Shown: piece by piece, positions 1 through 64,000 of the stretch | How the letters are laid out: each line of letters opens with the position of its first letter | Position numbering within the stretch: the stretch's first letter is position 1 | Source: Escherichia phage JacquesWildberger_Bas92 | Sequence record: PQ850610.1 | Length of the DNA: 64,000 bases | Reading direction: 5' to 3' (one strand) | Program-made: the position numbers and the translations under genes | The notes under the pieces: model-generated | Told to the model about the DNA's origin: nothing | What the model saw: the letters and a program-made list of their open reading frames with translations, nothing else | Databases searched by the model: none

Positions 1-1542
1 ATGTCATTAGATAAACAAATTTATGAAGCTCTAACTGGTAACAACCTTAGTGTAGACGAAAAGAAAGCACTATTGAATATGTTGAAAGAGCGTGACCAAT
101 GGAGGAAGTATAATAAGATTTTGTCTTTCAAGGCGTATGACTTCCAAAAGAAATTTTATGCAGCAGGATTGAATCATCGCTTCAGATTCTTGTGTGCAGC
201 GAACCGTGTTGGTAAATCTTATAGCGAGGCATACGAGTTTGCTTGTCATGTCACAGGTCGCTACCCAACTTGGTGGACAGGGTATAAATTTAAAAGACCT
301 ATCTTAGCATGGGCAGTTGGTATTACAGGGGATTCAACAAGGAAGGTATTGCAAAAGGAGTTGTTTGGTACACCTATTGGAAAGGATACAAATTTATTAG
401 GGACAGGTGTCATTCCTCGTGATGCTATCGTCATTGATACGATAGAACGAGATGGTAACAAACTTCAAATCGTACAAATCAAACATCAAAATGAGAGAGG
501 AGAATTTGACGGTTTAAGTACATTAGAATTCCGTTCAACCCAACAGGGTGAACACACATTGATGGGTGCAACAGTTGACTACATTTGGTTAGACGAGGAA
601 GATCCATACGAGTCTATGGCTATATTCGCACAGTGCGTCACACGTACACTCACAACTAAAGGTCTAGTTACAATTACAGCTACACCAGAGAATGGTTTAA
701 CTGAACTGGTAGATAAATTTATGAAAGGTGAAGGAGATGAGAACACAGGTTCTCTATATTTCCAGAATGCTTCTTGGTGGGATGCTCATGTAGACCTAGG
801 TGGACACATCACTGACCAAGATATAAAAGATATGACTGAAGGTATTCCAGCGTGGCAGTTAGAGATGCGTTCAAAAGGTATGCCATTGTTAGGAAGTGGT
901 TTGATTTATGATATATCGGATGACACAATTAAATGTGAACCATTCGAAATTCCTGATACGTGGAAACGTGTCTGTGCAATTGATATTGGTATTGATCACC
1001 CAACTGCTGCTGTTTGGACAGCTTACGACGCAAACACGGATACTATCTATGTCTACGACTCATATAAAGAAGGTGGCTTTACTCCAGTGTATCATGCTCC
1101 AGCTATTAATGGTCGTGGTCAGTGGATTCCTGTCATCCTGCCGCATGATGCGGACAATATTGAGAAAGGTAGTGGTTCATCTGTTGCTCAATTCTATAAG
1201 AATGCAGGGGTTAATGTACAGAGTGAGACCTTCTACAACAAAATTGGAATGGATGGTAAAAAGAACTTCTTTGTAGAACCGGGAATCACAGATATCCGAG
1301 AAAGAATGATGAGTGGACGCTTTAAAATCTTTAACACAGCCGCTAACGCTAAGCTATTCGAAGAGAAAGCTAGATATCACCGTAAGGTTGGTAAGATTAT
1401 TAAAGAACACGATGACTTAATGGATGCAATGCGCTATTCAGCGTGTTCCGTTACACATCGTGGTCGCTCTAAGCATGATGCTAGCTACGGAAGCGCTTCT
1501 TTATATGAGGCAAACGTAAGCAGATGGAATCAGAGCTACTAA
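1..1542 (+). CDS. terL: terminase large subunit
   Basis: 513-aa ORF; N-terminal ATPase-like region with Walker-A-like AANRVGKS, C-terminal acidic nuclease-like motifs (WLDEEDP, IDIGIDHP); immediately upstream of portal. Confidence 0.8.
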   Translation: MSLDKQIYEALTGNNLSVDEKKALLNMLKERDQWRKYNKILSFKAYDFQKKFYAAGLNHRFRFLCAANRVGKSYSEAYEFACHVTGRYPTWWTGYKFKRPILAWAVGITGDSTRKVLQKELFGTPIGKDTNLLGTGVIPRDAIVIDTIERDGNKLQIVQIKHQNERGEFDGLSTLEFRSTQQGEHTLMGATVDYIWLDEEDPYESMAIFAQCVTRTLTTKGLVTITATPENGLTELVDKFMKGEGDENTGSLYFQNASWWDAHVDLGGHITDQDIKDMTEGIPAWQLEMRSKGMPLLGSGLIYDISDDTIKCEPFEIPDTWKRVCAIDIGIDHPTAAVWTAYDANTDTIYVYDSYKEGGFTPVYHAPAINGRGQWIPVILPHDADNIEKGSGSSVAQFYKNAGVNVQSETFYNKIGMDGKKNFFVEPGITDIRERMMSGRFKIFNTAANAKLFEEKARYHRKVGKIIKEHDDLMDAMRYSACSVTHRGRSKHDASYGSASLYEANVSRWNQSY

Positions 1543-1547
1543 AGTAA

Positions 1548-1576
1548 GGGGAGGTTTGTCCTCCCTTCTTTTATTT
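1548..1576 (+). terminator. intrinsic terminator-like hairpin after terL
   Basis: GGGAGG-tttgt-CCTCCC stem-loop followed by ttcttttattt. Confidence 0.45.
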
Positions 1577-1602
1577 AAGCTATCAACCGAGGGAGAGAAT
1601 AG

Positions 1603-3846
1603 ATGGCTAAGCAAAAATATAGTGAAGAGGTGTTGGACGAGTTACGTGTTGACCTTCAACGTCGTTTTAATTACGCTCAAGGTTACGTTGACATGGCTGT
1701 TAAGGGCTATGCTCGTGAAGCTTGGGAATATTTCTATGGTAACTTACCTGCACCAGTAACTGCTGGCAGCTCTAGTTGGGTAGATCGTACTGTTTGGGAG
1801 TCTGTTAACGGTACACTGCAAGATATTATTAACGTATTCTGTTCTGGTGATGAAGCAGTTATTTTCGTAGCTGATAACCAACAGGATTCTGATGCTGCTG
1901 ACGTAGCAACTAAATTAGTTAATCAAATTCTTCTGCGTGACAATCCGGGATACAACATTATCTCTTCTGCTGCACAAGAATGTCTGGTTACTCGTAACTC
2001 TTTTATCAAATATTATTGGGATGAGCACACTTCTACCCAAACTGAAGAAGCTGAAGGTGTACCACCGGAGGCATTGGCTGCATATGTTCAGGGATTAGAA
2101 GCTGGTGGACTCAAGAATCTGGAAATCTTCACTGAAGAAAATGAAGATGGTACAGTTGATGTTAAAGTTACTTATGAACAAACTGTTAAACGTGTGAAAG
2201 TTGAATATGTTCCTTCAGAGCAAATCTTTGTTGACGAACATGCTACATCTTTTGCAGATGCACAATACTTCTGTCATCGTGTACGTCGTTCTAAAGAAGA
2301 TCTGGTTGCTATGGGCTTCCCTAAAGACGAGATTGAAGCATTCAACGACTGGACAGATACGATGGATACTACTCAATCTACAGTTGCTTGGTCTCGTACT
2401 GACTGGCGTCAGGACATTGATGCTGACATTGGTACAGATACCGAAGATATCGCTTCTATGGTTTGGGTTTATGAGCACTACATCCGTACTGGTGTTCTAG
2501 ATAAGAATAAAGAGTCTAAACTCTATCAGGTTATTCAAGCTGGTGAGCATATTCTTCACACTGAAGAAGTAACTCATATTCCGTTTGTAACCTTCTGCCC
2601 ATATCCGATTCCGGGTTCCTTCTATGGTCAGTCAGTCTATGACATTACGAAAGATATTCAGGATTTACGTACCGCGTTAGTTCGTGGTTATATTGATAAT
2701 GTCAACAATGCTAACTATGGTCGATACAAAGCACTCGTTGGTGCATATGATCGTCGCTCTCTGCTTGATAACCGTCCCGGTGGAGTGGTTGAAATGGAAC
2801 GTCAGGACGCTATTGACCTGTTCCCATATCATAATCTACCTCAAGGTATTGATGGCCTCCTAGGTATGTCTGAGGAGCTTAAAGAGACACGTACTGGTGT
2901 AACTAAACTTGGCATGGGTATTAACCCTGATGTGTTTAAGAATGATAACGCTTATGCAACCGTAGGCTTGATGATGAATGCTGCACAGAACCGTCTCCGT
3001 ATGGTATGTCGTAATATTGCTCACAACGGCATGGTTGAATTGATGCGTGGTATTTACAACCTTGTCAGAGAAAACGGTGAAGTTCCTATTGAGGTACAAA
3101 CCCCTCGTGGTATGGTTCAGGTAAATCCGAAACAATTACCAGCTCGTCACAATCTTCAAGTTGTGGTAGCTATTTCTCCTAATGAGAAAGCAGAACGTGC
3201 ACAGAAATTAATTAGCTTGAAACAGCTGATTGCAGCAGATGCACAGTTAGCACCTCTCTTTGGTTTGGAGCAAGACCGTTACATGACTGCACAGATCTTT
3301 GAGTTGATGGGTATTAAGGACACTCATAAGTACTTACTGCCTCTGGAACAGTATCAGCCTCCTGAGCCGTCTCCGATGGAAATCCTCCAGCTCGAGATGA
3401 CTAAAGCACAGGTTGAGAATGTACAGGCTTCCTCTCAGAAAATGATTGCTGATGCATTCGACCAACGTGAACGTACTACATTTGAACAGCAGAGAGCTGC
3501 GGATGAGTTAAGTCTGCGTCAGGAAGAGTTGCAGTTCAAGCAAGAAAATGCAGCAGATGCTATGACTCTGGAAAACCGTAAAGAAGATAACAATGCAACT
3601 CTGGAACAAGCTAAGCACAAGTTAGCTCTTATGCAACAGCAGGTCCGTCAGTATGAGTCTGTACTGAAAGAATTGCAGATGGTTATGGAGCATCAGGTAG
3701 ACCAAGAGAAGATTGTTCAGCAATTTCGTGTTCAGGATAAAACTTTGGAACTCCAAAAGAAAGAAGCTAATGTAACTAAGAAAGAGCAACAAGCCTCTCT
3801 CAAAGATTCACGGATTCCAGGCAAACGTCTTGGAAGTAAAAAGTAA
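1603..3846 (+). CDS. portal protein (with C-terminal coiled-coil extension)
   Basis: 747-aa ORF directly after terL, size and position typical of portal; C-terminal third is Q/E/K-rich coiled coil. Confidence 0.6.
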   Translation: MAKQKYSEEVLDELRVDLQRRFNYAQGYVDMAVKGYAREAWEYFYGNLPAPVTAGSSSWVDRTVWESVNGTLQDIINVFCSGDEAVIFVADNQQDSDAADVATKLVNQILLRDNPGYNIISSAAQECLVTRNSFIKYYWDEHTSTQTEEAEGVPPEALAAYVQGLEAGGLKNLEIFTEENEDGTVDVKVTYEQTVKRVKVEYVPSEQIFVDEHATSFADAQYFCHRVRRSKEDLVAMGFPKDEIEAFNDWTDTMDTTQSTVAWSRTDWRQDIDADIGTDTEDIASMVWVYEHYIRTGVLDKNKESKLYQVIQAGEHILHTEEVTHIPFVTFCPYPIPGSFYGQSVYDITKDIQDLRTALVRGYIDNVNNANYGRYKALVGAYDRRSLLDNRPGGVVEMERQDAIDLFPYHNLPQGIDGLLGMSEELKETRTGVTKLGMGINPDVFKNDNAYATVGLMMNAAQNRLRMVCRNIAHNGMVELMRGIYNLVRENGEVPIEVQTPRGMVQVNPKQLPARHNLQVVVAISPNEKAERAQKLISLKQLIAADAQLAPLFGLEQDRYMTAQIFELMGIKDTHKYLLPLEQYQPPEPSPMEILQLEMTKAQVENVQASSQKMIADAFDQRERTTFEQQRAADELSLRQEELQFKQENAADAMTLENRKEDNNATLEQAKHKLALMQQQVRQYESVLKELQMVMEHQVDQEKIVQQFRVQDKTLELQKKEANVTKKEQQASLKDSRIPGKRLGSKK

Positions 3847-3855
3847 GGACGTCGA

Positions 3856-4092
3856 ATGAACATTAGGCATCAATTCAATAAAGAGCACGCCGCCGCTTTG
3901 GCGGCTCTCAACCTTAACGGCAGTCTTGACGCAGCATTAGAGGCATTGAAAGAGAGACTCATGACAGAAATAGTTCAAACTGAACCTCATGAGAATAAGA
4001 AACGCGAAGATTGTTATCAAAAGTATAAAATGGTGGGTAGCTTAAAAGAGGTCATAAAAGCTGCTATCAATAGTGCAGGAGATGTTTCATAA
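3856..4092 (+). CDS. small hypothetical protein (78 aa)
   Basis: ORF with SD aaggacg upstream; stop overlaps next start (TAATG). Confidence 0.4.
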   Translation: MNIRHQFNKEHAAALAALNLNGSLDAALEALKERLMTEIVQTEPHENKKREDCYQKYKMVGSLKEVIKAAINSAGDVS

Positions 4093-5177
4093 TGCCACAA
4101 GATAATTATATTGACCCGAACGATTTTAAATCTTTCCTCCAACTGGATGACCTGAAGGGTTCTTTCAAAGAAGAACTTGGTCGATTAGAATCTGAACAAG
4201 AACCAGAAGTGGACATTGACGATGAGTTCCCGGAAAAAGACGGTGACGATTTCGACTTTGATACCGACCTTCTCGGTGAAAGCGATGAGCTTAAGTTCGA
4301 AGATGAAGATGGTTGGGAAGATCGTGACGAGGAAGGCGAAGTCGAACAAGATGAGGAAGAATCTGACGAATCAGACGAAAGTTCTGAAGCAGATGAGGAA
4401 GACTCAAGCGATGCAGGATATGGAGATGATTCTGCTGACGGTGAAGGTGAAGTCTTTGATGTAGACTATGAAACCGTTATCACCCTTCCTGATGGACGTG
4501 AGATGACTATTGAAGAACTCTCCAATGGCTATCTTACTGGTGCTGATATGGCTGAACGTGAGACTACTCTTCAGCGTCACATGGAAGCATTTGAGGAACG
4601 TGTAGTAGGTTTGAAGGATGTATTAGAATTAGCGTCTTTAGAAGCAGACCGAGTAATTGAAGATTACAACGGTTTTGATTGGGACAAGCTTGCAGTAGAA
4701 GATCCTCAAGCATATGTTGAAAACAAACGTTTCCTAGAGAAGTATACAGCTCGTCGTAACCAGCTTGAACAGGCTCAGATCCGTATTAAGCAGGAAGCAG
4801 CAGCTAAAGAGCAGGAAGCTTTCCAAGCCAAGAGCATTGAATGTGTTAATATTCTGAAACGTGAGATTCCAAATTGGGATGAAAACTTATATCAAAACTT
4901 AATGCAATACGCAATTGACTTAGGTGCTACTGAAGAAGAAGTATTGAAGGAAAACCGTCCGTCTATTTTCCTAGCCCTTCACAAAGCATACCAATTTGAT
5001 AAAGGTAAGCAGCAGGTGATGGCTAAGATTAAACGTCCCGGTGCTCCACGCAAGGTTGTGAAGTCTGATGCTGCAAAGTCTCGCACTTCCAATAAGCCAG
5101 ACAACGCTAAGGTTGCCAAGGCATTCGCAGAGGGTCGCGTTAGTCACGAAGACGCATTCAAATTCCTCGTAGATTAA
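4092..5177 (+). CDS. scaffolding-like protein (highly acidic N-terminal half)
   Basis: 361 aa; poly-acidic stretch DEEGEVEQDEEESDESDESSEADEEDSSD; located between portal and major capsid gene. Confidence 0.45.
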   Translation: MPQDNYIDPNDFKSFLQLDDLKGSFKEELGRLESEQEPEVDIDDEFPEKDGDDFDFDTDLLGESDELKFEDEDGWEDRDEEGEVEQDEEESDESDESSEADEEDSSDAGYGDDSADGEGEVFDVDYETVITLPDGREMTIEELSNGYLTGADMAERETTLQRHMEAFEERVVGLKDVLELASLEADRVIEDYNGFDWDKLAVEDPQAYVENKRFLEKYTARRNQLEQAQIRIKQEAAAKEQEAFQAKSIECVNILKREIPNWDENLYQNLMQYAIDLGATEEEVLKENRPSIFLALHKAYQFDKGKQQVMAKIKRPGAPRKVVKSDAAKSRTSNKPDNAKVAKAFAEGRVSHEDAFKFLVD

Positions 5178-5218
5178 TCGACAAATTAATTATTTAATAG
5201 TATAGGAGCTAACATAAC

Positions 5219-6280
5219 ATGGCTAATCCAACTTTATTTGTATCGTATGACCAGAATGGTAAAAAACTTTCTTTTGCTAACTGGATTTCTGTTCTGTCCC
5301 CTCAGGATACTCCGTTCGTATCTATGACCGGTAAAGAGTCTATCAACCAGACTATCTTTAGCTGGCAGACCGATGCATTGGCAAGCGTTGACGCTAATAA
5401 CGCACACGTTGAAGGTTCTCGTGCGGTTGATGGTGAAATGCAACCTACCGTAATCAAATCCAACGTTACTCAGATTCTGCGTAAGGTTGTTAAAGTTTCT
5501 GATACCGCTAACACCACCGCTAACTACGGTCGTGGTCGTGAACTGATGTATCAGCTGGAGAAGAAAGGTAAAGAGATCAAGCGTGACCTCGAGAAAATCC
5601 TTCTGTCCGGTCAGGCTCGTACCGATGTTCTGGCTGACCAATACCTGACTAACTCCGCAACTGATCCTTCAGCTGTTGGTCTGAACGACACCCACGCAGC
5701 TCGTAAGACTGGTGCTTTCCAGTTCCTGTGTGCACACAACGGTGTTTCTGCTGGTGTTGTTAAGAAAGAAAATGGCCCTGCTGATCCGGATACTGGTGCA
5801 GTAACTGTTAAAGTTGCACAGAATGCTTCTAACCCGACCACTAACGTTGGTTTTGATGAAGCTGATATCTTTGATATGACTCTGCAACTGTACACTGCTG
5901 GTTCTGAAGCAGATATCATCATGATCAACCCTGCTCATGCTAAGATCTTCGCTGGTCTGCAAGAAAACACTCAGGGTTCACGTAAGCGTATCTTTGAGAA
6001 CACCAAGCAGTTCATCTACGAAGTTAACAGCATCACTGACCCGCTGGGCCAGAACTACAAAATCATCGTTAACCGTTGGATGCCTACCGATGCAGTTTAC
6101 TTCTTCCGTAGCGCTGACTGGACTCAGATGGTCCTGCGTGCTCCGAAACGTACTGAACTGGCAAAAGATGGTTCTTATGAGAAGTGGATGATTGAAATGG
6201 AAGTTGGTCTGCGTCACCGCAACCCTTATGCTTCCGGAGTTCTGTTCACTGCTGCGGGAAAGTTGGATCCGCAACAGTAG
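5219..6280 (+). CDS. major capsid protein
   Basis: 353-aa ORF with strong SD (taggag) in canonical position after scaffold; followed by Ig-like extension and strong terminator. Confidence 0.7.
   Translation: MANPTLFVSYDQNGKKLSFANWISVLSPQDTPFVSMTGKESINQTIFSWQTDALASVDANNAHVEGSRAVDGEMQPTVIKSNVTQILRKVVKVSDTANTTANYGRGRELMYQLEKKGKEIKRDLEKILLSGQARTDVLADQYLTNSATDPSAVGLNDTHAARKTGAFQFLCAHNGVSAGVVKKENGPADPDTGAVTVKVAQNASNPTTNVGFDEADIFDMTLQLYTAGSEADIIMINPAHAKIFAGLQENTQGSRKRIFENTKQFIYEVNSITDPLGQNYKIIVNRWMPTDAVYFFRSADWTQMVLRAPKRTELAKDGSYEKWMIEMEVGLRHRNPYASGVLFTAAGKLDPQQ
6256..6262 (+). other. candidate -1 ribosomal frameshift slippery heptamer G_GGA_AAG near capsid 3' end
   Basis: GGGAAAG in X_XXY_YYZ register of capsid frame; -1 frame is open from 6196 and continues into Ig-like ORF. 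Confidence 0.45.
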
Positions 6281-6285
6281 ACAGT

Positions 6286-6798
6286 GTGACTGTTAGCCCT
6301 GCGTCTGTAGAAAGTCTAGAGACAGGGGCTACTCAGCAGTTTACTGCAAGCGCTGAGAAGAGTGACGGCTCTACCGAAACAACTGGCTTTACTTGGTCAG
6401 TAACAGGAGGCGGCTCTATCACTCAGTCTGGTTTGTATACTGCTCCGAGTGCGGCTCAATCCACTGATGTATCCATTACTGCGACTTTAGAGGGTGTTTC
6501 TGGTACAGCAACCATTTCTGAAATTGTTGATCCTGCCCCTACTATTGTAGCTAAGGGTCCAATTACAGGTAAAACTGGTGGTTCTTCCACTAACTTCACT
6601 ACCATGTTTACTGTAACTAATTCTACTGCTGCGGATTACACGTTTGTTGTAACCCCTGAAGAAGCTGGTACAGTAAGCGCTGCTGGTGCGTTAACCTTAG
6701 ATGATGCTGCAAGTGGCGAAGTTACTGTTCAAGCAAGTTTGACAGCTGACCCGTCCATCAATGCAACATGCACTTTTACTGGTGTAACACCTGCTTAA
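6286..6798 (+). CDS. bacterial Ig-like (Big_2-type) domain protein; probably a C-terminal capsid extension made by frameshift
   Basis: Big_2-like sequence begins upstream of the GTG (VDSVTVSPASVESLETGATQQFTA...); ORF is -1 relative to capsid; no SD before GTG at 6286. Confidence 0.55.
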   Translation: MTVSPASVESLETGATQQFTASAEKSDGSTETTGFTWSVTGGGSITQSGLYTAPSAAQSTDVSITATLEGVSGTATISEIVDPAPTIVAKGPITGKTGGSSTNFTTMFTVTNSTAADYTFVVTPEEAGTVSAAGALTLDDAASGEVTVQASLTADPSINATCTFTGVTPA

Positions 6799-6804
6799 AA
6801 TTAG

Positions 6805-6830
6805 ACCCTGCCTTCGGGCGGGGTTTTTTC
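6805..6830 (+). terminator. rho-independent terminator
   Basis: acCCTGCC-ttcg-GGCGGGgt stem followed by tttttt. Confidence 0.7.
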
Positions 6831-6857
6831 GTTTTAAGACCTATACAAGCCAGCGTG

Positions 6858-6866
6858 TAATGTATA
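6858..6866 (+). promoter_or_regulatory. TAATGTATA promoter-like element upstream of tail-gene block
   Basis: exact 9-mer; one of five exact copies in window; 34 nt upstream of ATG 6900, SD aaggagg between. Confidence 0.5.
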
Positions 6867-6899
6867 TTCTTTGTCTACATATAACAAGGAGGACAACCT

Positions 6900-7652
6900 A
6901 TGGCAATGCCAGATGTTCAATACCCCATCAATACCTATGGGTGGCTAAAGAAGGCCGTGGCCCTCTGGGCAGATAGGGACGATGACGAATTTGTTAATCA
7001 AATTCCAAACTTTATTAACTTTGCAGAGAAAGAGATTTATCGTAACTTACGTATCCCTCCTCTGGAAAAAGAAGTGTATTTAGATATTAAAGATGGAGTA
7101 GCTTACATTCCTCCTGATTACCTAGAAGCTCAATGGATGATGAGAGCCAAAGATGGTACAATCTTCCAAGTAACCTCTCCTGAAGAGATTAGCTATCGTA
7201 GACAGCATGGAACAATTAATCCATCTCATTGGAATAACCAACCTGTTAACTTTGCTCGTTTCGGTAGTCGTTTCATTTTCTACCCTAGCATCGAAGCAGA
7301 TACTCCGTACTACCCTGATGATGGAAGCCCTTTGATTCCAGCAGAAAACTCAGTAATTCTTAGCTATTATGCAGACCCACCGGAATTCCACGAAGATGAA
7401 GATACTAGTGCAATCCTCACTATCGCACCAGAACTTCTTCTGTATTTCACTCTGCGTCATGCTTGCTTATTTGTTCAAGATGATAACGGAGTTCAGAAAT
7501 GGTCAGCATTAGGAAAAGCTATCCTTGATGAAATGGTAGAACAGAATAAGAAACAAGAGTACTCAGGTTCACCTATCGCAATTCCGAATAACATGACTCG
7601 ACTTCAGAGCAGCTTGCCTGATATTTATGGTATTCGTACTTCTCGTGTATAA
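6900..7652 (+). CDS. virion structural protein (possible head-tail adaptor)
   Basis: 250-aa ORF, strong SD, first gene after capsid terminator. Confidence 0.35.
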   Translation: MAMPDVQYPINTYGWLKKAVALWADRDDDEFVNQIPNFINFAEKEIYRNLRIPPLEKEVYLDIKDGVAYIPPDYLEAQWMMRAKDGTIFQVTSPEEISYRRQHGTINPSHWNNQPVNFARFGSRFIFYPSIEADTPYYPDDGSPLIPAENSVILSYYADPPEFHEDEDTSAILTIAPELLLYFTLRHACLFVQDDNGVQKWSALGKAILDEMVEQNKKQEYSGSPIAIPNNMTRLQSSLPDIYGIRTSRV

Positions 7653-7661
7653 GGAGATAAT

Positions 7662-10310
7662 ATGATCGTTTATAATAACCAAGCACCTGATGCAGTGAAT
7701 AACGTTGGGCAGTTTGGTGCTACTGAAGGTTCTATCGGAGCTTACAAGCAAGCAGCAGAATATGCAGCTGATTCTAAGTATTGGTCACTGTTGGCAGAGG
7801 CTAAGTTTGGTACAGTTGATGACTTGATTGCTCAGGTTGAGATTCTATACAAACAAGGTGTTCTATTAAAAGAAGATATTGAAGACTTAAAACAAGACTT
7901 CATTGCACAAGACTCTCGTTTGATGAACCTCATTGCTCAAACTAACGCAGCTGTAGCTGATGCAAATAATGCAGTTGCTCTGATTAATCAGAAACTTGTA
8001 GAAGTTCAGAATCAACTCGACGTTCTGTTGGGAATGTCTGTTGACGTAACTACACTTCCTCCGGGAACTCCGGCTACTGGCTCTTTTAATCCGAACACTG
8101 GTGTAATCTCTCTGGGTATCCCAGAAGGTGATCCCGGAAAGGATGGTTCTGTTACTGACCTATCTGCTGCTCCTACCGGTACACCGGAGCTGGGGGACAT
8201 CGGTTTCTATGTTGACAAAGATGATAACATTGTTCACAAAACAACTCTCGAAGATATTGCAAACCTGATCCCATCTGTTCGTTCTGTTTCAGTTAACGAT
8301 GGCCCTGCGCTTGATGGTGAAGTTGCTCTTACACTCAACAAAGAGACGGTAGGTCTTGGGAACGTTTTGAACGTGGCTCAGTACAGCCGCCAAGAGATTA
8401 ATGATAAGTTTGACAAAACAACTAAAACCTACCAATCGAAAGCCGAAGCTGATGCGGATGCTCAATACCGACAGGTAGGAGAAAAGGTTTTGGTGTGGGA
8501 CTCAACGAAGTATGAATTCTATACTGTTGCAGCGAATAAAACCCTTACTCCGGTTAAAACAGAAGGTCGTATCCTAACTGTTAACTCCCGTGCTCCTGAT
8601 TCAACTGGTAACATCGATATCGTAATCCCAACAGGAAACCCATCTTTGTATTTAGGGGAGATGGTAATGTTCCCTTATGACCCAGCTAAAGCTGTCTCCT
8701 ATCCGGGCATTCTTCCTGCGGACGGTCGTTTGGTGTCAAAAGAATCTGCTTTGGATTTAGGCCCATCCCTTATCAGTGGACAACTCCCTGTTGTTTCTGA
8801 AACAGAGTGGCAAGCTGGTGCTAAGCAGTATTTCTCTTGGGGTAAATTAGCCGATGGCATCACTGATGCAGATTCTACTAACTATATCAATATCCGTCTT
8901 CCTGATTGGACAGGCGGTGAGGCTATTCGATCCCCTGATTCTGTAAAAGACAGTGCATATAAAGGTAATGTTCAAAGTCAGGTCCCTTATGTAGTCACTG
9001 TAAATAACCAAGCTCCTGATGAGATTACAGGTAACGTCAATATCTCCAGATCTATCTTAGGTGCTGCTGCTGCTGGTGCAAACTCTGATATAACATCTAT
9101 GACTGGACTTACGACAGCGCTGTCTGTTAATCAGGGTGGAACAGGGGCGAAGAATGCCAGTGACGCCAGATCTAACTTAGGACTTGGTTCTGTTTCTACA
9201 TTAAACAATATTCCAGTAGAAAATGGTGGTACAGGTGCTAGTACTGCTGATGGTGCTAAGTCTAATTTAGGCGTAGACAGAATAGAACAAAGCTCTTGGG
9301 AGACTAAGATCTTTTCTCCGAATAGAGAAACCTACATGTTTGTCGATAATAACGGATGGGGGTGTTACCGTACCACATCTGGATTGGCTGGTGATGTAGC
9401 TTTGTCAGTTGAAAGAGGGGGCACCGGAGCAACAAATGCTGTAGAGGCTAGATCTAACTTGGGTTTAGGTTCTGTTGCCACTCTTAGTAATGTACCAATC
9501 GCTAGTGGTGGTACAGGTGCTAGTGATGCTGCCGGTGCAAGGTTTAATTTGGGGTTGGGAAATGTTTCTACTCTGGACAACGTACCAGTCGCTAGTGGTG
9601 GTACAGGTGCTAGTGATGCTGCCGGTGCCCGAAGCAACCTCGGAGCGCTGAGTAACACTCCAGCAAACACAGGTGCAGGTAATACTGGTGCGCGAGTCCA
9701 ACATGCCACCGGAAGAGGTCTGTTTACTTTAGACATGTTTAACTGCTACTGGTATATGCAGCCAGAGGATACTAACTTCTGGGTTGCCCACGGTGTGTCA
9801 TATGCAGGGCCTAATGGCGAAGCCTCAGAGTATGGTCGTATATCTTACGCAATAAAGATTGCAGATGGAACAACAAAATATGTCCATTGTCTTACAAACA
9901 AAAACACCATCATTGATACAGGCGGATTTATCAAAGCGGCATCTCCGGTAGTTAACATTTATGCCAACGGTCGGTATGAAACGAACGATGAGTCTGAGGG
10001 GGTTAGTGTCATCCGGCAGGGTATTGGTGAATATCTGATTACCGGTTGCCTCGGTCTTAACTCTGATGCAAGATGGGGTGGAGTGGATGGGGGGTTTGAA
10101 ATCCCAACAGATCGCAACAAGCAACCTAGGATTTGGCTGGACTATGAGGTTAAAGAAGATGGTTCTATTTTAGTTAAAACCTATCACAGAACTCACCCAA
10201 CCTCTCCAGTTTTTGCTAGAAACGAGATAGAAGGTTTTTCTGATGGGGACCCTATTGATATTCCAAGTGATGCTTTTATCTCAGTTCGTGTAGAGATGCC
10301 AGCTGAGTAA
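7662..10310 (+). CDS. tail fibre protein with internal 30-aa tandem repeats
   Basis: 882 aa; repeated SNLGLGSVxTLxNxPxxxGGTGASxAxGAx units; Gly-rich fibre-like composition. Confidence 0.6.
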   Translation: MIVYNNQAPDAVNNVGQFGATEGSIGAYKQAAEYAADSKYWSLLAEAKFGTVDDLIAQVEILYKQGVLLKEDIEDLKQDFIAQDSRLMNLIAQTNAAVADANNAVALINQKLVEVQNQLDVLLGMSVDVTTLPPGTPATGSFNPNTGVISLGIPEGDPGKDGSVTDLSAAPTGTPELGDIGFYVDKDDNIVHKTTLEDIANLIPSVRSVSVNDGPALDGEVALTLNKETVGLGNVLNVAQYSRQEINDKFDKTTKTYQSKAEADADAQYRQVGEKVLVWDSTKYEFYTVAANKTLTPVKTEGRILTVNSRAPDSTGNIDIVIPTGNPSLYLGEMVMFPYDPAKAVSYPGILPADGRLVSKESALDLGPSLISGQLPVVSETEWQAGAKQYFSWGKLADGITDADSTNYINIRLPDWTGGEAIRSPDSVKDSAYKGNVQSQVPYVVTVNNQAPDEITGNVNISRSILGAAAAGANSDITSMTGLTTALSVNQGGTGAKNASDARSNLGLGSVSTLNNIPVENGGTGASTADGAKSNLGVDRIEQSSWETKIFSPNRETYMFVDNNGWGCYRTTSGLAGDVALSVERGGTGATNAVEARSNLGLGSVATLSNVPIASGGTGASDAAGARFNLGLGNVSTLDNVPVASGGTGASDAAGARSNLGALSNTPANTGAGNTGARVQHATGRGLFTLDMFNCYWYMQPEDTNFWVAHGVSYAGPNGEASEYGRISYAIKIADGTTKYVHCLTNKNTIIDTGGFIKAASPVVNIYANGRYETNDESEGVSVIRQGIGEYLITGCLGLNSDARWGGVDGGFEIPTDRNKQPRIWLDYEVKEDGSILVKTYHRTHPTSPVFARNEIEGFSDGDPIDIPSDAFISVRVEMPAE
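9115..9660 (+). repeat. intragenic tandem repeats (~90-nt period) inside tail fibre gene
   Basis: 39-nt perfect repeat cgctagtggtggtacaggtgctagtgatgctgccggtgc at 9501 and 9591; additional diverged copies upstream. Confidence 0.6.
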
Positions 10311-10319
10311 ATAAAACAT

Positions 10320-10339
10320 GCTCCCTTCGGGGAGCTTTA
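10320..10339 (+). terminator. terminator-like hairpin (short U tract)
   Basis: GCTCCC-ttcg-GGGAGC then ttta. Confidence 0.4.
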
Positions 10340-10352
10340 TGGAGGATTATAA

Positions 10353-12542
10353 ATGTCTAGAGAATTAATGCCCAAATCTGGGATAATGATGCCTCATGTG
10401 GTAGTTACTAGAGATGCCGCAGTTGTGGGTGTGTCTACAGTTGATGGCGTGGCAGGTGCTGTTAATTTAACAGATAAATATCTACAAAAGTCTGATGCTG
10501 AAGCAACATATCAAACGAAAGCAGAAGGGGCTACTAAGCAATATGTAACCGATGCTATTAACCCTATTATGACAAATGCTCTGTTTAAAGATGACCCTTT
10601 TGTCAATAATGATACACCTATCCGCTCTGGTGGTGGTAATGGTGTTGAATCAGTGGATATGATTAAAGTTACTCCCGAGAACTCTATCAAACTAGGGAGT
10701 TATGCTTCTTCTGTTCAGGGGGTTGAGATTCACTCTGCTGGTCGTGTTCAGGTTGTTGATCAGAATGATGGTGGAGTAGAAACTAAGTATCCTGTTTATT
10801 CTAAACGTTATCGTCCTGAGATTGAGGATTTGCCTTTTGCTGCTATTGGTTCTTATGTTAAAGATTCCAAGGGTCGTACTATTGGGGTTACTCGTACAGG
10901 GATTAACTCTGATATCAAACAGCTTACTCAGAAGGTGACTTTCACTCAACCAGTTACTGTTCCTGATGCAGTTGGAGATTATGATGCGGTTACTTTGAGA
11001 CAGCTTCGAAACAGTGGTGGTGGTTCTGGTGGTCCTACCATGAGTGGTATTTCTAACTTTGGTATTGGTGATTTCCACTTACGAGACAGTCGAGCTTTTA
11101 TCCCAGCTTTTGAAGTGTTTTCTGATGGGCAGCTTCTAAATCGTGCTGATTATCCAGACCTGTGGGCTTATGCACAGCTGTTATCCCCTATTGAAGACTC
11201 TTTGTGGCTAGAAGACCCTTATCAAAGAGGCAGATACTCTAAGGGTGATGGCACAACTACTTTCCGTGTTCCAGACCGAAATGGTATTCAGTCTAATTCC
11301 CTTCCGGCTCTTTATGGACGAGGTGATGGTGGTGCTTCCGCAGCTAATGGTCAAGTGTTTGATTCTGCGGCCCCAGACATTATCGGCTCTGTTGCATCAT
11401 ACTCTGCTGGAACTTATGCCCAGCTTTTTGGAATAGCTACCAATGCATTTGAATCTAACAATGCCTTCTTTCCTGAAGGTGCAGGGGATACAATACCTCC
11501 GGGGTCTGGGCCAGTCGATGGTCGATATAACACTATTGAGTTTAAGGCTTCCAGATATAATGGAATTTACGGTCGCAGTAACTCAGAAATCATGGGTCGT
11601 AACTTTGTAGGTGTTTGGACTATTCGTGCGCATGGTGGTTTTACTGCTGCTAATACTTCTTGGTCAGTAATCAATAGTGATGCTTCAGAACCACCTACAG
11701 GTACTCCTATTACTGGTGGATTGGTTTCTTCTAAGTATGTAGTCGGAGGTGTTGATAAGTACCGTTCTTCCATACAACTACTAGGTGCTAACGAAGTTGA
11801 TCTGTCTACGAGAATTACCACCATAAATGATAGATATGCAATTGGGGCAGCTACTTGGGATTTTAAACTGGATGGGAAACTACTTTTTAATAAATCACTT
11901 ACCCCCAATGGGACAGGCTATTCTCCCGGAAACACCTATCTAACATTAGCCAACACTTGGATGACCTCTCCTTATAGTGGGTATGTTGGGTTTGTTGGGG
12001 GCGGCGTTGGTGTTTCTGGTGGCGGTTGGAGAAACTTCATCTCTTTAGGTTCTTTGATTTTCCCTGATACGAGTCATCCTACTGCTGTTATTTCTCAGGT
12101 TTATGATTATGACCTTTCTACAGGAAACCAACCTAATGGGGATATTGTCAGAAATACCTCTTTCAATGCTGGGAGTTATGATATCACTTTCGGTAACAAC
12201 TCCGGTACAGTAAACTACCTCTTCAGTAAGTCCCCTGTGTCTGATGAGAATAAAAAGCATGATATCACCCCCATCAGTACAGAACAAGCCCTTCTTAATA
12301 TAAACAAGATGAAATACAGCTCATTCATCTATAATTATGATGAGAAGAATATTGTTCGCAGAGGCTTTATTGCTCAGCAACTAGAGAAGATTGACAGTCA
12401 ATATGTACGTAAGTACAAAGATGCTACTGGAGGTGAAACACTCTCTTTGGATGAGAACGTTCTGCTTTTGGATGCACTAGCTGCAATCCAAGAACTTACC
12501 AAAAAGGTTGAAGTTCTAGAAGCGAAGTTAGCAGGTAAGTAA
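10353..12542 (+). CDS. tail fibre/spike with C-terminal intramolecular chaperone (S74-like) domain
   Basis: 729 aa; C-terminal ~100 aa (DENKKHDITPISTEQALLNINKMKYSSFIYNYDE...LEAKLAGK) resembles autoproteolytic chaperone domains of phage fibres. Confidence 0.6.
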   Translation: MSRELMPKSGIMMPHVVVTRDAAVVGVSTVDGVAGAVNLTDKYLQKSDAEATYQTKAEGATKQYVTDAINPIMTNALFKDDPFVNNDTPIRSGGGNGVESVDMIKVTPENSIKLGSYASSVQGVEIHSAGRVQVVDQNDGGVETKYPVYSKRYRPEIEDLPFAAIGSYVKDSKGRTIGVTRTGINSDIKQLTQKVTFTQPVTVPDAVGDYDAVTLRQLRNSGGGSGGPTMSGISNFGIGDFHLRDSRAFIPAFEVFSDGQLLNRADYPDLWAYAQLLSPIEDSLWLEDPYQRGRYSKGDGTTTFRVPDRNGIQSNSLPALYGRGDGGASAANGQVFDSAAPDIIGSVASYSAGTYAQLFGIATNAFESNNAFFPEGAGDTIPPGSGPVDGRYNTIEFKASRYNGIYGRSNSEIMGRNFVGVWTIRAHGGFTAANTSWSVINSDASEPPTGTPITGGLVSSKYVVGGVDKYRSSIQLLGANEVDLSTRITTINDRYAIGAATWDFKLDGKLLFNKSLTPNGTGYSPGNTYLTLANTWMTSPYSGYVGFVGGGVGVSGGGWRNFISLGSLIFPDTSHPTAVISQVYDYDLSTGNQPNGDIVRNTSFNAGSYDITFGNNSGTVNYLFSKSPVSDENKKHDITPISTEQALLNINKMKYSSFIYNYDEKNIVRRGFIAQQLEKIDSQYVRKYKDATGGETLSLDENVLLLDALAAIQELTKKVEVLEAKLAGK

Positions 12543-12548
12543 TCTAGT

Positions 12549-12568
12549 AGCCCCTTCGGGGGCTTTAG
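12549..12568 (+). terminator. terminator-like hairpin
   Basis: AGCCCC-ttcg-GGGGCT then ttta. Confidence 0.45.
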
Positions 12569-12636
12569 TAGTAAGTACCCTTAGTAAGTAATGAAACTAA
12601 TATATCCCAAGAGGTTAATATATAGGAGACACTCAA

Positions 12637-12855
12637 ATGAAAATGATGAAACAAGCTGCATATGGTTTAGTTTGTTTAGGTGCAGGTGTTGTGGTGTCAA
12701 CCGCAGTTCCTGTAGGCGCAGTTCTTCCATTAGTAACTGTCCCTGCTCCAGTAGAGAAACTTAGTTCTCAATGTAAGCAGCGAACCATTCAAAATAATCT
12801 AGTTGTTATTTGTCCTGATGCTGAATCTAACGCTCTGAGAAAGATACTACCTTAA
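12637..12855 (+). CDS. small membrane protein, putative holin
   Basis: 72 aa with one hydrophobic segment (AAYGLVCLGAGVVVSTAVPVGAVLPLV); immediately upstream of lysozyme. Confidence 0.35.
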   Translation: MKMMKQAAYGLVCLGAGVVVSTAVPVGAVLPLVTVPAPVEKLSSQCKQRTIQNNLVVICPDAESNALRKILP

Positions 12856-12884
12856 TTTAAAGGGACCACAAAAGGAGGTTAGAA

Positions 12885-13376
12885 ATGGATAACGCCGCAT
12901 TGCCACCTGTACAACTAAACTTAAGTCCAGCTGGAATGGAATTCATCATGAAGCATGAGGGTATGAGAACCAAGGCTTATAAAGATTCCGCAGGTATCTG
13001 GACGATATGTGTAGGGGCTACGCGCGATATGAATGGTTATCCGGTTAGACAAGGATTAACGTATTCTATAGAGGATTGTCTAGCTCTGCTAGATAGAGAC
13101 ACACAAGACTCTGTTCGTGCTACTCAGAAGAACATAAAGGTTCCTTTACTAGTTCATGAGTTTGATGCACTCACTTCTTTCAGCTTCAATGTTGGCAGTG
13201 GTGCTTTGAGCACATCTAAGTTAAGGAAGGTTATCAATGGAGAGGTCAAAGGTGATGTATACTCAGAGTTTCTTCGTTGGGATAAAATTACGGTGAATGG
13301 AGAGAAGCAGAGGAGTCAGGGTCTTCATAACAGAAGGGTTGCAGAAGCTGATCTTTACACCGAAGGTAAATATTAA
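12885..13376 (+). CDS. endolysin, T4-lysozyme-like (GH24)
   Basis: 163 aa; EGMRTKAYKDSAGIWTICVGAT matches catalytic E/D/T region of T4-type lysozymes. Confidence 0.8.
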   Translation: MDNAALPPVQLNLSPAGMEFIMKHEGMRTKAYKDSAGIWTICVGATRDMNGYPVRQGLTYSIEDCLALLDRDTQDSVRATQKNIKVPLLVHEFDALTSFSFNVGSGALSTSKLRKVINGEVKGDVYSEFLRWDKITVNGEKQRSQGLHNRRVAEADLYTEGKY

Positions 13377-13388
13377 TGGAGGTGCCTT

Positions 13389-14192
13389 TTGGCTATCGAA
13401 ACTAATGCGGTAGTTGTTACCGATTTAAACCCGCTCTATCCTAGAGACAGGGATTACATCTACGAAGGGGCGGCTCAAATCCGCCTCATTAAACAAACAT
13501 TACAGAACACATTCCCAAATGTTACAGAGCCAGTTCAGTTGGACTCAGATTCTCTCAATATTCTGGCTAGCAAAGTTACCTTTACTGGTGACTCTATGGA
13601 TGTTGGTGGGTTGATGATCAAGAATGCCACTCCGGGTACAGGTGATAGCGATGTTGTCACTAAAGGCCAGATGGAAGCTTTCATGCAGAACTGGATGGCT
13701 AATAAACTTTACAGGATTGGCTCTTACTATATCACTGAAGAAGATATTAACCCCGGTGATAGTTCTTCTCTTGGTTTTGGCTCTTGGGCTAAAGTGACTG
13801 GTGTCATTATGGGTACTGGTGTAGTAAACCCTGATGGCTCTGTCCCTAATGCTCAGAGAGTTGAGTTCCAAGCAGGTGGTACTGGTGGTCGTGTCTTCAA
13901 TACCATTCGAACAGAGAACGTACCTTTGATGACAGTTAATGGCTCCAGCTTCTCCTTATCCAGTAACACCCACAGCCACAATATGGTATTTGGTCGTGGA
14001 GATGCTAGTGGTCATAACAGCTCACCAAACTGGTATAGTCCAGGTGGTGGTTACAGTCAGAGAACTGATAATGACACTCACACTCATACAATCTCTGGTA
14101 GTGTAAGTCTTGGTCGTGATGATATCTCTCGTCAACCTATTAACACTTTGCCACCATTCAGAGCAGCTCACATTTGGAGACGTATTAGCTAA
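13389..14192 (+). CDS. tail fibre-like protein (TTG start)
   Basis: 267 aa; Gly/Ser/Thr-rich; SD ggaggtg 4 nt upstream of TTG. Confidence 0.4.
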   Translation: MAIETNAVVVTDLNPLYPRDRDYIYEGAAQIRLIKQTLQNTFPNVTEPVQLDSDSLNILASKVTFTGDSMDVGGLMIKNATPGTGDSDVVTKGQMEAFMQNWMANKLYRIGSYYITEEDINPGDSSSLGFGSWAKVTGVIMGTGVVNPDGSVPNAQRVEFQAGGTGGRVFNTIRTENVPLMTVNGSSFSLSSNTHSHNMVFGRGDASGHNSSPNWYSPGGGYSQRTDNDTHTHTISGSVSLGRDDISRQPINTLPPFRAAHIWRRIS

Positions 14193-14201
14193 GGAGGAAT
14201 T

Positions 14202-17200
14202 ATGGCGCTGTATCCAATAAAGTCACTAGGTGCTGTAGGCGTTATCGCTGATCAGGCTCCGACAGACTTAGCTCCTAATGCTTTCACTAATGCTATAAAT
14301 GCTCGATTTGTTGAGCAGAGAGTGTTTAAGACGGGGGGCAATGCCCCTCTTTCTTATGTAGATGAAGATAAGGATTTAACCCCTCTGTCTTTCGTGTCTA
14401 TGCCTTTCGATTATTATAGCGCAGGTAATAGCTTTCTTGTTGTAGGTACGAATAAGAAGTTATATAAACTGACAGATGAAAGCTTGACTGACATTAGCCG
14501 TAAGGTTGCTACAGTCACTAAGAAGGCTTCTGCCTCAATTAAGATCTATCCAGTTGTTTCTCAAATCGTTCCTAAAGAATCAACTATTTCAATGAACTTC
14601 AATCAGACTAAGAATCTAGAAGTTTCTCTTCTTCCTGCTGATGCTAACAATACCGACCTTGTTTGGGAGGTTAGTAATTCAACCTATGGAAGTATTGCAG
14701 TAGACCCTAATGATTCTAAACTTGCTACTCTAACATCTTTTGAGAGAGAGGGGAATCTTGTAGTAACCATCTCTACTGCTGATGGTTCTGTAGTGGCTCA
14801 GATTGCTGTGAACATTATAGATGGTGATTCGGGAATCTTCTTGAGTCAGGACACTGTTACTATCCGTAAAGGAGGGACTACCACTCTTACGGCTGTTACT
14901 GGTAAAACCCCTGTTACTTGGTCTAGCAGTAATGCTTCTATTGTATCCGTAACCCCTAACGCTAATTCTCTAACTGCTGTTATTACTGCTAATGGTGAGG
15001 GCAACGTAACAATCACTGCCGATAATGGAACGAAGACTGCTTCTTGTGAGGTTGTTTCTATACCTCAGATTGATAGCATCTCTTTAAGCCAGTCGGATGT
15101 TATTGTAAGCAGAGGTTCTCAGTACATCTTAACTGCTACCCTTTCTCCTGCTGATGCCCCTAATCAAAACATTACTTGGACCTCTTCTAATCCAAATATT
15201 GCAACAGTATCAGGGACTAGTACACAAGGGACGATCAATGCCTTACTTGCTGGATTTACTGAGATTACGGCTACCACTGAAGAAGGTAACAGAGTTGCTG
15301 TCTGTACTGTACGAGTAGATTTAGCTGGAAGGGCGATGAGAACAAGTGCTATGGCATTTGCTGCACCTGCATCAGAACCAATTGAATCACAAGAGGAAGA
15401 AGTAGTAACTTCTCCTGAAAGTGAAGAGACGGTTTATTTTGCTGATCCTGTGTCTGGTATCGATACGTCAGGGATGTATGAAGGTAATAACTTCTACGAC
15501 TACTCTAACGTGAACGACATTGAAGGTTTTGCAAGAGCTTCTTTACTAGAAACCCCTTTGTCATCCGTAACCTTGGATGTTGTCAGTGCTTCTCTTGATG
15601 TTGGTGAGGAAATAGTTATTACAGCTACAGCTTCTCCAGAAGGTGAGTATTCCTATCAGTGGTCTGTCGATAAGACTGGTTATGTTTCTACAACTTCAGT
15701 TACTGGTAAATCTATCAAACTGGTTGCTCTTCGTAAAGGAGAGATTAACGTAACATGTACTGTCAGTCAGATGACTCAGAAAGATTACGATGCTTTTGAT
15801 GACTACCCTTGGTATCACGCTGTTATCTCTAACTGTGCAGTTGCTACAACTCACTATGAAACTCCTCAGGTAAAAGAGTTCGAATCAGAATACTTTGTAG
15901 ACCTTCCGGGGTGGGGTGAGCAAACAGTTGTTGATAGTGATGGAAACCCTTCAGTCAAAAAGTTTAACTGGAAATGTGAGAGAGTAAGATCTTTTAACAA
16001 CCGTCTTTTTGCTCTGAATATGAGAGAGGCTAATGCTTCTGGTGTTACCACTAACTACCCTCTTCGTCTTCGTTGGTCTAATTTTGCCAACGAGAACAAA
16101 GCTCCTACTTTATGGGATGACTTTGCCTATGATCGAGTTGTGTCTTCGGACTTGGCTTCTAACATCGTAGGACAGACTCAGGCTTTAGAAAATGGATATG
16201 CTGGTTACATCGACTTAGCTGACTCTAACGGCAGCTTGATTGATATCCTACCTCTTAAAGATTACTTGTTCGTTTATACAGAGTTTGAAACGTACATTGG
16301 TTCTCCAACTAATAACACGTACCAACCTCTGATGTTCAAGAAACTCTTTAACGATTCCGGTATCCTTGCTCCTGAGTGTGTAGTAGAAGTTGAAGGTAGT
16401 CATTTCGTAGTTACTCAGAACGATGTAATCTTACACAATGGTGCAACTAAGAAGTCAATCGCTTCTAACCGTGTTAAGAATATGCTAATTAATGAGATAT
16501 GTCTGGTTAACCCTTTAGCTACTCGAGTACATTTGCATCAGGATAAGAAAGAAGTTTGGATTCTGTACGTAGGTCCGGGAGAACCAAAAGAAAGCTTCGC
16601 TTGTACTAAAGCTGCTGTATGGAACTACGAGTTTGATACTTGGTCCTTCCGTACTATTCCTTATGCTCAGTGTATCGGTCTAGTTGACCCTCCTGTTTTA
16701 GAGAGAGGTCCAATCTGGTCTGACTTCCAAGAGATCACTTGGGATGACCAATCTATCAAAGAACTCGTTTGGAGAAAGGATGCAACAAACTTTAGACAGA
16801 GGGTTACGATAGTAGGTTCGTTCTTGAGGGGGTTCTATCAAGTGGATGTAGGTGCTCTTGATTATTTCTATGATAGGCTTAATGATAAGATTATAGAAAA
16901 ACCACTGGAGATGAGGTTAGAGAGAACTGGCATTGATTTTGATAACATCACTAATGAGTGGAATCAAAAGCATATCAATAGGTTCAGACCTCAGACGACA
17001 GGTTCTGGTACGTATACTTTTGAGGCGGGTGGTAGTCAATTCTCTAACGAGTATGGTCATCCACATACATCCAAGACGTATACGATTGGTGTTGATAGGC
17101 ATGTCTCGGTGAGACTGAACCATCCATACCTTTTCTATAATGTTATAGATAATGATGTTAACAGCAATGCTGCTATCAATGGATTAACGATAGAGTTTGC

Positions 17201-17219
17201 TGTTGGCGGGCGGAGATAA
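14202..17219 (+). CDS. large tail/virion protein with tandem bacterial Ig-like (Big_2) domains
   Basis: 1005 aa; several ~80-aa segments with Big_2-like pattern (e.g. VTSVSPNANSLTAVITANGEGNVTITA). Confidence 0.5.
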   Translation: MALYPIKSLGAVGVIADQAPTDLAPNAFTNAINARFVEQRVFKTGGNAPLSYVDEDKDLTPLSFVSMPFDYYSAGNSFLVVGTNKKLYKLTDESLTDISRKVATVTKKASASIKIYPVVSQIVPKESTISMNFNQTKNLEVSLLPADANNTDLVWEVSNSTYGSIAVDPNDSKLATLTSFEREGNLVVTISTADGSVVAQIAVNIIDGDSGIFLSQDTVTIRKGGTTTLTAVTGKTPVTWSSSNASIVSVTPNANSLTAVITANGEGNVTITADNGTKTASCEVVSIPQIDSISLSQSDVIVSRGSQYILTATLSPADAPNQNITWTSSNPNIATVSGTSTQGTINALLAGFTEITATTEEGNRVAVCTVRVDLAGRAMRTSAMAFAAPASEPIESQEEEVVTSPESEETVYFADPVSGIDTSGMYEGNNFYDYSNVNDIEGFARASLLETPLSSVTLDVVSASLDVGEEIVITATASPEGEYSYQWSVDKTGYVSTTSVTGKSIKLVALRKGEINVTCTVSQMTQKDYDAFDDYPWYHAVISNCAVATTHYETPQVKEFESEYFVDLPGWGEQTVVDSDGNPSVKKFNWKCERVRSFNNRLFALNMREANASGVTTNYPLRLRWSNFANENKAPTLWDDFAYDRVVSSDLASNIVGQTQALENGYAGYIDLADSNGSLIDILPLKDYLFVYTEFETYIGSPTNNTYQPLMFKKLFNDSGILAPECVVEVEGSHFVVTQNDVILHNGATKKSIASNRVKNMLINEICLVNPLATRVHLHQDKKEVWILYVGPGEPKESFACTKAAVWNYEFDTWSFRTIPYAQCIGLVDPPVLERGPIWSDFQEITWDDQSIKELVWRKDATNFRQRVTIVGSFLRGFYQVDVGALDYFYDRLNDKIIEKPLEMRLERTGIDFDNITNEWNQKHINRFRPQTTGSGTYTFEAGGSQFSNEYGHPHTSKTYTIGVDRHVSVRLNHPYLFYNVIDNDVNSNAAINGLTIEFAVGGRR

Positions 17220-17225
17220 CAACAA

Positions 17226-17253
17226 GGGGCTTCGTGCCCCTTTTATTGTTTTT
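17226..17253 (+). terminator. rho-independent terminator
   Basis: GGGGC-ttcgt-GCCCC followed by ttttattgttttt. Confidence 0.5.
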
Positions 17254-17263
17254 GGAGGAACTT

Positions 17264-18232
17264 ATGGGTGCAGGTGGTTTTCGTAAGAACACTGGTCGCA
17301 ATAACACCACACTCCCGTACAACGTTGGGTTTCTCAATAATGTACAGGACACAGAAACTTATAACGTAGCCGTTTATGATGAACTACAGAAAGTCAGCAC
17401 AGCTACTAACCAAATGTTCCAAGCTATAGATGAAATTCACGAAGAGATTGATGTTCGTATCAAAGCTCTTCATGCGATGAATCTACAATTTGATGAGCTT
17501 GAGAATAGAATTACTACAGAGATAGAAACAGCTATTGCAGACATTCAAACACAGATGGGGAACCTCTCCACTGATGATATTTGGGATAACTCTGTTCAAC
17601 CTCCGGTAAAGCTAGAAAGCACAGTATCTGGCTTTAAGACAAGTATTGAAGGTAACACAACTAAAATACAGACTGTCGAAGGTATTGTTAATGATCAAGG
17701 TCAAGAGATTGCTTTAGTTCAGACAGAGATTCAAAACATTAATGGAAGCCTATCTCAGTATATGAAGCTCTCTGAGTATGAAGCTACGTGGGGTGTTAAC
17801 TCTTCTGTTAATGGTCAGTACGCTGGAGTTAAGCTAACTAACAACGGAACAAACAGTCAATTCCAAGTAACCGCTAACAAGTTTGTTGTCGGTGATGGTA
17901 CGACAGGGAATACACCATTTGTGTTTGAGAATGGAAGAGCTAGGATGGAGTTCGCTGATATAAAGAACGTCAACATCACAACAGCTCAGGTTGCCAACGC
18001 TAGGATTCAGTGGGCACAGATTGATAACGTATCCATCTCCAACGCCCAAATTCAGAACTTGTCAGCGGATAAAATCACTGCTGGTTCTATGTGGGGTTCT
18101 AACTGGAGACTTACTGTTGGGGGTGACTTTGTTATGGGCGGCACAGGTGGGGCACAATTGTGGATGAATGGGAACAGGATAGACTTCTATGATGGAAGTG
18201 GTGCTCTGAGAATTAGGATAGGGAGTTGGTGA
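17264..18232 (+). CDS. tail protein (start corrected to ATG 17264)
   Basis: SD ggagg 5 nt upstream of 17264; track start 17234 lies inside terminator; N-terminal coiled coil then beta-rich region. Confidence 0.4.
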   Translation: MGAGGFRKNTGRNNTTLPYNVGFLNNVQDTETYNVAVYDELQKVSTATNQMFQAIDEIHEEIDVRIKALHAMNLQFDELENRITTEIETAIADIQTQMGNLSTDDIWDNSVQPPVKLESTVSGFKTSIEGNTTKIQTVEGIVNDQGQEIALVQTEIQNINGSLSQYMKLSEYEATWGVNSSVNGQYAGVKLTNNGTNSQFQVTANKFVVGDGTTGNTPFVFENGRARMEFADIKNVNITTAQVANARIQWAQIDNVSISNAQIQNLSADKITAGSMWGSNWRLTVGGDFVMGGTGGAQLWMNGNRIDFYDGSGALRIRIGSW

Positions 18233-18233
18233 T

Positions 18234-19253
18234 ATGGCATATGGAATATGGTGTCAACCGGTAGGTCCGGGGCCAGCCGCCCCTGCCTCTCTTTTTATAG
18301 ATAGTAATTTAACATTTCCACAATATCTAGGAGCATACAACATATCTCCTTCGTGGAGTGCTAGAAATGCTTCTTTTAACGTAGGCTCTTTTGATGGTCA
18401 AGGTGAGTTATTAATTGTCCCGACTAGTAGACTTATTCAAGATTATTATGTAGGGACAGATTTAATGCCTAGTTTTAGTTATGTAACAGGTATAGGGACT
18501 TCTGGACAAACAGTAAATATTAACATAGAGCCTGCTGGAGCTAGTGGTAACAATAACAGAAACTTCCCAATGTCTTTCCAAGCATATAAACTCTGGCCTA
18601 GAGGTAATAGAAGCTACGGAATAACTTTCTCAAACTCAGCAGATTTCTTTTCTATCTCTGATAGTGGGGTTGTTGGTCAGTGTGTTTGGGCGTACAGAGG
18701 GGCTGTAGGAGACGGTTTTACTGTCCCTAATGCTGGCCCCAACGCTCTAGTATTTGCCAACTGGAATCAGGGTGGGGTGTGTGCTTCTTACAACGCAAGC
18801 AACGGTCAAATGATCATAACCCACGATAGATCAAACCAGTCTGGCAGTAACAGAGGTGCAGTAATATATGATATGAGAATTGCTGTTTTTGCTAGTGGTG
18901 TGGGTGTACCAGAACATAATGGAGGTCTGAATATATACTCTCCCGGAACTACAACTTGTGTATTCTCTACTTACAGGACTCCGTTTGCTATCAGCAGGTT
19001 CTTCCCATCTAGTGGGGGTTATACAGGTCTAGGCATTCCTATGATGTGTATGAATGTCACTAATGGAGCCATAACAGCGCAAGGTGGTGGATGGATGTGG
19101 GTTCATGAAAGATCTCATACAATGAGTGGTACGTCAGTAGGAACAGGCTTTGGCCCACTCGTGGCTAACTGGACTGACCGATACCCAATCAACGTTAACA
19201 TAAACCTAGGATTCAATTACCCAATGTTGGAAGGTTCTTTAATTTATGCATAA
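18234..19253 (+). CDS. virion structural protein
   Basis: 339-aa ORF translationally coupled to upstream gene (TGATATG). Confidence 0.35.
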   Translation: MAYGIWCQPVGPGPAAPASLFIDSNLTFPQYLGAYNISPSWSARNASFNVGSFDGQGELLIVPTSRLIQDYYVGTDLMPSFSYVTGIGTSGQTVNINIEPAGASGNNNRNFPMSFQAYKLWPRGNRSYGITFSNSADFFSISDSGVVGQCVWAYRGAVGDGFTVPNAGPNALVFANWNQGGVCASYNASNGQMIITHDRSNQSGSNRGAVIYDMRIAVFASGVGVPEHNGGLNIYSPGTTTCVFSTYRTPFAISRFFPSSGGYTGLGIPMMCMNVTNGAITAQGGGWMWVHERSHTMSGTSVGTGFGPLVANWTDRYPINVNINLGFNYPMLEGSLIYA

Positions 19254-19262
19254 GGAGATATT

Positions 19263-20045
19263 ATGGCAATTAGAATGGGTATCGAAGAACTAGACCCAAT
19301 GGTGCAACAGGCTTCAAAGAAGTATGGAATACCAGCTGCTTTGATTCATGCTGTAATCCAAAGGGAGTCTAGCGGTCGTCCTACGGTGGCCTCCGGAACT
19401 GGTCCTGTAGGTTTAATGCAGATCAGTAAAGGGGTAGCCAAAGATTATGGTTACAAACTAGAAGATAGACTTGACCCGGCAAAGAACATTGATATGGGTG
19501 CTCGTTACATCAGAGACAATCTGAAAGCTTTTAATGGTGATGTTAAGAAAGCGATGGTTGGTTATTCAGAAGGTATTAGTGGTGCTAAGCAGATGTTCGC
19601 TGGTAAAAGAGGTTTTACTTCTCAGGCTCTTGACTCAATGAATAACAAACACTTTCTCCCTTTCTATGGTGACGCATCTTCTCAGATTGCTAACCCTATT
19701 GGAGCTTTACAAGCTGTTCAGCCCGTCAACCAGTTCAGTTCGGACTATTTAGATAGAGAGAAGGCTGCACAAGCTCCAACTCAGGCAGAGATTGCTGCTT
19801 CTAAGACAGGTGCTTTAGGCGGTAATCCTGTAGGGTTTTACTCTGATGAAGTGCAGGAAGGTGAAGACCAGAAGCCCCAACAGAACTTTGGTAATGCAGT
19901 ATTAGGGGTGGCTGCTATGCTTGCTGGTAAACCTCCTACCTCTCAAACAGTTCAGAGGGCAAGTGCACCTCATGCAGCAGGTTCTCAGTACAGCCCACAA
20001 ACACAAGCAGTGCTTAGACGTCTGGCTAGCATTGGTGTTAAGTAA
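19263..20045 (+). CDS. internal virion protein with lytic transglycosylase (SLT) domain
   Basis: AVIQRESSGRPTVASGTGPVGLMQI matches SLT catalytic region. Confidence 0.7.
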   Translation: MAIRMGIEELDPMVQQASKKYGIPAALIHAVIQRESSGRPTVASGTGPVGLMQISKGVAKDYGYKLEDRLDPAKNIDMGARYIRDNLKAFNGDVKKAMVGYSEGISGAKQMFAGKRGFTSQALDSMNNKHFLPFYGDASSQIANPIGALQAVQPVNQFSSDYLDREKAAQAPTQAEIAASKTGALGGNPVGFYSDEVQEGEDQKPQQNFGNAVLGVAAMLAGKPPTSQTVQRASAPHAAGSQYSPQTQAVLRRLASIGVK

Positions 20046-20064
20046 TAATCGTTAAGGAGGACTT

Positions 20065-21117
20065 ATGTCTTTATTTGGAAAATCAGCTTCTAGCAAAACC
20101 TCAGTGGCTCCTTCCTCTCAGGTTGATGCCCTGCTGAAGCAGATTGTTGCTAATGCTCAGAATATGCAGAACAACGATCAGGGATTCATTTCCCAACAGC
20201 TGGCTGGGTTTAATGGCAACCAACAAGGTGCTCTGAACAACTTGGCAGCTTCTACTACTCAAAAGCAATTGGCTGATATGTACACACCTCGTACACAGCA
20301 AGGGCTAGACCAACTGAATTCTCTTGCCCAGCAGTATCAGAATATTGTTAATGGTGGTGGCCTGACTGCTGACGGTGTTAATAACTTTAGTAGAGGTTTA
20401 AACAACTCAGCTCTTGCTCAAGCTACCAGTAAAGCAGCTTCCAATGTATCTCTTGGAAATGGTTCTGACTCAGGCTCTCTTCGTAGAGCTGCTGCTCAGG
20501 GTGCTGCTCTTAATGGTGCTAATACAAATCTCTCTCGTACCATCAATGGTAAGAACATGGGAATTAGTGCTCTTCAACAAGATCAAAACTTCCAGAGAGG
20601 TTTGCTTGGTGCTCAGTCTGGTTTAGCTGGACAGAACCTCAATCTCGGTGCACAAGGTGTTCAGGCAACTCAGCAAGCTATCCAGAATCAACTCATGGCT
20701 GGTAATTTACAACAGCAACAAGCTCAAGCTCAAGCAGATATCAATTGGCAGAATACTATTGGTTCTCGGCAGTATGGGTGGAATCAGCTTAATAATCAGC
20801 TTAATGTATTAAACAGTGTAAGCCCGATGGCTGGATATACGATTAAGAATGCTGCTCCGGGTATTAATACAGGACAACAGCTCCTAGGTGCTGGTATTAC
20901 TGGTTTAGGTATTGCAGGTCGTTTGGGTGCTTTCTCTCCTGACCAACAGACTCAGAATGCTTGGAGTTCCTATAACAATTCAGGCGGGCAATCTGGAATG
21001 GCTGGTCCTATGATTGGGGGTTCTAATCTTTCTCAACAGAAAGGTCAGTCTAACTGGTTATCCACAATGGGTAATAATATCTTAGGTGGTGTCTTAGGGG
21101 CATTCGGAGCAAACTAA
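20065..21117 (+). CDS. Q/N/G-rich internal virion protein
   Basis: 350 aa, low-complexity Gln/Asn/Gly-rich; N-terminus MSLFGKSASSKTS. Confidence 0.4.
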   Translation: MSLFGKSASSKTSVAPSSQVDALLKQIVANAQNMQNNDQGFISQQLAGFNGNQQGALNNLAASTTQKQLADMYTPRTQQGLDQLNSLAQQYQNIVNGGGLTADGVNNFSRGLNNSALAQATSKAASNVSLGNGSDSGSLRRAAAQGAALNGANTNLSRTINGKNMGISALQQDQNFQRGLLGAQSGLAGQNLNLGAQGVQATQQAIQNQLMAGNLQQQQAQAQADINWQNTIGSRQYGWNQLNNQLNVLNSVSPMAGYTIKNAAPGINTGQQLLGAGITGLGIAGRLGAFSPDQQTQNAWSSYNNSGGQSGMAGPMIGGSNLSQQKGQSNWLSTMGNNILGGVLGAFGAN

Positions 21118-21129
21118 AGGAGATTTGAT

Positions 21130-22098
21130 ATGGCTTTATTTGGAGGAGGGAATAGTAAAACTACTTCCCAAATGATTCGCCCTGAATACATTCAACAGTA
21201 TATTGACCAGCTTAACCAACTGATTGGTAATACTAGTTCAGGGGATTATGTTTATCGTGACAATGTAGGGTTTAATAATAACCAGATAGAAGCTCTTAAC
21301 AACTTAGCACAATCTGGTGCTCTAGGGACTCTCTCGCAGCAATATATGGATGCAGCAGGTCAAGGGTTAGGTTATCTGGATAATGCCTATAAAGGTTATC
21401 AGAGCCTTTCTGGACAAGGCGGAGTTACTGGAGAACAGATTGGTGCTCTTGCTGGTCAACTATATGATGACGATGCTGTGCAAGCAGCTATTACAGCTAA
21501 TAATGAACAAGTTCAACAAAACCTAGCACGTAATGCTCTTCCTCAGCTAGCTCAACAATATGCTGGTCAGCAGGGTTCAGGTGCTCGTATGGCTAAATCT
21601 TTTGCTCAAGGCGATGCTCTGAATCAGATGCAAGGACAAGCAACAGATATTACCAACAGTGCCTATAATTCGGCTATCAGTCAAGCTGAAAGCATTCTCT
21701 CTGGTAATAGACAGAATCAGGCAGCTGCTCTCTCAGGTCTTTCCAATATTGGTTCTAACCTTTCTAACTTAGGTCAGCAAGGTGCTAATTTGTCTCAACA
21801 GCAAATGTTGAATCAATGGAATGCAGGGTTGCAGCAACAACAGCAACAACAGAATGAATATGATAATGCCTACCAGAATGCCCAGAATGCAGCTAACTGG
21901 GGATGGCAGGATATCAATAACCAACTCGGTGCAGCAGGTGTACTTAACGGCGCTCTTGGACAAACTACAACTACCAAAACATCTGGTGGTGGCGGTGGTT
22001 TCTTAGGTGGAGCTATGAGTGGTGCAGCGGCAGGTTCTTCCTTTGGACCTTGGGGTGCATTGGCAGGGGGCGTAATCGGTGGGTTGGCTAGTAATTAA
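21130..22098 (+). CDS. Q/N-rich internal virion protein (paralog-like of previous)
   Basis: 322 aa; N-terminus MALFGGGNSKTTS parallels upstream gene; poly-Q stretch. Confidence 0.4.
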   Translation: MALFGGGNSKTTSQMIRPEYIQQYIDQLNQLIGNTSSGDYVYRDNVGFNNNQIEALNNLAQSGALGTLSQQYMDAAGQGLGYLDNAYKGYQSLSGQGGVTGEQIGALAGQLYDDDAVQAAITANNEQVQQNLARNALPQLAQQYAGQQGSGARMAKSFAQGDALNQMQGQATDITNSAYNSAISQAESILSGNRQNQAAALSGLSNIGSNLSNLGQQGANLSQQQMLNQWNAGLQQQQQQQNEYDNAYQNAQNAANWGWQDINNQLGAAGVLNGALGQTTTTKTSGGGGGFLGGAMSGAAAGSSFGPWGALAGGVIGGLASN

Positions 22099-22111
22099 TT
22101 AGGAGACAAGT

Positions 22112-23785
22112 ATGCAACAGACAACTTACGCTCAGGTCAGAAGTCGTGACCCGAGAAATACTTTCTATGGTGTTAATCCGGGAGCGGCTTCGGCCTCTCC
22201 TTATATGGCTAGACCTATTCAGACAGCAGATATTTCTATGTACCAACGTCCTGCTGTACCTGCTGGACTTTCTCGTCTTGTAGGTCAAACTTCAGTAGAT
22301 TATCAGAATATGCTGAACCCTGTTCAGAGTAATGGACTTCCTTCTGATATTCCTAATGACGTACAACCTCAAGCACAACAAGCTGTAACTCTTCCTGAGC
22401 CTGACAATAAAGAAACTGTGCAAGATGCCGGACCTTCTCCTTCTTCTGTTCCTCAAGAATCAGAGCCTCTTCCGGTGACGCCTCCTACTAAACCGCTAGA
22501 AGATGGCCCTATGGAGTTTACTCCTTCTCAAGTGGAACAGGCACAAGGTGTTGTTACTACTCTTGCTCAAGGTCAGGACACTGGAGACGGAATGGCTGGG
22601 GCTACTCGTATTAAAGATCAGGAACGTGTTAATAATGATATCATGCAAATTGCTAAAGCTAAAGACCCTTCCGAAGCTTGGAATAAACTACAGAAAGAAC
22701 CTTTCTATCAGAACTCTAGTTTCTACACAGGTTTGATGGGTGTAGGTCTTTCAATCATGTCAGGTAAATCTCCTATTGAAGCATTCCAAATTGGTCAGGG
22801 AATGGCTAATCAAGATGAGACTAAGAAGCAACTAGAAGCTAACCGTGATGCTCTGATTGAACAAGGTTTCTCTCAAGACTCAATTGCAGCTGCTATTGCT
22901 AACGGAGATCCATCTCTTCTGAAGATGAAATCTATAGACCCTGCTCAAAAAGAAGCGTGGTATGCTGAGCGTGAAAGACGTCAGAATGAGGAGTGGGATA
23001 GACGTCAAGCTATCAGTGAAGCTTCTGCTGAAAAAGGTCGTAAGGCTACTTTTGAAAACCAATTAGCTCTGGCTGAAGCTCGTGGTGAGATTACTCGTGA
23101 CAACCAGTTGTTCAAGAATGAACACAGTGTTCGTAAAACATCTCCTAAGTGGGAAAAATCAGAGGAGCTTGGTGGTATTACTCCTAATTTACGAGACAAG
23201 TTACAGCAATCTTATCGTCCTGTTATTAACGTCCTGTCTTCTCGAAACAAGTGGATGGCTCCTACAGAAGCTGCTATTGCTAAACTGGGAACTGGTACAA
23301 ACTCACAAGAGAGTGCAGCTCAGCAACGTGCTGCTATTGAGAACTTAACTAAACTTATTCAAGGTGGTTTAGCTTCTATTAATGGCGAAGTTATGAATGA
23401 GCTTACAGGCGATCCAGATTGGGTTAACAACAAGTTGAATAAGATTCAGATGATGGCAGGTCAAGGTCCGACCGAATCTAATATCAAGTGGCTTAAAGCA
23501 CTTGGTAAAGAGATTCAAGAAATTGATAAAGAGGCAACTAAGTATCAAGTAGCACCTCTAGTTGAATCTTTGATACTTGACAGCAAACTCTCTCCTGAGA
23601 ATGCTATCCGTGCTGCTAACTCTATCTTTGCTCCGGGTTCTGTTCGACTCACTACTGAAGAGTTTAAAGAATGGTCTCGTGGACATAGCAAAGTTCATGA
23701 TAAGACATTCCCTGATGACAAGCCTTCTAAATTGAAGGGTGGTGCTTTATCTGGTTCTTCAGATACTAGCTGGTTCACTGAGTAA
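22112..23785 (+). CDS. internal virion / ejection protein
   Basis: 557-aa ORF in structural operon, Pro/Ser-rich N-terminal region. Confidence 0.4.
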   Translation: MQQTTYAQVRSRDPRNTFYGVNPGAASASPYMARPIQTADISMYQRPAVPAGLSRLVGQTSVDYQNMLNPVQSNGLPSDIPNDVQPQAQQAVTLPEPDNKETVQDAGPSPSSVPQESEPLPVTPPTKPLEDGPMEFTPSQVEQAQGVVTTLAQGQDTGDGMAGATRIKDQERVNNDIMQIAKAKDPSEAWNKLQKEPFYQNSSFYTGLMGVGLSIMSGKSPIEAFQIGQGMANQDETKKQLEANRDALIEQGFSQDSIAAAIANGDPSLLKMKSIDPAQKEAWYAERERRQNEEWDRRQAISEASAEKGRKATFENQLALAEARGEITRDNQLFKNEHSVRKTSPKWEKSEELGGITPNLRDKLQQSYRPVINVLSSRNKWMAPTEAAIAKLGTGTNSQESAAQQRAAIENLTKLIQGGLASINGEVMNELTGDPDWVNNKLNKIQMMAGQGPTESNIKWLKALGKEIQEIDKEATKYQVAPLVESLILDSKLSPENAIRAANSIFAPGSVRLTTEEFKEWSRGHSKVHDKTFPDDKPSKLKGGALSGSSDTSWFTE

Positions 23786-23805
23786 GACCTAAGTCCTGCC
23801 TTCTA

Positions 23806-23814
23806 TAATGTATA
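23806..23814 (+). promoter_or_regulatory. TAATGTATA promoter-like element
   Basis: exact 9-mer 39 nt upstream of ATG 23853; SD aaggag between. Confidence 0.5.
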
Positions 23815-23852
23815 TAGGAGGTAGGACATTTTTATTTATAAAAGGAGACGTT

Positions 23853-26800
23853 ATGGCTAACATTAAACCGTGGGAAGAAGCTTCCAAAGCTCCTGCGTAT
23901 CTGAATGCCTCTCCAGAGCGTCAAGCTCAAATGAGAGAACAATATAAGGCAGCAGGTGGCTTTATTCCTGAGGAACAACCAGTAGCACAACCACAACAAG
24001 AAGAACGTGGTGTTATAGGTGAGTTTGCTCAAGGTGTGTCAAATGCTCTTCAGTCCGGCAGTGCTAATATCTCTGCTAACCTTTCTAGAGGTATTGGCGG
24101 TTTAGTTGAGATTGGTGAAGACCTAGTTGGAGCACAAACCGGCTATGGTAAACGTATGCAAGAGAACGCCCAGAATCTTCTTAAAGAACGTATGGATAAG
24201 ATCGAGGATGGGATTGGTAAGACAGCTGGGCAGTATGCTGGGGTGGTTGCTGATGTAGGTTTGACGGTTGCTAACCCAGCTTTGGCTGCTGCTGTCATTG
24301 CTGGACGTGAAGCAGGTCGTGCTTATGCTGACCAAACCCCAGAAGAGGGGGAAGACAAGTCAGTGTTAGATGCTGCTCTTGTTGGTGGTGCTAACTTTGT
24401 AGCTCAGAAGATTCTTCCGGGTGCCGTTGGTACAGCTGAATCCACACTTGGTCGTATCGGTCAGAACGTTGCTAGTAACGCAGTGGCTGGTGCTAAGGGT
24501 GGTGCTATTGTTGGTGCTGCTGAAGCTCAAAACAAATATGGGGATGATAACAATCTAGCTAGGACATTAGAAGGTGTTATCGAAGAAGGGGGCATAGGTG
24601 CTGCATTCGGTGGTGCAGTTGGTGGTGTTCATGGTTTGATTAGCCGTCCGGATTCTGCTGTCTTCAAGAATACTCCAGAATATGCAAAGACTGACATTGC
24701 TGCTGACGATGAGCTGATTCGTAGTGCTAAGACTGTTGATGAACTGAAAGAAGCCTACTCTAAAGCTGAAACTGCTAACGCCGCTTCCGCTCTTAATCTT
24801 CTGGATGAGAATGGATTCCGTATTACTGATGCTGTTGCTTTAGATTCTCCTGCTGCTCAGCGTATTCTTAATACAGACCAAGCCAGTGCTGAGAAAGCTG
24901 CTTCTGCTCAGAAAGAGCATTCTAACATTCCGGGCCTCAATCCTTTGGCTCCTCCTGCTAAGACTCGTGGTAAAGCATTCGCTGATAACGAGCACAACCA
25001 GAAGAAAGCTGTCGCTATGAAAGATGCAATGGCTGACTACACCAAGGATAACACGAAAGCTCTTACAGATGTTCTAGATAACCTAGACCGTGAATTAACT
25101 GCTTACCGAGCTGCTGATGATTTTACTGGCAATCCACTTGATGTCAAGAATCGCACACAAGCTGACCGTGACTTCGTTGATGCTTATAAGACTTTCTATA
25201 ATGAAGCAAATCGATTCAAAGCTCGTGATGGTGAAGACTTTAACAACTTTGTAGAGAAAGCTACTGAGCTACGGAAGATGGCTGATAACGTTTCTCCAGA
25301 GATGAAGAAAGCTATTAGTGGGTTGAAGAAACTGAAAGGTATGCCTGAAGGTTTTAACCCTATTCAAGATGCTTATACTCTGAACAATGCAGCTAAGTTC
25401 ATGAGCAACCAAGACCGTGGTTGGACTTCCCTGACCGATGATGGATTCCGTGAGGCTTCTTCTCCTAGTCTGGTTATGAACACACTCGGTGCTGCTAAGT
25501 ATGCTCTGAATCGCTTCTCTTCTCAGCGTGCTCGCTCTCAACGTGTTAAGCAACAAGAAGCTAACAGCGAAGCTATCCGCTCTCTGGCTCGTGGTGATTT
25601 GGAAGTTGCTCGTGCTAAATCTACTGCTGATGAAGCTCGTGCTAAAATGGAAGAAGAACCAGTTGTTGATGACATTAAATTTAAGACGCAAAATGACGTG
25701 GAAACCGAACCGGTTCGGGAGCCTTCTTCTAGTACTGTGACGGAAGAAAATCTTCCTTCTTCCACTCCTCAAGAAGCCCCTCTTACAGCTCGCGATTTAG
25801 TTGCTCAAAGACGTGCAGTTAAGCAGGCAGAACAGCGTCGTGCTCAAGAAGAGGCCGCACAGGCTCCAGAACCCACTGTAGAGGAACCAACAGTCAAAGC
25901 CGAGCCATTACCTGCCCGTGCTCCTAAAGCTCCTAAGGAGTCTATACAGGACGTTAAACCGGCAAGTGGTGTAGAACGTTTAGCTGCCATGTCTAGTGCT
26001 GCTCGTCAGGCTACTATAGATCGTGCAGAACGTTTTGCTCGTTCTCTGTACTCTCAGACTGCTAAGGCTAAGGCCACTGCTGAAAACTTCTTGGCTTACA
26101 AGGGAAGTTATAGGGAGTTGATGCGTCGGATTCGTCAGGAAGATAATGCTATCAACACTGAGCGTCATGAAGAGATGGCTCGTAATCAGCTAGCTTCTCA
26201 GCAAGGTATTGCTACTGCTAAGAACAACACTGTACGAACTAACTTTGCTGAATGGGTTAAGGAACGTGGTCTGCCAGAAGACATTGCTACTAAGGCATTA
26301 CGTGCTGAAGAGAAGGGTTTAGATGGGAACGTGACTAACTTAGATAGTCTGAAACGTCGTGCTGAAAGGTTGTATCAGAAGCAGCGTGAGGACGAGTTTG
26401 ATAGACTGTATCAACAGGCTCTGGAAGAGAATAAAGCTTTTGATAAGAAGAATGCTCCTAAACTGGCTGACCAGAAGAAAGAGCTTCAATCTGAGATTGA
26501 CACTTTGATTGATTCAGAACCTTTACGTCCTGCTCAGAAAGATGCTATGCGTAAACTAATGAATGACTTTGTAGATGAGAAGTTTAAATCTTCAGAGAAG
26601 GCTGGTAGGGAAGAAGCTTTGGAAGTAGGTCAGATGAAGGATATTTGGGATGGGTTTATTAACACCTATAACAGAGAAGTGAATGCCTTCAACAAAGCTA
26701 ACAAGAACTCTCAGTATGAGGCTGCTGCTAAACACTTGCAGGCTCGTGAGGAGCGTCTTATCTCTTTACGTAACAGAGCAGAAGCTCGTGCTCAAGCGAA

Positions 26801-28160
26801 AGCTACAGCAGAAGCTGAACGTCAGTTACTCGAAGCTATTGCTGGTCAGAAGACTGAGATAGAGAAGATGTTTGATGAGTTACCTAAACCTGTCCGCGAG
26901 GCTCAGGAAAGCCGTACTCTGAAACAGCTTGCAGCTCACCATGATAAGAACTCCCCTGTTCCTCCAGAACGTTTCCGTAGTATTATCGAACGTATCCACA
27001 ACGCCGAGTCAGATTACCTTGATCGTCAGCGTCGTTTAACTGATGCAGAAGAAGATGCTCGTCAGGCTAAGTGGAACAAAATGTATGAGCAAGCGGAAGA
27101 GATGGACCGTAAGTTTGAGATAGACAAAAGGGTTAAGCGCAGTGAAGAGCTTAAAGCGGCTCAGAAGCGTGAGAATGACCTTATGGCGGTACAACGTCAA
27201 CGTGACGACATCCATCGTCGCCTGATGCATACTTTGGAGGATAGGGGAATATCTAAAGAGGATGCTGAAGCATTTGCTGGTTCCTACATGGATAACCGTT
27301 ATGCACTTCTTGATAAGCCTATGACTCCTACTGAACATCAGAATGCTCGTTCTCGTATTGAGGCTGATGTTGAGAAGTTTGCTAAGAAGTACGAATCAAT
27401 GACTCCTATTGAGAAAGAGATTGTTAAGGTTACTGGAGATACTGAAGGTAAGCTTGATAACTTGGATGCGGATACTAGGAAGGCTATTGAGGAGGCTCAG
27501 AAGGTAGACTCTGATATTAAGAAACTGCAAGAGGAAGAGATGGAGATGGAGAAGATTCGTTCTGCTCTGCCTGATGATGAAAGATCTCAAGCAAATTCTG
27601 ATATCTTGGAAAGCATTAAACAGCAGGAAGAAGCCTTTGCTGATAAAGCAGAGAAAGCTTTCTTGAATGGGAAGAGCTTGGATGAGTTGGCTAGTGTGGC
27701 TGAAGTTTTAGACAGGGTTCATGGTGCAGACAAGGCTGGTAACAACCGTCGCTTTGTACGTGCATTGCAGACTGCTGCTGAAAACAAGAAGAAGTATGGT
27801 GATAATCCGGTAGCTTGGTTTAGTGCTGATGATTATTCTGCTATTGCTAAACTTGGTGCTTCTTCCGCAGGTGGTAACAAATCTAGAGCACTGGAGAAAA
27901 TCTTTGGTTCTACAGCTGAACAGGCTAAGAGTAAGTTGCTTGGCAGGGATGATGTAGCGAAGATGAGACGTGTAATTGAAGAGAACCCTGATATTAAGAT
28001 TCCTTCTTACAAGACAACGAATCGTACTGAGTACTTGCAGTTCTTGGAGAAGTTTAATGACGAAGGGAAGCCGAAGATTAAACGTGGCTCATTGTCAGAG
28101 AAGCTTGAACGCAGTAAGCGTCAATCGAGACTCCGTGTAAGAGTTCGATCTAAGGAGTGA
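23853..28160 (+). CDS. giant coiled-coil virion protein (1435 aa; start corrected)
   Basis: track start 23808 is an ATG inside the promoter-like element; ATG 23853 has SD aaggagacgtt; E/K/R/A-rich predicted coiled coil over most of length. Confidence 0.55.
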   Translation: MANIKPWEEASKAPAYLNASPERQAQMREQYKAAGGFIPEEQPVAQPQQEERGVIGEFAQGVSNALQSGSANISANLSRGIGGLVEIGEDLVGAQTGYGKRMQENAQNLLKERMDKIEDGIGKTAGQYAGVVADVGLTVANPALAAAVIAGREAGRAYADQTPEEGEDKSVLDAALVGGANFVAQKILPGAVGTAESTLGRIGQNVASNAVAGAKGGAIVGAAEAQNKYGDDNNLARTLEGVIEEGGIGAAFGGAVGGVHGLISRPDSAVFKNTPEYAKTDIAADDELIRSAKTVDELKEAYSKAETANAASALNLLDENGFRITDAVALDSPAAQRILNTDQASAEKAASAQKEHSNIPGLNPLAPPAKTRGKAFADNEHNQKKAVAMKDAMADYTKDNTKALTDVLDNLDRELTAYRAADDFTGNPLDVKNRTQADRDFVDAYKTFYNEANRFKARDGEDFNNFVEKATELRKMADNVSPEMKKAISGLKKLKGMPEGFNPIQDAYTLNNAAKFMSNQDRGWTSLTDDGFREASSPSLVMNTLGAAKYALNRFSSQRARSQRVKQQEANSEAIRSLARGDLEVARAKSTADEARAKMEEEPVVDDIKFKTQNDVETEPVREPSSSTVTEENLPSSTPQEAPLTARDLVAQRRAVKQAEQRRAQEEAAQAPEPTVEEPTVKAEPLPARAPKAPKESIQDVKPASGVERLAAMSSAARQATIDRAERFARSLYSQTAKAKATAENFLAYKGSYRELMRRIRQEDNAINTERHEEMARNQLASQQGIATAKNNTVRTNFAEWVKERGLPEDIATKALRAEEKGLDGNVTNLDSLKRRAERLYQKQREDEFDRLYQQALEENKAFDKKNAPKLADQKKELQSEIDTLIDSEPLRPAQKDAMRKLMNDFVDEKFKSSEKAGREEALEVGQMKDIWDGFINTYNREVNAFNKANKNSQYEAAAKHLQAREERLISLRNRAEARAQAKATAEAERQLLEAIAGQKTEIEKMFDELPKPVREAQESRTLKQLAAHHDKNSPVPPERFRSIIERIHNAESDYLDRQRRLTDAEEDARQAKWNKMYEQAEEMDRKFEIDKRVKRSEELKAAQKRENDLMAVQRQRDDIHRRLMHTLEDRGISKEDAEAFAGSYMDNRYALLDKPMTPTEHQNARSRIEADVEKFAKKYESMTPIEKEIVKVTGDTEGKLDNLDADTRKAIEEAQKVDSDIKKLQEEEMEMEKIRSALPDDERSQANSDILESIKQQEEAFADKAEKAFLNGKSLDELASVAEVLDRVHGADKAGNNRRFVRALQTAAENKKKYGDNPVAWFSADDYSAIAKLGASSAGGNKSRALEKIFGSTAEQAKSKLLGRDDVAKMRRVIEENPDIKIPSYKTTNRTEYLQFLEKFNDEGKPKIKRGSLSEKLERSKRQSRLRVRVRSKE

Positions 28161-28169
28161 TAAAAGAAA

Positions 28170-28204
28170 AGCCCTCAACCGAAAGGAAGAGGGCTTTATT
28201 GTTT
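28170..28204. terminator. bidirectional terminator at convergence of + and - modules
   Basis: GCCCTC-(12-nt loop)-GAGGGC hairpin flanked by A-run upstream and tttattgttt downstream. Confidence 0.5.
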
Positions 28205-28366
28205 CTAGAGGTTATTGATGAAATTAATCAGACGTTCTTCACTATCATCAAAAGCTTTTCCAGCTGCTTCCATGTCCCAAGTATTGGCATTGTCAATAAA
28301 GCTCTGAGCTTCTAATAGATCGTGGATTAAGTCGAAGAGTTTATTTTTATCTGATTGTGTGATCAT
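28205..28366 (-). CDS. small hypothetical protein (53 aa)
   Basis: ORF with SD aggaa 7 nt upstream; below track size cutoff. Confidence 0.3.
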   Translation of the reverse strand: MITQSDKNKLFDLIHDLLEAQSFIDNANTWDMEAAGKAFDDSEERLINFINNL

Positions 28367-28374
28367 GTAAGTTC

Positions 28375-28605
28375 CTAGATTAAATCGTAATATTGAATAA
28401 TGTCAGAGAGTTTGAACTCTCGAATCTCGTCTTTCTCTACATCTATCGCTGTCATAATCCAACAAGGTTTGCCACAGTTATGAAAACGGGAGCTAGCAAC
28501 GGAGGTTCGGAGTGGAATAACGGACCGGTCAGCAACCTCGCCTCTCCAATTGCGATAGCGAAAGCGAAGCACTTGTTGCGTAGATTTTTGATCATCACTC
28601 ATTTC
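28375..28605 (-). CDS. hypothetical protein (start at internal Met MSDDQK)
   Basis: track ORF 28375..28743 overlaps HNH gene in another frame; shorter version abuts HNH stop. Confidence 0.3.
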   Translation of the reverse strand, partial: EMSDDQKSTQQVLRFRYRNWRGEVADRSVIPLRTSVASSRFHNCGKPCWIMTAIDVEKDEIREFKLSDIIQYYDLI

Positions 28606-28996
28606 CTTTTTTGAATTGTTTTCTTGCATCATTCTCTTCTTTTGTTTTAATCTTATGACAAGGATCTTTACACAGAACCTGAAAACCTTCTTTCTCACAC
28701 AGAGCACGAGAGATGATTTCATCCCAAGTAGCTTCATGGTCAAGAGGTACTATAGGCTCTATGTGGTCAATAGCCATATCCTTTACAGGGTGGTCAGAAC
28801 CACACATGGCACACCTAAAGTGCATTGCCAGTCTACCTGTCTTTGGATTAATCTTCTGCTCTGTCTTGGCTTCTGCTAGTGCATCGAACATGGGCTTCCA
28901 CTTTCTAGTCAGAGAACGAATCCCTGACTTAATGAAAGAGTTGTAACGAGCTTCAGTCCAAGTTCCACTACAGCGTGTCTTCTCAGACTTCGCCAT
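28595..28996 (-). CDS. HNH endonuclease
   Basis: CxxC...DHxxP...LCxxCH motifs (CAMCGSDHPVKDMAIDHIEP ... CKDPCHKIK). Confidence 0.65.
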   Translation of the reverse strand: MAKSEKTRCSGTWTEARYNSFIKSGIRSLTRKWKPMFDALAEAKTEQKINPKTGRLAMHFRCAMCGSDHPVKDMAIDHIEPIVPLDHEATWDEIISRALCEKEGFQVLCKDPCHKIKTKEENDARKQFKKGNE

Positions 28997-29162
28997 AATC
29001 AGCTTCTTCCCAAACTCGTTTGTTTACACGATGACTCACTTTGCCCTCACGAGGAATACGACCTGTCCGCTGATCAAACAGTTGATGTTTAATCTTTTGA
29101 TCTTTACGAGATTCACGATTGGAGGAGTTTTCATCATATGAACGATAATCAAATTTACCCAT
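28983..29162 (-). CDS. small basic protein (59 aa)
   Basis: ORF MGKFDYRSYDENSSNRESRKDQ...; stop overlaps HNH start. Confidence 0.3.
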   Translation of the reverse strand: MGKFDYRSYDENSSNRESRKDQKIKHQLFDQRTGRIPREGKVSHRVNKRVWEEADYGEV

Positions 29163-29175
29163 TATAATATCCTTA

Positions 29176-29994
29176 TTACCAAGATTTATCTAACCATGTC
29201 CAGTCGAACAGGTCTTCCGGAGCCTGACCAACAAAGAGAAGCCGAGCATTCTCAAGCATTTTCTCTTCATCTTCAGTATCGAACTTCTTATAATATTCCA
29301 TTCGTACTATATGATACATGGTCCACTTATCTGTAACCCCAGCCAACAACTTAGCTGCTGCTTTCTTCCCTATCCCTTGACGTCGAAGCTGGAGCTTACC
29401 GCCCCACATCACTTCTTTACGTTCACCACATCCGGGAATATTATCTGTTCCATCTCCAATCAGCATCTGATAGAAGAAATTTTGCCATGAAACTAAATCA
29501 GATACGTAGTGAGGAGGAACCTCTTTTTGTCTTTCTCCACAAGCCCAACGGTAATGCCATCCGGGAGTTATTAACAAATCTTTGTCTCTAGTACAGATGA
29601 TAGTGTTCTTATCTCTACGTTGCCTTTCAGCTAGTGCATCATCAGCCTCTCTCCCAAATACATCTATGTATTCATACTTACCTTTAATATAATCACCGAC
29701 ATTTTGCCAGTGAAAAGGTCTTTCTCCGGGAGGTCTGTTTGCTTTGTAGTCTTGCTGCTTAGCAACATCGAAACGGAAGTTACCGCCTTCGCTGAAGTAG
29801 AACACAACCTTGCTGCAACCTGAGCGAGCAATGATAGTATCTATCTTGTACTGAAGTCGTTCAATCATGAAATTATAATCAACTGGAACACGTCCTGTGT
29901 CAAGAAAGGGATGCTCCTGAGTAAGAGCACCCACTTCATATCGAAGAACGTCAGCATCCACTATAGCTATTTCAGGGAGCTTAACGTCTTCCAT
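29176..29994 (-). CDS. 5'-3' exonuclease / flap endonuclease (FEN)
   Basis: GDGTDNIPGCGERK...GIGKKAAAKLL matches FEN/PolI 5'-exo helix-hairpin-helix region; acidic motifs upstream. Confidence 0.8.
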   Translation of the reverse strand: MEDVKLPEIAIVDADVLRYEVGALTQEHPFLDTGRVPVDYNFMIERLQYKIDTIIARSGCSKVVFYFSEGGNFRFDVAKQQDYKANRPPGERPFHWQNVGDYIKGKYEYIDVFGREADDALAERQRRDKNTIICTRDKDLLITPGWHYRWACGERQKEVPPHYVSDLVSWQNFFYQMLIGDGTDNIPGCGERKEVMWGGKLQLRRQGIGKKAAAKLLAGVTDKWTMYHIVRMEYYKKFDTEDEEKMLENARLLFVGQAPEDLFDWTWLDKSW

Positions 29995-29995
29995 A

Positions 29996-31166
<1,171 letters not shown>

Positions 31167-31418
31167 AATGCATCTCTTTATAAATAGTTTCCGTGTTCTT
31201 CTTCCAGTTAGATAAACCGGTAAGAACCCTCTGAGCAACTTCATCAGCTGCCTTACTTCTTTCAATCTCTAACTCTTGTTGATGCTTTTCTTTATCCAGA
31301 TTGTTACTATCTGTTCTGTACTCATTAAACTTCATTCCGCCAAAGAACACCAGAGCAGAGAAGATAACAAATCCTAGATTATCACTTAAAGTGCTTTGCA
31401 TATTGACCCCAACGAAAA

Positions 31419-31446
31419 AAGCCACCCGAAGGTGGCTAAGCTATAA
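31419..31446 (-). terminator. rho-independent terminator after SSB-like gene
   Basis: on - strand GCCACC-ttcg-GGTGGC followed by ttttttcg. Confidence 0.6.
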
Positions 31447-31458
31447 CAAGGAGAGTTA

Positions 31459-32205
31459 TTAGAATGGGCTGTCGTTGTCGTCTTCGTAGGTAGAAGCAGG
31501 CTCTTTATCAATCGTAGGGATTGAAGGGGTAGCTTCTTTCTGTTCTGTTTCAGAAGCACGAGTAATTTCACGACCAGCCAGAGGAATGTTCTTAGCGTCA
31601 TTAGCTTGAGTAAGCAGGTTGCGCTGGAACGGGAACATCAGTTGATAAGATGCTACGTTCTCATCGGTTTCCGCATACGGTTCGAAGAATACCAGAGGAC
31701 TACGAGCTTCACCAACTGCTGCACGATATTTGGTTGGGATTGGAGAAATGGTTTTGATGGAGTTTTTAACTTCACCAGCTTTGTTAGTGTAGGAGTTAAC
31801 CAGAATGTTAACAGGCTGACCTAACAGCACATCCTTAAACCAAGACAGATCACCTTTCAGTGCTTGAATGCTTGGGTCAATCATCTTGCAAAGATCAAGG
31901 ATACCAGAGTTCTTAGCTCGTGGGTTTACATCATAACTCTTGAACTGGCAAGCAGGACGTGGTTCTAATGCCTTACCATCGGAATCTTTACCCGTAGCAT
32001 CAACACCAATCAGCTCGAAAGCCAAATCCATACGGAAAGCTGGATTCTTAGGAGTTACTGCTTTGGTCTTCGGGTCAATCCAAGGGTCACGATTGTGAAC
32101 ACCCAAACCTACTACACGAACAATACGTGCTTCGTATTCACCATCAGGGATTACATCGTAGTTGGATTTACGAGAAGAAGTTGCGATAGTTGGAATCATA
32201 GACAT
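31459..32205 (-). CDS. single-stranded DNA-binding protein-like
   Basis: 248 aa; disordered C-terminal tail ending in acidic tip EDDNDSPF (SSB-type C-terminal motif). Confidence 0.5.
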   Translation of the reverse strand: MSMIPTIATSSRKSNYDVIPDGEYEARIVRVVGLGVHNRDPWIDPKTKAVTPKNPAFRMDLAFELIGVDATGKDSDGKALEPRPACQFKSYDVNPRAKNSGILDLCKMIDPSIQALKGDLSWFKDVLLGQPVNILVNSYTNKAGEVKNSIKTISPIPTKYRAAVGEARSPLVFFEPYAETDENVASYQLMFPFQRNLLTQANDAKNIPLAGREITRASETEQKEATPSIPTIDKEPASTYEDDNDSPF

Positions 32206-32264
32206 ATTTTAATTTCCTTATTTAATTTGAAAGATTGTTGCTCTCTTTGAGCGGTTATGTATAG

Positions 32265-32273
32265 TATACATTA
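32265..32273 (-). promoter_or_regulatory. TAATGTATA promoter-like element upstream of SSB-like operon
   Basis: exact 9-mer on - strand ~60 nt upstream of ATG 32205. Confidence 0.5.
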
Positions 32274-32336
32274 CGCTTATACCGATAAGAGTACTATATA
32301 ATATAAGTATCTTTGGTAGTAGATATAACACACTAG

Positions 32337-32345
32337 TAATGTATA
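32337..32345 (+). promoter_or_regulatory. orphan TAATGTATA element facing a ~280-nt non-coding stretch
   Basis: exact 9-mer on + strand; no + strand ORF downstream. Confidence 0.35.
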
Positions 32346-32389
32346 TATTGTATAGCTGATAAAGTTATTGCAGGCTTGTATATTGGGCA

Positions 32390-32520
32390 ATTCATAGAAT
32401 CCCTTGCAAGTACCGAAGGGCAGGAGCCACCTGCGAGATAAAAATAGAGAATTAAGGAATCCTTGATTTAGGTTGTAGGGACTCCTAGGGACTTTGATTC
32501 TCTATTTAAAAGAATAAATA
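32390..32520. repeat. repeat-rich non-coding region (origin/regulatory candidate)
   Basis: direct repeats tagggact x2 (32476, 32486), gaatcc(c)ttg x2, 11-bp inverted repeat aaatagagaat/attctctattt flanking them. Confidence 0.35.
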
Positions 32521-33112
32521 ATTACTATATCTAATACTAAACAGACTGAAACAAAGATAAGAAACTTCTTATAAATACTCATTACTTATCATCTAAATAG
32601 TTAACTAATCTCTGATATAAAGAAGTTTAAATCAAGCATCCATCACAAACATAGTCTCCACTAAGAGACTCTTGTAACAAACGATTTTGTTCCTCTGAAT
32701 ATAGAGAATTTACTAATTCTTTTAACTCTGAAAGAGTGATGAAATCAATAGTATTTCCATTATCTAAAATAGAAGAGTTAAGTAAATATTCATTGTCTTT
32801 AATTTTATTAATCATTCTTCATTTCCTTTTACTTCAGCGTAGACTTTGATAATGCCCTTAAGAACTTCCTTAGAAGCAATAGCACTTTCTTCAGAGGTGT
32901 GAATAGTAGAAAACTCTTTCTTTCCAATCTTGTAAGTGTGAACCCAAATCATACTTATTCCTCGTATTCCCAATTTCTTTCATAATATCCAGAGTTATAA
33001 TTTAGAGCGCATCTCTCAGCCTCTTCTATGTCATCAGTGTTTAGGATATTTACCCACCCACCAACTTCATCAAAACCTTCTTCCTCTTCGTTAAACCATA
33101 CACTATACTTTT

Positions 33113-33505
33113 TCATCGAATCACCAAAGGCTCTTCAGAGTACACAGGAGCGGCTATTTCTACAGGAGGTGCTGCCCTAAGGTCATTAAGTCTTACTCCC
33201 TTCAGCATCCCATCTAGGTGGTCCTTTTTGGGTATTCCAACAGGGAAGTCGTCAATCCAGATATCTACAAAGAAACCTAACTGGCGACATACGTCATCTT
33301 TCTGAACACCATTGCAAAAGATGATAGGAATCTGCAAACGCTCTGCATCAATCTTAATGTCATGATTATCATACCCATTAGGCTCTGCAAAGCGATAAGT
33401 TACAAAACGTACATCATAACCTTTGGCTTGCATTAATGCCACCACAGATCGCCACAGCTCTTTATCTGAGGTGTAAGTATCATCGTAATCTAAACCAATA
33501 TTCAT
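33113..33505 (-). CDS. HAD-superfamily phosphatase-like protein (possible nucleotidase)
   Basis: N-terminal DxDxT motif (LDYDDTYT) and later DD motif (VDIWIDDFP). Confidence 0.4.
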   Translation of the reverse strand: MNIGLDYDDTYTSDKELWRSVVALMQAKGYDVRFVTYRFAEPNGYDNHDIKIDAERLQIPIIFCNGVQKDDVCRQLGFFVDIWIDDFPVGIPKKDHLDGMLKGVRLNDLRAAPPVEIAAPVYSEEPLVIR

Positions 33506-33518
33506 GTTGAATCCTTTT

Positions 33519-33546
33519 AGACAAGAAAAGCCGCCCTAAGGCAGCT
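33519..33546 (-). terminator. terminator-like hairpin
   Basis: on - strand GCTGCC-ttag-GGCGGC followed by ttttctt. Confidence 0.4.
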
Positions 33547-34105
33547 TCTTATTTAACTATTCACTTTAGCTTCAAGTGTTTCATTTTCAATACTCAAGTC
33601 AATCACTACGCCAGTAAGCTCAACGACTGCTTGGCGAAGGGCGTCTTTACCCATAGAATGTACTTGAGATAAGAAGAAAGCTTTACCTTCTTCCGTGGAT
33701 AGGGTTTCTTTTAATTCAGAAGCAGTCATTGATATTCCTTATTTTACATTGTATAAATTCGCATGATTGTACCACCATCAGCTTCAATAGCAGAAACAAC
33801 TTCATCTCGTTCTTCATCCGTGTACACTAGTACGCTTTTAAACGAGCCAGTCACATCTGTGTACAAAATGTTGTACTTGGGAGGTGGTTTACGGTAAATA
33901 CCTTCCATCATTCTTTCTCCTCTCGTTCTTTCCACAGTTCAGCAAGCTCTAGGTAGAACTCAGCTTCATCAGGACGTCCTTGTTCATTACAGATGGCGCT
34001 TTGACGATAACACCAATCTGATGGCATCTCTTCCACTTCAATCTCCTTATTATGAACTAATCAATAAGACTAGTTCATTTGTATTTCAATCTTTCAGTTC
34101 TGAAT

Positions 34106-35950
34106 TTAGTGTGTATGCATCCAGTTTAACCCAATCTGACAATCAGAAGCCAGAGGACATTCCATGTTCAAGTACTCACCAGCCTTCTTAACACAAAGCT
34201 CGGTGTACTCTTTGAGTTTCTGTACATCATTACGGTTCACTGAGAACTGGCCCTCATCGTGCATATCAATTACCTTAGCACAACGAACTCCATCTTTCTC
34301 AATCCACTTGTTAAGGAACATCATAGCATATTTCATAACAACAGCACCAGCACATTGCAGGAGTGTGTTAAGGGCTTTATGAACCATAACCTTACCAGTG
34401 GCATCCCGTCTCATTGTAATCTTACGACCATCAACGCCAATCAAATACCCTTGAGCAGCTTTCTCTGTCATACGATCAATGAGGATTGCAATACATGGGT
34501 TCTCTGCCAAGAAGCGTGCTCGCATCACTGAACCTTCGTCAGCTCCACCACCTACGATTGAACCAAGCTTAGCATCACCAGCACCATAGTTAAACGCGTA
34601 GATAAACGTTTTAGCGTTGTCACGAGTAGGAAGACCAGCAAGTTTCTGGTTGTGGGAGTGGATATCACCTTCAAGAAGGATATCACGATACATAATAGCA
34701 GAAGCTAAACCACGTTCTGCCAGAGCTTTCTTAGCTGGATTATTCTCTTCGATTGCTTCAGCAAGCATATCCCTACACTCTTTAATGAGGTAGTGAGCGA
34801 GCATACGAAGTTCAAGTCCAGAACCATCATACCCTAAGAATACTTCTTTACCAGCGGGTATGTAATATTTGTAAGCACCTACAGGCTTATCTTTCTTCCC
34901 CGGCTTACCTTTCTCGTAAATTACGTTAGTACCTTTTCGTATATAACAACCATCAGGAACAACGTTAGTAATAACGAAAGGACGAGAGTGATCACTGTCT
35001 GAATTATAGTCAGACTCAAACAAACTGCGACACTCATGACCAAACAAACCACGGGAGGGAATATTAACCACGATACGATGTTTGAATCGAAAAGTTGGCG
35101 TAGCGCAGCTGTTAGCTTCTGCCGAAAGTTTACCATCTTCGCGTTCCTTTGCTATGAGTCCACTGATAAGACCTAGCCTGTGAGCCGCTACAACGCGCCT
35201 CTTAAGCAAACTTCCAACACTCCCTAGCTCGCCCCCTAACCCTTCTTCAAGAGTCTCCTCGAGGTTTGTAGGAGCTGTAGGCCACTTGTTTGAGGTAGCT
35301 AGTGCTATCTTAATCTCATCAAACGTGATAGGTCTACTTCGGTTAGGGTTTAAACCTAAACCAAACACATAAGCCTTCATATAGTTCTTAGTCTTAAACC
35401 TAAAATGCTTCTCTAAGAACCTCCTAATATCTGCGTCAACCATCTCGGCTGTCTGCTTCTGTTTAGCATTACCTCGCATCCAAGCTGAATACCATGCTTG
35501 GTATGTCCCATACTTTCGAATATCTTTCTTGATTTCAAAAGTATTCCAAGGTTTCTTTGATACGTTAAACTCTGGAGGAAGAAAACCCTCATCCATAAGG
35601 GCTTCTTTAACTCGTGCATCTTTCGATGGGTCAAAGTCTACATACTCAACACAGGTGAATGCTCCACCAATGTCTTCTCTCTTAAGGCCAACTCTATCAC
35701 AGTAGGCTTGAGGCCACTTCTGTAAAGCTCCAGACTTCTTAAATGGCTTCATATAAGTAGAGCCATCTAATCTCATCTTAGGTAAGAGAGGGATCAGTTC
35801 TTTGTCGATATTAACAATAATCTCTTTAAGGAGGTGAACATACCACCGAGCATTTCTTCGGTTGAAACTCACTCCGTGCTTCGCTTGCTTAGAGATTATA
35901 TCAGCGACAGTCATCTCTGTCAAAAATGGGAGAGCGTCCGGGTTGCTCAC
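34106..35950 (-). CDS. DNA polymerase, family A polymerase domain (no exonuclease domain)
   Basis: motif A DGSGLELR, motif B RDNAKTFIYAFNYGAG, motif C HDEGQF. Confidence 0.85.
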   Translation of the reverse strand: MSNPDALPFLTEMTVADIISKQAKHGVSFNRRNARWYVHLLKEIIVNIDKELIPLLPKMRLDGSTYMKPFKKSGALQKWPQAYCDRVGLKREDIGGAFTCVEYVDFDPSKDARVKEALMDEGFLPPEFNVSKKPWNTFEIKKDIRKYGTYQAWYSAWMRGNAKQKQTAEMVDADIRRFLEKHFRFKTKNYMKAYVFGLGLNPNRSRPITFDEIKIALATSNKWPTAPTNLEETLEEGLGGELGSVGSLLKRRVVAAHRLGLISGLIAKEREDGKLSAEANSCATPTFRFKHRIVVNIPSRGLFGHECRSLFESDYNSDSDHSRPFVITNVVPDGCYIRKGTNVIYEKGKPGKKDKPVGAYKYYIPAGKEVFLGYDGSGLELRMLAHYLIKECRDMLAEAIEENNPAKKALAERGLASAIMYRDILLEGDIHSHNQKLAGLPTRDNAKTFIYAFNYGAGDAKLGSIVGGGADEGSVMRARFLAENPCIAILIDRMTEKAAQGYLIGVDGRKITMRRDATGKVMVHKALNTLLQCAGAVVMKYAMMFLNKWIEKDGVRCAKVIDMHDEGQFSVNRNDVQKLKEYTELCVKKAGEYLNMECPLASDCQIGLNWMHTH

Positions 35951-35966
35951 TTTATACTCCTTTAAA

Positions 35967-36389
35967 TTATTGGTAAAGTAAATCTGTAAATGCTTGGTTG
36001 TCTTCTACTACATCTAGCAAGGTTGCTTCGTTACTATAAGACCTAACCGTCCCGTTGACAACTGTCCGAGTAGGAGAGGGAGGTGGTGTATGGTTAGCTC
36101 TAGCTTCGCGAGGTTGCTCTCGTACTAAATGAGCCATAGCCATTTGGTTAGCGACTTCTTCTCTTTCTCGAATAGCTCTCTGAATATAAGCTAGCTTCAT
36201 GCCCCAAGCTTCTTCAAATTCTTGAGGATGTTTGTCACTGATAACCACATATTGACGTTCAGGGATACCAGAGCGAATCTCTGATAAGAGTTCACAGAAC
36301 AAATCCAGTTCGTGTTCAGTGAGATTCATTTCGATATCATCCCACTTGAGAACTAGGAAACGGTTTTGATATCTAGTCGGTAATGGCAT
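35967..36389 (-). CDS. hypothetical protein
   Basis: 140-aa ORF. Confidence 0.35.
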   Translation of the reverse strand: MPLPTRYQNRFLVLKWDDIEMNLTEHELDLFCELLSEIRSGIPERQYVVISDKHPQEFEEAWGMKLAYIQRAIREREEVANQMAMAHLVREQPREARANHTPPPSPTRTVVNGTVRSYSNEATLLDVVEDNQAFTDLLYQ

Positions 36390-36392
36390 AGC

Positions 36393-36647
36393 TTAACCTT
36401 TAGGGAATGGGATGAGGTTTTCTACTGCAACACGGAATTCTTTCTCTACATCTTTATTCTTATAAGAAATAAATTTCCCATCAGCACCACGGAGGATTAC
36501 GTTAGTACGAGCTGTTTTTGGGTTATGACTGATTTGGTTTGCAATGAGACTAATGTTGAGTTTAGTGTTGTGGTTATTGGTGAATTTCCACTTAGCCAGA
36601 CGATTAGTCATTACATCAATGATAGTTACAGTTTTTACAATAGACAT
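36393..36647 (-). CDS. hypothetical protein
   Basis: 84-aa ORF. Confidence 0.35.
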   Translation of the reverse strand: MSIVKTVTIIDVMTNRLAKWKFTNNHNTKLNISLIANQISHNPKTARTNVILRGADGKFISYKNKDVEKEFRVAVENLIPFPKG

Positions 36648-36681
36648 AGTTATTACCTAAGAAGTTTAGTTTGGTTTATAT

Positions 36682-36709
36682 AAAAGAAAAGGCCACCCAT
36701 TTGGGTAGC
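36682..36709 (-). terminator. rho-independent terminator
   Basis: on - strand GGCTACCC-aaat-GGGTGGCC followed by ttttctttta. Confidence 0.45.
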
Positions 36710-36715
36710 CTCATA

Positions 36716-37033
36716 TTACGATGAGCTTAAAGCTCCTTTGCGTGCTCCAGCTGCCTTCCCAGTTCGATCTCCACTTTTGCCGCCAGCTGAACGATTTCCG
36801 CTGACTGTTTCAACACGTAAGTTGCTTGACGCATTAGAGCCTCCTGACTTGATAGCTCGTTTGTGTCCAACGTCTTTACCTCTGACAGCAGCTTTTCCAT
36901 CGCGCTTTTCAACGATGCGACGTGCACGGTGGCGCTGAGCATCTCCGCTCTTGCTACCAATTCCCGTTTCACCCCTTGCGATGGCGGTACGTCTTTCTTG
37001 TGCATAATCTCTCTTTCCTACATGGTCTGCCAT
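36716..37033 (-). CDS. basic Gly/Arg/Lys-rich protein (possible nucleic-acid-binding)
   Basis: strong SD taaggag 6 nt upstream; TAATGTATA element upstream; low-complexity basic composition. Confidence 0.45.
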   Translation of the reverse strand: MADHVGKRDYAQERRTAIARGETGIGSKSGDAQRHRARRIVEKRDGKAAVRGKDVGHKRAIKSGGSNASSNLRVETVSGNRSAGGKSGDRTGKAAGARKGALSSS

Positions 37034-37069
37034 TTAGAACTCCTTAATATATCAGTGTACACTAAGGAG

Positions 37070-37078
37070 TATACATTA
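37070..37078 (-). promoter_or_regulatory. TAATGTATA promoter-like element
   Basis: exact 9-mer on - strand 37 nt upstream of ATG 37033. Confidence 0.5.
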
Positions 37079-37087
37079 TGAATGATG

Positions 37088-37333
37088 TTAAAACTCTGCT
37101 AAGTATTTAATATCAGAGGCATATACCTCATCAAAGGAAATAATTTCTCCATTGTAAAGAAGTTCTATCTTCAATATACCAGAGCATTTGGTGTCTTTAG
37201 AATCAACCCTGATAGAGAGCTTATCAACTATCTGAGCTTTAATCTCTTCTATCATTAACTCTTGAGTGTTATTCACTCCACCCTCCCGGTGGTACAAAAT
37301 CATCAGGAACGTCAATGATAGTAGGTTCTCCAT
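37088..37333 (-). CDS. hypothetical protein
   Basis: 81-aa ORF. Confidence 0.3.
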   Translation of the reverse strand: MENLLSLTFLMILYHREGGVNNTQELMIEEIKAQIVDKLSIRVDSKDTKCSGILKIELLYNGEIISFDEVYASDIKYLAEF

Positions 37334-37454
37334 TATTCATGCAGGTGTCTTCATTGAACTCTTCACACTCAAAGCATGCTCGTTCGATATTTTTGTAGAA
37401 GTCGATGGTTGCTGAACCATCACCACAATCTCGGATAACTAGAGCTACTTTCAT
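37269..37454 (-). CDS. small acidic Cys-rich protein
   Basis: 61 aa, CGDG...CFECEEF...C pattern. Confidence 0.3.
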   Translation of the reverse strand: MKVALVIRDCGDGSATIDFYKNIERACFECEEFNEDTCMNNGEPTIIDVPDDFVPPGGWSE

Positions 37455-38194
37455 TTCTCTTGTCCTTTTTCCATTGCTTTAACAATAGCTTTACAGAAAC
37501 CAGAACGAACAATGTCATCTGATTCACCATCTACAATCTCAGCGAACTCATACAGATCATGTTCATCAATAAAGTTAGTAGCCCAAGTAAGACCACTCTC
37601 ACGACCACGCATGTCATGCTGGTTAGTATCACCCATGCAGAACAGTTGAGAGGTTTCTCCCAATCGAGTCATGATTGAGAAGGCTTCATCTTTAGTGGTG
37701 TTCTGGAATTCATCAACAATAACAACAGCATCATTGAAAGAACGACCACGGAGATATTCCAGAGGTACGAACTCAATATTACTGTTACCAAGCTGGCATT
37801 CATAGAACCCCTTACCATATCGCTGAGTAATAACATCGATGATAGGCATCAGGTATGGTTCAAACTTCTCACGCATCCCTCCCGGAAGTAACCCAAGAGA
37901 GTTGCCCATACCAACTGAAGGACGGCTAAGAATGATCTTCTGAATCTTACCACTCTTCAGAGCATCGATAACTGTAGAAGTGATTACATAGGTCTTACCA
38001 CAGCCCGCAGGAGCGTCTGTGAACACCACTTGTTTAGTCTTGATAGCATTGAGTAGCTCAGATTGAAACTGATTCTGAGGAACCACTGGCTTCGCTAAAA
38101 CAACCTCTTCATACTCACGCTTACCTTTCTTAGTGACCAAGGCTTCACGACGTAAATCTTTACGAGATTCTCTACGGGACTGTCTACGGCTCAT
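37451..38194 (-). CDS. phoH: PhoH-like ATPase
   Basis: Walker A TDAPAGCGKTYV and PhoH-like downstream motifs. Confidence 0.8.
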   Translation of the reverse strand: MSRRQSRRESRKDLRREALVTKKGKREYEEVVLAKPVVPQNQFQSELLNAIKTKQVVFTDAPAGCGKTYVITSTVIDALKSGKIQKIILSRPSVGMGNSLGLLPGGMREKFEPYLMPIIDVITQRYGKGFYECQLGNSNIEFVPLEYLRGRSFNDAVVIVDEFQNTTKDEAFSIMTRLGETSQLFCMGDTNQHDMRGRESGLTWATNFIDEHDLYEFAEIVDGESDDIVRSGFCKAIVKAMEKGQEK

Positions 38195-38376
38195 TTGCGC
38201 TCTCCTAGCTCTTCGTAATTAAATACAGAGGTTCGACAATCTTTACATGTTGTTGTATAGACTCGAACATTAATGTACTTCTTGTTCTTCCCTTTGGTTG
38301 GAGAGCCTTTAGCAAGCTCTCTGATAACCTTGTTACTTAAGTGAAGGTTTGTGCCTTCGCATTTAGAGCACTTCAC
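38191..38376 (-). CDS. zinc-ribbon protein
   Basis: 61 aa with CxxC ... CxxC (CSKCEG ... CKDCRT). Confidence 0.4.
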   Translation of the reverse strand: MKCSKCEGTNLHLSNKVIRELAKGSPTKGKNKKYINVRVYTTTCKDCRTSVFNYEELGERK

Positions 38377-38597
38377 TCAGGCTCACCAACAGTAACTTCC
38401 CATACAACTTGAGAGATGATATTGTTGATCTGTTTGATTTGCTCGTAAGTCAGTTGCATACCTTTCATCTTCCGAGAGGCATTGCTTCGTGCTCTTCGCT
38501 GACGGTAGAAGTTATTCTTTTTAGTAGAGTGTAATCTACTCATTTCACAAGCTCCACTTCTTCAATACTGTACCCTTCAAAATACTCACCATCTTGA

Positions 38598-38954
38598 TCA
38601 TACTGGTTGATTGCTCTTGTTAGTACCCACACTTTCATTATTCTTCTCTTTATGAAGTCTATAAACAGCTGTCGCCATGCAAGCAACAGCTTCATTGTGT
38701 GGGAGATGCATCCCTGTAGAACCATCCCAATCTTTGAACTCATTGTCAAAGACTCCGGTAGGCTCTGGATACAGAGCTTGCAGCTCAACCAAATCATTAG
38801 CAACTTGTTGCCATTTATCATCAGACCAGATAGGGTCATCCAACCAGTAATACAAATAGGAATGGATGATTAATTGCCTTCTGTGCCGATTAATTACTTC
38901 AGCGGGACTTATCTCACTTCCATTTGAAGTCCTAAATGTATTACTGTCAATCAT
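38598..38954 (-). CDS. stand-alone protein resembling NAD-dependent DNA ligase domain Ia
   Basis: HSYLYYWLDDPIWSDDKWQQVANDLVELQALYPE resembles LigA N-terminal Ia pattern; no adenylation domain adjacent. Confidence 0.4.
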   Translation of the reverse strand: MIDSNTFRTSNGSEISPAEVINRHRRQLIIHSYLYYWLDDPIWSDDKWQQVANDLVELQALYPEPTGVFDNEFKDWDGSTGMHLPHNEAVACMATAVYRLHKEKNNESVGTNKSNQPV

Positions 38955-38956
38955 GA

Positions 38957-39613
38957 TTAATTATTCCAAGTAGTTGATAAGGCTTTCCAAGAGATAGGAT
39001 AAAGTTTCTTCATTTCTTCATCAATAGTTTGTGCAAACAGTCGGACCTCATACTGAGCGTGCTCTGACAGACGTTGACGGCACACATCTGACCAGCCATA
39101 TAGAGAGCCAGTCCACACCCACTCAGTGATCATCCCCTGAGGAAGAACAAATCGAGCTTGCTCTGGTGCAACAAATTCAATCAACTTATCATATGCTGCT
39201 AGAGAGGATTCATATGCATCGTTAATCAGCATTAATGCTTCAGCTCGTTCTCCATCGATGAGTTGAATCCCTGAACCTGCATGGAGGTCCGAAGGTCTCG
39301 CAAAAATCTCTTTAGGGATGAAGACTTCAACTGCTCCATCTTTATACCGACGGGACATTTCGTTCCACGAGAATCCAACCTGATGCTTGCCCAGCTGTCT
39401 CGCAATTGCGATAGGTGCTTTGCATCGGAAACTGACTTGTGGGTGTCGGAATGGAGTAACATGCTTTTCTCTTGCGAGGAAGTTGATGAGACGTTCATCA
39501 CGTTCATTTAAATCACCTTCACGGGTTACGCCAAAGGAAACTCGAGCTGCGTTTACTACGCTACGATCGCTTCCCATAGCTTCGATTAATGTTGCTTGTA
39601 GTTGTTCATTCAT
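38957..39613 (-). CDS. thyX: flavin-dependent thymidylate synthase ThyX-like (variant RHR motif)
   Basis: AARVSF...HVTPF...KAPIAIARQ...SRRY pattern of ThyX; canonical RHR replaced by KHQ. Confidence 0.75.
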   Translation of the reverse strand: MNEQLQATLIEAMGSDRSVVNAARVSFGVTREGDLNERDERLINFLAREKHVTPFRHPQVSFRCKAPIAIARQLGKHQVGFSWNEMSRRYKDGAVEVFIPKEIFARPSDLHAGSGIQLIDGERAEALMLINDAYESSLAAYDKLIEFVAPEQARFVLPQGMITEWVWTGSLYGWSDVCRQRLSEHAQYEVRLFAQTIDEEMKKLYPISWKALSTTWNN

Positions 39614-39628
39614 CCGTGAATATCCTTA

Positions 39629-39904
39629 TTATTTATTGCTCAGTGCTGTGTCCAAAAATGCTTTCAGGTTTGCTTCAGTCTGCATACCAGAGAGGCTGTA
39701 ATGTGCGCCACTATTCCGGTCAGGCACAACGAAAGCAGGAATGCTTCGTACACCATACTTAACAGCTTGTTCACGACCGTCACCCTCAAGGATATTAATC
39801 TCTTCCACTTCTACATCGAACTCCTTAACAACCTTCTCAAAGATAGGAGCCATTGCTTTACATGGAGCACACTGATCACTATAAAACTTAATTACTTTAG
39901 ACAT
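39629..39904 (-). CDS. thioredoxin-like protein
   Basis: 91 aa with CAPC active-site motif in thioredoxin context. Confidence 0.7.
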   Translation of the reverse strand: MSKVIKFYSDQCAPCKAMAPIFEKVVKEFDVEVEEINILEGDGREQAVKYGVRSIPAFVVPDRNSGAHYSLSGMQTEANLKAFLDTALSNK

Positions 39905-39911
39905 GTAAATC

Positions 39912-40092
39912 CTTATGCAGTCAGGAGGTGAAGCAGGAATGGGATAACAACAGCTACGACAACCATGATAGTTGATGCTGTTTGAATCTCACCTTTCTTG
40001 TCAGGGGTTTCTTCGATAAGCTTACCAGAAGCCCAATAGATACCACCACCAATAAAGATAGCCCAAATACCCCATACAATAGCTGATAACAT
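39912..40092 (-). CDS. small two-TMD membrane protein (59 aa)
   Basis: MLSAIVWGIWAIFIGGGIYWA ... IMVVVAVVIPFLLHLL; below track cutoff. Confidence 0.3.
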
Positions 40093-40149
40093 ATATTCAT
40101 ATCCTTATAAATAGAAAACCCCGTCTATTCCTAGACAGGGCTTGAGTTT

Positions 40150-40761
40150 TTAGTAAGACACATCACCACTTGAGTGGGACATGTTGCTCTTGACGAAGTA
40201 GCAATACTTGCCAAGACCTTCATTGATTTCTTGAAGCATACTTTGATCGACTGGATAAGTGGCTAAATCGCCATCAAACTCATCCATCTTCTCAATAATA
40301 CACATCAAGGTCATGCACATATCAGAGAGCATACCGTCCATGTCTAGATCAGCGTTACCCTCTGAGAACCAAGCATGAGAGAGGTAGTTAGCTGCTGTAG
40401 CATCCACTTTAACACAGTGGTAACGCATACGTTCAGCAATACGATCTCCTACTTGTCGTGCGTAATCTTCCAGCTCGTCAAACATACCATGAACACCCTG
40501 AAATCCTGCACCAGAGACGTTCCAGTGGTAGTTTTTAGCTTTGATGTGCAAGAGTTCCATATTAGCTTGTAAGCAGCTCAGGATGTGTTCTAGGCTGTTT
40601 CCGCTAATCATGCCTTGCATTGTTTCAAGGCGAGAGATTGAAAGCTCAGACCGGTCTAACATGCTGTAGCTGTCACGACCAATCTCAGGTAAATCAAAGA
40701 CATTCTTATGCATTTGGGTTTTCTCCATCAAGTTCAACTGAGTTAGCAACGTTACGTGCAA
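40150..40761 (-). CDS. Dps/ferritin-like protein (true start probably internal, ~40713-40728)
   Basis: HWNVSGAGFQGVHGMFDELEDYARQVGDRIAERM matches Dps ferroxidase-site region; C-terminal FVKSNM similar to Dps. Confidence 0.6.
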   Translation of the reverse strand: MHVTLLTQLNLMEKTQMHKNVFDLPEIGRDSYSMLDRSELSISRLETMQGMISGNSLEHILSCLQANMELLHIKAKNYHWNVSGAGFQGVHGMFDELEDYARQVGDRIAERMRYHCVKVDATAANYLSHAWFSEGNADLDMDGMLSDMCMTLMCIIEKMDEFDGDLATYPVDQSMLQEINEGLGKYCYFVKSNMSHSSGDVSY

Positions 40762-41035
40762 TATTGTCCATTACCTGCTGGGTAATTACGATGCAGTTCT
40801 GTGGGTCTACTGACTTAGAACGCCCCATTTCTGGGTCATACACCTTAACACGCTTAGCAGTTGAACCTGTAACCTGAAGAACCTTCAACAGATATCCCTG
40901 ATTACCGATAGACCAAGCAACAACATCACGATTCTTGATAAAGCGACCAAGCATATCACGATGATAAAACTGTTGCATCACCTTGGATTTTGTAATCTCT
41001 TCAGTGGGCGGGGCCACTTTACTCAAATCTAACAT
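40706..41035 (-). CDS. hypothetical protein
   Basis: 109-aa ORF; near-match promoter element (aaatgtata) upstream. Confidence 0.35.
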   Translation of the reverse strand: MLDLSKVAPPTEEITKSKVMQQFYHRDMLGRFIKNRDVVAWSIGNQGYLLKVLQVTGSTAKRVKVYDPEMGRSKSVDPQNCIVITQQVMDNIARNVANSVELDGENPNA

Positions 41036-41107
41036 AACTCTCTCCTGTAAAATACAAACTCTTATTGTACTCTATATACATTTGAGAGTTACCATATCTA
41101 CTACCAA

Positions 41108-41317
41108 TCAGTAGTGAACTTTTCCGCTAATATAAACACGACCAGAGGAATACTCTTTGGCCTTATGGATACTGATACTCTTAGTTAAATCTGTATTGAA
41201 CATAGACTTTTTAAAATCTCGAGCCTGTTGACGAGTAGGAAGTGCAGTCATGGTCATACCACCTGATGCCCACTTAATCTTTGCTAACCAAAACTGTCTC
41301 ATAATGATTGGCCTCAT
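41108..41317 (-). CDS. hypothetical protein
   Basis: 69-aa ORF. Confidence 0.3.
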   Translation of the reverse strand: MRPIIMRQFWLAKIKWASGGMTMTALPTRQQARDFKKSMFNTDLTKSISIHKAKEYSSGRVYISGKVHY

Positions 41318-41851
41318 TTACACACCTTTAGATGCAACTACACCTTCAGAGTTATTATAACGACCCTTCACTGCATAGGAATGCTCCCCTGCATGAGAGT
41401 GCTCAAACATGACCATCTGACCAACACGCATACCAGCACGAACTCGTAAGCTGTGGTGCTTTGTTACGTTATGAAATTCAAATGTCAGCTTACTGCTATT
41501 AAATCCAGCGTCTGCCCACCCAGCGTGGAGGTGGTTCAAACCACAACGAGCCATAGATGAACGCAGGACAAACAGGCTTGAAATGTTATCTGGAAGGTTA
41601 AACTCCTCCATAGAGTGAGCCAAGAAGAACTGACCCGGAGTGATAACCAAACCCTCTTCAGGAATTTTTACTTCCTTCCACTGAAGATTCTCTTTCGCAT
41701 CAATATCAACGATGCCATCAGCCTGTTCTTCAACAAGGATAGTATCACCAATACGGATATCCACACTAGCAGCGTTAACATACTTATGCTCCGCATCCAG
41801 ATAGCCATTGTCAATTACATCATGCAGTTCAATACTTCCTAGTAAACTCAT
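41318..41851 (-). CDS. dcd: dCTP deaminase
   Basis: VDIRIG, RSSMARCGL, GWADAGF and C-terminal Y-N-N-S-E-G-V-V-A-S pattern align with bacterial Dcd. Confidence 0.75.
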   Translation of the reverse strand: MSLLGSIELHDVIDNGYLDAEHKYVNAASVDIRIGDTILVEEQADGIVDIDAKENLQWKEVKIPEEGLVITPGQFFLAHSMEEFNLPDNISSLFVLRSSMARCGLNHLHAGWADAGFNSSKLTFEFHNVTKHHSLRVRAGMRVGQMVMFEHSHAGEHSYAVKGRYNNSEGVVASKGV

Positions 41852-41860
41852 TCTTATTCC

Positions 41861-52066: not shown

Positions 52067-52873
52067 TTATGCTACCTGAAGGCGTTTAATCTGCTGGTCC
52101 GCTTCTTTAACGTTATTACCGTTAATGATTTCATGAAGCTTCTCAATCGGAAGGCGAGAGTGCAATGCCATCAGAGTGGACATGTCACACTGCTGAACAA
52201 CCTTGTCAACCTGATCATAAACAAACTTACGGTTTTCACGATCACTAATCCAGAAGTTAGACAGGGAACGATATTCAATACCATAGTCCTTGTAGCGGAT
52301 TGCAGATGCTTTACCGTAGAGTTCTTTACGGCGAGTGTCTTTATCCATAATAACTGCTGGGAGGGATAGGAAGTAGTCACACAGCACACCCAGCATCATC
52401 TGAGTTTGCAGGGTGATATCCAAAGCACCAACTACGCCAAGATGTACGTGACCACCGGCAGTACGAAGCCCCTTATTTTGAGAAGTCGGGGATGGGTTCT
52501 TCTGACCAGTGAAAGCGTTGAAATCAGGAGTACATCCAAAGATGAACGCTGATTCATTGAAAGTCTTCATCTCTTCTTCAGTGAAGATGTGAGAGCTAAC
52601 ACCCGGAGCTGTTTCCATGTCCAGTTTGTTCAGGACATTATTGGTGAGATCGATACCACGTTGCATGTTGTCATTAAACGCTTCAAAACCACTCTGTGGG
52701 TCAATATCAAACTCAGCCAGTACGTTGTCCTCTTGAAGACGAACATCCTTAGCCAGAGCGATCTTATCGTCCTTAGAACAACCTAACAGACCAGCTACAG
52801 AAGTGATGATTCCTTTGCTGGTACGAACGAACATTTCCGGATCCGATCCTATTAAGAATTTGCGCTTAGTCAT
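52067..52873 (-). CDS. second GS-like amidoligase-like protein
   Basis: LIGSDPEMF and GGHVHLG motifs parallel the ExE/HxH pattern of upstream amidoligase. Confidence 0.4.
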   Translation of the reverse strand: MTKRKFLIGSDPEMFVRTSKGIITSVAGLLGCSKDDKIALAKDVRLQEDNVLAEFDIDPQSGFEAFNDNMQRGIDLTNNVLNKLDMETAPGVSSHIFTEEEMKTFNESAFIFGCTPDFNAFTGQKNPSPTSQNKGLRTAGGHVHLGVVGALDITLQTQMMLGVLCDYFLSLPAVIMDKDTRRKELYGKASAIRYKDYGIEYRSLSNFWISDRENRKFVYDQVDKVVQQCDMSTLMALHSRLPIEKLHEIINGNNVKEADQQIKRLQVA

Positions 52874-53837
52874 TGTAATACTCCACTAGTTCAGAAAAGA
52901 GAGATGAGATTGTGTTACCGATTTCTTCAGGATTAAGACCAGAATCTATTCCAGTACGCTGAATTATTCGTGCTGTAAAGTTTTGTACTGTAATGTTTTC
53001 CAACTTATTATCTATTGCTTCACGTTTGTGACCATAACAGTTGGACCAGAGTTTTAACCACTCTGACATTGTTTCATACTCATCTGGATCTTGATCTTTA
53101 GCACGAGCAAATCTTCGTAAGACATCTGTGTTGTGGTTACGAACATAACCATTCTCGTTGTCACCAACACCGAAGGGGTTTTGAACCCATACTTGCTTCG
53201 TGTATTCATCAGAGTCAACAACCAAAGGAAGGAATGCTGCTGCTGACATATTGTTGTCAATAACAACAGACGTGCTTTCACTACTCCCATTGGAAGCTCC
53301 TCGTTGAGACCACCTACCAAAGAAGTCACGACCCAACCCAGCTAACAACAGAGCGATGCCAATGCGTTTACGCTTCAGCCACTCTTCCCTGTCTTCAATT
53401 CCTTCTGCTAGGAAATCCATTCCACGATACTGCCCTTCCAAAATGCTACGGAAGAGCATAAGTCCTGTGAAGATTTGATCTGCTGGATGCTCACGGAGGT
53501 TGACAGCTACGCTATTCGCTGAAGTGATTGTGAATACATCGCGATAGCAAGACATGGAGTTCATAATATCTGCTGTTTCAACCAAGTTCTTTTCAATATA
53601 AGATGCATCATGACCGTGAAAAGAGTGAGTCCAGTAATTCAGCATCTCCAGTTGCAAGTTGATATCACGGTTGAAGCGTCTATAACGCCCCTCTTCCATG
53701 ATAACTTCGCCATTAATATCGCTTACACATTGGCCTTGCATGTAGTTGTGAATACCGAAGCACCCACGACCTAAGAACTTCTGTTCCCCTAAATCTTGTT
53801 GAAGATTCAGAGGTACGATCGTTGTGGAGATTGACAT
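52866..53837 (-). CDS. hypothetical protein in ligase cluster
   Basis: 323-aa ORF, overlapping stop/start with neighbours. Confidence 0.35.
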   Translation of the reverse strand: MSISTTIVPLNLQQDLGEQKFLGRGCFGIHNYMQGQCVSDINGEVIMEEGRYRRFNRDINLQLEMLNYWTHSFHGHDASYIEKNLVETADIMNSMSCYRDVFTITSANSVAVNLREHPADQIFTGLMLFRSILEGQYRGMDFLAEGIEDREEWLKRKRIGIALLLAGLGRDFFGRWSQRGASNGSSESTSVVIDNNMSAAAFLPLVVDSDEYTKQVWVQNPFGVGDNENGYVRNHNTDVLRRFARAKDQDPDEYETMSEWLKLWSNCYGHKREAIDNKLENITVQNFTARIIQRTGIDSGLNPEEIGNTISSLFSELVEYYND

Positions 53838-53847
53838 AACTAACCTT

Positions 53848-55044
53848 TTATTTTCCTAAAAATAATCCGCTCATAATACCATCCCACTCAGAGGATGGAA
53901 TCACTGAATACTCCGAACTTTGGTCCAGAGTTCCACTACTAAATCTCTGAACAATGTTATAGATGTTGAACAGGTCTTTAGCCTCAGTACGGATACCGTA
54001 GACTAATTTATCAGATGTTCTTTCATCTTTAGATACCCGACGAGCAAAATTAACCAGAAGGTTGTCACATTTAAGCGTTTCTGACCCACTCTCTACCAAA
54101 TCAGGGTGCATCACAGGCAAGAACATCGAGTTATTGACTCGCAACTCTGCTGTTTCGTCATTCTCATAATGAATCCACTTAAAGTCTTCATCACGGAAGT
54201 GACCACAACCGTCTCTGTACGACTGCTGACGCCAAGGCACTTTAAATGCTTTAGCATACTTATCAGCCATGCCAACTGTAAACAACGACGCTGGGAAGAT
54301 GCAAGCATCCCAATCATTACCGACCAGAGTTGCTTTCGTTTCACCCAAGAGGTTAGTATAAGTGCTAATCATTCGGGAATAAATATAAGCCTGAAGGATT
54401 GTCCAACCTTCAATCAACCATTTATGAAGGAAGGTTTCAACTTGACTCTCTTCGTCTTCGCAATAGAAGGTTCGGTCTAGCATTAAATAGAACAGACAAC
54501 GATCAGCAGGGATGTTCTCAGTTGCTACACCCATAAAACCTTTCTCGTGCCAGCGTAAACAGGAGGGACGATCTTTGTCCACAAATGCTTCCATAGCTTC
54601 CAGTACAGCACGAGGTGAGGTTTGGTATTCAGGGTTTTTACTATTCCAACGATCAATGTTGTTCTTAGGAGGTGTGTCTTCATCTTCATACGAACACCAA
54701 CTTAAAGCTTCAGATACGTGCTTTTCATCACACCAATGCCTAAAACCTAACATCTTCATGTGAGTTCCGGAGTTCCAGATATGCTTGATTTTACACATAT
54801 CCATCTCTCGGCTTAACAGGAACTCTTCCCCATCAGCGCTACGAACGTTAGCTTCTTCATTCCACACTCGAACGTGCATATTCCACCCATAAGTTGCCTC
54901 ATACGTGTTAGGGTCGAAGTATTCATATTCGTCATCATCTTCATCAACGCCACCGTTATAGTTGCGGAGCTGAAGGAATCCATAGCAAGGAGGATAGACC
55001 GTTAAAACTCTACCTTCAATATCTTCTAATGTTACTGGAAACAT
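53848..55044 (-). CDS. hypothetical protein in ligase cluster
   Basis: 398-aa ORF, Trp/Cys/His-rich. Confidence 0.35.
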   Translation of the reverse strand: MFPVTLEDIEGRVLTVYPPCYGFLQLRNYNGGVDEDDDEYEYFDPNTYEATYGWNMHVRVWNEEANVRSADGEEFLLSREMDMCKIKHIWNSGTHMKMLGFRHWCDEKHVSEALSWCSYEDEDTPPKNNIDRWNSKNPEYQTSPRAVLEAMEAFVDKDRPSCLRWHEKGFMGVATENIPADRCLFYLMLDRTFYCEDEESQVETFLHKWLIEGWTILQAYIYSRMISTYTNLLGETKATLVGNDWDACIFPASLFTVGMADKYAKAFKVPWRQQSYRDGCGHFRDEDFKWIHYENDETAELRVNNSMFLPVMHPDLVESGSETLKCDNLLVNFARRVSKDERTSDKLVYGIRTEAKDLFNIYNIVQRFSSGTLDQSSEYSVIPSSEWDGIMSGLFLGK

Positions 55045-55055
55045 TATACCAACCT

Positions 55056-55418
55056 CTATTGGTTTTTAATCAACTCAATAGACTTACGGATATAAAGAAT
55101 ATCTCGGAAGTTTCTGTAGTTGTTCATAAATTGATGCTTCTGGAACTCAGCTTCTTCCAGAGCTTTCTTTGCGTCTGCATAGCCCTTACGAGCAAGATAT
55201 ACAACACGCTCTGGTAACATGTTTGCACGATGGATTAGATACTTGTGAGCTTTCATGTTGCTTTGCTCACGAGCAATCTTACCTTTAGCAACTTTGATAC
55301 CATTTGCAATCCAAGCAAGTTCTTGCTCAAGCTCATCGTTGGACATTCCACCGAGGTTTGATGCAACCTTGTTCAGAGTTTCAATATTAACGTTGCCCTT
55401 GATGGGACGTGTATTCAT
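55056..55418 (-). CDS. hypothetical coiled-coil protein
   Basis: 120-aa ORF. Confidence 0.35.
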   Translation of the reverse strand: MNTRPIKGNVNIETLNKVASNLGGMSNDELEQELAWIANGIKVAKGKIAREQSNMKAHKYLIHRANMLPERVVYLARKGYADAKKALEEAEFQKHQFMNNYRNFRDILYIRKSIELIKNQ

Positions 55419-55420
55419 AC

Positions 55421-55573
55421 TTACTCCTGTTGTTTACACTCGTCAATAACCCACTGATAAGTGGATTGCCCAGAAAAGAAACACTGAATAAATCCAGACG
55501 TTCTCTGCGTTACCAGTGCTAGTGCACAAATCACTACCGCTGCTGCTAGCAGTTTTAAATCTAATTTAGACAT
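55421..55573 (-). CDS. small secreted/membrane protein (50 aa, internal start)
   Basis: MSKLDLKLLAAAVVICALALVTQ signal-like segment; SD gagg upstream. Confidence 0.3.
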   Translation of the reverse strand: MSKLDLKLLAAAVVICALALVTQRTSGFIQCFFSGQSTYQWVIDECKQQE

Positions 55574-55803
55574 ATTTCCTCTCTTTGAATTTAAAAAAGG
55601 ACTCTCCGAAAAGAGCCAAGCTTTAAATCCAAAAAAGATATTACCCAATATCTGTGGATAACCTGCTCTTAAAATATCTATCCGACGGATGTTTGAGGAA
55701 CACTCCTCGCCCTAGCATCGGCCCCATACGGGAAATAAATTAAGATTAGGTTAGTTGAGTCAGAATAACTCACATAGCCTTCTCCGGAAGAAGGCTATAG
55801 ATG

Positions 55804-56037
55804 TTACTCGCCTTTCTTAGCACGATCTTTGGCAGTTTTGCCAGTGCGGATGCGGTGTGAAACGTTAACCAGAGTGCCGCCATCAACTACGGTAACGCTC
55901 TTGTTTTTAGCCAGATCAAACACAGCCTTCTCTGTGCCACCCAAGCGAATTTGCTTAGGCTCACTGAAGGTTTGGGTTGATTTGGATTGGAACTGGAACG
56001 GTTGACGGATTGCATCAATTGCACTTACTTTAGACAT
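55804..56037 (-). CDS. hypothetical protein
   Basis: 77-aa ORF; hairpin AGCCTTCT/AGAAGGCT immediately 3'. Confidence 0.35.
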   Translation of the reverse strand: MSKVSAIDAIRQPFQFQSKSTQTFSEPKQIRLGGTEKAVFDLAKNKSVTVVDGGTLVNVSHRIRTGKTAKDRAKKGE

Positions 56038-56065
56038 AGGGGAAATTCCTTAAAAATTCATGGCT

Positions 56066-56087
56066 GCGTAGAGGGAATTCCCTACGC
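56066..56087. other. stable hairpin containing GAATTC palindrome
   Basis: GCGTAG(A)GGG-aatt-CCCTACGC. Confidence 0.4.
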
Positions 56088-56102
56088 AAATTGGGCCGCC
56101 TA

Positions 56103-56130
56103 AAAAGAGGCGTCATAGTACTAAAAGGAG
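56103..56130. repeat. copy 1 of conserved ~28-nt element with TAGTACTA palindrome
   Basis: 18-nt identical core gcgtcatagtactaaaag shared with 61652-61669. Confidence 0.6.
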
Positions 56131-56337
56131 GAGAGAAGAGGGCTTATTTAGCTACCTTTTTCTGACCATTTACGAACCAGATAATTGTGCCATCAGGCTG
56201 CCGTTGACCGAAGCCTTTAATAGTTAGCATGTCTTCCGAAAACTCTTTAAAAGTAATCATTTACTTATCCTTACATTAGAGTTAATATGATCTCTGCTTT
56301 GGCAAACTTCTCACCAACTTCGAGAGTATCAGCAATC

Positions 56338-56583
56338 CTACTCCTGAACCACAGACATACGAATCATTTCCACCGGAGTGTCACCCTTCATAACACCCAG
56401 CACACCAGACATAAGGTTAACTGTGGTAATCCAGTCTTTTTCTACAGAGATTTTGCTGGACACATTGGCAACACGCATATAATACTGAGGTGATGCTGAA
56501 CCTCGCTGGACTACGAAAGGATTTCCGGGGATGATAGTATCCAGCGGATGTGTGTTATCTTTAATCTTAGGGATAATTTTCAT
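56338..56583 (-). CDS. hypothetical protein
   Basis: 81-aa ORF. Confidence 0.3.
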   Translation of the reverse strand: MKIIPKIKDNTHPLDTIIPGNPFVVQRGSASPQYYMRVANVSSKISVEKDWITTVNLMSGVLGVMKGDTPVEMIRMSVVQE

Positions 56584-56591
56584 CTTGATTC

Positions 56592-56903
56592 CTATTTAAG
56601 TTTGAGGCTGATATTAAGGTGCATACACGCCCTGTTCTGTACAGCGGCATAACTTCTGCCGAGCATGTCTGCCATTCTCTGAATAGGCATGAACCCAGCA
56701 TTACGAATAACAAACTGATCTTCTTCTTCCGTCCACTTGACACGAAGAGTAGCTCTGGAAATTTTGAACTTGGTACAGGCTGTGTTAACAGCATTCTCTG
56801 TAACATTCATAATCTGAGCAACCTCTTGAACCGAGTACTCTTTGATCAGTCTCCGAAGATTTTCAATCTGCATCGGAGTCCATATAGTTCTTCGTGCTTT
56901 CAT
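56592..56903 (-). CDS. DNA-binding protein with two tandem HTH-like repeats
   Basis: two repeats W..(19-22 aa)..A..(helix) e.g. WTPMQIENLRRLIKEYSVQEVAQIMNVTENAV and WTEEEDQFVIRNAGFMPIQRMADMLGRSYAAV. Confidence 0.45.
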   Translation of the reverse strand: MKARRTIWTPMQIENLRRLIKEYSVQEVAQIMNVTENAVNTACTKFKISRATLRVKWTEEEDQFVIRNAGFMPIQRMADMLGRSYAAVQNRACMHLNISLKLK

Positions 56904-57198
56904 ATACCCTCCAATTAAACATTTATATAAGACTTGCTTAGATAAAGATTCAATAAAATAGGGGGAGGGGACGAATCCTCCCTTATCCTATTAATTAGTA
57001 TTGCATGTAAGACCTAACAATCGGTTTCCTTTGTAGGAATAAGCGTTATGCTCATCCAGCACTAAACTCCCGCCCCCTTAGTGGGCTGGGTTATTAAAGG
57101 GTAACGCCCTTATGGGCTAGTTACGTGAATGTTAGTTTGATAGGAGATCTGAAGTCCTATCTCAAAGGACTCTCGTAAGAATCCTTCACGATAAGCTC

Positions 57199-57486
57199 TT
57201 AATATACTAATCCGTGTAAGAGAAACACTCTCTTAGTTAACTCTGCTTTAGCTCTGTAATAAGCCGTAGAACCTAACAGGCGGCTCTTAACAAAGAACTT
57301 GATGTCATTGCTTACGTCTTGTATTAAACGCTCCTGTACAGCTTCTGAGGAGCTATTAATTGAATCAATTAACACCTTTGTAGATGTGTAATTCACATCA
57401 CCACTCCTTACCGGTTGTAGTTGTAGAGCCACCACACCACTGTGCATTAGATAAGGTTTTAGTCTCCTCATCCATTGCTGCACCAT
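57199..57486 (-). CDS. hypothetical protein (start uncertain; overlaps lipoprotein gene)
   Basis: 95-aa ORF. Confidence 0.25.
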   Translation of the reverse strand: MVQQWMRRLKPYLMHSGVVALQLQPVRSGDVNYTSTKVLIDSINSSSEAVQERLIQDVSNDIKFFVKSRLLGSTAYYRAKAELTKRVFLLHGLVY

Positions 57487-57679
57487 TCATGCATGAGATA
57501 CCATTGTAACGCATATCAATTTCGCCAGAAGGAACCTTCTCACCTTTATGCCAGCGAGATACACAAATACCTTCCACTGCTACTGCACACCATCCATCAG
57601 GACGGCTCTGTACGCAGCCTGTAAGGGCCACACAGACAATGAAGATACAGATTAAGGATATTACACCACCCCAACTCAT
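57398..57679 (-). CDS. Cys-rich lipoprotein
   Basis: signal peptide with lipobox ALTGC; mature part has 5 further Cys. Confidence 0.5.
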   Translation of the reverse strand: MSWGGVISLICIFIVCVALTGCVQSRPDGWCAVAVEGICVSRWHKGEKVPSGEIDMRYNGISCMNGAAMDEETKTLSNAQWCGGSTTTTGKEW

Positions 57680-57697
57680 AACTATCTCCTAATTGAT

Positions 57698-57730
57698 TTG
57701 GTGCGCCCTACAGGATTTGAACCTGTAACC
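57698..57730 (-). pseudogene. tRNA 3'-half-like fragment (T-arm + acceptor 3' strand + CCA) without matching 5' half
   Basis: GGTTACAGGTTCAAATCCTGTAGGGCGCACCA; no complementary GCGCCCT-type 5' strand in the 80 nt upstream. Confidence 0.3.
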
Positions 57731-57777
57731 AATAGCTTAGAAGTAAAACTTCTATCCTTGTAATGAAGTTTTCATTG

Positions 57778-57852
57778 TGGCGTTCCCTCGTGGAATCGAA
57801 CCACGAATAAGAGCTTAGAAGGCTCCAGTTATATCCGTTTAACTAAGGGAAC
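57778..57852 (-). tRNA. tRNA-Arg (anticodon UCU)
   Basis: 75-nt cloverleaf: acceptor GTTCCCT/AGGGAAC, D stem GTTA/TAAC, anticodon loop CTTCTAA, T-arm CGTGG-TTCGATT-CCACG, encoded CCA. Confidence 0.85.
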
Positions 57853-57858
57853 ATTACA

Positions 57859-58209
57859 ATGAAAACTTGCACAACCTGTCACACCCAAAAGGAAGATTCA
57901 GATTTTTACAAGAAAGGAGATCGACTTCATTCTATGTGTAAACAATGTTTCAATGCCTACTGTATTGAACGTTGGAGGCAAAGAAAGACTCAAGCGGTTA
58001 AAGATTTCGGAGGTAAATGTCATGACTGCAATCAAGAATACCCCGATGCAGTCTTTGATTTCCACCACCTAGACCCCTCTGAAAAAGATTTTGATTGGAA
58101 TAAACTTAGACTCCGATCTATTGACTCTATCAGAGAAGAGTTAAGCAAGTGCGTAATGCTCTGTGCTAACTGCCACCGTATTCGTCACATTGATTACCCT
58201 ATCCATTGA
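57859..58209 (+). CDS. HNH homing-endonuclease-like protein
   Basis: CxxC ... FDFHHLDP ... LCANCHRIRH; opposite strand to all neighbours, adjacent to tRNA. Confidence 0.65.
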   Translation: MKTCTTCHTQKEDSDFYKKGDRLHSMCKQCFNAYCIERWRQRKTQAVKDFGGKCHDCNQEYPDAVFDFHHLDPSEKDFDWNKLRLRSIDSIREELSKCVMLCANCHRIRHIDYPIH

Positions 58210-58283
58210 GCTAAGAGCGCTTAATTTATTTAGATCATATCTCGCTTGGTGATAGGACCACACACTTTACATTCATACCAACC

Positions 58284-58535
58284 TTAAGCACATGCAGGGA
58301 GTGTGATGATTTCAGGTTTACCTTCGAACTCTTCAAACAAACCCAAGAATGTAGGGCTATACGTACCAGTACAAACAAACTCATCAAAGAGTTCATTGTA
58401 TGAGGGCTTAATCTTCCAAGCCCACACATAGCCCATCTTATCAATTGCAATGTAACGAGTGTTTAGAGGAACAGTCATCATCACACCATCAACTTCGACC
58501 ACTTTAGTGATTGGTGCAGCTTGGAAGTTTTTCAT
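58284..58535 (-). CDS. hypothetical protein
   Basis: 83-aa ORF. Confidence 0.3.
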   Translation of the reverse strand: MKNFQAAPITKVVEVDGVMMTVPLNTRYIAIDKMGYVWAWKIKPSYNELFDEFVCTGTYSPTFLGLFEEFEGKPEIITLPACA

Positions 58536-59034
58536 ACTTTACCCTTAATTAAAACAACAAAGGCCACCCGATTGGGCAGCCTTTTTTATTTGTTAACTGT
58601 TATAGATCCAATTACCTTGCTTGTTACGGATAGTGGACATTGCATGAACCCAGAAGCCTTCCAGTTTCAGAGCACCATTAGTTACTGCATCCATACGTTC
58701 AGGGCGGTTCATACGTTTGGTTGATACTTTCATACCTATCTCTCTCTTTGTTAGTGGAGGCATTATTGCCAGTTGATATAGCAGATAACCCTATTAAAAG
58801 GACTACCGACTATCTAAACTGGTGAAGACTCCCTACCCCTAGAGAGTCTCCTGAATCCCAAACCAATATGTACCCCTACATATCGGAAAGTCTACCGAAA
58901 ATTAACAGGTTTTAGTCTAACACCGGATGTTCGAGCAAGCTCTCCCTAGCGGTGTGGCATATGCCTGATTTAATAAGTTAATGAGGAACACCCTCACATA
59001 GCCCTCTGATAAGCACAAGGGCTATAAGTCGGTG

Positions 59035-59331
59035 TTACTTGTCGGCTTCAATCTCTTGATGCTTAGCTATAGCTACTCTCAAGTCCTCATTAGCACGAGT
59101 AAGGCGTAATACTTCATGGTTGAGATTCTGAAGACGCTTGTTTCTATCTTCAACTTGCGTAATAAGATCATTAAGAGTTTCTTTAACTTTCTCACTATAC
59201 ATCTCATCCACTCGGACTAGAGATTTGTACATTCTCTCCCAGCTTGCTGCTTTGTTCCTAAGGATAATAAATCCTATAACGCTGATAGTTAAACAGCTTA
59301 CAAAAAGGAATTTATATATCTCTAAAGTCAT
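59035..59331 (-). CDS. membrane-anchored coiled-coil protein (i-spanin-like topology)
   Basis: N-terminal TMD FLFVSCLTISVIGFIIL then coiled coil; immediately downstream of SleB-like gene. Confidence 0.4.
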   Translation of the reverse strand: MTLEIYKFLFVSCLTISVIGFIILRNKAASWERMYKSLVRVDEMYSEKVKETLNDLITQVEDRNKRLQNLNHEVLRLTRANEDLRVAIAKHQEIEADK

Positions 59332-59530
59332 ATTATTTACCCTTTATCAGAGATTAAAAGTAATATTATTTAAGTAAGTTATATTTAGTAAACTTATTTT
59401 CTAAGAAATTTTCAAAGGGTCTATATACAGAGCATTACCCATAGTCCCAGAACACTACCATCTTTTTCAATAAATTTACTAAGTGGTTGGTTTATAAAGG
59501 AATTTAGTTTGTCAAATCTGGCACTAGAGA

Positions 59531-59920
59531 TTATTCCCTAGAGCTATTATCGAACACTAAATCACCACAATACATAGGATTGGCATACCATTTTGGCACC
59601 CCTTCGCTCTTACTCTGAAAGTAAGTCCCACTATACAGCGGAACATAATTCTTCTTAAGGGCACGTTTAGCAAGTCGCTCGCTTTCTCCAATGGCTTGCT
59701 TAGTCATCGGATTTTTATCACGAATCAGCTTTACATAACGTTTATAAGGTTTCTCCTGTTTTAATAGTACCGGAATCCACTCAAACTGGTTCTTTTGTCT
59801 TATCACCTGTTCAGCGGTCAGTTTTCGTTGGGCCATTCTATTTATCACGGTATCCGCAACTAAAGCCTTACATGCGGTTGGCTGATTCCCTGCCTCATAA
59901 TAAATAGTCAATGTCAACAT
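59531..59920 (-). CDS. cell-wall hydrolase, SleB/CwlJ (Hydrolase_2)-like
   Basis: YYEAGNQPTACKALVADTVINRMAQ ... QKNQFEW pattern resembles SleB catalytic domain. Confidence 0.55.
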   Translation of the reverse strand: MLTLTIYYEAGNQPTACKALVADTVINRMAQRKLTAEQVIRQKNQFEWIPVLLKQEKPYKRYVKLIRDKNPMTKQAIGESERLAKRALKKNYVPLYSGTYFQSKSEGVPKWYANPMYCGDLVFDNSSRE

Positions 59921-60174
59921 TAGCTGGGCCGTTGTTATCAGAACTTGCTACCTCCTCTCAGGATAAAACACCTTTCATGTATGCCTTACTCGAAGCCCTC
60001 CTTGTGGCTTTTAGTATGGATTGCTTAGCCTTAGTCTTAGCTTCTTCTGTCATTCCATCAAAAACACCGAGCTTAGTTAGCTCCTTACTAGGAGGCTTAT
60101 AGGAAGGGTTTAAAGCATTAGATAAATTATGACCATAGGCATGACCACGGCACAATAAAGAAGAAAGATTAAGC

Positions 60175-60540
60175 CTATGGATTTACACATTGACCGTTAC
60201 CGGATGCGATTTCATTCATTGACTCATCAAACAAGGTTAGGGATGAGCGCATCAAGTGATCGACCGTGATTTGTTTACCGGTAGTTTCATTTACCAGTTG
60301 AATAGTTTTATCATATGATTGCACATGATCGAAATCATTTACATGCAAAATAATAACTTTAGGTGACTTTTTACCAGTCGAATAGTTTTCTATCAAATAG
60401 GTGCACTGTAAACCTTCCACCGTATCAGGGGAAAATGTTGCAGCCTTTACACTACCCATAGCCGATAGGAGAACGCCCAGCAGGAGAACGACCAGAAAAA
60501 AACCTACAACCATTTTAATGATGAATTTAATAAACCACAT
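60175..60540 (-). CDS. membrane-anchored/secreted protein
   Basis: N-terminal hydrophobic segment MVVGFFLVVLLLGVLLSAMG. Confidence 0.35.
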   Translation of the reverse strand: MWFIKFIIKMVVGFFLVVLLLGVLLSAMGSVKAATFSPDTVEGLQCTYLIENYSTGKKSPKVIILHVNDFDHVQSYDKTIQLVNETTGKQITVDHLMRSSLTLFDESMNEIASGNGQCVNP

Positions 60541-60643
60541 AACTATAAACCTTTTAATCAGAGGATGTAAGAATAAAGCATATCAGCGACGAATAACGCC
60601 ACTGTAACGACGAATAAGCAACGCCAGAAAAAATCATTAAGCA

Positions 60644-60889
60644 TCATTTTAATCCGTGATTCAGTAGGTTCGCCAGTGATAGCCCACCGTCAAAATAAAT
60701 TGAACGGAAGTCATCGCGGGTAATTTCAATCCCTACAGCAGATAACCAATCTTTGGCCTTTTTAAAATCCATGACGCAGAAAGTAACGGTCGGGATTATT
60801 ACATCACCAGCTTGCAAGCTAAACGCAATAAAAGTATCACACACAAAACAAGAAAATCCGCTAGACAATTTAACTTCTTTGATAGCCAT
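60644..60889 (-). CDS. hypothetical protein
   Basis: 81-aa ORF. Confidence 0.3.
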   Translation of the reverse strand: MAIKEVKLSSGFSCFVCDTFIAFSLQAGDVIIPTVTFCVMDFKKAKDWLSAVGIEITRDDFRSIYFDGGLSLANLLNHGLK

Positions 60890-60903
60890 AATTTTAACCC
60901 TTA

Positions 60904-61392
60904 TTATTTAGCACTGATGCAATTAGCTAGGTTGATGTGTACGGTATAAACCGCATTATTCTCACTATTGTAAACCGTGGTGGCAAGCATTGATTCGTTT
61001 ATCGGGCCATAACTGACTAGATTTGTAACAGCTTTCGCATGTTTGTAACGTTGTACAGTGCCAAATGTAACTAGTTCGGGATCGTTATCAGTGCGCTTTA
61101 ATAGCAAATCATCATTGCCCTGATTATCTAGTGTTTTGGTACTAACGACCAGACCATCACGGGAAACGTTACTAAATTTAACCTTTAAGACGATTTGATT
61201 GGTGTCACTATCCGCACCGTTACAGATTAACCATTTGTTAGGTGCATCCTTCACGAACAAACTAGCGGCATTATTAGCAGAAGCAGAACTAGCGATAGCG
61301 TTGTCAGAAAAAGAAGTTACCAGTGCACTGACACCGATGGCTGTAACCAGTGCATAACTTGCCAGATTAATAGTCTGCATTACTTTCGCCAT
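60904..61392 (-). CDS. secreted protein with signal peptide
   Basis: signal-like N-terminus LASYALVTAIGVSALVTSFSDNAIA. Confidence 0.4.
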   Translation of the reverse strand: MAKVMQTINLASYALVTAIGVSALVTSFSDNAIASSASANNAASLFVKDAPNKWLICNGADSDTNQIVLKVKFSNVSRDGLVVSTKTLDNQGNDDLLLKRTDNDPELVTFGTVQRYKHAKAVTNLVSYGPINESMLATTVYNSENNAVYTVHINLANCISAK

Positions 61393-61491
61393 TTTTGCTA
61401 CTCCTTAGATAGAATCAATTAACTATTGCCACTTCTATAATACAAAGACGGTATTCAAGGTTACTACTCATACTTATACCTCCTGTTTTAC

Positions 61492-61522
61492 GGGCATAAA
61501 AAGCCCCAGCCGTAGCCGGGGC
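61492..61522 (-). terminator. rho-independent terminator
   Basis: on - strand GCCCCGGC-tacg-GCTGGGGC followed by ttttta. Confidence 0.5.
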
Positions 61523-61582
61523 AAACCTGAAAGCAACGCATGACCGTTGCTATAAATACACTCGCAAATGCACTTACAGCAA

Positions 61583-61607
61583 CGCAAAAAGCCGCTCAAA
61601 GGCGGCT
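61583..61607 (-). terminator. rho-independent terminator
   Basis: on - strand AGCCGCC-tttga-GCGGCT followed by ttttgcgtt. Confidence 0.45.
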
Positions 61608-61645
61608 ATGTGGAAGCTTCAAATGGGGAGAGGGCACGACGCGGC

Positions 61646-61672
61646 AGAAAGAGCGTCATAGTACTAAAAGAG
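61646..61672. repeat. copy 2 of conserved ~28-nt element with TAGTACTA palindrome
   Basis: 18-nt identical core gcgtcatagtactaaaag; lies 19-36 nt 3' of a - strand stop codon, as copy 1 does. Confidence 0.6.
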
Positions 61673-61688
61673 GGGGGCTGCATTCCTA

Positions 61689-62132
61689 CTACTTAACCCT
61701 TGCTTCTTTGATGGGGTCAATGTATTTTTCAACTCCCCACTTGCGTTTACTGTCAGCGTAGAAAACATCAGGTGCACACTGGCTTGTCTTAGGAAATGCT
61801 TGCGGGTCTTTCGTGCTACCTTTAAACTTCTGTTTACCACGGGTGCGACCATTACAGAAGATCTCTAACTTCTTCTCTTCTTCTGTTTTAGCGCCACCGC
61901 TCCGTAATAAAGAGCGTTTATGATCGGCTAACAATAACGCATCAGCACGATGGACACGATGACCTAAACGTTTTGCCACACTGGAAGGAATATGAGATTC
62001 AGCTTCAGCCTTTGCAGCACGACGCTTTAAACTACGCTTGCTAACGTGATTGGTTGCCTTTGGTTTCTCTTTCTCCAATTCAGAAATAGAAAAACAACGC
62101 CCGCCCTTCATGCTGATTTTAGATTTAGCCAC
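61689..62132 (-). CDS. basic hypothetical protein with RLGHRV motif
   Basis: 147 aa, Lys/Arg-rich; shares KRLGHRV...SLL motif with next ORF. Confidence 0.35.
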   Translation of the reverse strand: MAKSKISMKGGRCFSISELEKEKPKATNHVSKRSLKRRAAKAEAESHIPSSVAKRLGHRVHRADALLLADHKRSLLRSGGAKTEEEKKLEIFCNGRTRGKQKFKGSTKDPQAFPKTSQCAPDVFYADSKRKWGVEKYIDPIKEARVK

Positions 62133-62201
62133 TATCTTATTCCTTTCAGTGATAAGTTATATCGGGCAAGCCCATCAAGGCGATAGGCTTGAACAAATAA
62201 C

Positions 62202-62411
62202 TCAACCAAGTAAACCAAATGATTTCCAACTACGCAGTAAGATCGTACCATCATCCATAGTTACGCATAATTTTAGTAGTCGCTTACTGGTACTGCTCAC
62301 CGTTGTGATTCGTCCGGTTGTGCATTTACCTTTATTGCTATAAAGATATATAACACGATGGCCTAACAAACGAGATGGCGCTTTCTTAAATTCTGAGATG
62401 TTAGTGATCAT
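62202..62411 (-). CDS. hypothetical protein with RLLGHRV motif
   Basis: 69-aa ORF, paralog-like motif. Confidence 0.3.
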   Translation of the reverse strand: MITNISEFKKAPSRLLGHRVIYLYSNKGKCTTGRITTVSSTSKRLLKLCVTMDDGTILLRSWKSFGLLG

Positions 62412-62629
62412 TATCCATATACCTTAACATGATTGATTCGACGTGAATGATGATAAGAAGACTCAACAGCCATTGCCTTTAATTCTTCTTTTCGTTGGTT
62501 AGTGTGTACAATATCCCAATGATTATGATCGTGTTGGCGCTGTAATATCTTACTACATTTGCGATGGTTTCCCGTGCTGCGACGTTTCTCACAAATAGGA
62601 CACTTGCCAAAATTATTACTGAATATCAT
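62411..62629 (-). CDS. small zinc-finger / HNH-like protein
   Basis: CPIC ... HRKC ... QHDHNHW. Confidence 0.3.
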   Translation of the reverse strand: MIFSNNFGKCPICEKRRSTGNHRKCSKILQRQHDHNHWDIVHTNQRKEELKAMAVESSYHHSRRINHVKVYG

Positions 62630-62853
62630 TTTCTCAATCCTAACTTTCTTAAGACACGGCCTAACGTTGTTTCTTGGGTGATAATATACCTGACCGCTTC
62701 ACGTTCCAACGTTTCAATCTTCATTGGCGACGGATACCATTCACCGGTAAGCATACACCTATACTCAACGCCATACTTTTTAGATAGGCGGTAATGTTGA
62801 CCGTTGATAAGGTTCCTATAAATCGTGGTATGCGTCGTTAACATAATCGTCAC
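62626..62853 (-). CDS. hypothetical protein
   Basis: 75-aa ORF. Confidence 0.3.
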   Translation of the reverse strand: MTIMLTTHTTIYRNLINGQHYRLSKKYGVEYRCMLTGEWYPSPMKIETLEREAVRYIITQETTLGRVLRKLGLRK

Positions 62854-62956
62854 CTTTGATTAGATTCTTTGATTAGTACACTGAATCAATGCACTGATAA
62901 AAGAAAAGGCGCTACCCGTTAAAGATAGCGCCTCATGTTTATTTAGATTGTCTTAC

Positions 62957-63865
62957 TTATGCCGCCTGACGTGCCGCCATAATTTCAGCCGCTTTACGCA
63001 ATACTTCTTCCTCTTCTGCTTTCGCCGCTTGTTCGGTACGGGTAGCAACCGTTGAAGAGATACGACCGCGCAGACTTTCTAACTTCTCTTGCATAGCTGC
63101 GATGGTCTTTTCCATTTCATCAGCGTATGAATCCAGTGATTCCAATTCCTTGCTTGATGCGTTCATCAGATAATCATCCGAGATCGCTACCGTTGAGGCC
63201 GTCACTTTCTTGATGAGTGAGTCGAATGACTTCTTAACCTTGCCGACTTCTTCACTTAAGGCAATAGTGTTATCACTGGTAGCGCCGTTGCGCTCATCGG
63301 CCAACAATTTTGCTTCAATACGGATTGCATTCAAGCGTTCAACTAAAGCGTAAATATCCTGATTAAAATCTTCCTTGTTTTTCGCCGGGATTTGCAGATG
63401 GGCCGCCACGTTGTCATTGCAACCTTTATAAAAGTTAGGATTATCCACTTCAATTGCACGACCTAAAGCAAAATTCTCGAAAGCATTCGACCAGCGAGCG
63501 CGGTTTTGTTCCATTTTGGCCTTAATTTGCGCTTCTTTCGCATCTTCTTTCGCTTTCGCCTCGCCTTCCAGATTAATCCATTTTTTACGACCGTTCGCCG
63601 CCTCGGTGTTAAACTTGATTGGAGTTAAGAAAGTAATTGCAGTGGCAATAACATCCATATCGCGGAAACGTTCAGTTAACAGAAAATCGACCGCCGCTTG
63701 CAATACATCTAACTTTTTACCGTTGCTGCGAAAGTGCTGCAAATGCCCTAAAAGGAAGTTAGAAACATCTTGTTTAATCGCCGCGTTATTTTTGCGGATG
63801 TTGTTTGCCAGCGCGTTAAAACCGGATTCTTTTACCAGATTAAAAACTTTAGCCATGATATTCAC
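62957..63865 (-). CDS. hypothetical coiled-coil protein
   Basis: 302-aa ORF, higher-GC than phage core. Confidence 0.35.
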   Translation of the reverse strand: MNIMAKVFNLVKESGFNALANNIRKNNAAIKQDVSNFLLGHLQHFRSNGKKLDVLQAAVDFLLTERFRDMDVIATAITFLTPIKFNTEAANGRKKWINLEGEAKAKEDAKEAQIKAKMEQNRARWSNAFENFALGRAIEVDNPNFYKGCNDNVAAHLQIPAKNKEDFNQDIYALVERLNAIRIEAKLLADERNGATSDNTIALSEEVGKVKKSFDSLIKKVTASTVAISDDYLMNASSKELESLDSYADEMEKTIAAMQEKLESLRGRISSTVATRTEQAAKAEEEEVLRKAAEIMAARQAA

Positions 63866-64000
63866 CTTTCAATTATAAGGGCACTATTGCCCCGCTCGCT
63901 ATGAGCTTTTAAGCCATTATTGACTTAGCTATAGTCACTCACTAATAAATAACTATAGGTAAGCGGAGCGGTCTTATCAGGAGTTAACCTTGCCGCTCCC

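Follow-up and report, generated by a model that had tools for sequence, protein, structure and literature searches.

The capsid locus analyzed here very probably (roughly 90%) encodes two forms of its major capsid protein (MCP), the minor long form being an MCP fused to two Ig-like domains by -1 programmed ribosomal frameshifting at the slippery heptamer G_GGA_AAG (6256–6262). The window, i.e., the whole stretch of 64,000 nucleotides that was analyzed, derives from a Kuravirus-like (Gordonclarkvirinae) coliphage and is 99.4% identical to phage LAMP. The frameshift is already known for this phage group, and its mechanism has been described since 2008. The initial annotation, which had presented it as a discovery, was therefore anticipated by publications on phiEco32, SU10, Paul, Privateer and YF01; its proposal that MCP is joined to an Ig-like extension by a -1 shift was supported by the conservation of the heptamer, by the switch of the constrained reading frame and by the literature on relatives. 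In the window and its relatives, the sequence anatomy, its conservation, the switch of constraint at the heptamer and the absence of an independent initiation signal were observed.

Capsid gene and overlapping -1 frame

The features of the locus, all on the + strand, are as follows.

5204..5208, +, Shine-Dalgarno sequence AGGAG of the MCP gene (anti-SD duplex -6.5 kcal/mol)
5219..6280, +, MCP gene, 0 frame (ORF list, Pfam PF17236, PDB 7z45)
6256..6262, +, slippery heptamer G_GGA_AAG, phased with the MCP frame from ATG 5219
6262..6798, +, -1-frame extension (178 aa, pI 4.05, TAA 6796–6798)
6277..6507, +, Ig-like domain 1 (Big_2-like), extension residues 6–82, starting upstream of GTG 6286
6294..6331, +, conserved RNA stem-loop core within the extension ORF (folding and alignment), a candidate modulator
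6517..6786, +, Ig-like domain 2, presumably Ig-like by its matches, extension residues about 86–175
6803..6836, +, intrinsic terminator directly 3' of the extension stop codon

The MCP gene encodes 353 aa (computed mass of 38.9 kDa) and ends with TAG at 6278–6280. Its product, a protein of the HK97 fold, matched the Pfam family SU10_MCP (PF17236; E = 4.2e-78) and the major head protein of SU10 (PDB 7z45; E = 2.2e-224). The gene order of portal, small ORF, scaffold, MCP, extension and terminator agreed with the annotated loci of SU10, LAMP and Paul. Between the MCP stop codon and the extension, neither a terminator nor a promoter was found, and homologous terminators are annotated in the records of SU10, Paul and Privateer. 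AGGAG at 5204–5208 is the sole ribosome entry site for both capsid products. In a protein collection, no exact match existed for the fusion, for the MCP or for the 170-aa ORF.

The heptamer is read in the MCP frame as GCG GGA AAG (A-G-K, MCP residues 346–348) and precedes the MCP stop codon by five codons. The -1 frame is closed by TGA at 6193–6195 and then open from 6196 to TAA at 6796–6798. Thus, the phase of the heptamer and the open -1 frame were confirmed as initially annotated, and the overlap, given there as the last 28 capsid codons, was measured as 27–28. GGGAAAG occurs once on both strands of the 64 kb, with 6.7 ± 2.7 occurrences expected. When in-phase X_XXY_YYZ heptamers (Y = A or T) were scanned within ORFs of at least 150 aa, only 1 of 24, GGGAAAG at 6256–6262, was followed by a long -1 ORF (178 aa, as compared to at most 30 aa for the others). 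Since GGGAAAG is unique in the 64 kb and alone among the 24 heptamers leads into a long -1 ORF, the arrangement exceeds chance. In E. coli, G_GGA_AAG is regarded as "highly shift-prone" (PMC5009743).

The predicted fusion, join(5219..6262,6262..6798), comprises 526 aa (55.7 kDa); the earlier value of about 525 aa was corrected accordingly, and that of 353 aa for the MCP stood. Its predicted junction reads ...FTAAGK followed by VGSATVDSVTVSP.... The extension matched PHROG 13745, "Ig domain containing protein", with E = 2.7e-81. The match of the window's own extension to Pfam Big_2 (PF02368) reached E = 4.8e-4 and 20.5 bits, the gathering cut-off being 22.8 bits. Ten extensions were scanned for Big_2, and all nine of those from Gordonclarkvirinae, the window's included, matched at E <= 0.01 (best E = 1.4e-18). 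In the window, this match begins with residue 6 of the extension (nt 6277) and thus three codons ahead of GTG 6286, in agreement with the earlier claim that Big_2 begins before this codon. The extension profile also matched PDB chains of a teneurin-like protein, T5 pb6 and intimin, and the regions matched by domain 2 (6517..6786) we take to be Ig-like domains. A single-sequence AF2 model of the 178-aa extension was all-beta and of low confidence; with a mean pLDDT of 48.9 it was too unreliable as a query for fold searches, and HMM evidence was used instead. Sequence identity of the extension to those of ShigP1, NJ01-like phages, ECBP2-like phages, Paul, EP335, Bas87, SR02 and EK010 was 61–93%.

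The initial annotation had proposed a peptide spanning the junction as diagnostic for the fusion. This did not hold for tryptic digests, as trypsin cuts at the junction lysine, and the diagnostic tryptic peptide is VGSATVDSVTVSPASVESLETGATQQFTASAEK, encoded from 6262 and thus partly upstream of GTG 6286. A junction-spanning peptide (...LFTAAGKVGSATVD...) is obtainable with chymotrypsin, Glu-C or Asp-N.

Conservation of the heptamer and constraint in the -1 frame

The in-phase heptamer was kept in all relatives analyzed (19 of 19), which belong to two taxa and include the Privateer type with an MCP only 57% identical. GGGAAAG was invariant in alignments A1 and A3, while flanking sequence, linker and extension length (169–545 aa) varied. 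A metagenome scan with the pattern TTCACNGCTGCGGGAAAG yielded 120 stretches, nearly all of them chance matches, and eight contigs were true relatives by blastn. These carry the heptamer as well, but as the retrieval pattern contained it, they provide no independent test of conservation. Scanning IMG/VR with this pattern gained no further relatives.

In Privateer, the overlap between the 0 and -1 frames is exactly 7 nt, i.e., the heptamer itself. Upstream of the heptamer, the -1-frame stop codons of Privateer and Csa009 are 0 and 9 nt away from it, and a 0-frame stop codon directly follows it. Since these stop codons bracket the heptamer, slippage in both phages is restricted to it.

The codon-phase signature of substitutions changes frame at the heptamer. 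Upstream, 7 of 8 variable columns fell on third positions of MCP codons; downstream, 20 of 35 fell on third positions of the -1 frame. Synonymous changes outnumbered non-synonymous ones downstream of the heptamer, in several clades even upstream of any start codon.

Alternative explanations and RNA structure

If the Ig-like ORF were a separate gene starting at GTG 6286, be it through initiation de novo or through termination-reinitiation, its product would be a free 170-aa protein decorating the capsid noncovalently. The GenBank records of LAMP, Bas93 and Bas94 annotate two separate genes, GTG 6286 sits 5 nt past TAG 6278–6280 at a spacing compatible with translational coupling, and the SU10 structural paper considered gp10 a possible free minor capsid protein. 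However, the codon lacks a Shine-Dalgarno sequence, as the initial annotation had stated: its anti-SD duplex of -0.5 kcal/mol falls short of the background (averaging -1.6 kcal/mol) and of the duplexes at seven neighbouring gene starts (-6.1 to -11.4 kcal/mol). Nor is it conserved: the ECBP2/KBNP1711 and Bas87/EK010 types have GTA in its place, and the NJ01/Paul type has ATA or GTA. Among relatives, the first possible start of the -1 ORF falls at extension codon 9, 16, 34, 47 or 61 (16, 34 or 47 where the GTG is replaced in this way, 61 in Privateer), a position that is unconserved and lies within the Ig domain. Moreover, the conserved peptide VTVD(S/T)(V/I)TVSP starts upstream of the GTG, as does the match to Big_2, purifying selection in the -1 frame acts upstream of the start codons of relatives, and density for a free Ig protein was not seen in SU10 heads. 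A separate gene is thus quite improbable, although some termination-reinitiation is conceivable for the present phage from its sequence.

The chance is smaller still that one capsid gene was split by an indel in sequencing or assembly, or that the extension is an unexpressed, pseudogenised remnant as in SU10, a phage that lost its extension by a 1-nt insertion and is still viable. This arrangement of frames is shared by dozens of phages and metagenomic contigs that were sequenced independently. The extension ORF of the window is intact over 178 codons, with synonymous exceeding non-synonymous changes, and an intact terminator stands after the extension and not after the MCP stop codon. Furthermore, the protein modelled in the SU10 cryo-EM structure is the short form of 352–353 aa. 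Hardly more credible is a frame change at the RNA level, with RNA polymerase slipping at GGGAAAG to generate a subpopulation of mRNA one base shorter. Productive transcriptional slippage depends on longer homopolymer tracts, with at least about 7 A or T, and the slip site offers only three G and three A. In addition, the motif is exactly phased as X_XXY_YYZ, which is relevant to tRNA re-pairing only, and G_GGA_AAG is highly shift-prone for E. coli ribosomes. In favour of this reading, transcriptional slippage is known as an alternative way in which bacteria and phages make -1 products (reviewed in PMC5009743).

Folding revealed no stable hairpin 5–9 nt downstream of the heptamer, and no SD-like stimulator was present at the usual upstream spacing of about 10–14 nt. 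GGAG at 6236–6239 was rejected as such an element: it is located 16 nt from the heptamer, and relatives carry GGCG or GGTG. The initial annotation had suggested RNA folding for a downstream stem-loop or pseudoknot. A conserved stem-loop does exist, but an element at canonical spacing does not. The stem-loop begins 31 nt 3' of the heptamer when its core is considered and 13 nt when the outer helix is included, which reaches 6276–6345 in the MFE structure of the window; at this spacing (13–31 nt) it was ruled out as a canonical stimulator. Its folding energies lie between -27 and -30 kcal/mol, with z between -2.3 and -2.65. Across 20 sequences, 94.6% of cells were paired and 3 pairs had changed on both sides; the covariation is weak and rests on about four clades, while the conservation is real. 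The stem-loop proposed around the SU10 heptamer (CTGCTGCGGGAAAGGCGGCGG, PMC4281155) was likewise dropped as a required element, its 3' arm having been replaced in the lineage of the window. Moreover, any helix that includes the slip site has to be open by the time this site is decoded.

A stimulatory element is usual but not obligatory for -1 frameshift cassettes, and here none is present at canonical spacing. It is conceivable, although rather unlikely, that the stem-loop core (6294–6331) tunes frameshifting at a distance. It might pause a leading ribosome so that the trailing ribosome dwells on the heptamer, or it might set the long-to-short subunit ratio that the prolate head requires. If so, the lineage of LAMP, Bas93 and Bas94, in which the immediate 3' context was replaced, would represent a naturally occurring variant whose isoform ratio differs.

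Proposed mechanism, known systems and annotation

Both capsid proteins would be translated from one late mRNA, which holds the MCP gene and the overlapping -1 ORF behind the single ribosome-binding site at 5204–5208 and would end at the terminator at 6803–6836. The majority of ribosomes would translate 5219–6280 and release the 353-aa MCP. A minority would slip by -1 with GGA and AAG of the heptamer in the P and A sites, the tRNAs re-pairing from GGA to GGG and from AAG to AAA, and would continue with GTT at 6262 as the next codon. The predicted product is the 526-aa MCP with two C-terminal Ig-like domains. We infer the frameshift efficiency, where on the capsid the extension is placed and what its Ig-like domains do: the long form would be a sub-stoichiometric subunit that assembles into the prolate head together with the short one, its acidic Ig-like domains outside, and the displayed domains may weakly bind carbohydrates or cell surfaces.

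The closest known systems are found within the phiEco32 group. The phiEco32-like phages phiEco32, Paul, YF01 and SU10 share with the window the SU10_MCP-family MCP (94–96% amino-acid identity), the synteny of portal, small ORF, scaffold and MCP, and GGGAAAG located a few codons ahead of the MCP stop codon, followed by a Big_2-type extension and a terminator. In SU10, slippage at GGGAAAG was reported to join MCP to an Ig-like domain "as in phiEco32" (PMC4281155). The record of phage Paul (MN045231) notes a "Frameshift at GGGAAAG". The same frameshift was stated group-wide for YF01 "and other group phages" (PMC9965538), in a paper whose group table includes LAMP. For phiEco32 itself, the experimental basis of the frameshift at GGGAAAG is given through secondary citations in PMC4281155, PMC7881722 and PMC9965538; for SU10, too, both capsid products are reported by citation. 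The BASEL paper contains no discussion of a capsid frameshift.

The lineage of LAMP, Bas93 and Bas94 differs from the phiEco32-like phages in the 3' context of the heptamer (TTGGATCCGCAA versus GTGGCGGCGTAA). Because this context was replaced, the MCP's C-terminus (KLDPQQ versus KVAA) and the linker (VGSAT versus GGGVT) differ as well, and the SU10 heptamer stem-loop was not kept. Extension length varies from 178 aa in the window and 545 aa in Paul to a truncated 11 aa in SU10. The SU10 cryo-EM map contains no Ig density, which is explained by a 1-nt insertion private to SU10 that truncates its extension.

The Proteus phage Privateer (Grimontviridae) resembles the window in its homologous MCP (57% identity), its in-phase GGGAAAG and its Ig-like extension of 169 aa in the -1 frame, and its record (MT028297) gives a joined CDS. 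Two capsid bands were observed for this phage, and the minor capsid protein was found in its virions by mass spectrometry (PMC7881722). By analogy to these relatives, the long product is expected in virions of the present phage. The Privateer extension differs, being of the I-set/Ig_3 type and not Big_2, and a hairpin is predicted 6 nt downstream of the Privateer heptamer (canonical spacing, z only -1.5), which the window lacks.

The capsid proteins 10A and 10B of T7 and T3, invoked in the initial annotation, follow the same logic: a -1 shift late in the major capsid gene leads to a minor, longer subunit. As a mechanistic analogy this precedent is sound; as an example of an Ig-like domain it is not, since the T7 extension is short and not known to be Ig-like. 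Full T7 frameshifting requires distal 3' sequences, and both slip site and extension differ from those of the window. The MCP of the window was assigned by Pfam to SU10_MCP only, a family assignment that would set it apart from T7 gp10. For T7/T3 gene 10, a slippage rate of about 10% is quoted (PMC9965538). More fitting precedents than T7 are offered by the phiEco32 group and by a survey of Ig-like domains in phages (Fraser et al. 2006, cited in PMC9965538).

The cassettes of E. coli dnaX and of IS elements (X_XXA_AAG) share with the window the A_AAG ending and the shift-prone E. coli lysine tRNA. In these cassettes, an SD-like element lies upstream and is accompanied by a hairpin or pseudoknot 5–9 nt downstream; the window has neither stimulator at that spacing. 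A different solution is found in distant Moazamivirus and Crifsvirus relatives, which also possess short and long, Big_2-bearing capsid proteins of the SU10_MCP family. Here, gene duplication has provided the two forms, the long one has its Ig-like domain joined in frame, and a slippery heptamer is absent: Salmonella phage SE131 encodes a short MCP and an MCP paralogue of 586 aa that includes Big_2 in the same frame, and a similar arrangement is seen in Cronobacter phage A24. The existence of this MCP–Big_2 fusion in frame speaks for the frameshift reading.

Conceptually, nothing is added to the published work on phiEco32, SU10, Paul, Privateer and YF01; the practical value lies in annotation. 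For the present phage and its closest relatives LAMP, Bas93 and Bas94, frameshifting is predicted from the sequence and from other phages of the group; the records of LAMP, Bas93 and Bas94 list two genes and lack a joined CDS. In most Kuravirus-like records, "major head protein" and "Ig domain containing protein" are given as separate genes, or the second is not called. The biologically meaningful product would be join(5219..6262,6262..6798), and its correct annotation would be useful for proteomics, for the interpretation of cryo-EM maps and for phage display or engineering at the capsid C-terminus.

Capsid locus, probable slip site and predicted fusion product

The capsid region of Bas92 (window 5219-6830) was 99.4% identical to that of Escherichia phage LAMP, ~99% identical to those of the BASEL phages Bas93 and Bas94, and ~94% identical to those of numerous Kuravirus-like (Gordonclarkvirinae) coliphages, phiEco32 and SU10 among them. 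The local order is large terminase, portal, small ORF, scaffold, major capsid protein (MCP), Ig-like ORF and adaptor/gatekeeper gene, as in the annotated loci of SU10, LAMP and Paul. The MCP matched Pfam SU10_MCP (E = 4.2e-78) and the solved structure of the SU10 major head protein (7z45, E = 2.2e-224). In the window, no terminator- or promoter-like element was found between the MCP stop and the Ig-like extension. The features of the locus are:

1603-3846, portal
4092-5177, scaffold
5219-6280, MCP, 353 codons, TAG stop at 6278-6280
6294-6331, core of an RNA stem-loop inside the Ig ORF, outer helix to 6276-6345 (-30 kcal/mol, z = -2.65)
6803-6826, intrinsic terminator plus T run, directly 3' of the extension stop
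at 6900, adaptor/gatekeeper gene

One tRNA-Arg gene (anticodon TCT) lies at 57778-57852 on the minus strand; the group table in PMC9965538 likewise gives such a gene for Kuravirus-like genomes. Record MZ417522.1 ('Mycolicibacterium phage J1', 24,953 bp, labelled M. smegmatis) showed 92% nucleotide identity to the capsid region, and its host label or record origin looks doubtful.

The initial annotation had proposed that a -1 frameshift fuses the MCP to an Ig-like domain, and this is supported by sequence anatomy, relatives and the literature on the group. The -1 frame has a TGA at 6193-6195 and is then open from 6196 to the TAA at 6796-6798, and the heptamer G_GGA_AAG lies in the capsid frame at 6256-6262; frame, opening, position and phase were all reproduced. 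After the slip, decoding resumes at GTT 6262 and yields ...FTAAGK-VGSATVDSVTVSP... The fusion comprises 348 + 178 = 526 aa (55.7 kDa), and the MCP alone has 38.9 kDa; the annotated 353 aa of the capsid protein stood, while the ~525 aa given for the fusion was corrected. For tryptic digests the correct diagnostic peptide is VGSATVDSVTVSPASVESLETGATQQFTASAEK, as cleavage falls on the lysine of the junction. Our confidence that -1 frameshifting at 6256-6262 produces the long fusion of capsid protein and Ig-like domains is about 0.9. Classical tandem slippage at G_GGA_AAG is the most likely mechanism, in which P-site pairing would move from GGA to GGG and A-site pairing from AAG to AAA.

Extension residues 6-82 matched Pfam Big_2. 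The match starts at nt 6277 and so, as noted initially, 5' of the first possible start codon, GTG 6286. The window extension alone scored 20.5 bits, slightly below the gathering cut-off of 22.8 bits; in a ten-member scan with the window's counted in, Big_2 was found at E <= 0.01 in 9/9 Gordonclarkvirinae extensions (best E = 1.4e-18). In an extension-profile search, domain 2 (residues ~86-175) matched the C-terminal portion of T5 tail tube protein pb6 and intimin, in regions that we take to be Ig-like domains. Therefore, the extension was assigned two Ig-like domains. Its length in relatives ranges from 169 to 545 aa, with a spread of 178 to 545 aa through extra Ig-like modules among otherwise very similar phages (Paul, EP335, Bas87, SR02, EK010), as though Ig repeats were gained and lost as modules. 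Privateer-type phages carry I-set domains in the extension, whereas Gordonclarkvirinae carry Big_2; judged from these sequences, the slip site is retained and the module attached to the capsid protein exchanged.

Conservation, coding constraint and rival explanations

GGGAAAG occurs once on both strands of the 64 kb, compared to 6.7 ± 2.7 copies in dinucleotide-preserving shuffles, which is consistent with avoidance of a shift-prone heptamer outside the capsid site. Within ORFs of 150 aa or more, a census of the window counted 24 in-phase X_XXY_YYZ heptamers (Y = A or T). At the capsid site, the -1 frame stays open for 178 codons, beyond the 0-frame stop, compared to at most 30 at the other 23. 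A_AAA_AAG, the motif most prone to shifting in E. coli, is in phase at ~48473 on the minus strand within the long ORF 48230-49921; there, the -1 frame shuts after 4 codons, so that a slip would merely truncate the product.

The 19 relatives whose MCP frame was known, drawn from phage records, IMG/VR contigs and the Privateer-type phages (57% identical in the MCP), all carried in-phase GGGAAAG close to the MCP stop. The heptamer was also present on eight metagenomic contigs, which, as the retrieval pattern contained it, are not an independent conservation test. The bases immediately 3' of the heptamer vary, with a 3-nt indel. In Privateer, a -1-frame TGA adjoins the heptamer 5' and a 0-frame TAA adjoins it 3'; hence, the frame can change solely within the heptamer. 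Among 20 distinct aligned sequences, MCP-frame third positions accounted for 7/8 variable columns upstream of the heptamer, and -1-frame third positions for 20/35 from the MCP stop to extension codon 33. Synonymous codon differences exceeded non-synonymous ones, e.g., 19-23 versus 8-10 for more distant clades. Thus, coding constraint switches frame at the heptamer.

Independent translation of the Ig-like ORF from GTG 6286, by initiation or by termination-reinitiation, is improbable. As annotated initially, this GTG lacks a Shine-Dalgarno sequence: its pairing of -0.5 kcal/mol, essentially none, is weaker than the regional background mean of -1.6, and seven neighbouring gene starts reach -6.1 to -11.4 kcal/mol. 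After the slip, the earliest ATG, GTG or TTG is extension codon 9 for the window and for phiEco32 types, codon 16 for Bas87/EK010, 34 for NJ01/Paul/EP335/SR02/XT73, 47 for ECBP2/KBNP1711 and 61 for Privateer, in each case within the first Ig domain. Upstream of those start codons, the peptide VTVD(S/T)(V/I)TVSP is conserved, so independent initiation fails in clades without that GTG. A sequencing artefact or pseudogene is very unlikely, and so is slippage at the RNA level.

Downstream structure and candidate stimulators

At canonical spacing, no stimulator was seen: window folds contained nothing stable within 9 nt downstream of the heptamer. The upstream GGAG at 6236-6239 was rejected as stimulator, being 16 nt from the heptamer and not conserved in relatives; the heptamer-spanning stem-loop proposed for SU10 (PMC4281155), whose 3' arm is lost in the window's lineage, was rejected as a required element. 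The downstream stem-loop for which the initial annotation had suggested folding is present, but begins 13-31 nt 3' of the heptamer. Across 20 distinct Gordonclarkvirinae sequences, 94.6% of its cells were paired versus 87.1% in shuffles, and pairing fell to 32-55% when partners were slid by 1-3 columns. Three pairs showed both-sided changes, one of them with U-A, G-C and A-U, in about four clades only. Because the covariation rests on these few clades and the spacing lies outside the usual range, the stem-loop was rated a candidate modulator only. In this phage, the ratio of the isoforms would then be set with no canonical stimulator.

For the Privateer and Aeromonas-phage sites, unlike that of the window, hairpins were predicted 6 nt downstream. 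The Aeromonas-phage-related IMG/VR contigs L010-L012 (~3912-3940) retain a -1 ORF after the MCP with 2x Big_2 (E = 7.9e-35), and the LAh_8-like locus L013 retains one with an I-set domain. No canonical heptamer was found in these four loci. The site is G_GTA_AAG, followed by a 6-nt spacer and the GC-rich hairpin GCGCCC-CUAC-GGGCGU (regional fold z = -4.9), which suggests single-tRNA A_AAG slippage offset by a strong stimulator.

Two capsid forms in the phage group and beyond

In this phage group, the MCP-Ig frameshift has already been described. The SU10 genome paper (PMC4281155) reported 'a potential ribosomal slippage (GGGAAAG)' joining the major head protein to the Ig-like domain, in its words 'as in phage phiEco32', and the joined CDS in the GenBank record of Paul is annotated 'Frameshift at GGGAAAG; Frameshift in PhiEco32 major capsid protein product as well (PMID 18294652)'. 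Privateer, with a joined CDS on record, shows two capsid bands and a minor capsid protein by mass spectrometry, and the frameshifted product is stated as observed in phiEco32 and SU10 (PMC7881722). According to PMC9965538, two MCP forms arise via GGGAAAG in 'YF01 and other group phages', LAMP being listed in that group, and SU10 heads are without the long form owing to a premature -1-frame stop. This stop was traced to a 1-nt insertion, ACACTGTCTACTG versus ACAGTGTGACTG (SU10 locus L003 ~2570-2582; window ~6282-6290), that cuts the extension to 11 aa and thereby explains why SU10 cryo-EM heads have no Ig density. In the recoding review PMC5009743, G_GGA_AAG is given as highly shift-prone in E. 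coli. A capsid frameshift is not mentioned in the BASEL paper and no LAMP/Bas93/Bas94-lineage record annotates a joined CDS; the corrected annotation for the window is join(5219..6262,6262..6798).

In more distant relatives, gene duplication takes the place of the window's -1 slip. Salmonella phage SE131 (L018, 1985-2923 and 3001-4761) encodes an MCP of 312 aa together with an MCP paralogue of 586 aa that carries Big_2 in frame at its C-terminus; MCP paralogues with extensions also occur in Cronobacter phage A24 and in Aeromonas phage APT65, APT65 having four consecutive MCP-family genes, one of 428 aa. The pair of a short and a long capsid protein thus appears to be an old requirement met by two different routes.

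Follow-up and report, generated by a model that had tools for sequence, protein, structure and literature searches.

The intergenic region upstream of the gp40 homologue of Escherichia phage JacquesWildberger_Bas92 (PQ850610.1) probably harbors a new, unannotated phage small-RNA gene, which would be transcribed from a seventh gp36 promoter and would share a bidirectional hairpin with the upstream operon. The DNA under study is a 64,000-nucleotide stretch of the phage (hereafter the window), and all positions given without another source refer to it. All 98 related phages in GenBank retain the candidate promoter and the ~160 nt that follow it (32352 to ~32510), as do diverged relatives from metagenomes. 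A preliminary description of the window had viewed the interval as either a replication origin with iteron-like repeats or a small regulatory RNA locus, an interpretation that our analysis supports in part. The regulatory RNA half has gained comparative support, since conservation and compensatory changes fit an RNA fold on the plus strand, and the iteron-origin half has gained none.

The intergenic region and its neighbors

Judging from its sequence matches, the window is a phiEco32-like coliphage. Its closest relative is Escherichia phage ManiMatter_Bas94, with 99.7% identity over 1.8 kb around the locus, and phiEco32, SU10 and about 60 further Gordonclarkvirinae coliphages are 95-99% identical, with 98 GenBank records matched in total. 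Every gene that flanks the intergenic region is carried on the minus strand. To the left lie the gp40 homologue, then lysis genes and then the phage sigma factor gp36, and to the right are small ORFs followed by a family A DNA polymerase gene (34106-35950), an arrangement that agrees with the earlier placement of the region between an SSB-like gene and the polymerase side. The features of the locus are as follows.

31420-31437, minus strand: strong intrinsic terminator, AGCCACCTTCGGGTGGCT then TTTTT, directly 3' of gp40
31459-32205, minus strand: gp40 homologue (phi32_40), an ORF with 99% identity to phi32_40; the gene served by P40
32206-32258, minus strand: gp40 mRNA 5' UTR, with the RBS AAGGAA and a small conserved hairpin, GCUC-AAAGA-GAGC
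32259-32297, minus strand: P40, a published gp36-dependent middle promoter, with the -10 motif TAATGTATA at 32265-32273
32313-32351, plus strand: unlisted gp36-type promoter, with the -35 element TTGGTAGTAGATAT at 32313-32326 and the -10 motif TAATGTATA at 32337-32345; faces away from gp40
32352-32510, plus strand: predicted non-coding RNA of ~160 nt, its 5' end placed from promoter geometry and its 3' end from the limit of conservation and the hairpin
32353-32367, plus strand: hairpin 1, UAGCU-GAUAA-AGUUA, followed by an invariant UUGCA at 32368-32372
32373-32412, plus strand: central hairpin module, version A; swappable, with B, B' or C in relatives
32420-32434, plus strand: hairpin 2, GCAGG-AGCCA-CCUGC, its stem invariant except in relative L041
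32442-32507, plus strand: long hairpin, with outer stem AAAUAGAGAAU/AUUCUCUAUUU and an interior of AAGGAAUCCUU and two TAGGGACT repeats
32438-32507, minus strand: the long hairpin as read on the other strand, then UUUUUAU; likely intrinsic terminator of the upstream operon
32511-32626, no strand: AT-rich stretch, not conserved; most relatives have unrelated AT-rich sequence or small ORFs instead

The sequence of gp40 has no match in Pfam, among PHROGs of assigned function or in the PDB. An AlphaFold (AF2) model of the protein, built on 27 homologues and with a pLDDT of 81.8, gave OB-fold matches, and nearly all Foldseek matches to the model were SSB, PriB and RPA proteins, though the matches were weak. 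The C-terminus of gp40 is acidic (DDNDSPF, with a family consensus of DDDxPF), and an acidic tip of this type is known from bacterial SSB. Considering gp40 an OB-fold, SSB-like protein is reasonable but not proven. Since a strong terminator directly follows gp40, P40 and gp40 look like a short, largely monocistronic transcription unit.

The preliminary description had found no plausible ORF in the intergenic region, and this was borne out. The plus strand has no ORF, the minus strand has only two 37-aa ORFs with GTG or TTG starts, and indels together with swapped modules of differing length break every frame in the relatives. The repeats described earlier are also present: the direct repeat TAGGGACT at 32476-32483 and 32486-32493, gaatcc(c)ttg at 32399-32408 and 32456-32464, and the inverted repeat AAATAGAGAAT/ATTCTCTATTT at 32442-32452/32497-32507, which is perfect over 11 bp or extends to 14 bp with one mismatch. 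The 8-mer TAGGGACT is not enriched across the window (four copies versus 1.7 expected), and the pair is kept in relatives. The claim that the region is AT-rich applies to its flanks, which are 20-30% GC, and not to 32350-32500, which forms an island of 43-45% GC.

The polymerase side of the locus has features of its own. Within its first 60 nt, the DNA polymerase ORF at 34106-35950 contains a perfect sigma-70 consensus on the minus strand (35895-35923; TTGACA-17 nt-TGaTATAAT, with an extended -10), which received a scan score of 12 out of 12. The polymerase gene in the Bas94 record (L002, 5707-7801) is a joined CDS of two pieces that enclose an endonuclease VII gene, and its counterpart in the window is a single uninterrupted ORF of 614 aa over 34106-35950.

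Two divergent gp36-type promoters, one published and one predicted

E. coli RNA polymerase carrying the sigma factor gp36 recognizes the consensus tAATGTAtA, in which AATGTA occupies positions -14 to -9. Transcription from this class of promoter is expected to begin 6-8 nt downstream of the motif and to be stimulated by gp79. The known gp36 promoters of phiEco32 are six in number, with P6, P13 and P26 being late promoters and P40, P58 and P68 being middle promoters (Pavlova et al. 2012, as relayed in PMC8948821, PMC4281155 and PMC12276001). The exact 9-mer TAATGTATA has five copies in the window versus 0.73 expected, and none of 100 shuffles reached that number. Divergent TAATGTATA elements had been reported for the intergenic region, and they are indeed found at 32265-32273 (minus strand) and 32337-32345 (plus strand). 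The reading of these elements as divergent promoters also gains substance, as one belongs to the published gp36 promoter P40 and the other to a conserved, unlisted element that resembles P68. Three of the four copies other than the plus-strand one correspond to P13, P26 and P40 by matched flanks, and the fourth, at 37070-37078 (minus strand), agrees with the remaining promoter, P58, in motif, strand and order. About 360 nt downstream of this fourth copy is a terminator-like hairpin, GAGGCTACCCAAATGGGTGGCCTT then TTCTTTT (36689-36712, minus strand), which suggests that the putative P58 homologue and the hairpin delimit another very short middle transcription unit.

The minus-strand element of the intergenic region is P40 as judged by sequence identity, and it is expected to drive gp40. 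An entry in the SU10 supplement, aagcgtaatgtatactatacataaccgctcaaagagagcaa, described as 'between CDS37 and CDS38', is the exact reverse complement of window positions 32237-32277. Because AATGTA occupies -14 to -9, the gp40 mRNA is predicted to start at ~32258. The 5' UTR of this mRNA includes the stretch GATTGTTGCTCTCTTTGAGCGG, which is present in 14 of 15 aligned phages, with one substitution in KBNP1711.

The plus-strand element has a -35 region as well as a -10 motif of the gp36 class. Its 14-mer, TTGGTAGTAGATAT, has just two sites in the 64 kb, the other being in the P68 homologue at 41107 (minus strand), and at both sites it stands exactly 10 nt upstream of the 9-mer. Cryo-EM work from 2025, in which P68 was bound by the gp36 holoenzyme, placed AATG at -14 to -11 and revealed contacts of -37G and -34A with the gp36 C-terminal domain; mutating these bases abolished transcription. 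In the plus-strand element, TTGGTAGTAGATAT spans -39 to -26 and supplies both -37G and -34A, and P40 has only AGTA at the equivalent place. GGTAGT and AATG(T/A)A persist in each of the 26 distinct versions of the element, diverged ones included, that were compiled from the GenBank phages and from copies on five diverged contigs. The combination GGTAGT-N16/17-AATG(T/A)A survives where the identity of gp40 is just 71-82%, and there the intervening bases are randomized.

By every available sequence criterion, then, the plus-strand element appears to be a twin of P68. It has no entry in the published promoter lists for SU10 and the phiEco32 group (lists other than the primary paper, Pavlova 2012). 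It has no downstream ORF on the plus strand, unlike P40, which lies upstream of gp40. The element is situated 64 bp from P40, faces the opposite direction and points against all neighboring genes. The plus-strand transcript start that had been proposed near 32352 agrees with the geometry of gp36 promoters. A scan of the region for sigma-70 promoters returned scores at chance level or below.

Conservation, fold and 3' end of the predicted plus-strand RNA

All 98 records contain the initial 305-321 nt of the intergenic region, and homology stops there in 95 of them; the last 100 nt of the region are common to only three records. In an alignment of 15 phages, the invariant or nearly invariant blocks are the gp40 5' UTR, the promoter (TGGTAGTAGATA and TAATGTATATA) and a core of ~100 nt at 32413-32512. 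Pairwise identity averages 0.91-0.98 for the core, 0.78-0.95 along the coding sequence of gp40 and 0.50-0.70 for the spacer and the module, and the core is just modestly more conserved than the best parts of gp40 (up to 0.95). Judged by this identity profile, conservation sets in at the promoter and extends to the base of the long hairpin. In several phages (EcM-vB1 [L009:770-930], ES17 and the myPSH phages), the spacer that separates P40 from the plus-strand promoter has an insertion of ~150 nt, with a 47-aa ORF annotated inside it, and these phages also carry module B.

The exact core in IMG/VR and metagenomes is confined to phiEco32-like contigs, and distant phages that carry gp40 (GAP52, Privateer, a 7-11-like phage, LAh_8 and several metagenomic contigs) have 0-150 nt upstream of gp40 and lack the element. 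A search with the gp40 protein recovered relatives of 59-83% identity, and the contigs for five of these carry diverged copies of the element. All 26 versions share a plan in which the GGTAGT-N16/17-AATG(T/A)A promoter is followed by a short leader and then by hairpin 1. After UUGCA come one or two hairpins of the module, then NGAAGGG and hairpin 2, and last the long hairpin in the form (G/A)(A/U)GAUAAAAAUAGAGAAUU ... GAUUCUCU.

The predicted fold of the plus strand has an energy of -45.8 kcal/mol (z -2.68), and that of the minus strand has an energy of -35.3 kcal/mol (z -1.46). Hairpin 1 occurs as seven stems in four unrelated families, all of which end exactly at UUGCA (UAGCU/AGUUA, UAGCU/AGCUA, UAGUU/AACUA, UAGA/UCUA, GAGUUA/UAACUC, CAUC/GAUG and UCUCU/AGAGG), and RNAalifold and explicit pair counting identified two pairs in it that are changed on both sides. 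The hairpin is short and AU-rich, and a 4-bp stem at the same position is also found in 35% of shuffles; given that rate, four independent families correspond to p of about 0.016. The recurrence of the hairpin 1 stem is supportive, but not overwhelming, evidence for an RNA fold.

Downstream of UUGCA is the central module, for which we found versions A (40 nt), B (67 nt), B' (33 nt) and C (32 nt) that are unrelated or partly related in sequence and that each fold as a hairpin. Module B is present in 12 of the 98 GenBank records and, by subtraction, module A in about 86. The versions do not track phylogeny, as illustrated by L017, whose gp40 is 100% identical to that of the window and which nevertheless has module B. 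Searched against all phages, module B had matches in the same phage group only, apart from chance hits to ICP1. Variation in module A is confined to the loop (AUA, ACA or UCA), module C has two compensatory pairs when L041 is compared with L042, and module B has a change between CUG/CAG and CCG/CGG. A (G/U)AUAAG motif occurs in the loops of the otherwise unrelated modules B, B' and C (L004, L005, L041, L042 and L046), the loop of module A has a looser AUAGAA, and GAUAA(A)-like strings are located in the hairpin 1 loop (32358-32364) and just after hairpin 2. The motif may be a shared recognition motif, or it may reflect chance in AU-rich loops.

Hairpin 2 is nearly invariant. In L041 its stem reads GCUGG/CCAGC, a compensatory change from A:U to U:A, and one loop base is C or A among the relatives. 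The single-sequence fold had contained a long-range helix, UUGCAGG/CCUGCGA, which was discarded because the L041 sequence breaks it while compensating in the local hairpin 2. In XT32, an A to G change in the long hairpin yields a G:U pair on the plus strand only. The same strand bias holds for every one-sided change: hairpin 1 in the window, the long hairpin of XT32 and a U:G in module C all give G:U on the plus strand and C·A on the minus strand. Variation across the RNA is concentrated in loops, and taken together these patterns support the predicted plus-strand RNA fold. Since the segment comprising the long hairpin and hairpin 2 is almost invariant, covariation neither supports nor contradicts its fold, and for the inner pairing of the long hairpin, where the sequence is invariant, alternative folds are nearly equal in energy.

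The long hairpin has an AT-rich stem that encloses a 38-nt interior, and a simple terminator scan missed it. On the minus strand its T-tract score is 4.18, compared with 4.1 for the gp40 terminator and 1.1-2.4 for the plus strand. As the minus-strand tail scores equal to that of the gp40 terminator, the long hairpin is likely the terminator of the upstream minus-strand operon. The stretch GATAAAAATAGAG is invariant in relatives, and the plus-strand tail is UAUUUAAAA, or UUUUAAAA in diverged relatives. For the plus-strand RNA the long hairpin would be a weak terminator at best, and there is no further plus-strand terminator over a distance of 5 kb in the window or over the 4 kb downstream in phiEco32. 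With a weak plus-strand tail and no other terminator, the 3' end of the RNA is uncertain and is the weakest part of the model; we place it at ~32510 because conservation stops there. In ECBP2, Bas88, EK010, Paul, XT32, L030, L041 and L046, both TAGGGACT repeats are one G shorter (GGGACT to GGACT), and this loss converts TCCTAGGGA to the perfect palindrome TCCTAGGA. The adjacent AAGGAATCCTT is also palindromic, with a center that varies (A, T or AA).

Searches with the predicted RNA returned the following. Rfam 15 gave no match for the window or for three relatives with the other module at gathering or permissive thresholds (the best E-value was at least 0.77 and spurious). A tRNA/tmRNA scan found nothing at the locus, and the sole Rfam or ARAGORN match in the window is an unrelated tRNA-Arg (anticodon TCT) at 57778-57852 on the minus strand. 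The RNA had no similarity to 5,426 E. coli genomes, and both versions of the RNA that were compared with the rest of the phage had only chance-level complementarity of 9-16-mers. The RNA does not have the profile of an Hfq-type trans-acting sRNA, given its weak plus-strand U tail, the lack of significant complementarity to the phage and the lack of an E. coli match (comparisons that operate above the length of short seeds). In the literature on this phage group, other than the primary phiEco32 transcription paper (Pavlova 2012), we found no RNA or origin described for the locus.

Interpretation and relation to known systems

The model we prefer has two transcription units that diverge from the spacer. 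On the minus strand, P40 and the conserved 5' UTR would drive the SSB-like gp40 as a short unit. On the plus strand, the holoenzyme of phage sigma factor and RNA polymerase would fire the unlisted promoter at middle times, starting at ~32352, to give a non-coding RNA of ~160 nt composed of the 5' hairpin, UUGCA, the exchangeable module, the GCAGG/CCUGC hairpin and the long hairpin. Promoter activity, the transcript ends and any function are predicted here from sequence. Read from the minus strand, the long hairpin would also terminate the upstream operon, and since it is shared by both strands, two convergent transcripts would overlap there. The function we favor is that of a structured small RNA that acts in trans or as an antisense partner for the upstream operon at its 3' end, with the exchangeable module possibly serving as a specificity element.

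A more specific version of this model is that the RNA is modular and that its central hairpin is a specificity cassette swapped between phages, by which it might serve as a decoy for, or an inhibitor of, a host defense or RNA-binding factor, or alternatively as a structured replication pre-primer. We regard this version as a long shot; if true, it would be the first case in this phage family of a non-coding RNA known to be expressed from the promoter of a phage-encoded sigma factor.

An alternative role for the locus is that of a transcription-activated origin, in which the gene-less plus-strand gp36 promoter fires into easily melted AT-rich DNA and the transcript opens the duplex or primes the leading strand. 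A promoter that has no downstream gene and opposes the local direction of transcription would fit such a role, and a middle-class promoter would fire as replication starts. The locus is in the replication gene cluster, where it adjoins the SSB-like gene and is 1.5 kb away from the gene for DNA polymerase, and positions 32503-32602, which could serve as the adjacent AT-rich unwinding element expected of an iteron origin, form the second least stable 100-bp duplex in the 64 kb (~4.7 sd below the mean). The least stable, at 59310-59409, is in the early-gene part of the window and has 21% GC over 150 bp. A structured pre-primer like ColE1 RNA II would also explain the conserved fold. Simple R-loop priming needs neither hairpin covariation nor swappable modules. 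The AT-rich stretch is not conserved and is reduced to ~40 nt in ECBP2-type phages, and related phages with the same replication genes do not have the region at all. The iteron-like repeats on which the earlier origin proposal was based do not amount to an iteron array (three or more direct repeats of about 17-22 bp), as there are only two 8-nt repeats, which lie inside a hairpin, and two repeats of 9-10 nt, with no direct repeat of 12 nt or more at up to one mismatch. Neither a DnaA box (TTATCCACA, up to one mismatch) nor an IHF site (WATCAANNNNTTR) is present in 32151-32700, and GC skew has no inflection at the locus and follows gene orientation only. The evidence for a transcription-activated origin comes down to location and low duplex stability, and we consider this role unlikely, though it is the leading competitor of the small-RNA reading.

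It is also conceivable, with a small probability in our estimation, that the locus makes no functional RNA. The long hairpin would then be a plain terminator, an idea favored by its minus-strand form with UUUUUAU scoring level with the gp40 terminator, and the plus-strand promoter would act at the DNA level, either as a convergent roadblock or insulator against read-through into P40 and gp40 or as a sink for the gp36 holoenzyme. Uniformity of the block might in that case reflect use as a recombination linker beside hypervariable genes, which would be in keeping with the highly variable gene content next to it (phosphoesterase, HNH and small ORFs come and go) and with the shuffling of modules and insertions among otherwise near-identical phages. 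The lack of covariation in most of the 3' domain is as expected if no RNA function is at stake. Compensatory changes and plus-only G:U pairs in four separate helices, however, would be unexpected for a transcript with no role. Moreover, the interior of the hairpin and the segment from GAAGGG to hairpin 2 are conserved far beyond the needs of a terminator, and diverged relatives hold the architecture despite sequence change.

phiEco32 is the model in which transcription is controlled by a phage-encoded sigma factor, gp36, together with gp79 as its partner, and phages related to it are often candidates for therapy. If real, a seventh gp36 promoter yielding a conserved structured RNA in place of a protein would be a player so far missing from a regulatory map that has been regarded as complete. 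P40 was already known; the plus-strand promoter and the putative RNA appear to be new relative to the published lists consulted here and to Rfam. That near-identical phages have different central hairpins suggests that the RNA interacts with a partner that is not the same in every host or phage, and if so, the RNA may be relevant to host range or to how the phages withstand bacterial defenses.

Comparison with the gp36 promoters of phiEco32 places the two elements differently. The minus-strand element is P40 itself. The plus-strand element, predicted from sequence, shares the exact -10 motif TAATGTATA and has the -35 region of P68 at equal spacing, but it is outside the published six, has no downstream gene and faces against the surrounding operons.

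Small non-coding RNAs of virulent phages have precedents in the species 1 and 2 RNAs of T4. Pseudomonas phage PA5oct has been described as encoding four ncRNAs (PMC7318152). Like those of PA5oct and T4, the RNA predicted here would be short, structured and non-coding, and it would be transcribed from a promoter of its own at an intergenic site of a lytic phage. It differs from them in that it has no sequence or Rfam relation to them, would be driven by a promoter for a phage sigma factor and has an exchangeable central module.

Transcription-activated origins include the phi1.1A/B, phiOL and phiOR promoters of T7 and the oriF and oriG middle promoters of T4, and the RNA II pre-primer of ColE1 is a structured RNA. 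The locus is similar to these systems in having a phage-specific promoter with no obvious gene, beside easily melted AT-rich DNA in a replication cluster, but its AT-rich part is not conserved and ~160 nt of predicted structured RNA intervene between the promoter and the AT-rich DNA. Finally, the long hairpin is like known bidirectional intrinsic terminators in that an A-tract and a T-tract flank it on opposite sides and in being positioned between convergent units, and it is unlike them in that its AT-rich stem surrounds a conserved interior of ~40 nt and its tail is good on the minus strand only.

Follow-up and report, generated by a model that had tools for sequence, protein, structure and literature searches.

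The gene at positions 38957 to 39613 (minus strand) of Escherichia phage JacquesWildberger_Bas92 is an ordinary member of the flavin-dependent thymidylate synthase (ThyX) family. All coordinates refer to the window, the whole 64,000-nucleotide stretch of sequence record PQ850610.1 that was analyzed. The 218-residue product carries Lys-His-Gln (KHQ) in place of the Arg-His-Arg (RHR) triplet of canonical ThyX enzymes. Comparison of homologous sequences indicates that KHQ characterizes a whole ThyX branch, one that has lost the arginine at the third motif position and gained an arginine at position 89 (T. maritima numbering). We consider it very probable that the protein is a genuine dTMP synthase acting together with a nearby phage dCTP deaminase. 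The initial annotation of this region had offered two readings of the triplet: variation that the enzyme tolerates, or a changed product such as hydroxymethyl-dUMP for hypermodified DNA. The branch-wide exchange of arginines and the retention of the other substrate and catalytic residues support the former. The latter is not supported: KHQ is found at bacterial housekeeping loci, non-RHR/SRRY forms are spread over many unrelated phages, and the triplet gives no indication of an exotic DNA base.

The window belongs to a phiEco32-like coliphage, and the thyX annotation was already known, this phage group having carried it since phiEco32 was sequenced. Across the phiEco32-like coliphages (phiEco32, SU10, LAMP, and Bas86 to Bas94) the protein is annotated thyX or thy1 and is either identical to that of Bas92 (LAMP "putative thymidylate synthase," 100%) or 75 to 93% identical. 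No difference was noted between the ThyX of the Kuravirus relatives and the protein studied here.

Family assignment and residue mapping

The open reading frame is intact and full length, with 218 codons, an ATG start and a Shine-Dalgarno-like AAGGA 10 nt upstream of it (39623 to 39627, minus strand). The protein matched the Pfam Thy1 profile (PF02511) with an E value of 8.9e-44 over profile positions 1 to 190 of 191, scoring 150 bits against a cutoff of 24.8, and the thyX equivalog model TIGR02170 with 127.3 bits against a cutoff of 87.9. Searches of PDB sequences with phmmer returned 6j61 (E value, 7.5e-30) and 1kq4 (E value, 5.5e-25). An AF2 model, computed as a monomer without ligands, had a pLDDT of 94.8 and a pTM of 0.89, and its best PDB matches in Foldseek were all T. 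maritima ThyX, with TM scores of 0.78 to 0.82 over about 210 columns. The phage protein thus shares the length class of the canonical enzymes (T. maritima TM0449, PDB 1O26/1KQ4; M. tuberculosis, H. pylori, and PBCV-1) and matches the T. maritima fold over its full length (TM about 0.8) at 33 to 34% identity.

Inspection of the primary structure bore out the earlier statement that the protein is ThyX-like throughout: AARVSF (residues 22 to 27), HVTPF (51 to 55), KAPIAIARQ (65 to 73), and SRRY (87 to 90) are all present. The KHQ triplet occupies residues 76 to 78 (codons AAG CAT CAG, 39380 to 39388, minus strand), as had been read by eye. It opens the variant motif K76-H-Q-V-G-F-S-W-N-E-M-S-R-R-Y90 (39344 to 39388, minus strand), which is a unique exact match in the window. 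The T. maritima counterpart is R78-H-R-I-A-S-Y-N-E-L-S-G-R-Y91, so that the phage loop is one residue longer and eight rather than seven residues separate the triplet from the serine. In the phmmer alignment, phage "arqlgKHQvgfswnemsrry" is paired with T. maritima "arqwfRHRia-synelsgry," placing K76, H77, and Q78 on R78, H79, and R80, and two independent profile alignments agreed on this register. A genuine RHR at another place was ruled out; the tripeptide is absent from the rest of the protein, and all three alignment methods share one register.

Read literally, the signature R-H-R-X7-8-S becomes K-H-Q-X8-S in the phage protein, with the His and the Ser kept at an allowed spacing. Because that signature was derived from the canonical branch, it describes a subclass of ThyX and not the whole homologous family. 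Since the curated models are matched, the fold agrees, and the other residues are retained, we place the phage protein in the ThyX family and flag it as a non-RHR member.

The other residues of the active site were mapped onto T. maritima ThyX. The counterparts of R28, S30, H53, P56, F57, H59, R74, Q75, H79, N85, E86, S88, R90, Y91, E144, R147, R174, H178, and Q180 are all found in the phage protein, E86, S88, R90, and Y91 corresponding to E85, S87, R89, and Y90. The folate, dUMP, and catalytic residues are hence shared with the canonical enzymes, as are the motif's central His and its Ser. H51 (39461 to 39463), kept in 147 of about 150 branch representatives, corresponds to H53, which stacks on the folate pteridine (PMC11940539). 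R72-Q73 (39395 to 39400) corresponds to R74-Q75 of the nucleotide pocket; Gln75 lines the uracil pocket of PBCV-1 ThyX (PMC3498832). E151 and R154 (39152 to 39163), equivalent to E144 and R147, are invariant in the branch, and R181, H185, and Q187 (39053 to 39073) are equivalent to R174, H178, and Q180; all of these codons lie on the minus strand. T. maritima R174 is mutated (R174A/K) in structures among the PDB matches. Taken over about 150 diverse branch representatives, the substrate and catalytic counterparts are near invariant, except for H178 (89 of about 150). The differences from T. maritima ThyX are R78 to K, R80 to Q, G89 to R (R88 of the phage protein; codon 39350 to 39352, minus strand), N163 to S, and R165 to Y. 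This combination of residues was seen in none of the solved or characterized ThyX enzymes that we classified. Likewise, a characterized non-RHR ThyX was sought among the candidates classified by motif and none was found; the T. maritima and 6j61 enzymes are canonical RHR proteins.

Conservation and distribution of the non-RHR branch

KHQ was invariant in all 120 of the closest homologues, at identities down to 55%, and 7 of the 8 possible synonymous codon combinations were used across 49 loci. An unchanging triplet written in varied codons points to purifying selection on the amino acids, and on these sequence comparisons the deviation from RHR is neither chance nor a sequencing error. The non-RHR motif marks a ThyX branch of hundreds of clusters at 50% identity, and the motif and about 25 further positions are strongly conserved across hundreds of divergent sequences. 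In some homologues inteins are inserted in exactly the KHQ loop, as would be expected where a site is functionally critical.

The arginines at positions 80 and 89 proved to be almost mutually exclusive. In a sample of 504 sequences, 373 lacked R80 and had R89, while 120 had R80 and lacked R89; only 11 were exceptions, 8 with neither arginine and 3 with both. R80 was missing from 381 of the 504 in total, and where it is lost SGRY becomes SRRY. The same split recurs among cultured phages and plasmids.

The branch ranges over many phages, giant-virus-like contigs, Spirochaetia, Chloroflexota, Nitrospinaceae, and Poribacteria. Loci of the KHQ type, located with a genome scan built on a 13-sequence alignment, include one on the Spirochaetia chromosome OZ251568.1, where thyX neighbors the genes for lipoamide dehydrogenase, citrate synthase, and PyrF-PyrE, a Chloroflexota locus with pyruvate dehydrogenase E1/E2, and a Nitrospinaceae locus with IspH and AcrB. 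A non-RHR/SRRY thyX is also carried by plasmids of S. aureus and Enterococcus, where it overlaps dfrE, the gene for a trimethoprim-resistance dihydrofolate reductase (DHFR). The wider set of non-RHR phages includes N4-like Vibrio VBP32, Klebsiella MY01, Pseudomonas LUZ100, Lentibacter ICBM2, and the Rheinheimera Barba phages, whose proteins share the K-H-x ... S-R-R-Y architecture with that of Bas92. The more distant phages have KHK instead of KHQ, or KY-x in the case of Streptomyces and Bacillus phages. The canonical RHR was found in ThyX of Borrelia burgdorferi lp54 and B. turicatae lp160, in mycobacteriophage L5 gp48 and Bxz1-like Rizal, and in Thermus phage P74-26, cyanophage S-ESS1, and Rhizobium pRLG201. 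We also noted 530-residue tandem forms among the homologues (P0246 and P0262), which might conceivably correspond to the characterized chlamydial ThyX, and an RHT-type group that might include Dictyostelium Thy1. This group centers on P0156, whose contig is giant-virus-like (DUF5760, DUF3431, and glycosyltransferases).

Proposed catalysis and alternative readings

ThyX is a homotetramer that binds FAD, and three subunits form each active site. As a ThyX, the phage enzyme would use NADPH and transfer the CH2-tetrahydrofolate methylene first to reduced FAD and then to C5 of dUMP, and would reduce it to the methyl group of dTMP without making dihydrofolate. The contacts of the RHR arginines are described in more than one way. 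The initial annotation had them bind dUMP, which agrees with hydrogen bonds from R78 and R80 (PMC3498832) but is not the whole account: a 2019 review has RHR contact chiefly the phosphates and ribityl of FAD (PMC6514825), and structures from 2025 place R78 facing flavin N1/C2=O (PMC11940539). The last is a role that a lysine can fill, and K76 in place of the first arginine would keep a positive charge beside flavin N1/C2=O. Residue 89 of PBCV-1 ThyX is able to place its side chain in the pocket for the dUMP phosphate (PMC3498832). R88, which follows the catalytic S87 in the phage protein (S87-R88-R89-Y90, compared with S-G/A-R-Y), could accordingly take the dUMP-phosphate contact from the neighboring subunit. 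We infer that R88 most likely replaces the lost R80 at this pocket.

It is very improbable that the enzyme instead yields a C5-modified dUMP, such as 5-hydroxymethyl-dUMP, which would arise if the exocyclic methylene captured water instead of being reduced by hydride. Two of the three RHR residues do differ, and the chemistry is conceivable, as ThyX catalysis includes an exocyclic-methylene intermediate (PMC8989533); yet the changes affect the phosphate and flavin-N1 contacts and not the C5 chemistry, and the residues around dUMP, the folate, and the N5 face of the flavin are all conserved. The identical KHQ...SRRY signature at chromosomal housekeeping loci of bacteria and the other non-RHR/SRRY forms in many unrelated phages also argue against it, and in the dfrE-thyX resistance operons a product other than thymidylate would make no sense. 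We know of no ThyX-family hydroxymethylase. The phage hydroxymethylases (SPO1 gp29 and T4 gp42; the 5-hmdU enzymes of ViI, M6, and PhiW-14) offer an analogy, the one on which the initial annotation drew, in that they use CH2-THF, act at pyrimidine C5, and belong to nucleotide-metabolism modules. These dUMP and dCMP hydroxymethylases are, however, ThyA-family enzymes unrelated to ThyX in fold and mechanism, as is every known phage hydroxymethylase of the thymidylate synthase type (PMC8989533).

The restriction phenotype of this phage group bears on the same question. The Gordonclarkvirinae have been described as remarkably resistant to restriction-modification systems without a known modification pathway (PMC11990801). 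Site avoidance was rejected as the cause for EcoRI, EcoRV, EcoKI, and EcoP1, because sites for each of these enzymes exist (8 EcoRI, 32 EcoRV, and 7 EcoKI sites in the window). Resistance in spite of these sites makes a cryptic DNA modification in the Gordonclarkvirinae possible, and the genome has a large amidoligase/ATP-grasp/amidotransferase cluster of unassigned function. Were ThyX to yield a C5-modified dUMP for virion DNA, possibly elaborated by nucleotidyltransferase or amidoligase genes, the resistance would be explained and this would be the first ThyX-family enzyme to supply a DNA modification pathway. We regard that as highly unlikely. The genome annotators reported no 5-hmdU DNA kinase, aGPT-Pplase, glycosyltransferase, or other known hypermodification gene (PMC11990801), so that the kinase and aGPT-Pplase partners of the hydroxymethylases are unannotated here, and a ThyA-family dUMP hydroxymethyltransferase of the 5-hmdU route is likewise not annotated in the genome. 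The termini of phiEco32 were mapped through restriction profiling (PMC9965538), and CCWGG, GATC, and several hexamer palindromes are strongly avoided in the window, which suggests DNA that is exposed to restriction enzymes. The "adjacent ligase cluster" to which the altered product had been tied does not hold up: the "DNA ligase" ORF neighboring thyX is a 118-residue domain Ia only, and the amidoligase cluster lies 7 to 15 kb away, past the replication genes.

An altered substrate, with the enzyme acting as a C5-methylase on UMP, dCMP, or dUTP, is no less improbable than an altered product. The ThyX family does hold one neofunctionalized paralogue, PolB (PDB 4P5A), a flavoenzyme of ThyX fold and diverged specificity that methylates UMP at C5 in polyoxin biosynthesis and shows that the family can take on new functions (PMC5954106), and the substitutions fall on residues to which hydrogen bonds with dUMP have been ascribed (PMC3498832). 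PolB, however, is part of a Streptomyces antibiotic gene cluster, whereas the phage gene sits in a replication and nucleotide module, and bona fide ThyX enzymes are far closer to the phage protein (E values, 1e-25 to 1e-30) than PolB is (4p5a; E value, 6.8e-15). The phage protein also scores above the thyX equivalog cutoff and retains the uracil- and phosphate-binding R72, Q73, E85, S87, R89, R154, and R181, and the settings in which branch members occur, housekeeping loci and dfr-linked genes, fit dTMP synthesis.

An inactive ThyX-like protein, either decaying or serving as a nucleotide- or flavin-binding regulator, is the least credible reading. Ulmer and colleagues reportedly found in 2008 that R95, H96, and R97 of M. 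tuberculosis ThyX are each essential, and on that finding a KHQ variant would be inactive unless compensated. Against a relic stand the strong purifying selection on the motif and about 25 positions in hundreds of divergent sequences, the intact, full-length reading frame with a good ribosome-binding site, and the very confident model. An ordered exchange of arginines throughout the branch is also not what would be expected of a decaying gene.

Neighborhood, dTTP supply, and significance

The phage dCTP deaminase gene (41318 to 41851, minus strand; Pfam DCD E value, 3.6e-34; TIGR02274, 107.6 bits against a cutoff of 92.8) lies about 1.7 kb upstream of thyX on the same strand and in the same early-gene block. 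It had been described as next to thyX; it is nearby, but five ORFs separate the two, so they are not adjacent. The context of thyX is the phage replication and nucleotide module, and the only thymidylate synthase-like gene here is the ThyX-family one; the annotation of Bas93, a genome 99.8% identical, lists no ThyA and no DHFR. A functional precedent for the pairing of Dcd with ThyX exists in Dictyostelium (PMC10733785). The "dNMP kinase" of Bas93 was dropped as a candidate pathway partner, most of that gene being missing from the window. In the pathway that we propose, the phage deaminase would convert dCTP to dUTP, host dUTPase would convert dUTP to dUMP, and ThyX would convert dUMP to dTMP. 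Dcd and ThyX together may thereby raise the dTTP supply for a genome of 42% G+C in a host of 51% G+C, with no need for DHFR.

For the phage, then, nothing here is out of the ordinary: with a DHFR-independent thymidylate synthase of its own and a dCTP deaminase, it would tilt the nucleotide pool toward dTTP. What is added lies solely at the level of the enzyme family. The textbook "invariant" RHR covers one ThyX branch only; a second, very large branch has relocated the arginine of the third motif position to the residue that follows the catalytic serine and has a lysine at flavin N1. To our knowledge, ThyX inhibitor design and mechanistic work are based wholly on the RHR branch. Motif-based filters, such as "RHRX7S within 2 mismatches" (PMC2826268), can miss or misjudge non-RHR ThyX enzymes, and KHQ should not lead annotators to infer an exotic base.

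The KHQ-bearing ThyX of Bas92 and its relatives

The thyX ORF (38957-39613, minus strand) runs for 218 codons from an ATG that an AAGGA ribosome-binding site precedes by 10 nt. Its product matched Pfam Thy1 across the whole profile (E = 8.9e-44) and passed the NCBIfam thyX equivalog (127 bits versus a curated cutoff of 87.9). The closest solved structures were the 6j61 enzyme (E = 7.5e-30) and T. maritima ThyX (E = 5.5e-25), and a very confident AlphaFold2 model (pLDDT 94.8) was superimposed on the latter with a TM of about 0.8. In the HMMER alignment, K76-H77-Q78 lay opposite R78-H79-R80 of T. maritima ThyX (reference sequence 100% identical to the database entry, P0392), with one extra residue ahead of the conserved serine (KHQVGFSWNEMSRRY versus RHRIA-SYNELSGRY). 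Two profile alignments reproduced this register, and no RHR was found elsewhere when the whole 218-residue protein was checked. The initial annotation of a ThyX-like protein with KHQ at the RHR position therefore stands, on both the alignments and the modeled fold.

Over a 4-kb stretch around thyX, AidaStucki_Bas93 was 99.8% identical, and LAMP, phiEco32, SU10, and about 90 other phiEco32-like podoviruses (Gordonclarkvirinae) showed 93 to 97% identity. The gene at the thyX position is annotated as thymidylate synthase (thyX/thy1) in all of these relatives, and the LAMP protein is 100% identical to that of Bas92. From its sequence, we regard the Bas92 thyX as an ordinary gene predicted to encode a ThyX thymidylate synthase, one already annotated in this phage group.

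Bas93 carries about 1.8 kb, between the exonuclease and sigma-factor genes, that is absent from the window. As seen when window 29994-30262 was compared with Bas93 record 29960-31321, the missing stretch holds an HNH endonuclease, a "GTP-binding domain" gene, and the N-terminal half of a "deoxynucleoside monophosphate kinase," of which only the last 87 codons persist in the window (29999-30259, 99% identical to Bas93). The Bas93 record shows the DNA polymerase I gene (Bas93_0042/0043; window about 33400-35950, minus strand) as a join of two segments that enclose an endonuclease VII ORF, which suggests an intron-type or homing-endonuclease insertion.

Distribution of the non-RHR branch

The idea that KHQ is peculiar to this phage was rejected: each of the 120 nearest homologues (identity as low as 55%) has the triplet, and many cultured phages carry a non-RHR ThyX. 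The latter include the N4-like Vibrio VBP32 and Klebsiella MY01, Pseudomonas LUZ100, Lentibacter ICBM2, and Rheinheimera Barba phages, and the type occurs as KY-x in Streptomyces and Bacillus phages. Canonical RHR was found in Thermus P74-26, cyanophage S-ESS1, and mycobacteriophages Rizal and L5. A search among 1.84 billion cluster representatives gave 369 matches below an E value of 1e-30; among the best 150 of these, 147 could be scored at the motif, and the canonical triplet was missing in essentially all (KHQ, 68; KHK, 18; RHT, 9; KHT, 8; RHQ, 6; and others). Seven of the eight possible synonymous codon combinations for KHQ were used across 49 loci, a pattern expected under purifying selection on the amino acids.

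Intein-like insertions in the motif loop were seen in three metagenomic homologues (P0121, 480 aa; P0135, 352 aa; P0221, 642 aa), each separating the KHQ triplet from the WNE-SRRY segment at precisely this point (e.g., KHQSGF/C...N/SWNERSMRY, slashes marking the split). Inteins typically interrupt functionally critical sites. KHQ is what one normally finds in a large and conserved ThyX branch that lacks Arg80 but has Arg89 (T. maritima numbering) and in which SRRY replaces SGRY.

A 559-kb contig (L070; GCA_013572995.1, JACCDX010832861) encodes a 318-aa RHT...SRRY ThyX (P0156) next to DUF5760, DUF3431, VWA, AAA, and glycosyltransferase genes. Because this neighborhood is giant-virus-like, nucleocytoplasmic large DNA viruses probably also belong to the branch.

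Genomic context and the product of the enzyme

When each prokaryotic species was scanned through one genome, KHQ-type genes were found at 50 loci, several of them among cellular housekeeping genes. On a 1.79-Mb Spirochaetia chromosome, thyX neighbors genes for lipoamide dehydrogenase, citrate synthase, and a PyrF-PyrE fusion, and its start overlaps the stop of a short-chain dehydrogenase gene. The gene adjoins pyruvate dehydrogenase E1 and E2 in Chloroflexota and IspH and AcrB in four Nitrospinaceae MAGs; three Poribacteria MAGs also carry KHQ-type genes, and other loci have prophage-like surroundings (e.g., Phenylobacterium). On the S. aureus plasmid pNTUH_6457 (L066) and an Enterococcus lactis plasmid, the start of a non-RHR thyX (KYV...SRRY) falls on the final base of dfrE, a DHFR gene for trimethoprim resistance. 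The two genes form a DHFR-ThyX resistance operon, a classical folate/thymidylate pairing; ThyX yields no dihydrofolate and so should lower dependence on DHFR. As read from sequence, the housekeeping loci, the dfrE pairing, and the inteins all fit a thymidylate synthase, and none fits an exotic-base enzyme.

The dCTP deaminase gene (41318-41851, minus strand), initially placed next to thyX, is in the same gene block but lies 1.7 kb and five ORFs away. Neither ThyA nor DHFR is annotated in the near-identical Bas93 genome. Together with the deaminase in the block, this fits a route that would be of the Gram-negative type (dCTP to dUTP to dUMP to dTMP). A Dcd and ThyX pairing has been shown to be functional in Dictyostelium (PMC10733785). 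Between the two phage genes is an ORF annotated "DNA binding protein" (40150-40761, minus strand) with a ferritin/Dps-like domain (PF00210, E = 2.9e-7). Somewhere within the 4-kb region that holds this ORF, an "anti-restriction nuclease" is named in RefSeq records of related phages.

It had also been proposed that KHQ may signal an altered product (e.g., hydroxymethyl-dUMP), tied through an adjacent ligase cluster to hypermodified DNA. Some DNA modification in these phages is possible. The group's reported restriction-modification resistance is not accounted for by missing sites, an explanation we rejected since EcoRI (8), EcoRV (32), EcoKI (7), and EcoP1 (91) sites are all present in the 64-kb window. 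However, nothing ties any modification to thyX, and an exotic-base product does not fit the housekeeping loci or the dfrE-thyX pairing; we consider an altered product highly improbable, and the motif is not a sign of hypermodified DNA. The proposed link to ligases was likewise not evident. The gene directly downstream of thyX (38598-38954, minus strand), annotated "DNA ligase" in related genomes, encodes a stand-alone 118-aa NAD-dependent ligase domain Ia (PF22745, E = 2.5e-35). Lacking adenylation and OB domains, this protein is predicted to be unable to ligate alone; it may act on or with host LigA. The conserved amidoligase-type cluster (about 45.6-55 kb [45600-55050], minus strand) lies 7 to 15 kb from thyX, beyond dCTP deaminase, nucleotidyltransferase, exonuclease, and primase-helicase genes. 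It comprises gamma-glutamyl cyclotransferase, ATP-grasp (RimK-like) ligase, glutamine amidotransferase, amidoligase, COOH-NH2 ligase, and several hypothetical genes.

The BASEL authors speculate that these phages have dU-DNA, made via the dCTP deaminase and the neighboring 433-aa "nucleotidyltransferase" (41861-43162, minus strand; PHROG 12715), for which they suspect a DNA modification role (PMC11990801). The latter resembles the poly(A)-polymerase head domain only weakly (E = 0.002) and had no NCBIfam match. The phage-encoded ThyX itself argues against dU-DNA. In the window, CCWGG is strongly avoided (4 observed versus about 74 expected), as are GATC (129 versus 238 to 296), PstI sites (0 versus 10 to 15), and several hexamer palindromes; fourteen hexamer palindromes are wholly absent. 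This avoidance suggests that Bas92 DNA is exposed to restriction enzymes. The termini of phiEco32 were mapped through restriction profiling (PMC9965538).

Residue changes and the proposed role of arginine 88

Functional positions of T. maritima ThyX were mapped onto 150 branch representatives. R28, S30, H53, P56, F57, H59, R74, Q75, H79, N85, E86, S88, R90, Y91, E144, R147, R174, and Q180 were nearly invariant, and the H178 counterpart was kept in 89 of about 150; the Bas92 protein retains all of these positions, H178 included. The systematic changes were R78 to K; R80 to Q, T, or K, with R almost never retained; G89 to R (R88 in Bas92); N163 to S; and R165 to a hydrophobic or aromatic side chain. 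Among 504 pooled sequences, including 120 canonical ones gathered with a T. maritima/phage profile, Arg80 and Arg89 were almost mutually exclusive (Arg89 only, 373; Arg80 only, 120; neither, 8; both, 3). Because these counts stem from two deep branches and not from numerous separate events, they serve as a class signature and are no statistical proof of compensation.

The initial statement that the RHR arginines contact dUMP holds in part. Arg78, Arg80, Ser88, and Arg90 hydrogen-bond dUMP according to Basta et al. (2012), and in PBCV-1 ThyX the position-89 side chain (Gln) can enter the dUMP phosphate pocket (PMC3498832). According to a 2019 review, however, the main partners of RHR are parts of FAD, namely the AMP phosphate, ribityl, and FMN phosphate, with the first arginine also touching the isoalloxazine and dUMP (PMC6514825), and in reduced-enzyme structures from 2025, R78 faces flavin N1/C2=O, stabilizing FADH- (PMC11940539). 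K76 could keep the positive charge of R78 at this site, and R88 would be well placed to stand in for R80 at the dUMP phosphate. On these grounds, we infer that the KHQ variant represents a relocated phosphate and flavin contact that would leave the C5 chemistry untouched. Ulmer et al. reportedly found in 2008 that the RHR residues are essential in the M. tuberculosis enzyme, so the KHQ variant would be expected to need the proposed compensation. We found no biochemically tested non-RHR member: every characterized or solved ThyX that could be classified was RHR. The "invariant" RHR motif is branch specific, and the other branch appears to use a K...R88 solution.

Follow-up and report, generated by a model that had tools for sequence, protein, structure and literature searches.

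Escherichia phage JacquesWildberger_Bas92 encodes a divergent Dps-family mini-ferritin that is very probably a functional ferroxidase, to judge from its residues and predicted fold. The gene lies within 64,000 nucleotides of the phage sequence (PQ850610.1, hereafter the window), which come from a phiEco32-like podophage with a genome of about 69 kb. Motifs around it predict a compact two-gene unit that is driven by a phage sigma factor and has Dps as its distal cistron (Table 1). We propose that the protein would detoxify H2O2 and Fe2+ while the phage replicates, and hold this model as a whole to be reasonably likely.

Table 1. Features of the predicted gp68-like–Dps unit, in positions of the window
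Feature	Position	Strand	Basis or description
Phage-sigma (phiEco32 gp36-type) middle promoter element, AAATGTATA	41075..41083	-	consensus match
gp68-like gene, first cistron, 109 aa	40706..41035	-	SH3/KOW/Tudor-like small beta-barrel (predicted)
Shine-Dalgarno GGAG of the Dps cistron	40726-40723	-	within the end of the gp68-like gene; read from the sequence
Dps-family mini-ferritin CDS (probable extent)	40150..40713	-	187 aa + stop; phiEco32 gp67 homologue
Acidic N-terminal extension, 40 residues, clade-specific	40594..40713	-	tail comparison with sister clades
Ferroxidase-centre segment, residues 63-94	40432..40527	-	alignment to E. coli and L. innocua Dps
Intrinsic-terminator-like hairpin, 12 bp, GGAA loop, then UUUUCUAUUUAU	40106..40143	-	terminator scan

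Results

Profile, PDB sequence, fold and residue evidence all place the gene in the Dps family. A preliminary description made from the letters of the window had proposed a phage-encoded Dps/ferritin-like protein from the motif HWNVSGAGFQGVHGMFDELEDYARQVGDRIAERM; the translation of the minus-strand frame 40150..40761 carries this motif exactly, and the identity is borne out. The Pfam family PF00210 (Ferritin) matched the 203-aa frame with E=2.9e-07 and 30.9 bits (gathering cut-off 24.5), over residues 71-122 alone, the catalytic helix region, and PHROG 3636 matched 146 residues with E=3e-55. Dps-family chains made up about 55 of the 60 PDB matches listed by phmmer (best E=3e-09), led by M. smegmatis Dps2, B. 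subtilis MrgA and B. anthracis Dlp-2, and the few non-Dps entries among the 60 lay near E=1. The NCBIfam equivalog model for E. coli Dps (NF006975) scored 34.5 bits against a cut-off of 114, which leaves the protein outside that group. With Pfam and NCBIfam matches that are partial or weak, the gp67-type Dps is by its scores a divergent member of the family.

The phage Dps reads as an old gene of the phage lineage. Chains of E. coli Dps were among the most distant PDB matches (phmmer E=0.14-0.22), which argues against a recent capture from the host. An exhaustive HMMER search returned 3418 relatives at E<=1e-3 and only 7 at E<=1e-30. One oddity, P0032, is a 1156-aa protein with 20 matched stretches in tandem repeat and is uninformative.

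The protein carries the complete inter-subunit ferroxidase set of five ligands and a tryptophan. With residues numbered from ATG 40713, H63, W64, H75 and D79 lie on one subunit face and D90 and E94 on the partner face. A MAFFT alignment compared the protein with the Dps sequences of E. coli and L. innocua. The alignment pairs the residues (phage/E. coli/L. innocua) as H63/H51/H31, W64/W52/W32, H75/H63/H43, D79/D67/D47, D90/D78/D58 and E94/E82/E62, a map consistent with the HMMER alignment to 1dps. Ligands and W64 are invariant in 14 homologues of 48-82% identity and also in 16 diverse sequences comprising 7-11, Privateer, GAP52, LAh_8 and metagenomic representatives. By homology we infer a 12-subunit shell with ferroxidase activity.

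The predicted fold is likewise that of Dps. The AF2 monomer model (pLDDT 80.5, pTM 0.72) is a four-helix bundle (residues 41-65, 71-98, 125-150 and 154-176) with the short BC-loop helix typical of Dps (107-112) and no fifth C-terminal helix, and the best 50 Foldseek matches in the PDB were all Dps or Dps-like, at target TM-scores of 0.73-0.92. The preliminary description had named a missing ferritin-like fold or unconserved ferroxidase residues as what would speak against the identity; the Dps fold is both predicted and matched, and the residues do not vary among homologues. We also considered a 24-mer ferritin or bacterioferritin, with its intra-subunit di-iron site and E helix, and rejected it because ligand pattern and helix count are Dps-type. 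No 24-mer ferritins appeared among the PDB sequence matches listed or the best 50 structural matches, apart from two special entries: 5xgo, a chimeric Dps-bacterioferritin fusion chain (E=0.19), and 3kwo, a Dps-like protein deposited as 'putative bacterioferritin'.

The gene is under strong purifying selection. Against phiEco32, dN/dS is 0.011 (20 synonymous differences and 1 non-synonymous), and between genera it is about 0.045, with dS saturated at that distance. Conservation reaches 78% in ferroxidase helix B and 75% in helix D, with 36-43% in the tails. Published mass spectrometry picked up the SU10 homologue, which is 97% identical, evidence that the protein is made.

Database records give the gene a conflicting label. 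Among the tblastn matches listed, 14 of 60 records call it 'integrase', as does P0004, and this frequency in GenBank is what favours reading the gene as an integrase. A Pfam scan at E<=1 returned Ferritin alone, and fold and residues are those of a Dps bundle, so we rejected a tyrosine or serine recombinase. The other form of this alternative, a decaying and functionless remnant, is excluded by dN/dS values of 0.01-0.05 together with the mass-spectrometric detection; between them, integrase and dead gene have a negligible probability. A defence or anti-defence family was also rejected, its PADLOC match being at chance level (E=0.012).

The coding sequence probably starts at ATG 40713, inside the TTG-started frame 40150-40761. 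Position 40761 is the first TTG after the upstream stop in the maximal frame. The GGAG stands nine nt 5' of ATG 40713, and translation from this ATG gives a protein (MHKN...) of 21.2 kDa, the same mass as reported for SU10 CDS67 (SU10 paper). The N-terminus MH(N/K)N.FDLP is kept in most homologues down to 52-55% identity, and the phiEco32, ECBP2 and EP335 records use the equivalent start. The Bas93 record uses an ATG at 40728, where there is no Shine-Dalgarno. Ribosome-binding motif, conserved N-terminus and three independent annotations favour ATG 40713 over both TTG 40761 and ATG 40728.

Sequence motifs delimit a predicted transcription unit of two genes. Its putative promoter element lies within the 72-nt gap 5' of the gp68-like gene, with one mismatch to the published gp36-sigma consensus tAATGTAtA; the form CTCAAATGTATATA is invariant and in the same place in phiEco32, ECBP2 and EP335, making four genera in all. 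The 9-mer element alone is not over-represented within the window. A scan for sigma-70 promoters gave no site 5' of the unit, and its total count was lower than that for shuffled sequence. Six gp36-dependent promoters were found experimentally in phiEco32, with gene 68 among the six downstream genes, according to the summary in PMC8948821. In the present phage the element presumably acts as a promoter too.

The two genes are packed tightly and end at a candidate terminator. Dps begins within the end of the gp68-like gene, the two sharing 8 nt (ATGCATAA), an overlap also present in phiEco32, ECBP2 and EP335. Seven nt past the Dps stop begins the hairpin, with an MFE of -17.8 kcal/mol (z=-3.95; 0/200 shuffles fold equally well). 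The same three phages have a hairpin at the equivalent position with a partly different stem sequence. Promoter element, overlap and terminator together make Dps the predicted distal cistron.

The unit sits in a nucleotide-metabolism module, flanked in the window by genes for thioredoxin, ThyX and dCTP deaminase. Six distant gp68-like loci on metagenomic or genomic contigs share the order primase/helicase, (polymerase exonuclease), dCTP deaminase, gp68-like. Four of them continue with Dps and then the anaerobic RNR gene NrdD, and the other two go directly to NrdD with no Dps; Dps is therefore dispensable in some relatives, and the gp68-like gene belongs to the synteny block and not strictly to Dps. 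This weakens the idea that the gp68-like protein is an obligate Dps partner, and its KOW/Tudor/SH3-like barrel is too generic a fold for a function to be assigned. The order dCTP deaminase, gp68-like, Dps, NrdD recurs in GAP52 with a full-length NrdD and in Privateer with a short NrdD-like fragment; LAh_8 has a full-length NrdD, with NrdD/NrdG upstream, and 7-11 has none in the stretch examined. Lactobacillus phage Dps genes likewise adjoin DNA-metabolism genes. The neighbourhood could be inherited synteny and not a functional link.

Such company also suggests that Dps might not be a detoxifier but an iron store and donor, buffering iron for the nucleotide enzymes that need it when dNTP synthesis surges. 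Iron would go to the di-iron subunit of the class Ia RNR of the host; in relatives, the Fe-S activase that serves phage NrdD would be a further recipient. NrdD follows Dps immediately in GAP52, Trabzonvirus APT65 and several metagenomic relatives; in LAh_8, NrdG lies close to Dps. Yet the present phage has neither NrdD nor NrdG and keeps its Dps under strong selection, and the adjacency of NrdD and Dps may itself be inherited synteny. Dps proteins are not known to serve as dedicated iron donors. We consider iron donation distinctly unlikely and continue to favour detoxification.

The protein lacks the Lys/Arg-rich DNA-contacting tail of the E. coli Dps type at both the N- and the C-terminus. 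Its N-terminal extension, with the motifs MH(N/K)N.FDLP and S..RL(E/D).M, contains 4 K/R against 6 D/E (net -2) and is conserved at 36%, compared with 78% in the catalytic helix; the nine-residue C-tail SHSSGDVSY has no K or R. Among sister-clade phage Dps the tails measure 9-18 residues with net charges of +2 to +3, and that of E. coli Dps is +3. The whole subunit has a net charge of -15 and a pI of 4.72, where 143 Dps representatives average -8, and its Met and Cys content is 10.7% against 4.6 +/- 1.9% in those representatives. The statement in the preliminary description that Dps binds DNA does not carry over to a protein with no basic tail, a net charge of -15 and a pI of 4.7. On its composition, the label 'DNA-binding protein' is unsupported for this acidic, tail-less clade variant. 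Because there is no basic tail and the subunit is acidic, we infer protection through iron and H2O2 chemistry and without direct coating of DNA.

The alternative is a physical shield, with Dps covering or compacting either the phage DNA as it replicates or the nucleoid of the host. The family name suggests it, most database records say 'DNA-binding protein', and the short tails of sister-clade phage Dps are basic (net +2 to +3). The tails of the present protein are not, however, and conservation peaks at helices B and D and not in the tails. Several tail-less acidic Dps, L. innocua Dps for example, do not bind DNA. The AF2 model has an extra low-confidence helix at residues 21-37 of the N-extension, so there is a slight chance of binding by some other mode; in Lactococcus lactis, an N-terminal helix is reportedly required for Dps to bind DNA, which makes binding through the phage extension conceivable. 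On balance DNA coating is unlikely, and protection by iron and peroxide chemistry remains our preferred reading.

The gene is a regular component of a well-populated phage group. Over 3 kb around the gene, identity is 99.7% to Escherichia phage AidaStucki_Bas93, 98% to LAMP and about 94% to phiEco32, SU10 and many other Gordonclarkvirinae, and the protein is 100% identical to its LAMP homologue and 99.5% to phiEco32 gp67. By tblastn, Dps occurs in 136 of 50,697 phage records, 97 of them full-length; the DNA of the region is matched by 98 records, about as many as have a full-length Dps. The remark that such a gene is uncommon in small virulent phages is therefore misleading, given a phage of about 69 kb, 97 full-length records in its group and further copies in sister prolate (C3) clades.

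The gene is also already known, as a gp67 homologue discussed in the SU10 and Privateer papers. The phiEco32 record of 2008 already describes the counterpart there, phi32_67, as 'DNA-binding protein; member of the Dps family'. The genes CDS67 (Dps domain), CDS65 (thioredoxin) and CDS68 are among the few common to all five sequenced C3-morphotype phages, and CDS67 is placed among the middle genes (SU10 paper). In the literature searched we found no experimental study (activity assay, oligomer, mutant phenotype) of any phage Dps.

Discussion

The features described here suggest how the protein might act. The subunits would assemble by twelves into a hollow shell. At each two-fold interface, H63, H75 and D79 of one subunit and D90 and E94 of its partner would build a ferroxidase centre. 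In the Dps family, shell interfaces bind and oxidise Fe2+, preferentially with H2O2, and store Fe3+ inside. The phage centres would likewise oxidise Fe2+ with H2O2 as the preferred oxidant and deposit Fe3+ in the cavity, so that both Fenton reagents would be removed and the Fenton reaction suppressed. Transcribed in the middle phase from the phage-sigma promoter together with the gp68-like gene, and ending at its own terminator, Dps would be co-expressed with the enzymes of dNTP synthesis and replication. Hydroxyl-radical chemistry would thus be held down throughout the synthesis of phage DNA and dNTPs. The role against ROS that the preliminary description put forward is a reasonable proposal and agrees with the gene's surroundings.

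The position of the gene and the state of the host both offer a rationale for this model. ThyX is a flavoenzyme whose oxidase side reaction yields H2O2, and the NrdD of relatives is oxygen-sensitive, which together would give a local reason for a Dps gene at this place. According to PMC8948821, phiEco32 gp79 inhibits sigma-70 transcription; the OxyR regulon of the host (dps, katG, ahpCF) could then no longer be switched on, and the phage copy would make up for it. The same source describes phage 7-11 as having no host transcription shut-off, and 7-11 has Dps, which weakens the argument that the phage protein replaces a silenced OxyR response.

A different site of action would be the virion, with Dps in or on the prolate capsid, protecting packaged DNA or being delivered at infection. 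The Privateer homologue was found by mass spectrometry of particles from CsCl step and equilibrium gradients, in work that confirmed ten of the predicted virion proteins (Privateer paper), although a dense, iron-loaded Dps shell could, as we reason, band together with phage particles in CsCl. In SU10 the protein was detected in material prepared with PEG only, which contained DNA polymerase and thioredoxin as well, and the SU10 cryo-EM work names gp20-24 as head-internal ejection proteins with no mention of gp67 or Dps. Late genes are driven by the same phage sigma factor as Dps, according to PMC8948821, but the Dps gene lies in the replication module and not the structural one.

Encapsulins and fusion proteins bear on the same question. 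The HK97-fold encapsulins have ferritin-like cargo, an analogy that would suit a capsid Dps, and uncultured-phage proteins of 333-763 aa in BFVD that are named 'prohead protease' contain a Dps-like domain, the fusion being known from the BFVD names alone. Two long Dps-domain proteins from the exhaustive search, which lie on short contigs and are not BFVD entries, had no capsid or protease matches; one carries DUF6321 and the other two Ferritin domains. We regard association with the virion as improbable. A shade less probable still is its most specific form, that Dps of prolate (C3) podophages is a capsid-associated, iron-mineralising counterpart of encapsulin cargo and not just a cytoplasmic antioxidant; recruitment to the capsid would then possibly run through the N-extension or the co-translated beta-barrel gp68. 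Detoxification during replication is the reading we prefer.

As a discovery the gene carries little weight: it was recognised as a Dps homologue when the phiEco32 genome was published, and it belongs to the core of a well-sampled group. Our analysis contributes the corrected start codon, the anatomy of the predicted operon, the conserved gp68-like neighbour, the loss of the basic tail in this clade and the 'integrase' mis-annotation, through which therapeutic kuraviruses might be mistaken for temperate phages. Tractable E. coli phages (BASEL Bas93, phiEco32, SU10) would provide a convenient system with promoter, partner gene and terminator. That system suits the question of why lytic phages carry an iron and peroxide buffer beside genes for ThyX, thioredoxin and anaerobic RNR.

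Comparison with known systems separates close relatives from distant ones. phiEco32 gp67 (ABY52868.1), SU10 CDS67 and Bas93_0056 are the same gene with the same neighbours and the same 8-nt overlap with gene 68; the terminator of the window's clade is stronger than that of phiEco32 and has a canonical U-tract. In Grimontviridae/Lahexavirus, 7-11 gp073, Privateer gp068, GAP52 gp052 and LAh_8 gp125 share 31-45% core identity with the window's protein, identical ferroxidase residues and a similar nucleotide-metabolism module, with a gp68-like gene directly upstream of Dps in Privateer, GAP52 and LAh_8 but not in 7-11. Their Dps proteins have 146-156 aa with short basic N-tails, whereas that of the window has 187 aa and its 40-residue acidic extension.

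Cellular and other viral Dps proteins lie further away. Cellular dodecamers (M. smegmatis Dps2, 2z90; B. subtilis MrgA, 2chp; B. anthracis Dlp-2, 1jig; L. innocua Dps; E. coli Dps, 1dps) have the same four-helix bundle with BC helix and the same inter-subunit set of H, H, D / D, E and Trp, at 20-27% identity; compared with them the phage protein is richer in Met and Cys, more acidic and without a basic tail. Free-standing ferritin-like or Dps genes also occur in the lytic genomes of Lactobacillus phages LP65 and Semele, 'Gratiaviridae' gut phages, S-SRM01 and Bacillus phage G, and the authors who described them proposed a role against oxidative stress. With 15-27% identity and other contexts, they form lineages of their own: the Dps gene of Synechococcus phage S-SRM01, for one, sits among porin and tail-fibre genes.

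The Dps gene and its neighbours

The Dps gene, a homologue of phiEco32 gp67, is translationally coupled to the gp68-like gene that precedes it. The latter encodes a small conserved protein with a KOW/Tudor/SH3-like beta-barrel, and its setting recurs in relatives. It lies between dCTP deaminase and either Dps or the anaerobic ribonucleotide reductase NrdD in Privateer, in GAP52 and in all six metagenomic or genomic loci looked up, and in LAh_8 Dps sits directly downstream of it. On the other side, directly past the Dps terminator, a short ORF encodes a product with two hydrophobic segments that looks like a small membrane protein.

Positions of the Dps gene, its neighbours and two regions placed from the annotation of Bas93, a near-identical relative
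Feature	Position in window	Strand	Match or source
59-aa ORF, phiEco32 gp66 homologue	39913-40092	-	phrog_9296
Dps gene	40150-40713	-	
gp68-like ORF	40706-41035	-	phrog_10984
Split DNA polymerase I region	~33400-35950 (Bas93 35161-37711)		Bas93 annotation
Amidoligase-containing gene block, Bas93_0064-0075	~45670-55050		Bas93 annotation

The Dps protein has an unusually high methionine and cysteine content. Its 15 Met and 5 Cys residues make up 10.7% of the sequence, against 4.6 +/- 1.9% across 143 Dps representatives, and helix C carries a conserved Met/Cys-rich stretch, DMCMTLMC.

Database names for this gene are misleading. Among the matches listed, 14 of 60 GenBank/RefSeq records, ES17, CHD5UKE1, IME267 and KM01 for example, call it an "integrase", and Ferritin/Dps was the sole domain found in its product. 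The label could lead to therapeutic kuraviruses being mistaken for temperate phages.

Dps-like domains in other proteins

Dps-like domains also occur within larger proteins. Matches in the structure-model database BFVD place one inside uncultured Caudovirales proteins of 290-763 aa, whose entries are named either "Prohead protease" or "Dps"; by analogy with encapsulins, the former name hints that some ferritin-like domains may be targeted to capsids. Two long proteins with a Dps domain, taken from the sequence-search set, were looked up as well, and both lie on short contigs. A metagenomic protein of 1156 aa, recovered in the exhaustive HMMER search for Dps relatives, consists of a unit of roughly 60 residues repeated in tandem about 20 times; the unit matches the ferroxidase segment of Dps (profile positions 63-98). 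This protein is probably an oddity of repeats or of assembly.

Other regions of the genome

Annotation carried over from Bas93 draws attention to three further regions. About 2 kb of Bas93 (64130-66131; window ~62370-64000) is free of annotated features. In Bas93 the coding sequence of DNA polymerase I is given as a join of two segments, and the gap between them holds an endonuclease VII ORF; the gene looks to carry an intron or homing-endonuclease insertion. The amidoligase-containing block comprises amidoligase, COOH-NH2 ligase, glutamine amidotransferase-like, RimK-like ("S6 glutaminyl transferase") and gamma-glutamyl cyclotransferase genes, a content that suggests a module modifying peptides or metabolites.

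Follow-up and report, generated by a model that had tools for sequence, protein, structure and literature searches.

Mobile endonuclease genes usually spare their host, either by residing in self-splicing introns and inteins or by occupying sites between genes. Genes for HNH and GIY-YIG endonucleases are already known from within phage tRNA clusters, and the closest characterised analogue of the cassette described here is SegB of phage T4, which recognises the TpsiC motif of tRNA and drives the inheritance of neighbouring tRNA genes (PMC2330249), and whose homologues statistically co-localise with tRNA genes (PMC13096335). As with the cassette, the gene for the SegB endonuclease is free-standing and situated amid phage tRNA genes (PMC2330249, PMC13096335), and its homing carries the neighbouring tRNA genes into phages that lack them (PMC2330249). 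It differs from the cassette in being a GIY-YIG and not an HNH enzyme, in lying between tRNA genes and splitting none, and in that neither a pair of complementary gene stubs nor a spare tRNA copy with the same anticodon is described for it. The activity of SegB has been demonstrated, whereas that of the HNH protein considered here is predicted from its sequence.

Other described systems share single features with the cassette. The HNH-family reading frames F-TflI, -II and -IV of phage T5 and those of Felix O1 also lie within phage tRNA clusters (cited in PMC2330249) but sit between or abut intact tRNA genes; the annotation of the Felix O1 locus gives no sign of a divided tRNA gene that encloses its own substitute, and no report of such an arrangement was found. 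In the intronless homing and marker exclusion of T4 SegF and SegG (cited in PMC2330249), the donor, as is proposed for the cassette, has a cleavage-resistant target allele beside the endonuclease gene and co-conversion replaces the sensitive allele. SegF and SegG replace their target cleanly, whereas in our phage the presumably sensitive allele persists as two stubs that bracket the cassette, and the cassette lies within a gene in the manner of an intron, though no splicing takes place. Group I introns with endonuclease reading frames are also mobile elements that reside in tRNA genes near the anticodon arm and whose cost to the host is neutralised; introns achieve this by RNA splicing, whereas the cassette would do so by means of a second complete tRNA gene, and in the cassette no ribozyme was detected and five bases of the gene are missing. 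Lastly, the split tRNAs of Nanoarchaeum and other archaea are likewise encoded as separate halves with complementary acceptor strands, and their halves are joined by the splicing endonuclease into a complete tRNA (PMC3218864, PMC4390854); unlike these, the halves in our phage lack positions 27-31 and do not between them supply every position of a tRNA.

The locus described here was found in a 64,000-nt stretch of Escherichia phage JacquesWildberger_Bas92 (record PQ850610.1), hereafter the window, which belongs to a phiEco32-like (Kuravirus) coliphage. Comparison with relatives indicates that a free-standing homing-endonuclease cassette probably invaded the tRNA-Arg(UCU) gene of the phage itself, and that the region is the resulting filled allele. 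The association of homing endonucleases with tRNA genes, of the SegB and T5 type, is already known and the cassette is best read as an extension of it; a phage tRNA gene split by an endonuclease cassette that does not splice and that replaces the gene with one of the same anticodon was not described in the full-text literature searched or in the Kuravirus comparative paper.

Organization of the split tRNA-Arg locus

The resident tRNA-Arg(UCU) gene (allele B) is interrupted in the window between positions 26 and 32 by a cassette of 451 nt, which consists of an opposite-strand HNH gene, a distinct tRNA-Arg(UCU) that is complete and is here called the passenger, and a spacer. The features of the region are as follows.

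57398-57679, minus strand: downstream flank, lipoprotein gene (Pfam Phage_lipoprotein, E=8e-36), used as anchor for comparisons
57699-57743, minus strand: 3' stub of the resident tRNA-Arg(UCU), 45 nt, tRNA positions 32-76
57744-57777, minus strand: cassette spacer between passenger tRNA and 3' stub, 34 nt
57778-57852, minus strand: passenger tRNA-Arg(UCU), complete, with CCA encoded, called by ARAGORN and Rfam
57845-57851, plus strand: probable Shine-Dalgarno sequence of the HNH gene, AAGGGAA, complement of the acceptor 5' strand of the passenger tRNA
57859-58209, plus strand: gene for a 116-aa HNH endonuclease (HNH domain plus N-terminal zinc ribbon, CxxC..CxxC)
58195-58220, minus strand: 5' stub of the resident tRNA-Arg(UCU), positions 1-26, as aligned with LAMP, Bas93 and Ptacy1532
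58284-58535, minus strand: upstream flank, conserved small gene of unknown function

ARAGORN called a single tRNA in the 64-kb window, a tRNA-Arg with anticodon TCT at 57778-57852 (minus strand), which scored 59.3 bits with the Rfam tRNA model (gathering score 29) and whose minimum free energy fold is a cloverleaf, confirming the tRNA-Arg(UCU) of the initial annotation. Beside it the initial annotation had placed a 32-nt remnant of a second tRNA, with T-arm, acceptor 3' strand and CCA. These elements are all present but the fragment is 45 nt long and begins upstream of the extent noted earlier, at the anticodon loop. At 45/45 nt it equals the corresponding part of the intact tRNA-Arg in phage LAMP. 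Its minus-strand sequence, from 57743 to 57699, is CTTCTAAGCTATTGGTTACAGGTTCAAATCCTGTAGGGCGCACCA, comprising the anticodon loop CTTCTAA, the 3' strand of the anticodon stem, the variable loop, the T-arm, the acceptor 3' strand AGGGCGC, the discriminator A and CCA. Since this is exactly the sequence of a real tRNA gene in relatives, a chance likeness is excluded. The view that the fragment is incomplete, and not an unusual complete tRNA, was upheld: ARAGORN did not call it in the 64-kb window, its Rfam tRNA score of 17.1 bits (E=1.9) is below the gathering score of 29, and the stretch 57699-57769 forms no complete cloverleaf, the 5' acceptor strand, D-stem and anticodon-stem 5' strand being absent locally.

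The absence of a pairing 5' half, also recorded at first, is true of the immediate surroundings only, as the matching half lies beyond the HNH gene. There, positions 1-22 (58199-58220, minus strand), GCGCTCTTAGCTCAATGGATAG, are identical to allele B, and positions 23-26 (58195-58198, minus strand) read GGTA where allele B has AGCA. The 3' fragment is accordingly not what is left of a second, tandem tRNA but the 3' half of the original gene, which is intact at the same spot in phiEco32 and LAMP. Positions 27-31, the five bases of the anticodon-stem 5' strand, are missing from both stubs, and the resident gene is therefore dead. The HNH gene had been described as the only plus-strand gene of the region, and it is indeed the sole convincing plus-strand reading frame in the window's right-hand half.

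The HNH gene and the passenger tRNA

The HNH protein matches phrog_2255 ('HNH endonuclease', E=1e-31). In an alignment of 40 homologues, residues C54, C57, H69, C102, N104, C105 and H110 were invariant and H70 and H106 nearly so, and the protein has the catalytic His, the metal-binding Asn/His and the CxxC..CxxC zinc site of HNH (His-Me finger) endonucleases, together with their beta-beta-alpha-metal fold as predicted. Pfam HNH (PF01844) was matched by 5 of the 40 homologues with the window protein itself below threshold, and when this reading frame was searched alone the sole Pfam match was a sub-threshold RING-like zinc finger. The AlphaFold model had a pLDDT of 90.5, and PDB sequence searches with the protein and with the family profile gave no significant match. 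An exact-protein look-up returned no record, the C-terminal YPIH variant of the window being unique; at its end, over the final four codons and the stop (58195-58209), the gene is read from the antisense strand of the 5' stub.

The HNH ATG is located 6 nt from the passenger tRNA's 5' end, and AAGGGAA is its probable ribosome-binding site. As this site is the complement of the passenger acceptor strand, the HNH gene and the passenger tRNA would travel as one unit; the same interlock (AAGGGA or AGAGGA) was found in L024, L033 and L035, three of the loci from other phages described below. No sigma-70-like promoter was found on either strand of 57300-58700, and TAATGTATA, the middle/late promoter motif of phiEco32, had no match near the cassette and was not enriched in the window. 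A convincing promoter for the HNH gene was thus not found in the window, and the good sigma-70-like site in the L033 spacer has no counterpart in L024, such sites being inconsistent between cassettes.

The passenger tRNA has A20 and C35, identity elements for E. coli ArgRS, and is identical at 75/75 nt across 11/11 carriers. At the rate of HNH synonymous sites (18.8% polymorphic) about 14 of its 75 positions would be expected to vary, compared with none observed (P=1.6e-7), while the HNH gene had 16 polymorphic sites in the same 11 carriers, 12 of them in codons 1-111 and all 12 synonymous (binomial P=1.4e-9), these P values treating as independent a few phylogenetically related carriers and hence overstating independence. 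The four non-synonymous HNH sites (4/4) fall in the final, stub-encoded codons. Both cargo genes are under selection, and the invariance of the passenger in 11 carriers lends indirect support to its expression, processing and aminoacylation.

Variation in the stubs and the spacer

The 5' stub now evolves as coding sequence and not as tRNA. In L026 and L029 it carries the change GAGCA to GAACA, which is silent for the HNH protein and breaks the tRNA D-stem, and the D-stem is also broken in the window, by GGGTA. The 3' stub and the spacer, on the other hand, varied less than the HNH synonymous sites across the 11 carriers, the former with 2 of 45 sites polymorphic (P=0.005) and the latter with P=0.03, both values again assuming independence among related sequences.

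Low variation of the 3' stub could mean that the stub has a function of its own. The stubs might be kept as functional RNAs, namely as a tRNA half or T-arm minihelix guiding the processing of a polycistronic early transcript, as a regulator of the downstream lipoprotein gene or as a decoy against host defences that target tRNA, and a predicted fold in which CUUCUAA of the stub pairs with the lipoprotein Shine-Dalgarno sequence UUAGGAG (z=-2.8), together with the persistence of stubs in very diverged cassettes, would fit such a role. We regard this as improbable, since the 3' stub is wholly lost in the Bas93-type insertions described below, the two stubs of L033 mismatch each other, and the hairpin of the window spacer, considered as a conserved element, was rejected, as it is not conserved in Ptacy1532 and TH38. 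Low variation is, moreover, equally expected if each homing event renews the stubs by fresh copying from intact, functional alleles, and selection on homology arms would likewise account for it. Given the loss of positions 27-31 and a 5' half that evolves as protein-coding sequence, both stubs are relics or homology arms.

The spacer contains a D-loop-like GGATAGAA (57750-57757), followed by AT-rich GTTTTA at the place of tRNA positions 23-31, and an imperfect direct repeat, CAATGGATAGA / CAA-GGATAGA, brackets the insert. A similar inner 3' junction, with the motif GG(A/T)TAGA(A/G) followed by 6-10 AT-rich nt and TTCTAA, was observed in the diverged cassettes L024, L033, L036 and L038. Simple homing leaves the direct repeat and the AT-rich replacement of positions 23-31 unexplained; they may have been left behind by the founding insertion, or may be an alteration that makes the cut site immune.

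Empty and filled alleles among Kuraviruses

In phiEco32 and LAMP a single intact tRNA-Arg occupies the place where the window has its 3' stub, about 22 nt from the start of the lipoprotein gene. Allele B is intact in LAMP, WFI101126, SU10 and others. The site is empty in LAMP, WFI101126, SU10, Bas90 and PH444 and filled in the window, Ptacy1532, Ptacy1479, TH38 and 8 short metagenome contigs, so that the cassette is polymorphic for presence and absence at one fixed site among close relatives.

The cassette and its surroundings differ in their conservation. The flanks of the window are 99.7% identical to those of Bas93, a phage of the BASEL collection. Relative to the window, the lipoprotein gene was 99.3% identical in Bas93, 91% in Ptacy1532 and 79% in TH38, and the small upstream gene 100% in Bas93 and 86-89% in Ptacy1532 and TH38. 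Between the window and Ptacy1532 or TH38, the passenger tRNA and the spacer (28/28 aligned nt) were 100% identical and the HNH gene 97-98%, which places a cassette of 97-100% identity on backbones that are 79-91% identical to the window; in Bas93, with flanks of 99.3-100% identity, the cassette is missing. Counting metagenome contigs, upstream and downstream sequences accompany the cassette in at least five different pairings. The 5' stub that precedes it in TH38 is of another allele (type C, GCACCC...), and the 3' stub agrees with the allele of the backbone in which it lies. Being more conserved than its flanks and present on several versions of them, the cassette behaves as a mobile unit.

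The 20 Kuravirus loci compared include no fewer than five intact alleles, a deletion in PE006 and HNH insertions of two kinds, and none of these loci had two intact tandem tRNA-Arg genes without an HNH gene. A lipoprotein-anchored search of IMG/VR yielded 4 loci.

The same layout in other phages and a second HNH family

HNH homologues with 58-70% identity to the window protein were traced to their contigs, in which tRNAs were called and flanks read. The order 5' stub, antisense HNH gene, passenger tRNA-Arg(UCU), spacer and 3' stub was found in L024, L033/L034, L035 and L036, in all of which the 5' stub ends at about position 26, the 3' stub begins at the anticodon loop and 4-6 nt separate the passenger from the start of the HNH gene. 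In L038 the order is unchanged, with a D-arm-less tRNA-like element as passenger, and L040 is a variant of the layout. The acceptor strands of the stubs are complementary in most loci (e.g. ACCCCGA/TCGGGGT and GCGCTCG/CGAGCGC), the exception being L033, where the two stubs do not match each other. L033 resembles Vequintavirinae-like myoviruses of about 145 kb, and for L024 no close relative was found beyond the cassette itself.

A second and independent pair of empty and filled sites was provided by L023, which is 97.9% identical to the Grimontviridae Proteus phage J3S. The tRNA-Arg(UCU) gene is intact in J3S and split at the same position in L023, by an HNH gene alone and without a passenger tRNA, which implies that compensation by a passenger is not obligatory. 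In Felix O1, ORF45 encodes an HNH protein 52% identical to that of the window and lies in the tRNA cluster beside two further HNH genes.

The other kind of insertion in Kuraviruses was found in Bas93, FH3, YF01 and Bas91. Here an orphan 5' stub of the resident tRNA-Arg is followed by an unrelated HNH gene, of phrog_14913, on the tRNA strand and then by another tRNA-Arg(UCU) or a D-arm-less tRNA-like element (Rfam 29.7 bits, just above threshold), with no 3' stub. No similarity was detected between the HNH proteins of the window and of Bas93. Sequences 1-6af and 1-6bf match the Bas93 cassette at full length with 88% identity, as judged from the search match alone.

Alternative explanations

A simpler history would be ordinary duplication and decay, in which one of two tandem tRNA-Arg genes decayed beside an HNH gene that is a bystander. 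Phage tRNA loci are variable, with at least five intact alleles and the simple deletion of PE006 at this very site, and HNH genes are common in these phages, four being reported in YF01 (PMC9965538). Decay of a duplicate is nevertheless very unlikely to have produced two stubs that are complementary halves of one gene exactly separated by the cassette, or to have placed the end of the HNH reading frame within one of them. It would also have to arrive at the same 26/27 break point in cassettes whose HNH proteins are 58-98% identical, in unrelated phages and in the second empty/filled pair. Furthermore, the cassette moves relative to the backbone, and the tandem intact pair from which decay would start was not seen in the 20 Kuravirus loci.

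Could the resident tRNA-Arg still be made, with the 451-nt insert acting as an intron, of group I or another type, or with the halves trans-spliced? Group I introns can reside in tRNA genes of bacteria and phages, the acceptor strands of the stubs remain complementary in most loci and the 3' stub shows little variation. We find this scarcely plausible, because no intron family was among the Rfam matches at E<=10 in 57300-58400, the insert lies between positions 26 and 32 and outside the anticodon loop, and the stubs, lacking positions 27-31, fold into no cloverleaf when joined. The insert also contains a complete tRNA and an opposite-strand reading frame, and the 5' stub gains changes that break the D-stem (window, L026 and L029) yet keep the HNH protein.

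An origin of the 3' fragment as an attP-type relic, left when an integrase inserted DNA into a tRNA gene as happens with temperate phages and genomic islands, can practically be dismissed. The portion of a tRNA gene that integrative elements usually take along is indeed its 3' part, starting at the anticodon loop or T-loop, and identity to allele B reaches 83% among the tRNA-Arg genes of E. coli. But the 5' half is likewise present in the phage, the gene is intact at the same place in relatives, none of the relatives examined has an annotated integrase nearby, Kuraviruses are described as lytic (PMC9965538), and the fragment's match is exact with phage alleles and about 80% with the host gene.

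Proposed mechanism and implications

Past turnover of tRNA genes at this locus, possibly mediated by the endonuclease, had been suggested initially, and the comparison with relatives both supports and sharpens that proposal. Under the homing-cassette interpretation, the HNH enzyme would, during co-infection, nick or cut the tRNA-Arg(UCU) genes that related phages have in intact form, close to positions 26-32, and repair would copy the cassette from the filled allele, with the stubs and flanking DNA serving as homology arms. The passenger tRNA is presumably spared from cutting since its sequence differs, being 68% identical to allele B, and it would take over the lost AGA-decoding function. Replacement of this function would matter because AGA is common in the phage's genes (17.8% of Arg codons in the window) and a rare codon in E. 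coli, a codon usage that fits a useful tRNA. In the Kuravirus YF01, AGA makes up about 20% of Arg codons and the authors link the tRNA to codon usage (PMC9965538).

Such a locus would represent a third solution for a mobile endonuclease gene, that of inserting into a useful gene while carrying a working copy of it. It would explain the many unrelated sequence versions of the single tRNA-Arg in phiEco32-like phages and provide a concrete means for tRNA genes to spread among phages that are unrelated. For annotation it would mean a trap, in that half-tRNAs and D-arm-less tRNA-like pieces near HNH genes would be scars of such events. SegB-driven rearrangement of tRNA loci lets T-even phages escape a tRNA-cleaving defence (PMC13096335), which makes the swapping of tRNA alleles by HNH cassettes a candidate for the same arms race.

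A broader and more speculative proposal, which we advance tentatively, is that tRNA-Arg(UCU) genes are portable landing pads for widespread, self-compensating cassettes of HNH gene and same-anticodon tRNA that move between phage families and swap alleles. The same kind of cassette could land in different families because tRNA-Arg genes are similar in unrelated phages. If this holds, cassettes with the HNH gene interlocked with a spare tRNA and the target halves kept as homology arms could move among Kuravirus, Vequintavirinae-like, Grimontviridae-like and other families, continually swapping tRNA alleles; homing endonucleases would then be a main engine of turnover in phage tRNA repertoires and a possible source of variant tRNAs that escape tRNA-cleaving host defences.

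Provenance of the passenger tRNA

The passenger tRNA is an incoming gene from a different lineage that arrived with the HNH gene. Its nearest relative, with 91% identity, is the tRNA-Arg that Klebsiella phage KP12, a member of the Vequintavirinae, has in its tRNA cluster, and an exact 25-mer of the passenger had no match in IMG/VR. An annotated 351-nt CDS of KP12, equal in length to the HNH gene of the window, was considered and found to be unrelated to it; the actual HNH gene of KP12 is unannotated and lies on the opposite strand.

Predicted RNA fold and a terminator-like hairpin near the cassette

On the minus strand of the window, at 57681-57743, the predicted RNA fold pairs the anticodon loop of the resident tRNA-Arg 3' stub (CUUCUAA) with the Shine-Dalgarno sequence of the downstream lipoprotein gene (UUAGGAG), with z = -2.8 for the 98-nt stretch folded. 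This predicted pairing may influence how the lipoprotein gene is translated, or it may be due to chance. The small gene at 58284-58535 has a strong terminator-like hairpin directly upstream of it:

58559-58584, minus strand, 11-bp hairpin with a T run after it

It is therefore likely that the cassette region belongs to a transcription unit that begins past this hairpin.

tRNA-like elements at related loci

Several relatives carry an element of about 122 nt (GGGCTAGTATGGGTGCGGCACCAGAG...GAGCTTCTGGTTCGATTCCAGATAGTCCACCA), absent from the window, that separates the tRNA-Arg locus from the lipoprotein gene:

Phage SU10 (L018), about 905-1027, minus strand
Phage YF01 (L021), 1436-1560
Further carriers: phages Bas90 (L012) and TH38 (L010), contigs L025 and L028

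Its 3' end consists of a T-arm and an acceptor-like 3' strand with CCA, to which its own 5' end, GGGCTAG, is nearly complementary; neither ARAGORN nor Rfam (E ≤ 1) recognized the element. The tRNA-Arg of Proteus phage J3S has an analogous element after it, and so does that of contig L023, which is split by the HNH gene alone.

A tRNA-like element lacking the D arm, with the anticodon loop CTTCTAA (UCU) and a long variable region, scored 29.7 bits with the Rfam tRNA model:

Phage Bas93 (L001), 1904-1982, minus strand
Phage Bas94 (L011), about 990-1085, minus strand
Other loci: phage FH3 (L020), the passenger of contig L038, and Klebsiella phage KP12 (L009)

The outer stem of the Bas93 copy measures 18 bp, and relatives of the element in rV5-like phages are annotated as 'tRNA-OTHER'. 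The KP12 copy is split, its 5' part (GAGGGCG...) pairing perfectly with a 3' stub (...CGCCTTCGCCA), and within it lie a passenger-like tRNA-Arg and, abutting it, an unannotated HNH ORF:

KP12, about 2080-2475, minus strand (that of the tRNA), HNH ORF

This arrangement looks like a nested insertion.

Loss and possible decay of tRNA genes

Directly upstream of the lipoprotein gene of phage PE006 (L016), the tRNA-Arg gene is deleted, with only GCGCCGTTAGCTCAATTG remaining, joined to the lipoprotein ribosome-binding site; PE006 is therefore a Kuravirus without a tRNA. In contig L023, an AT-rich stretch occupies the position that the passenger tRNA has in other cassettes:

L023, 1940-2000, minus strand, ATCCTTAATTTATAGTAATAACTATAA...

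It faintly resembles the 5' half of a passenger tRNA and may be a decayed passenger. In contig L036, the called gene of the HNH homologue P0013 (141 aa; 1501-1926) overlaps a tRNA-Arg(UCU) predicted by ARAGORN on the opposite strand (1504-1578), and its real start probably lies downstream of the called one, as in other cassettes.
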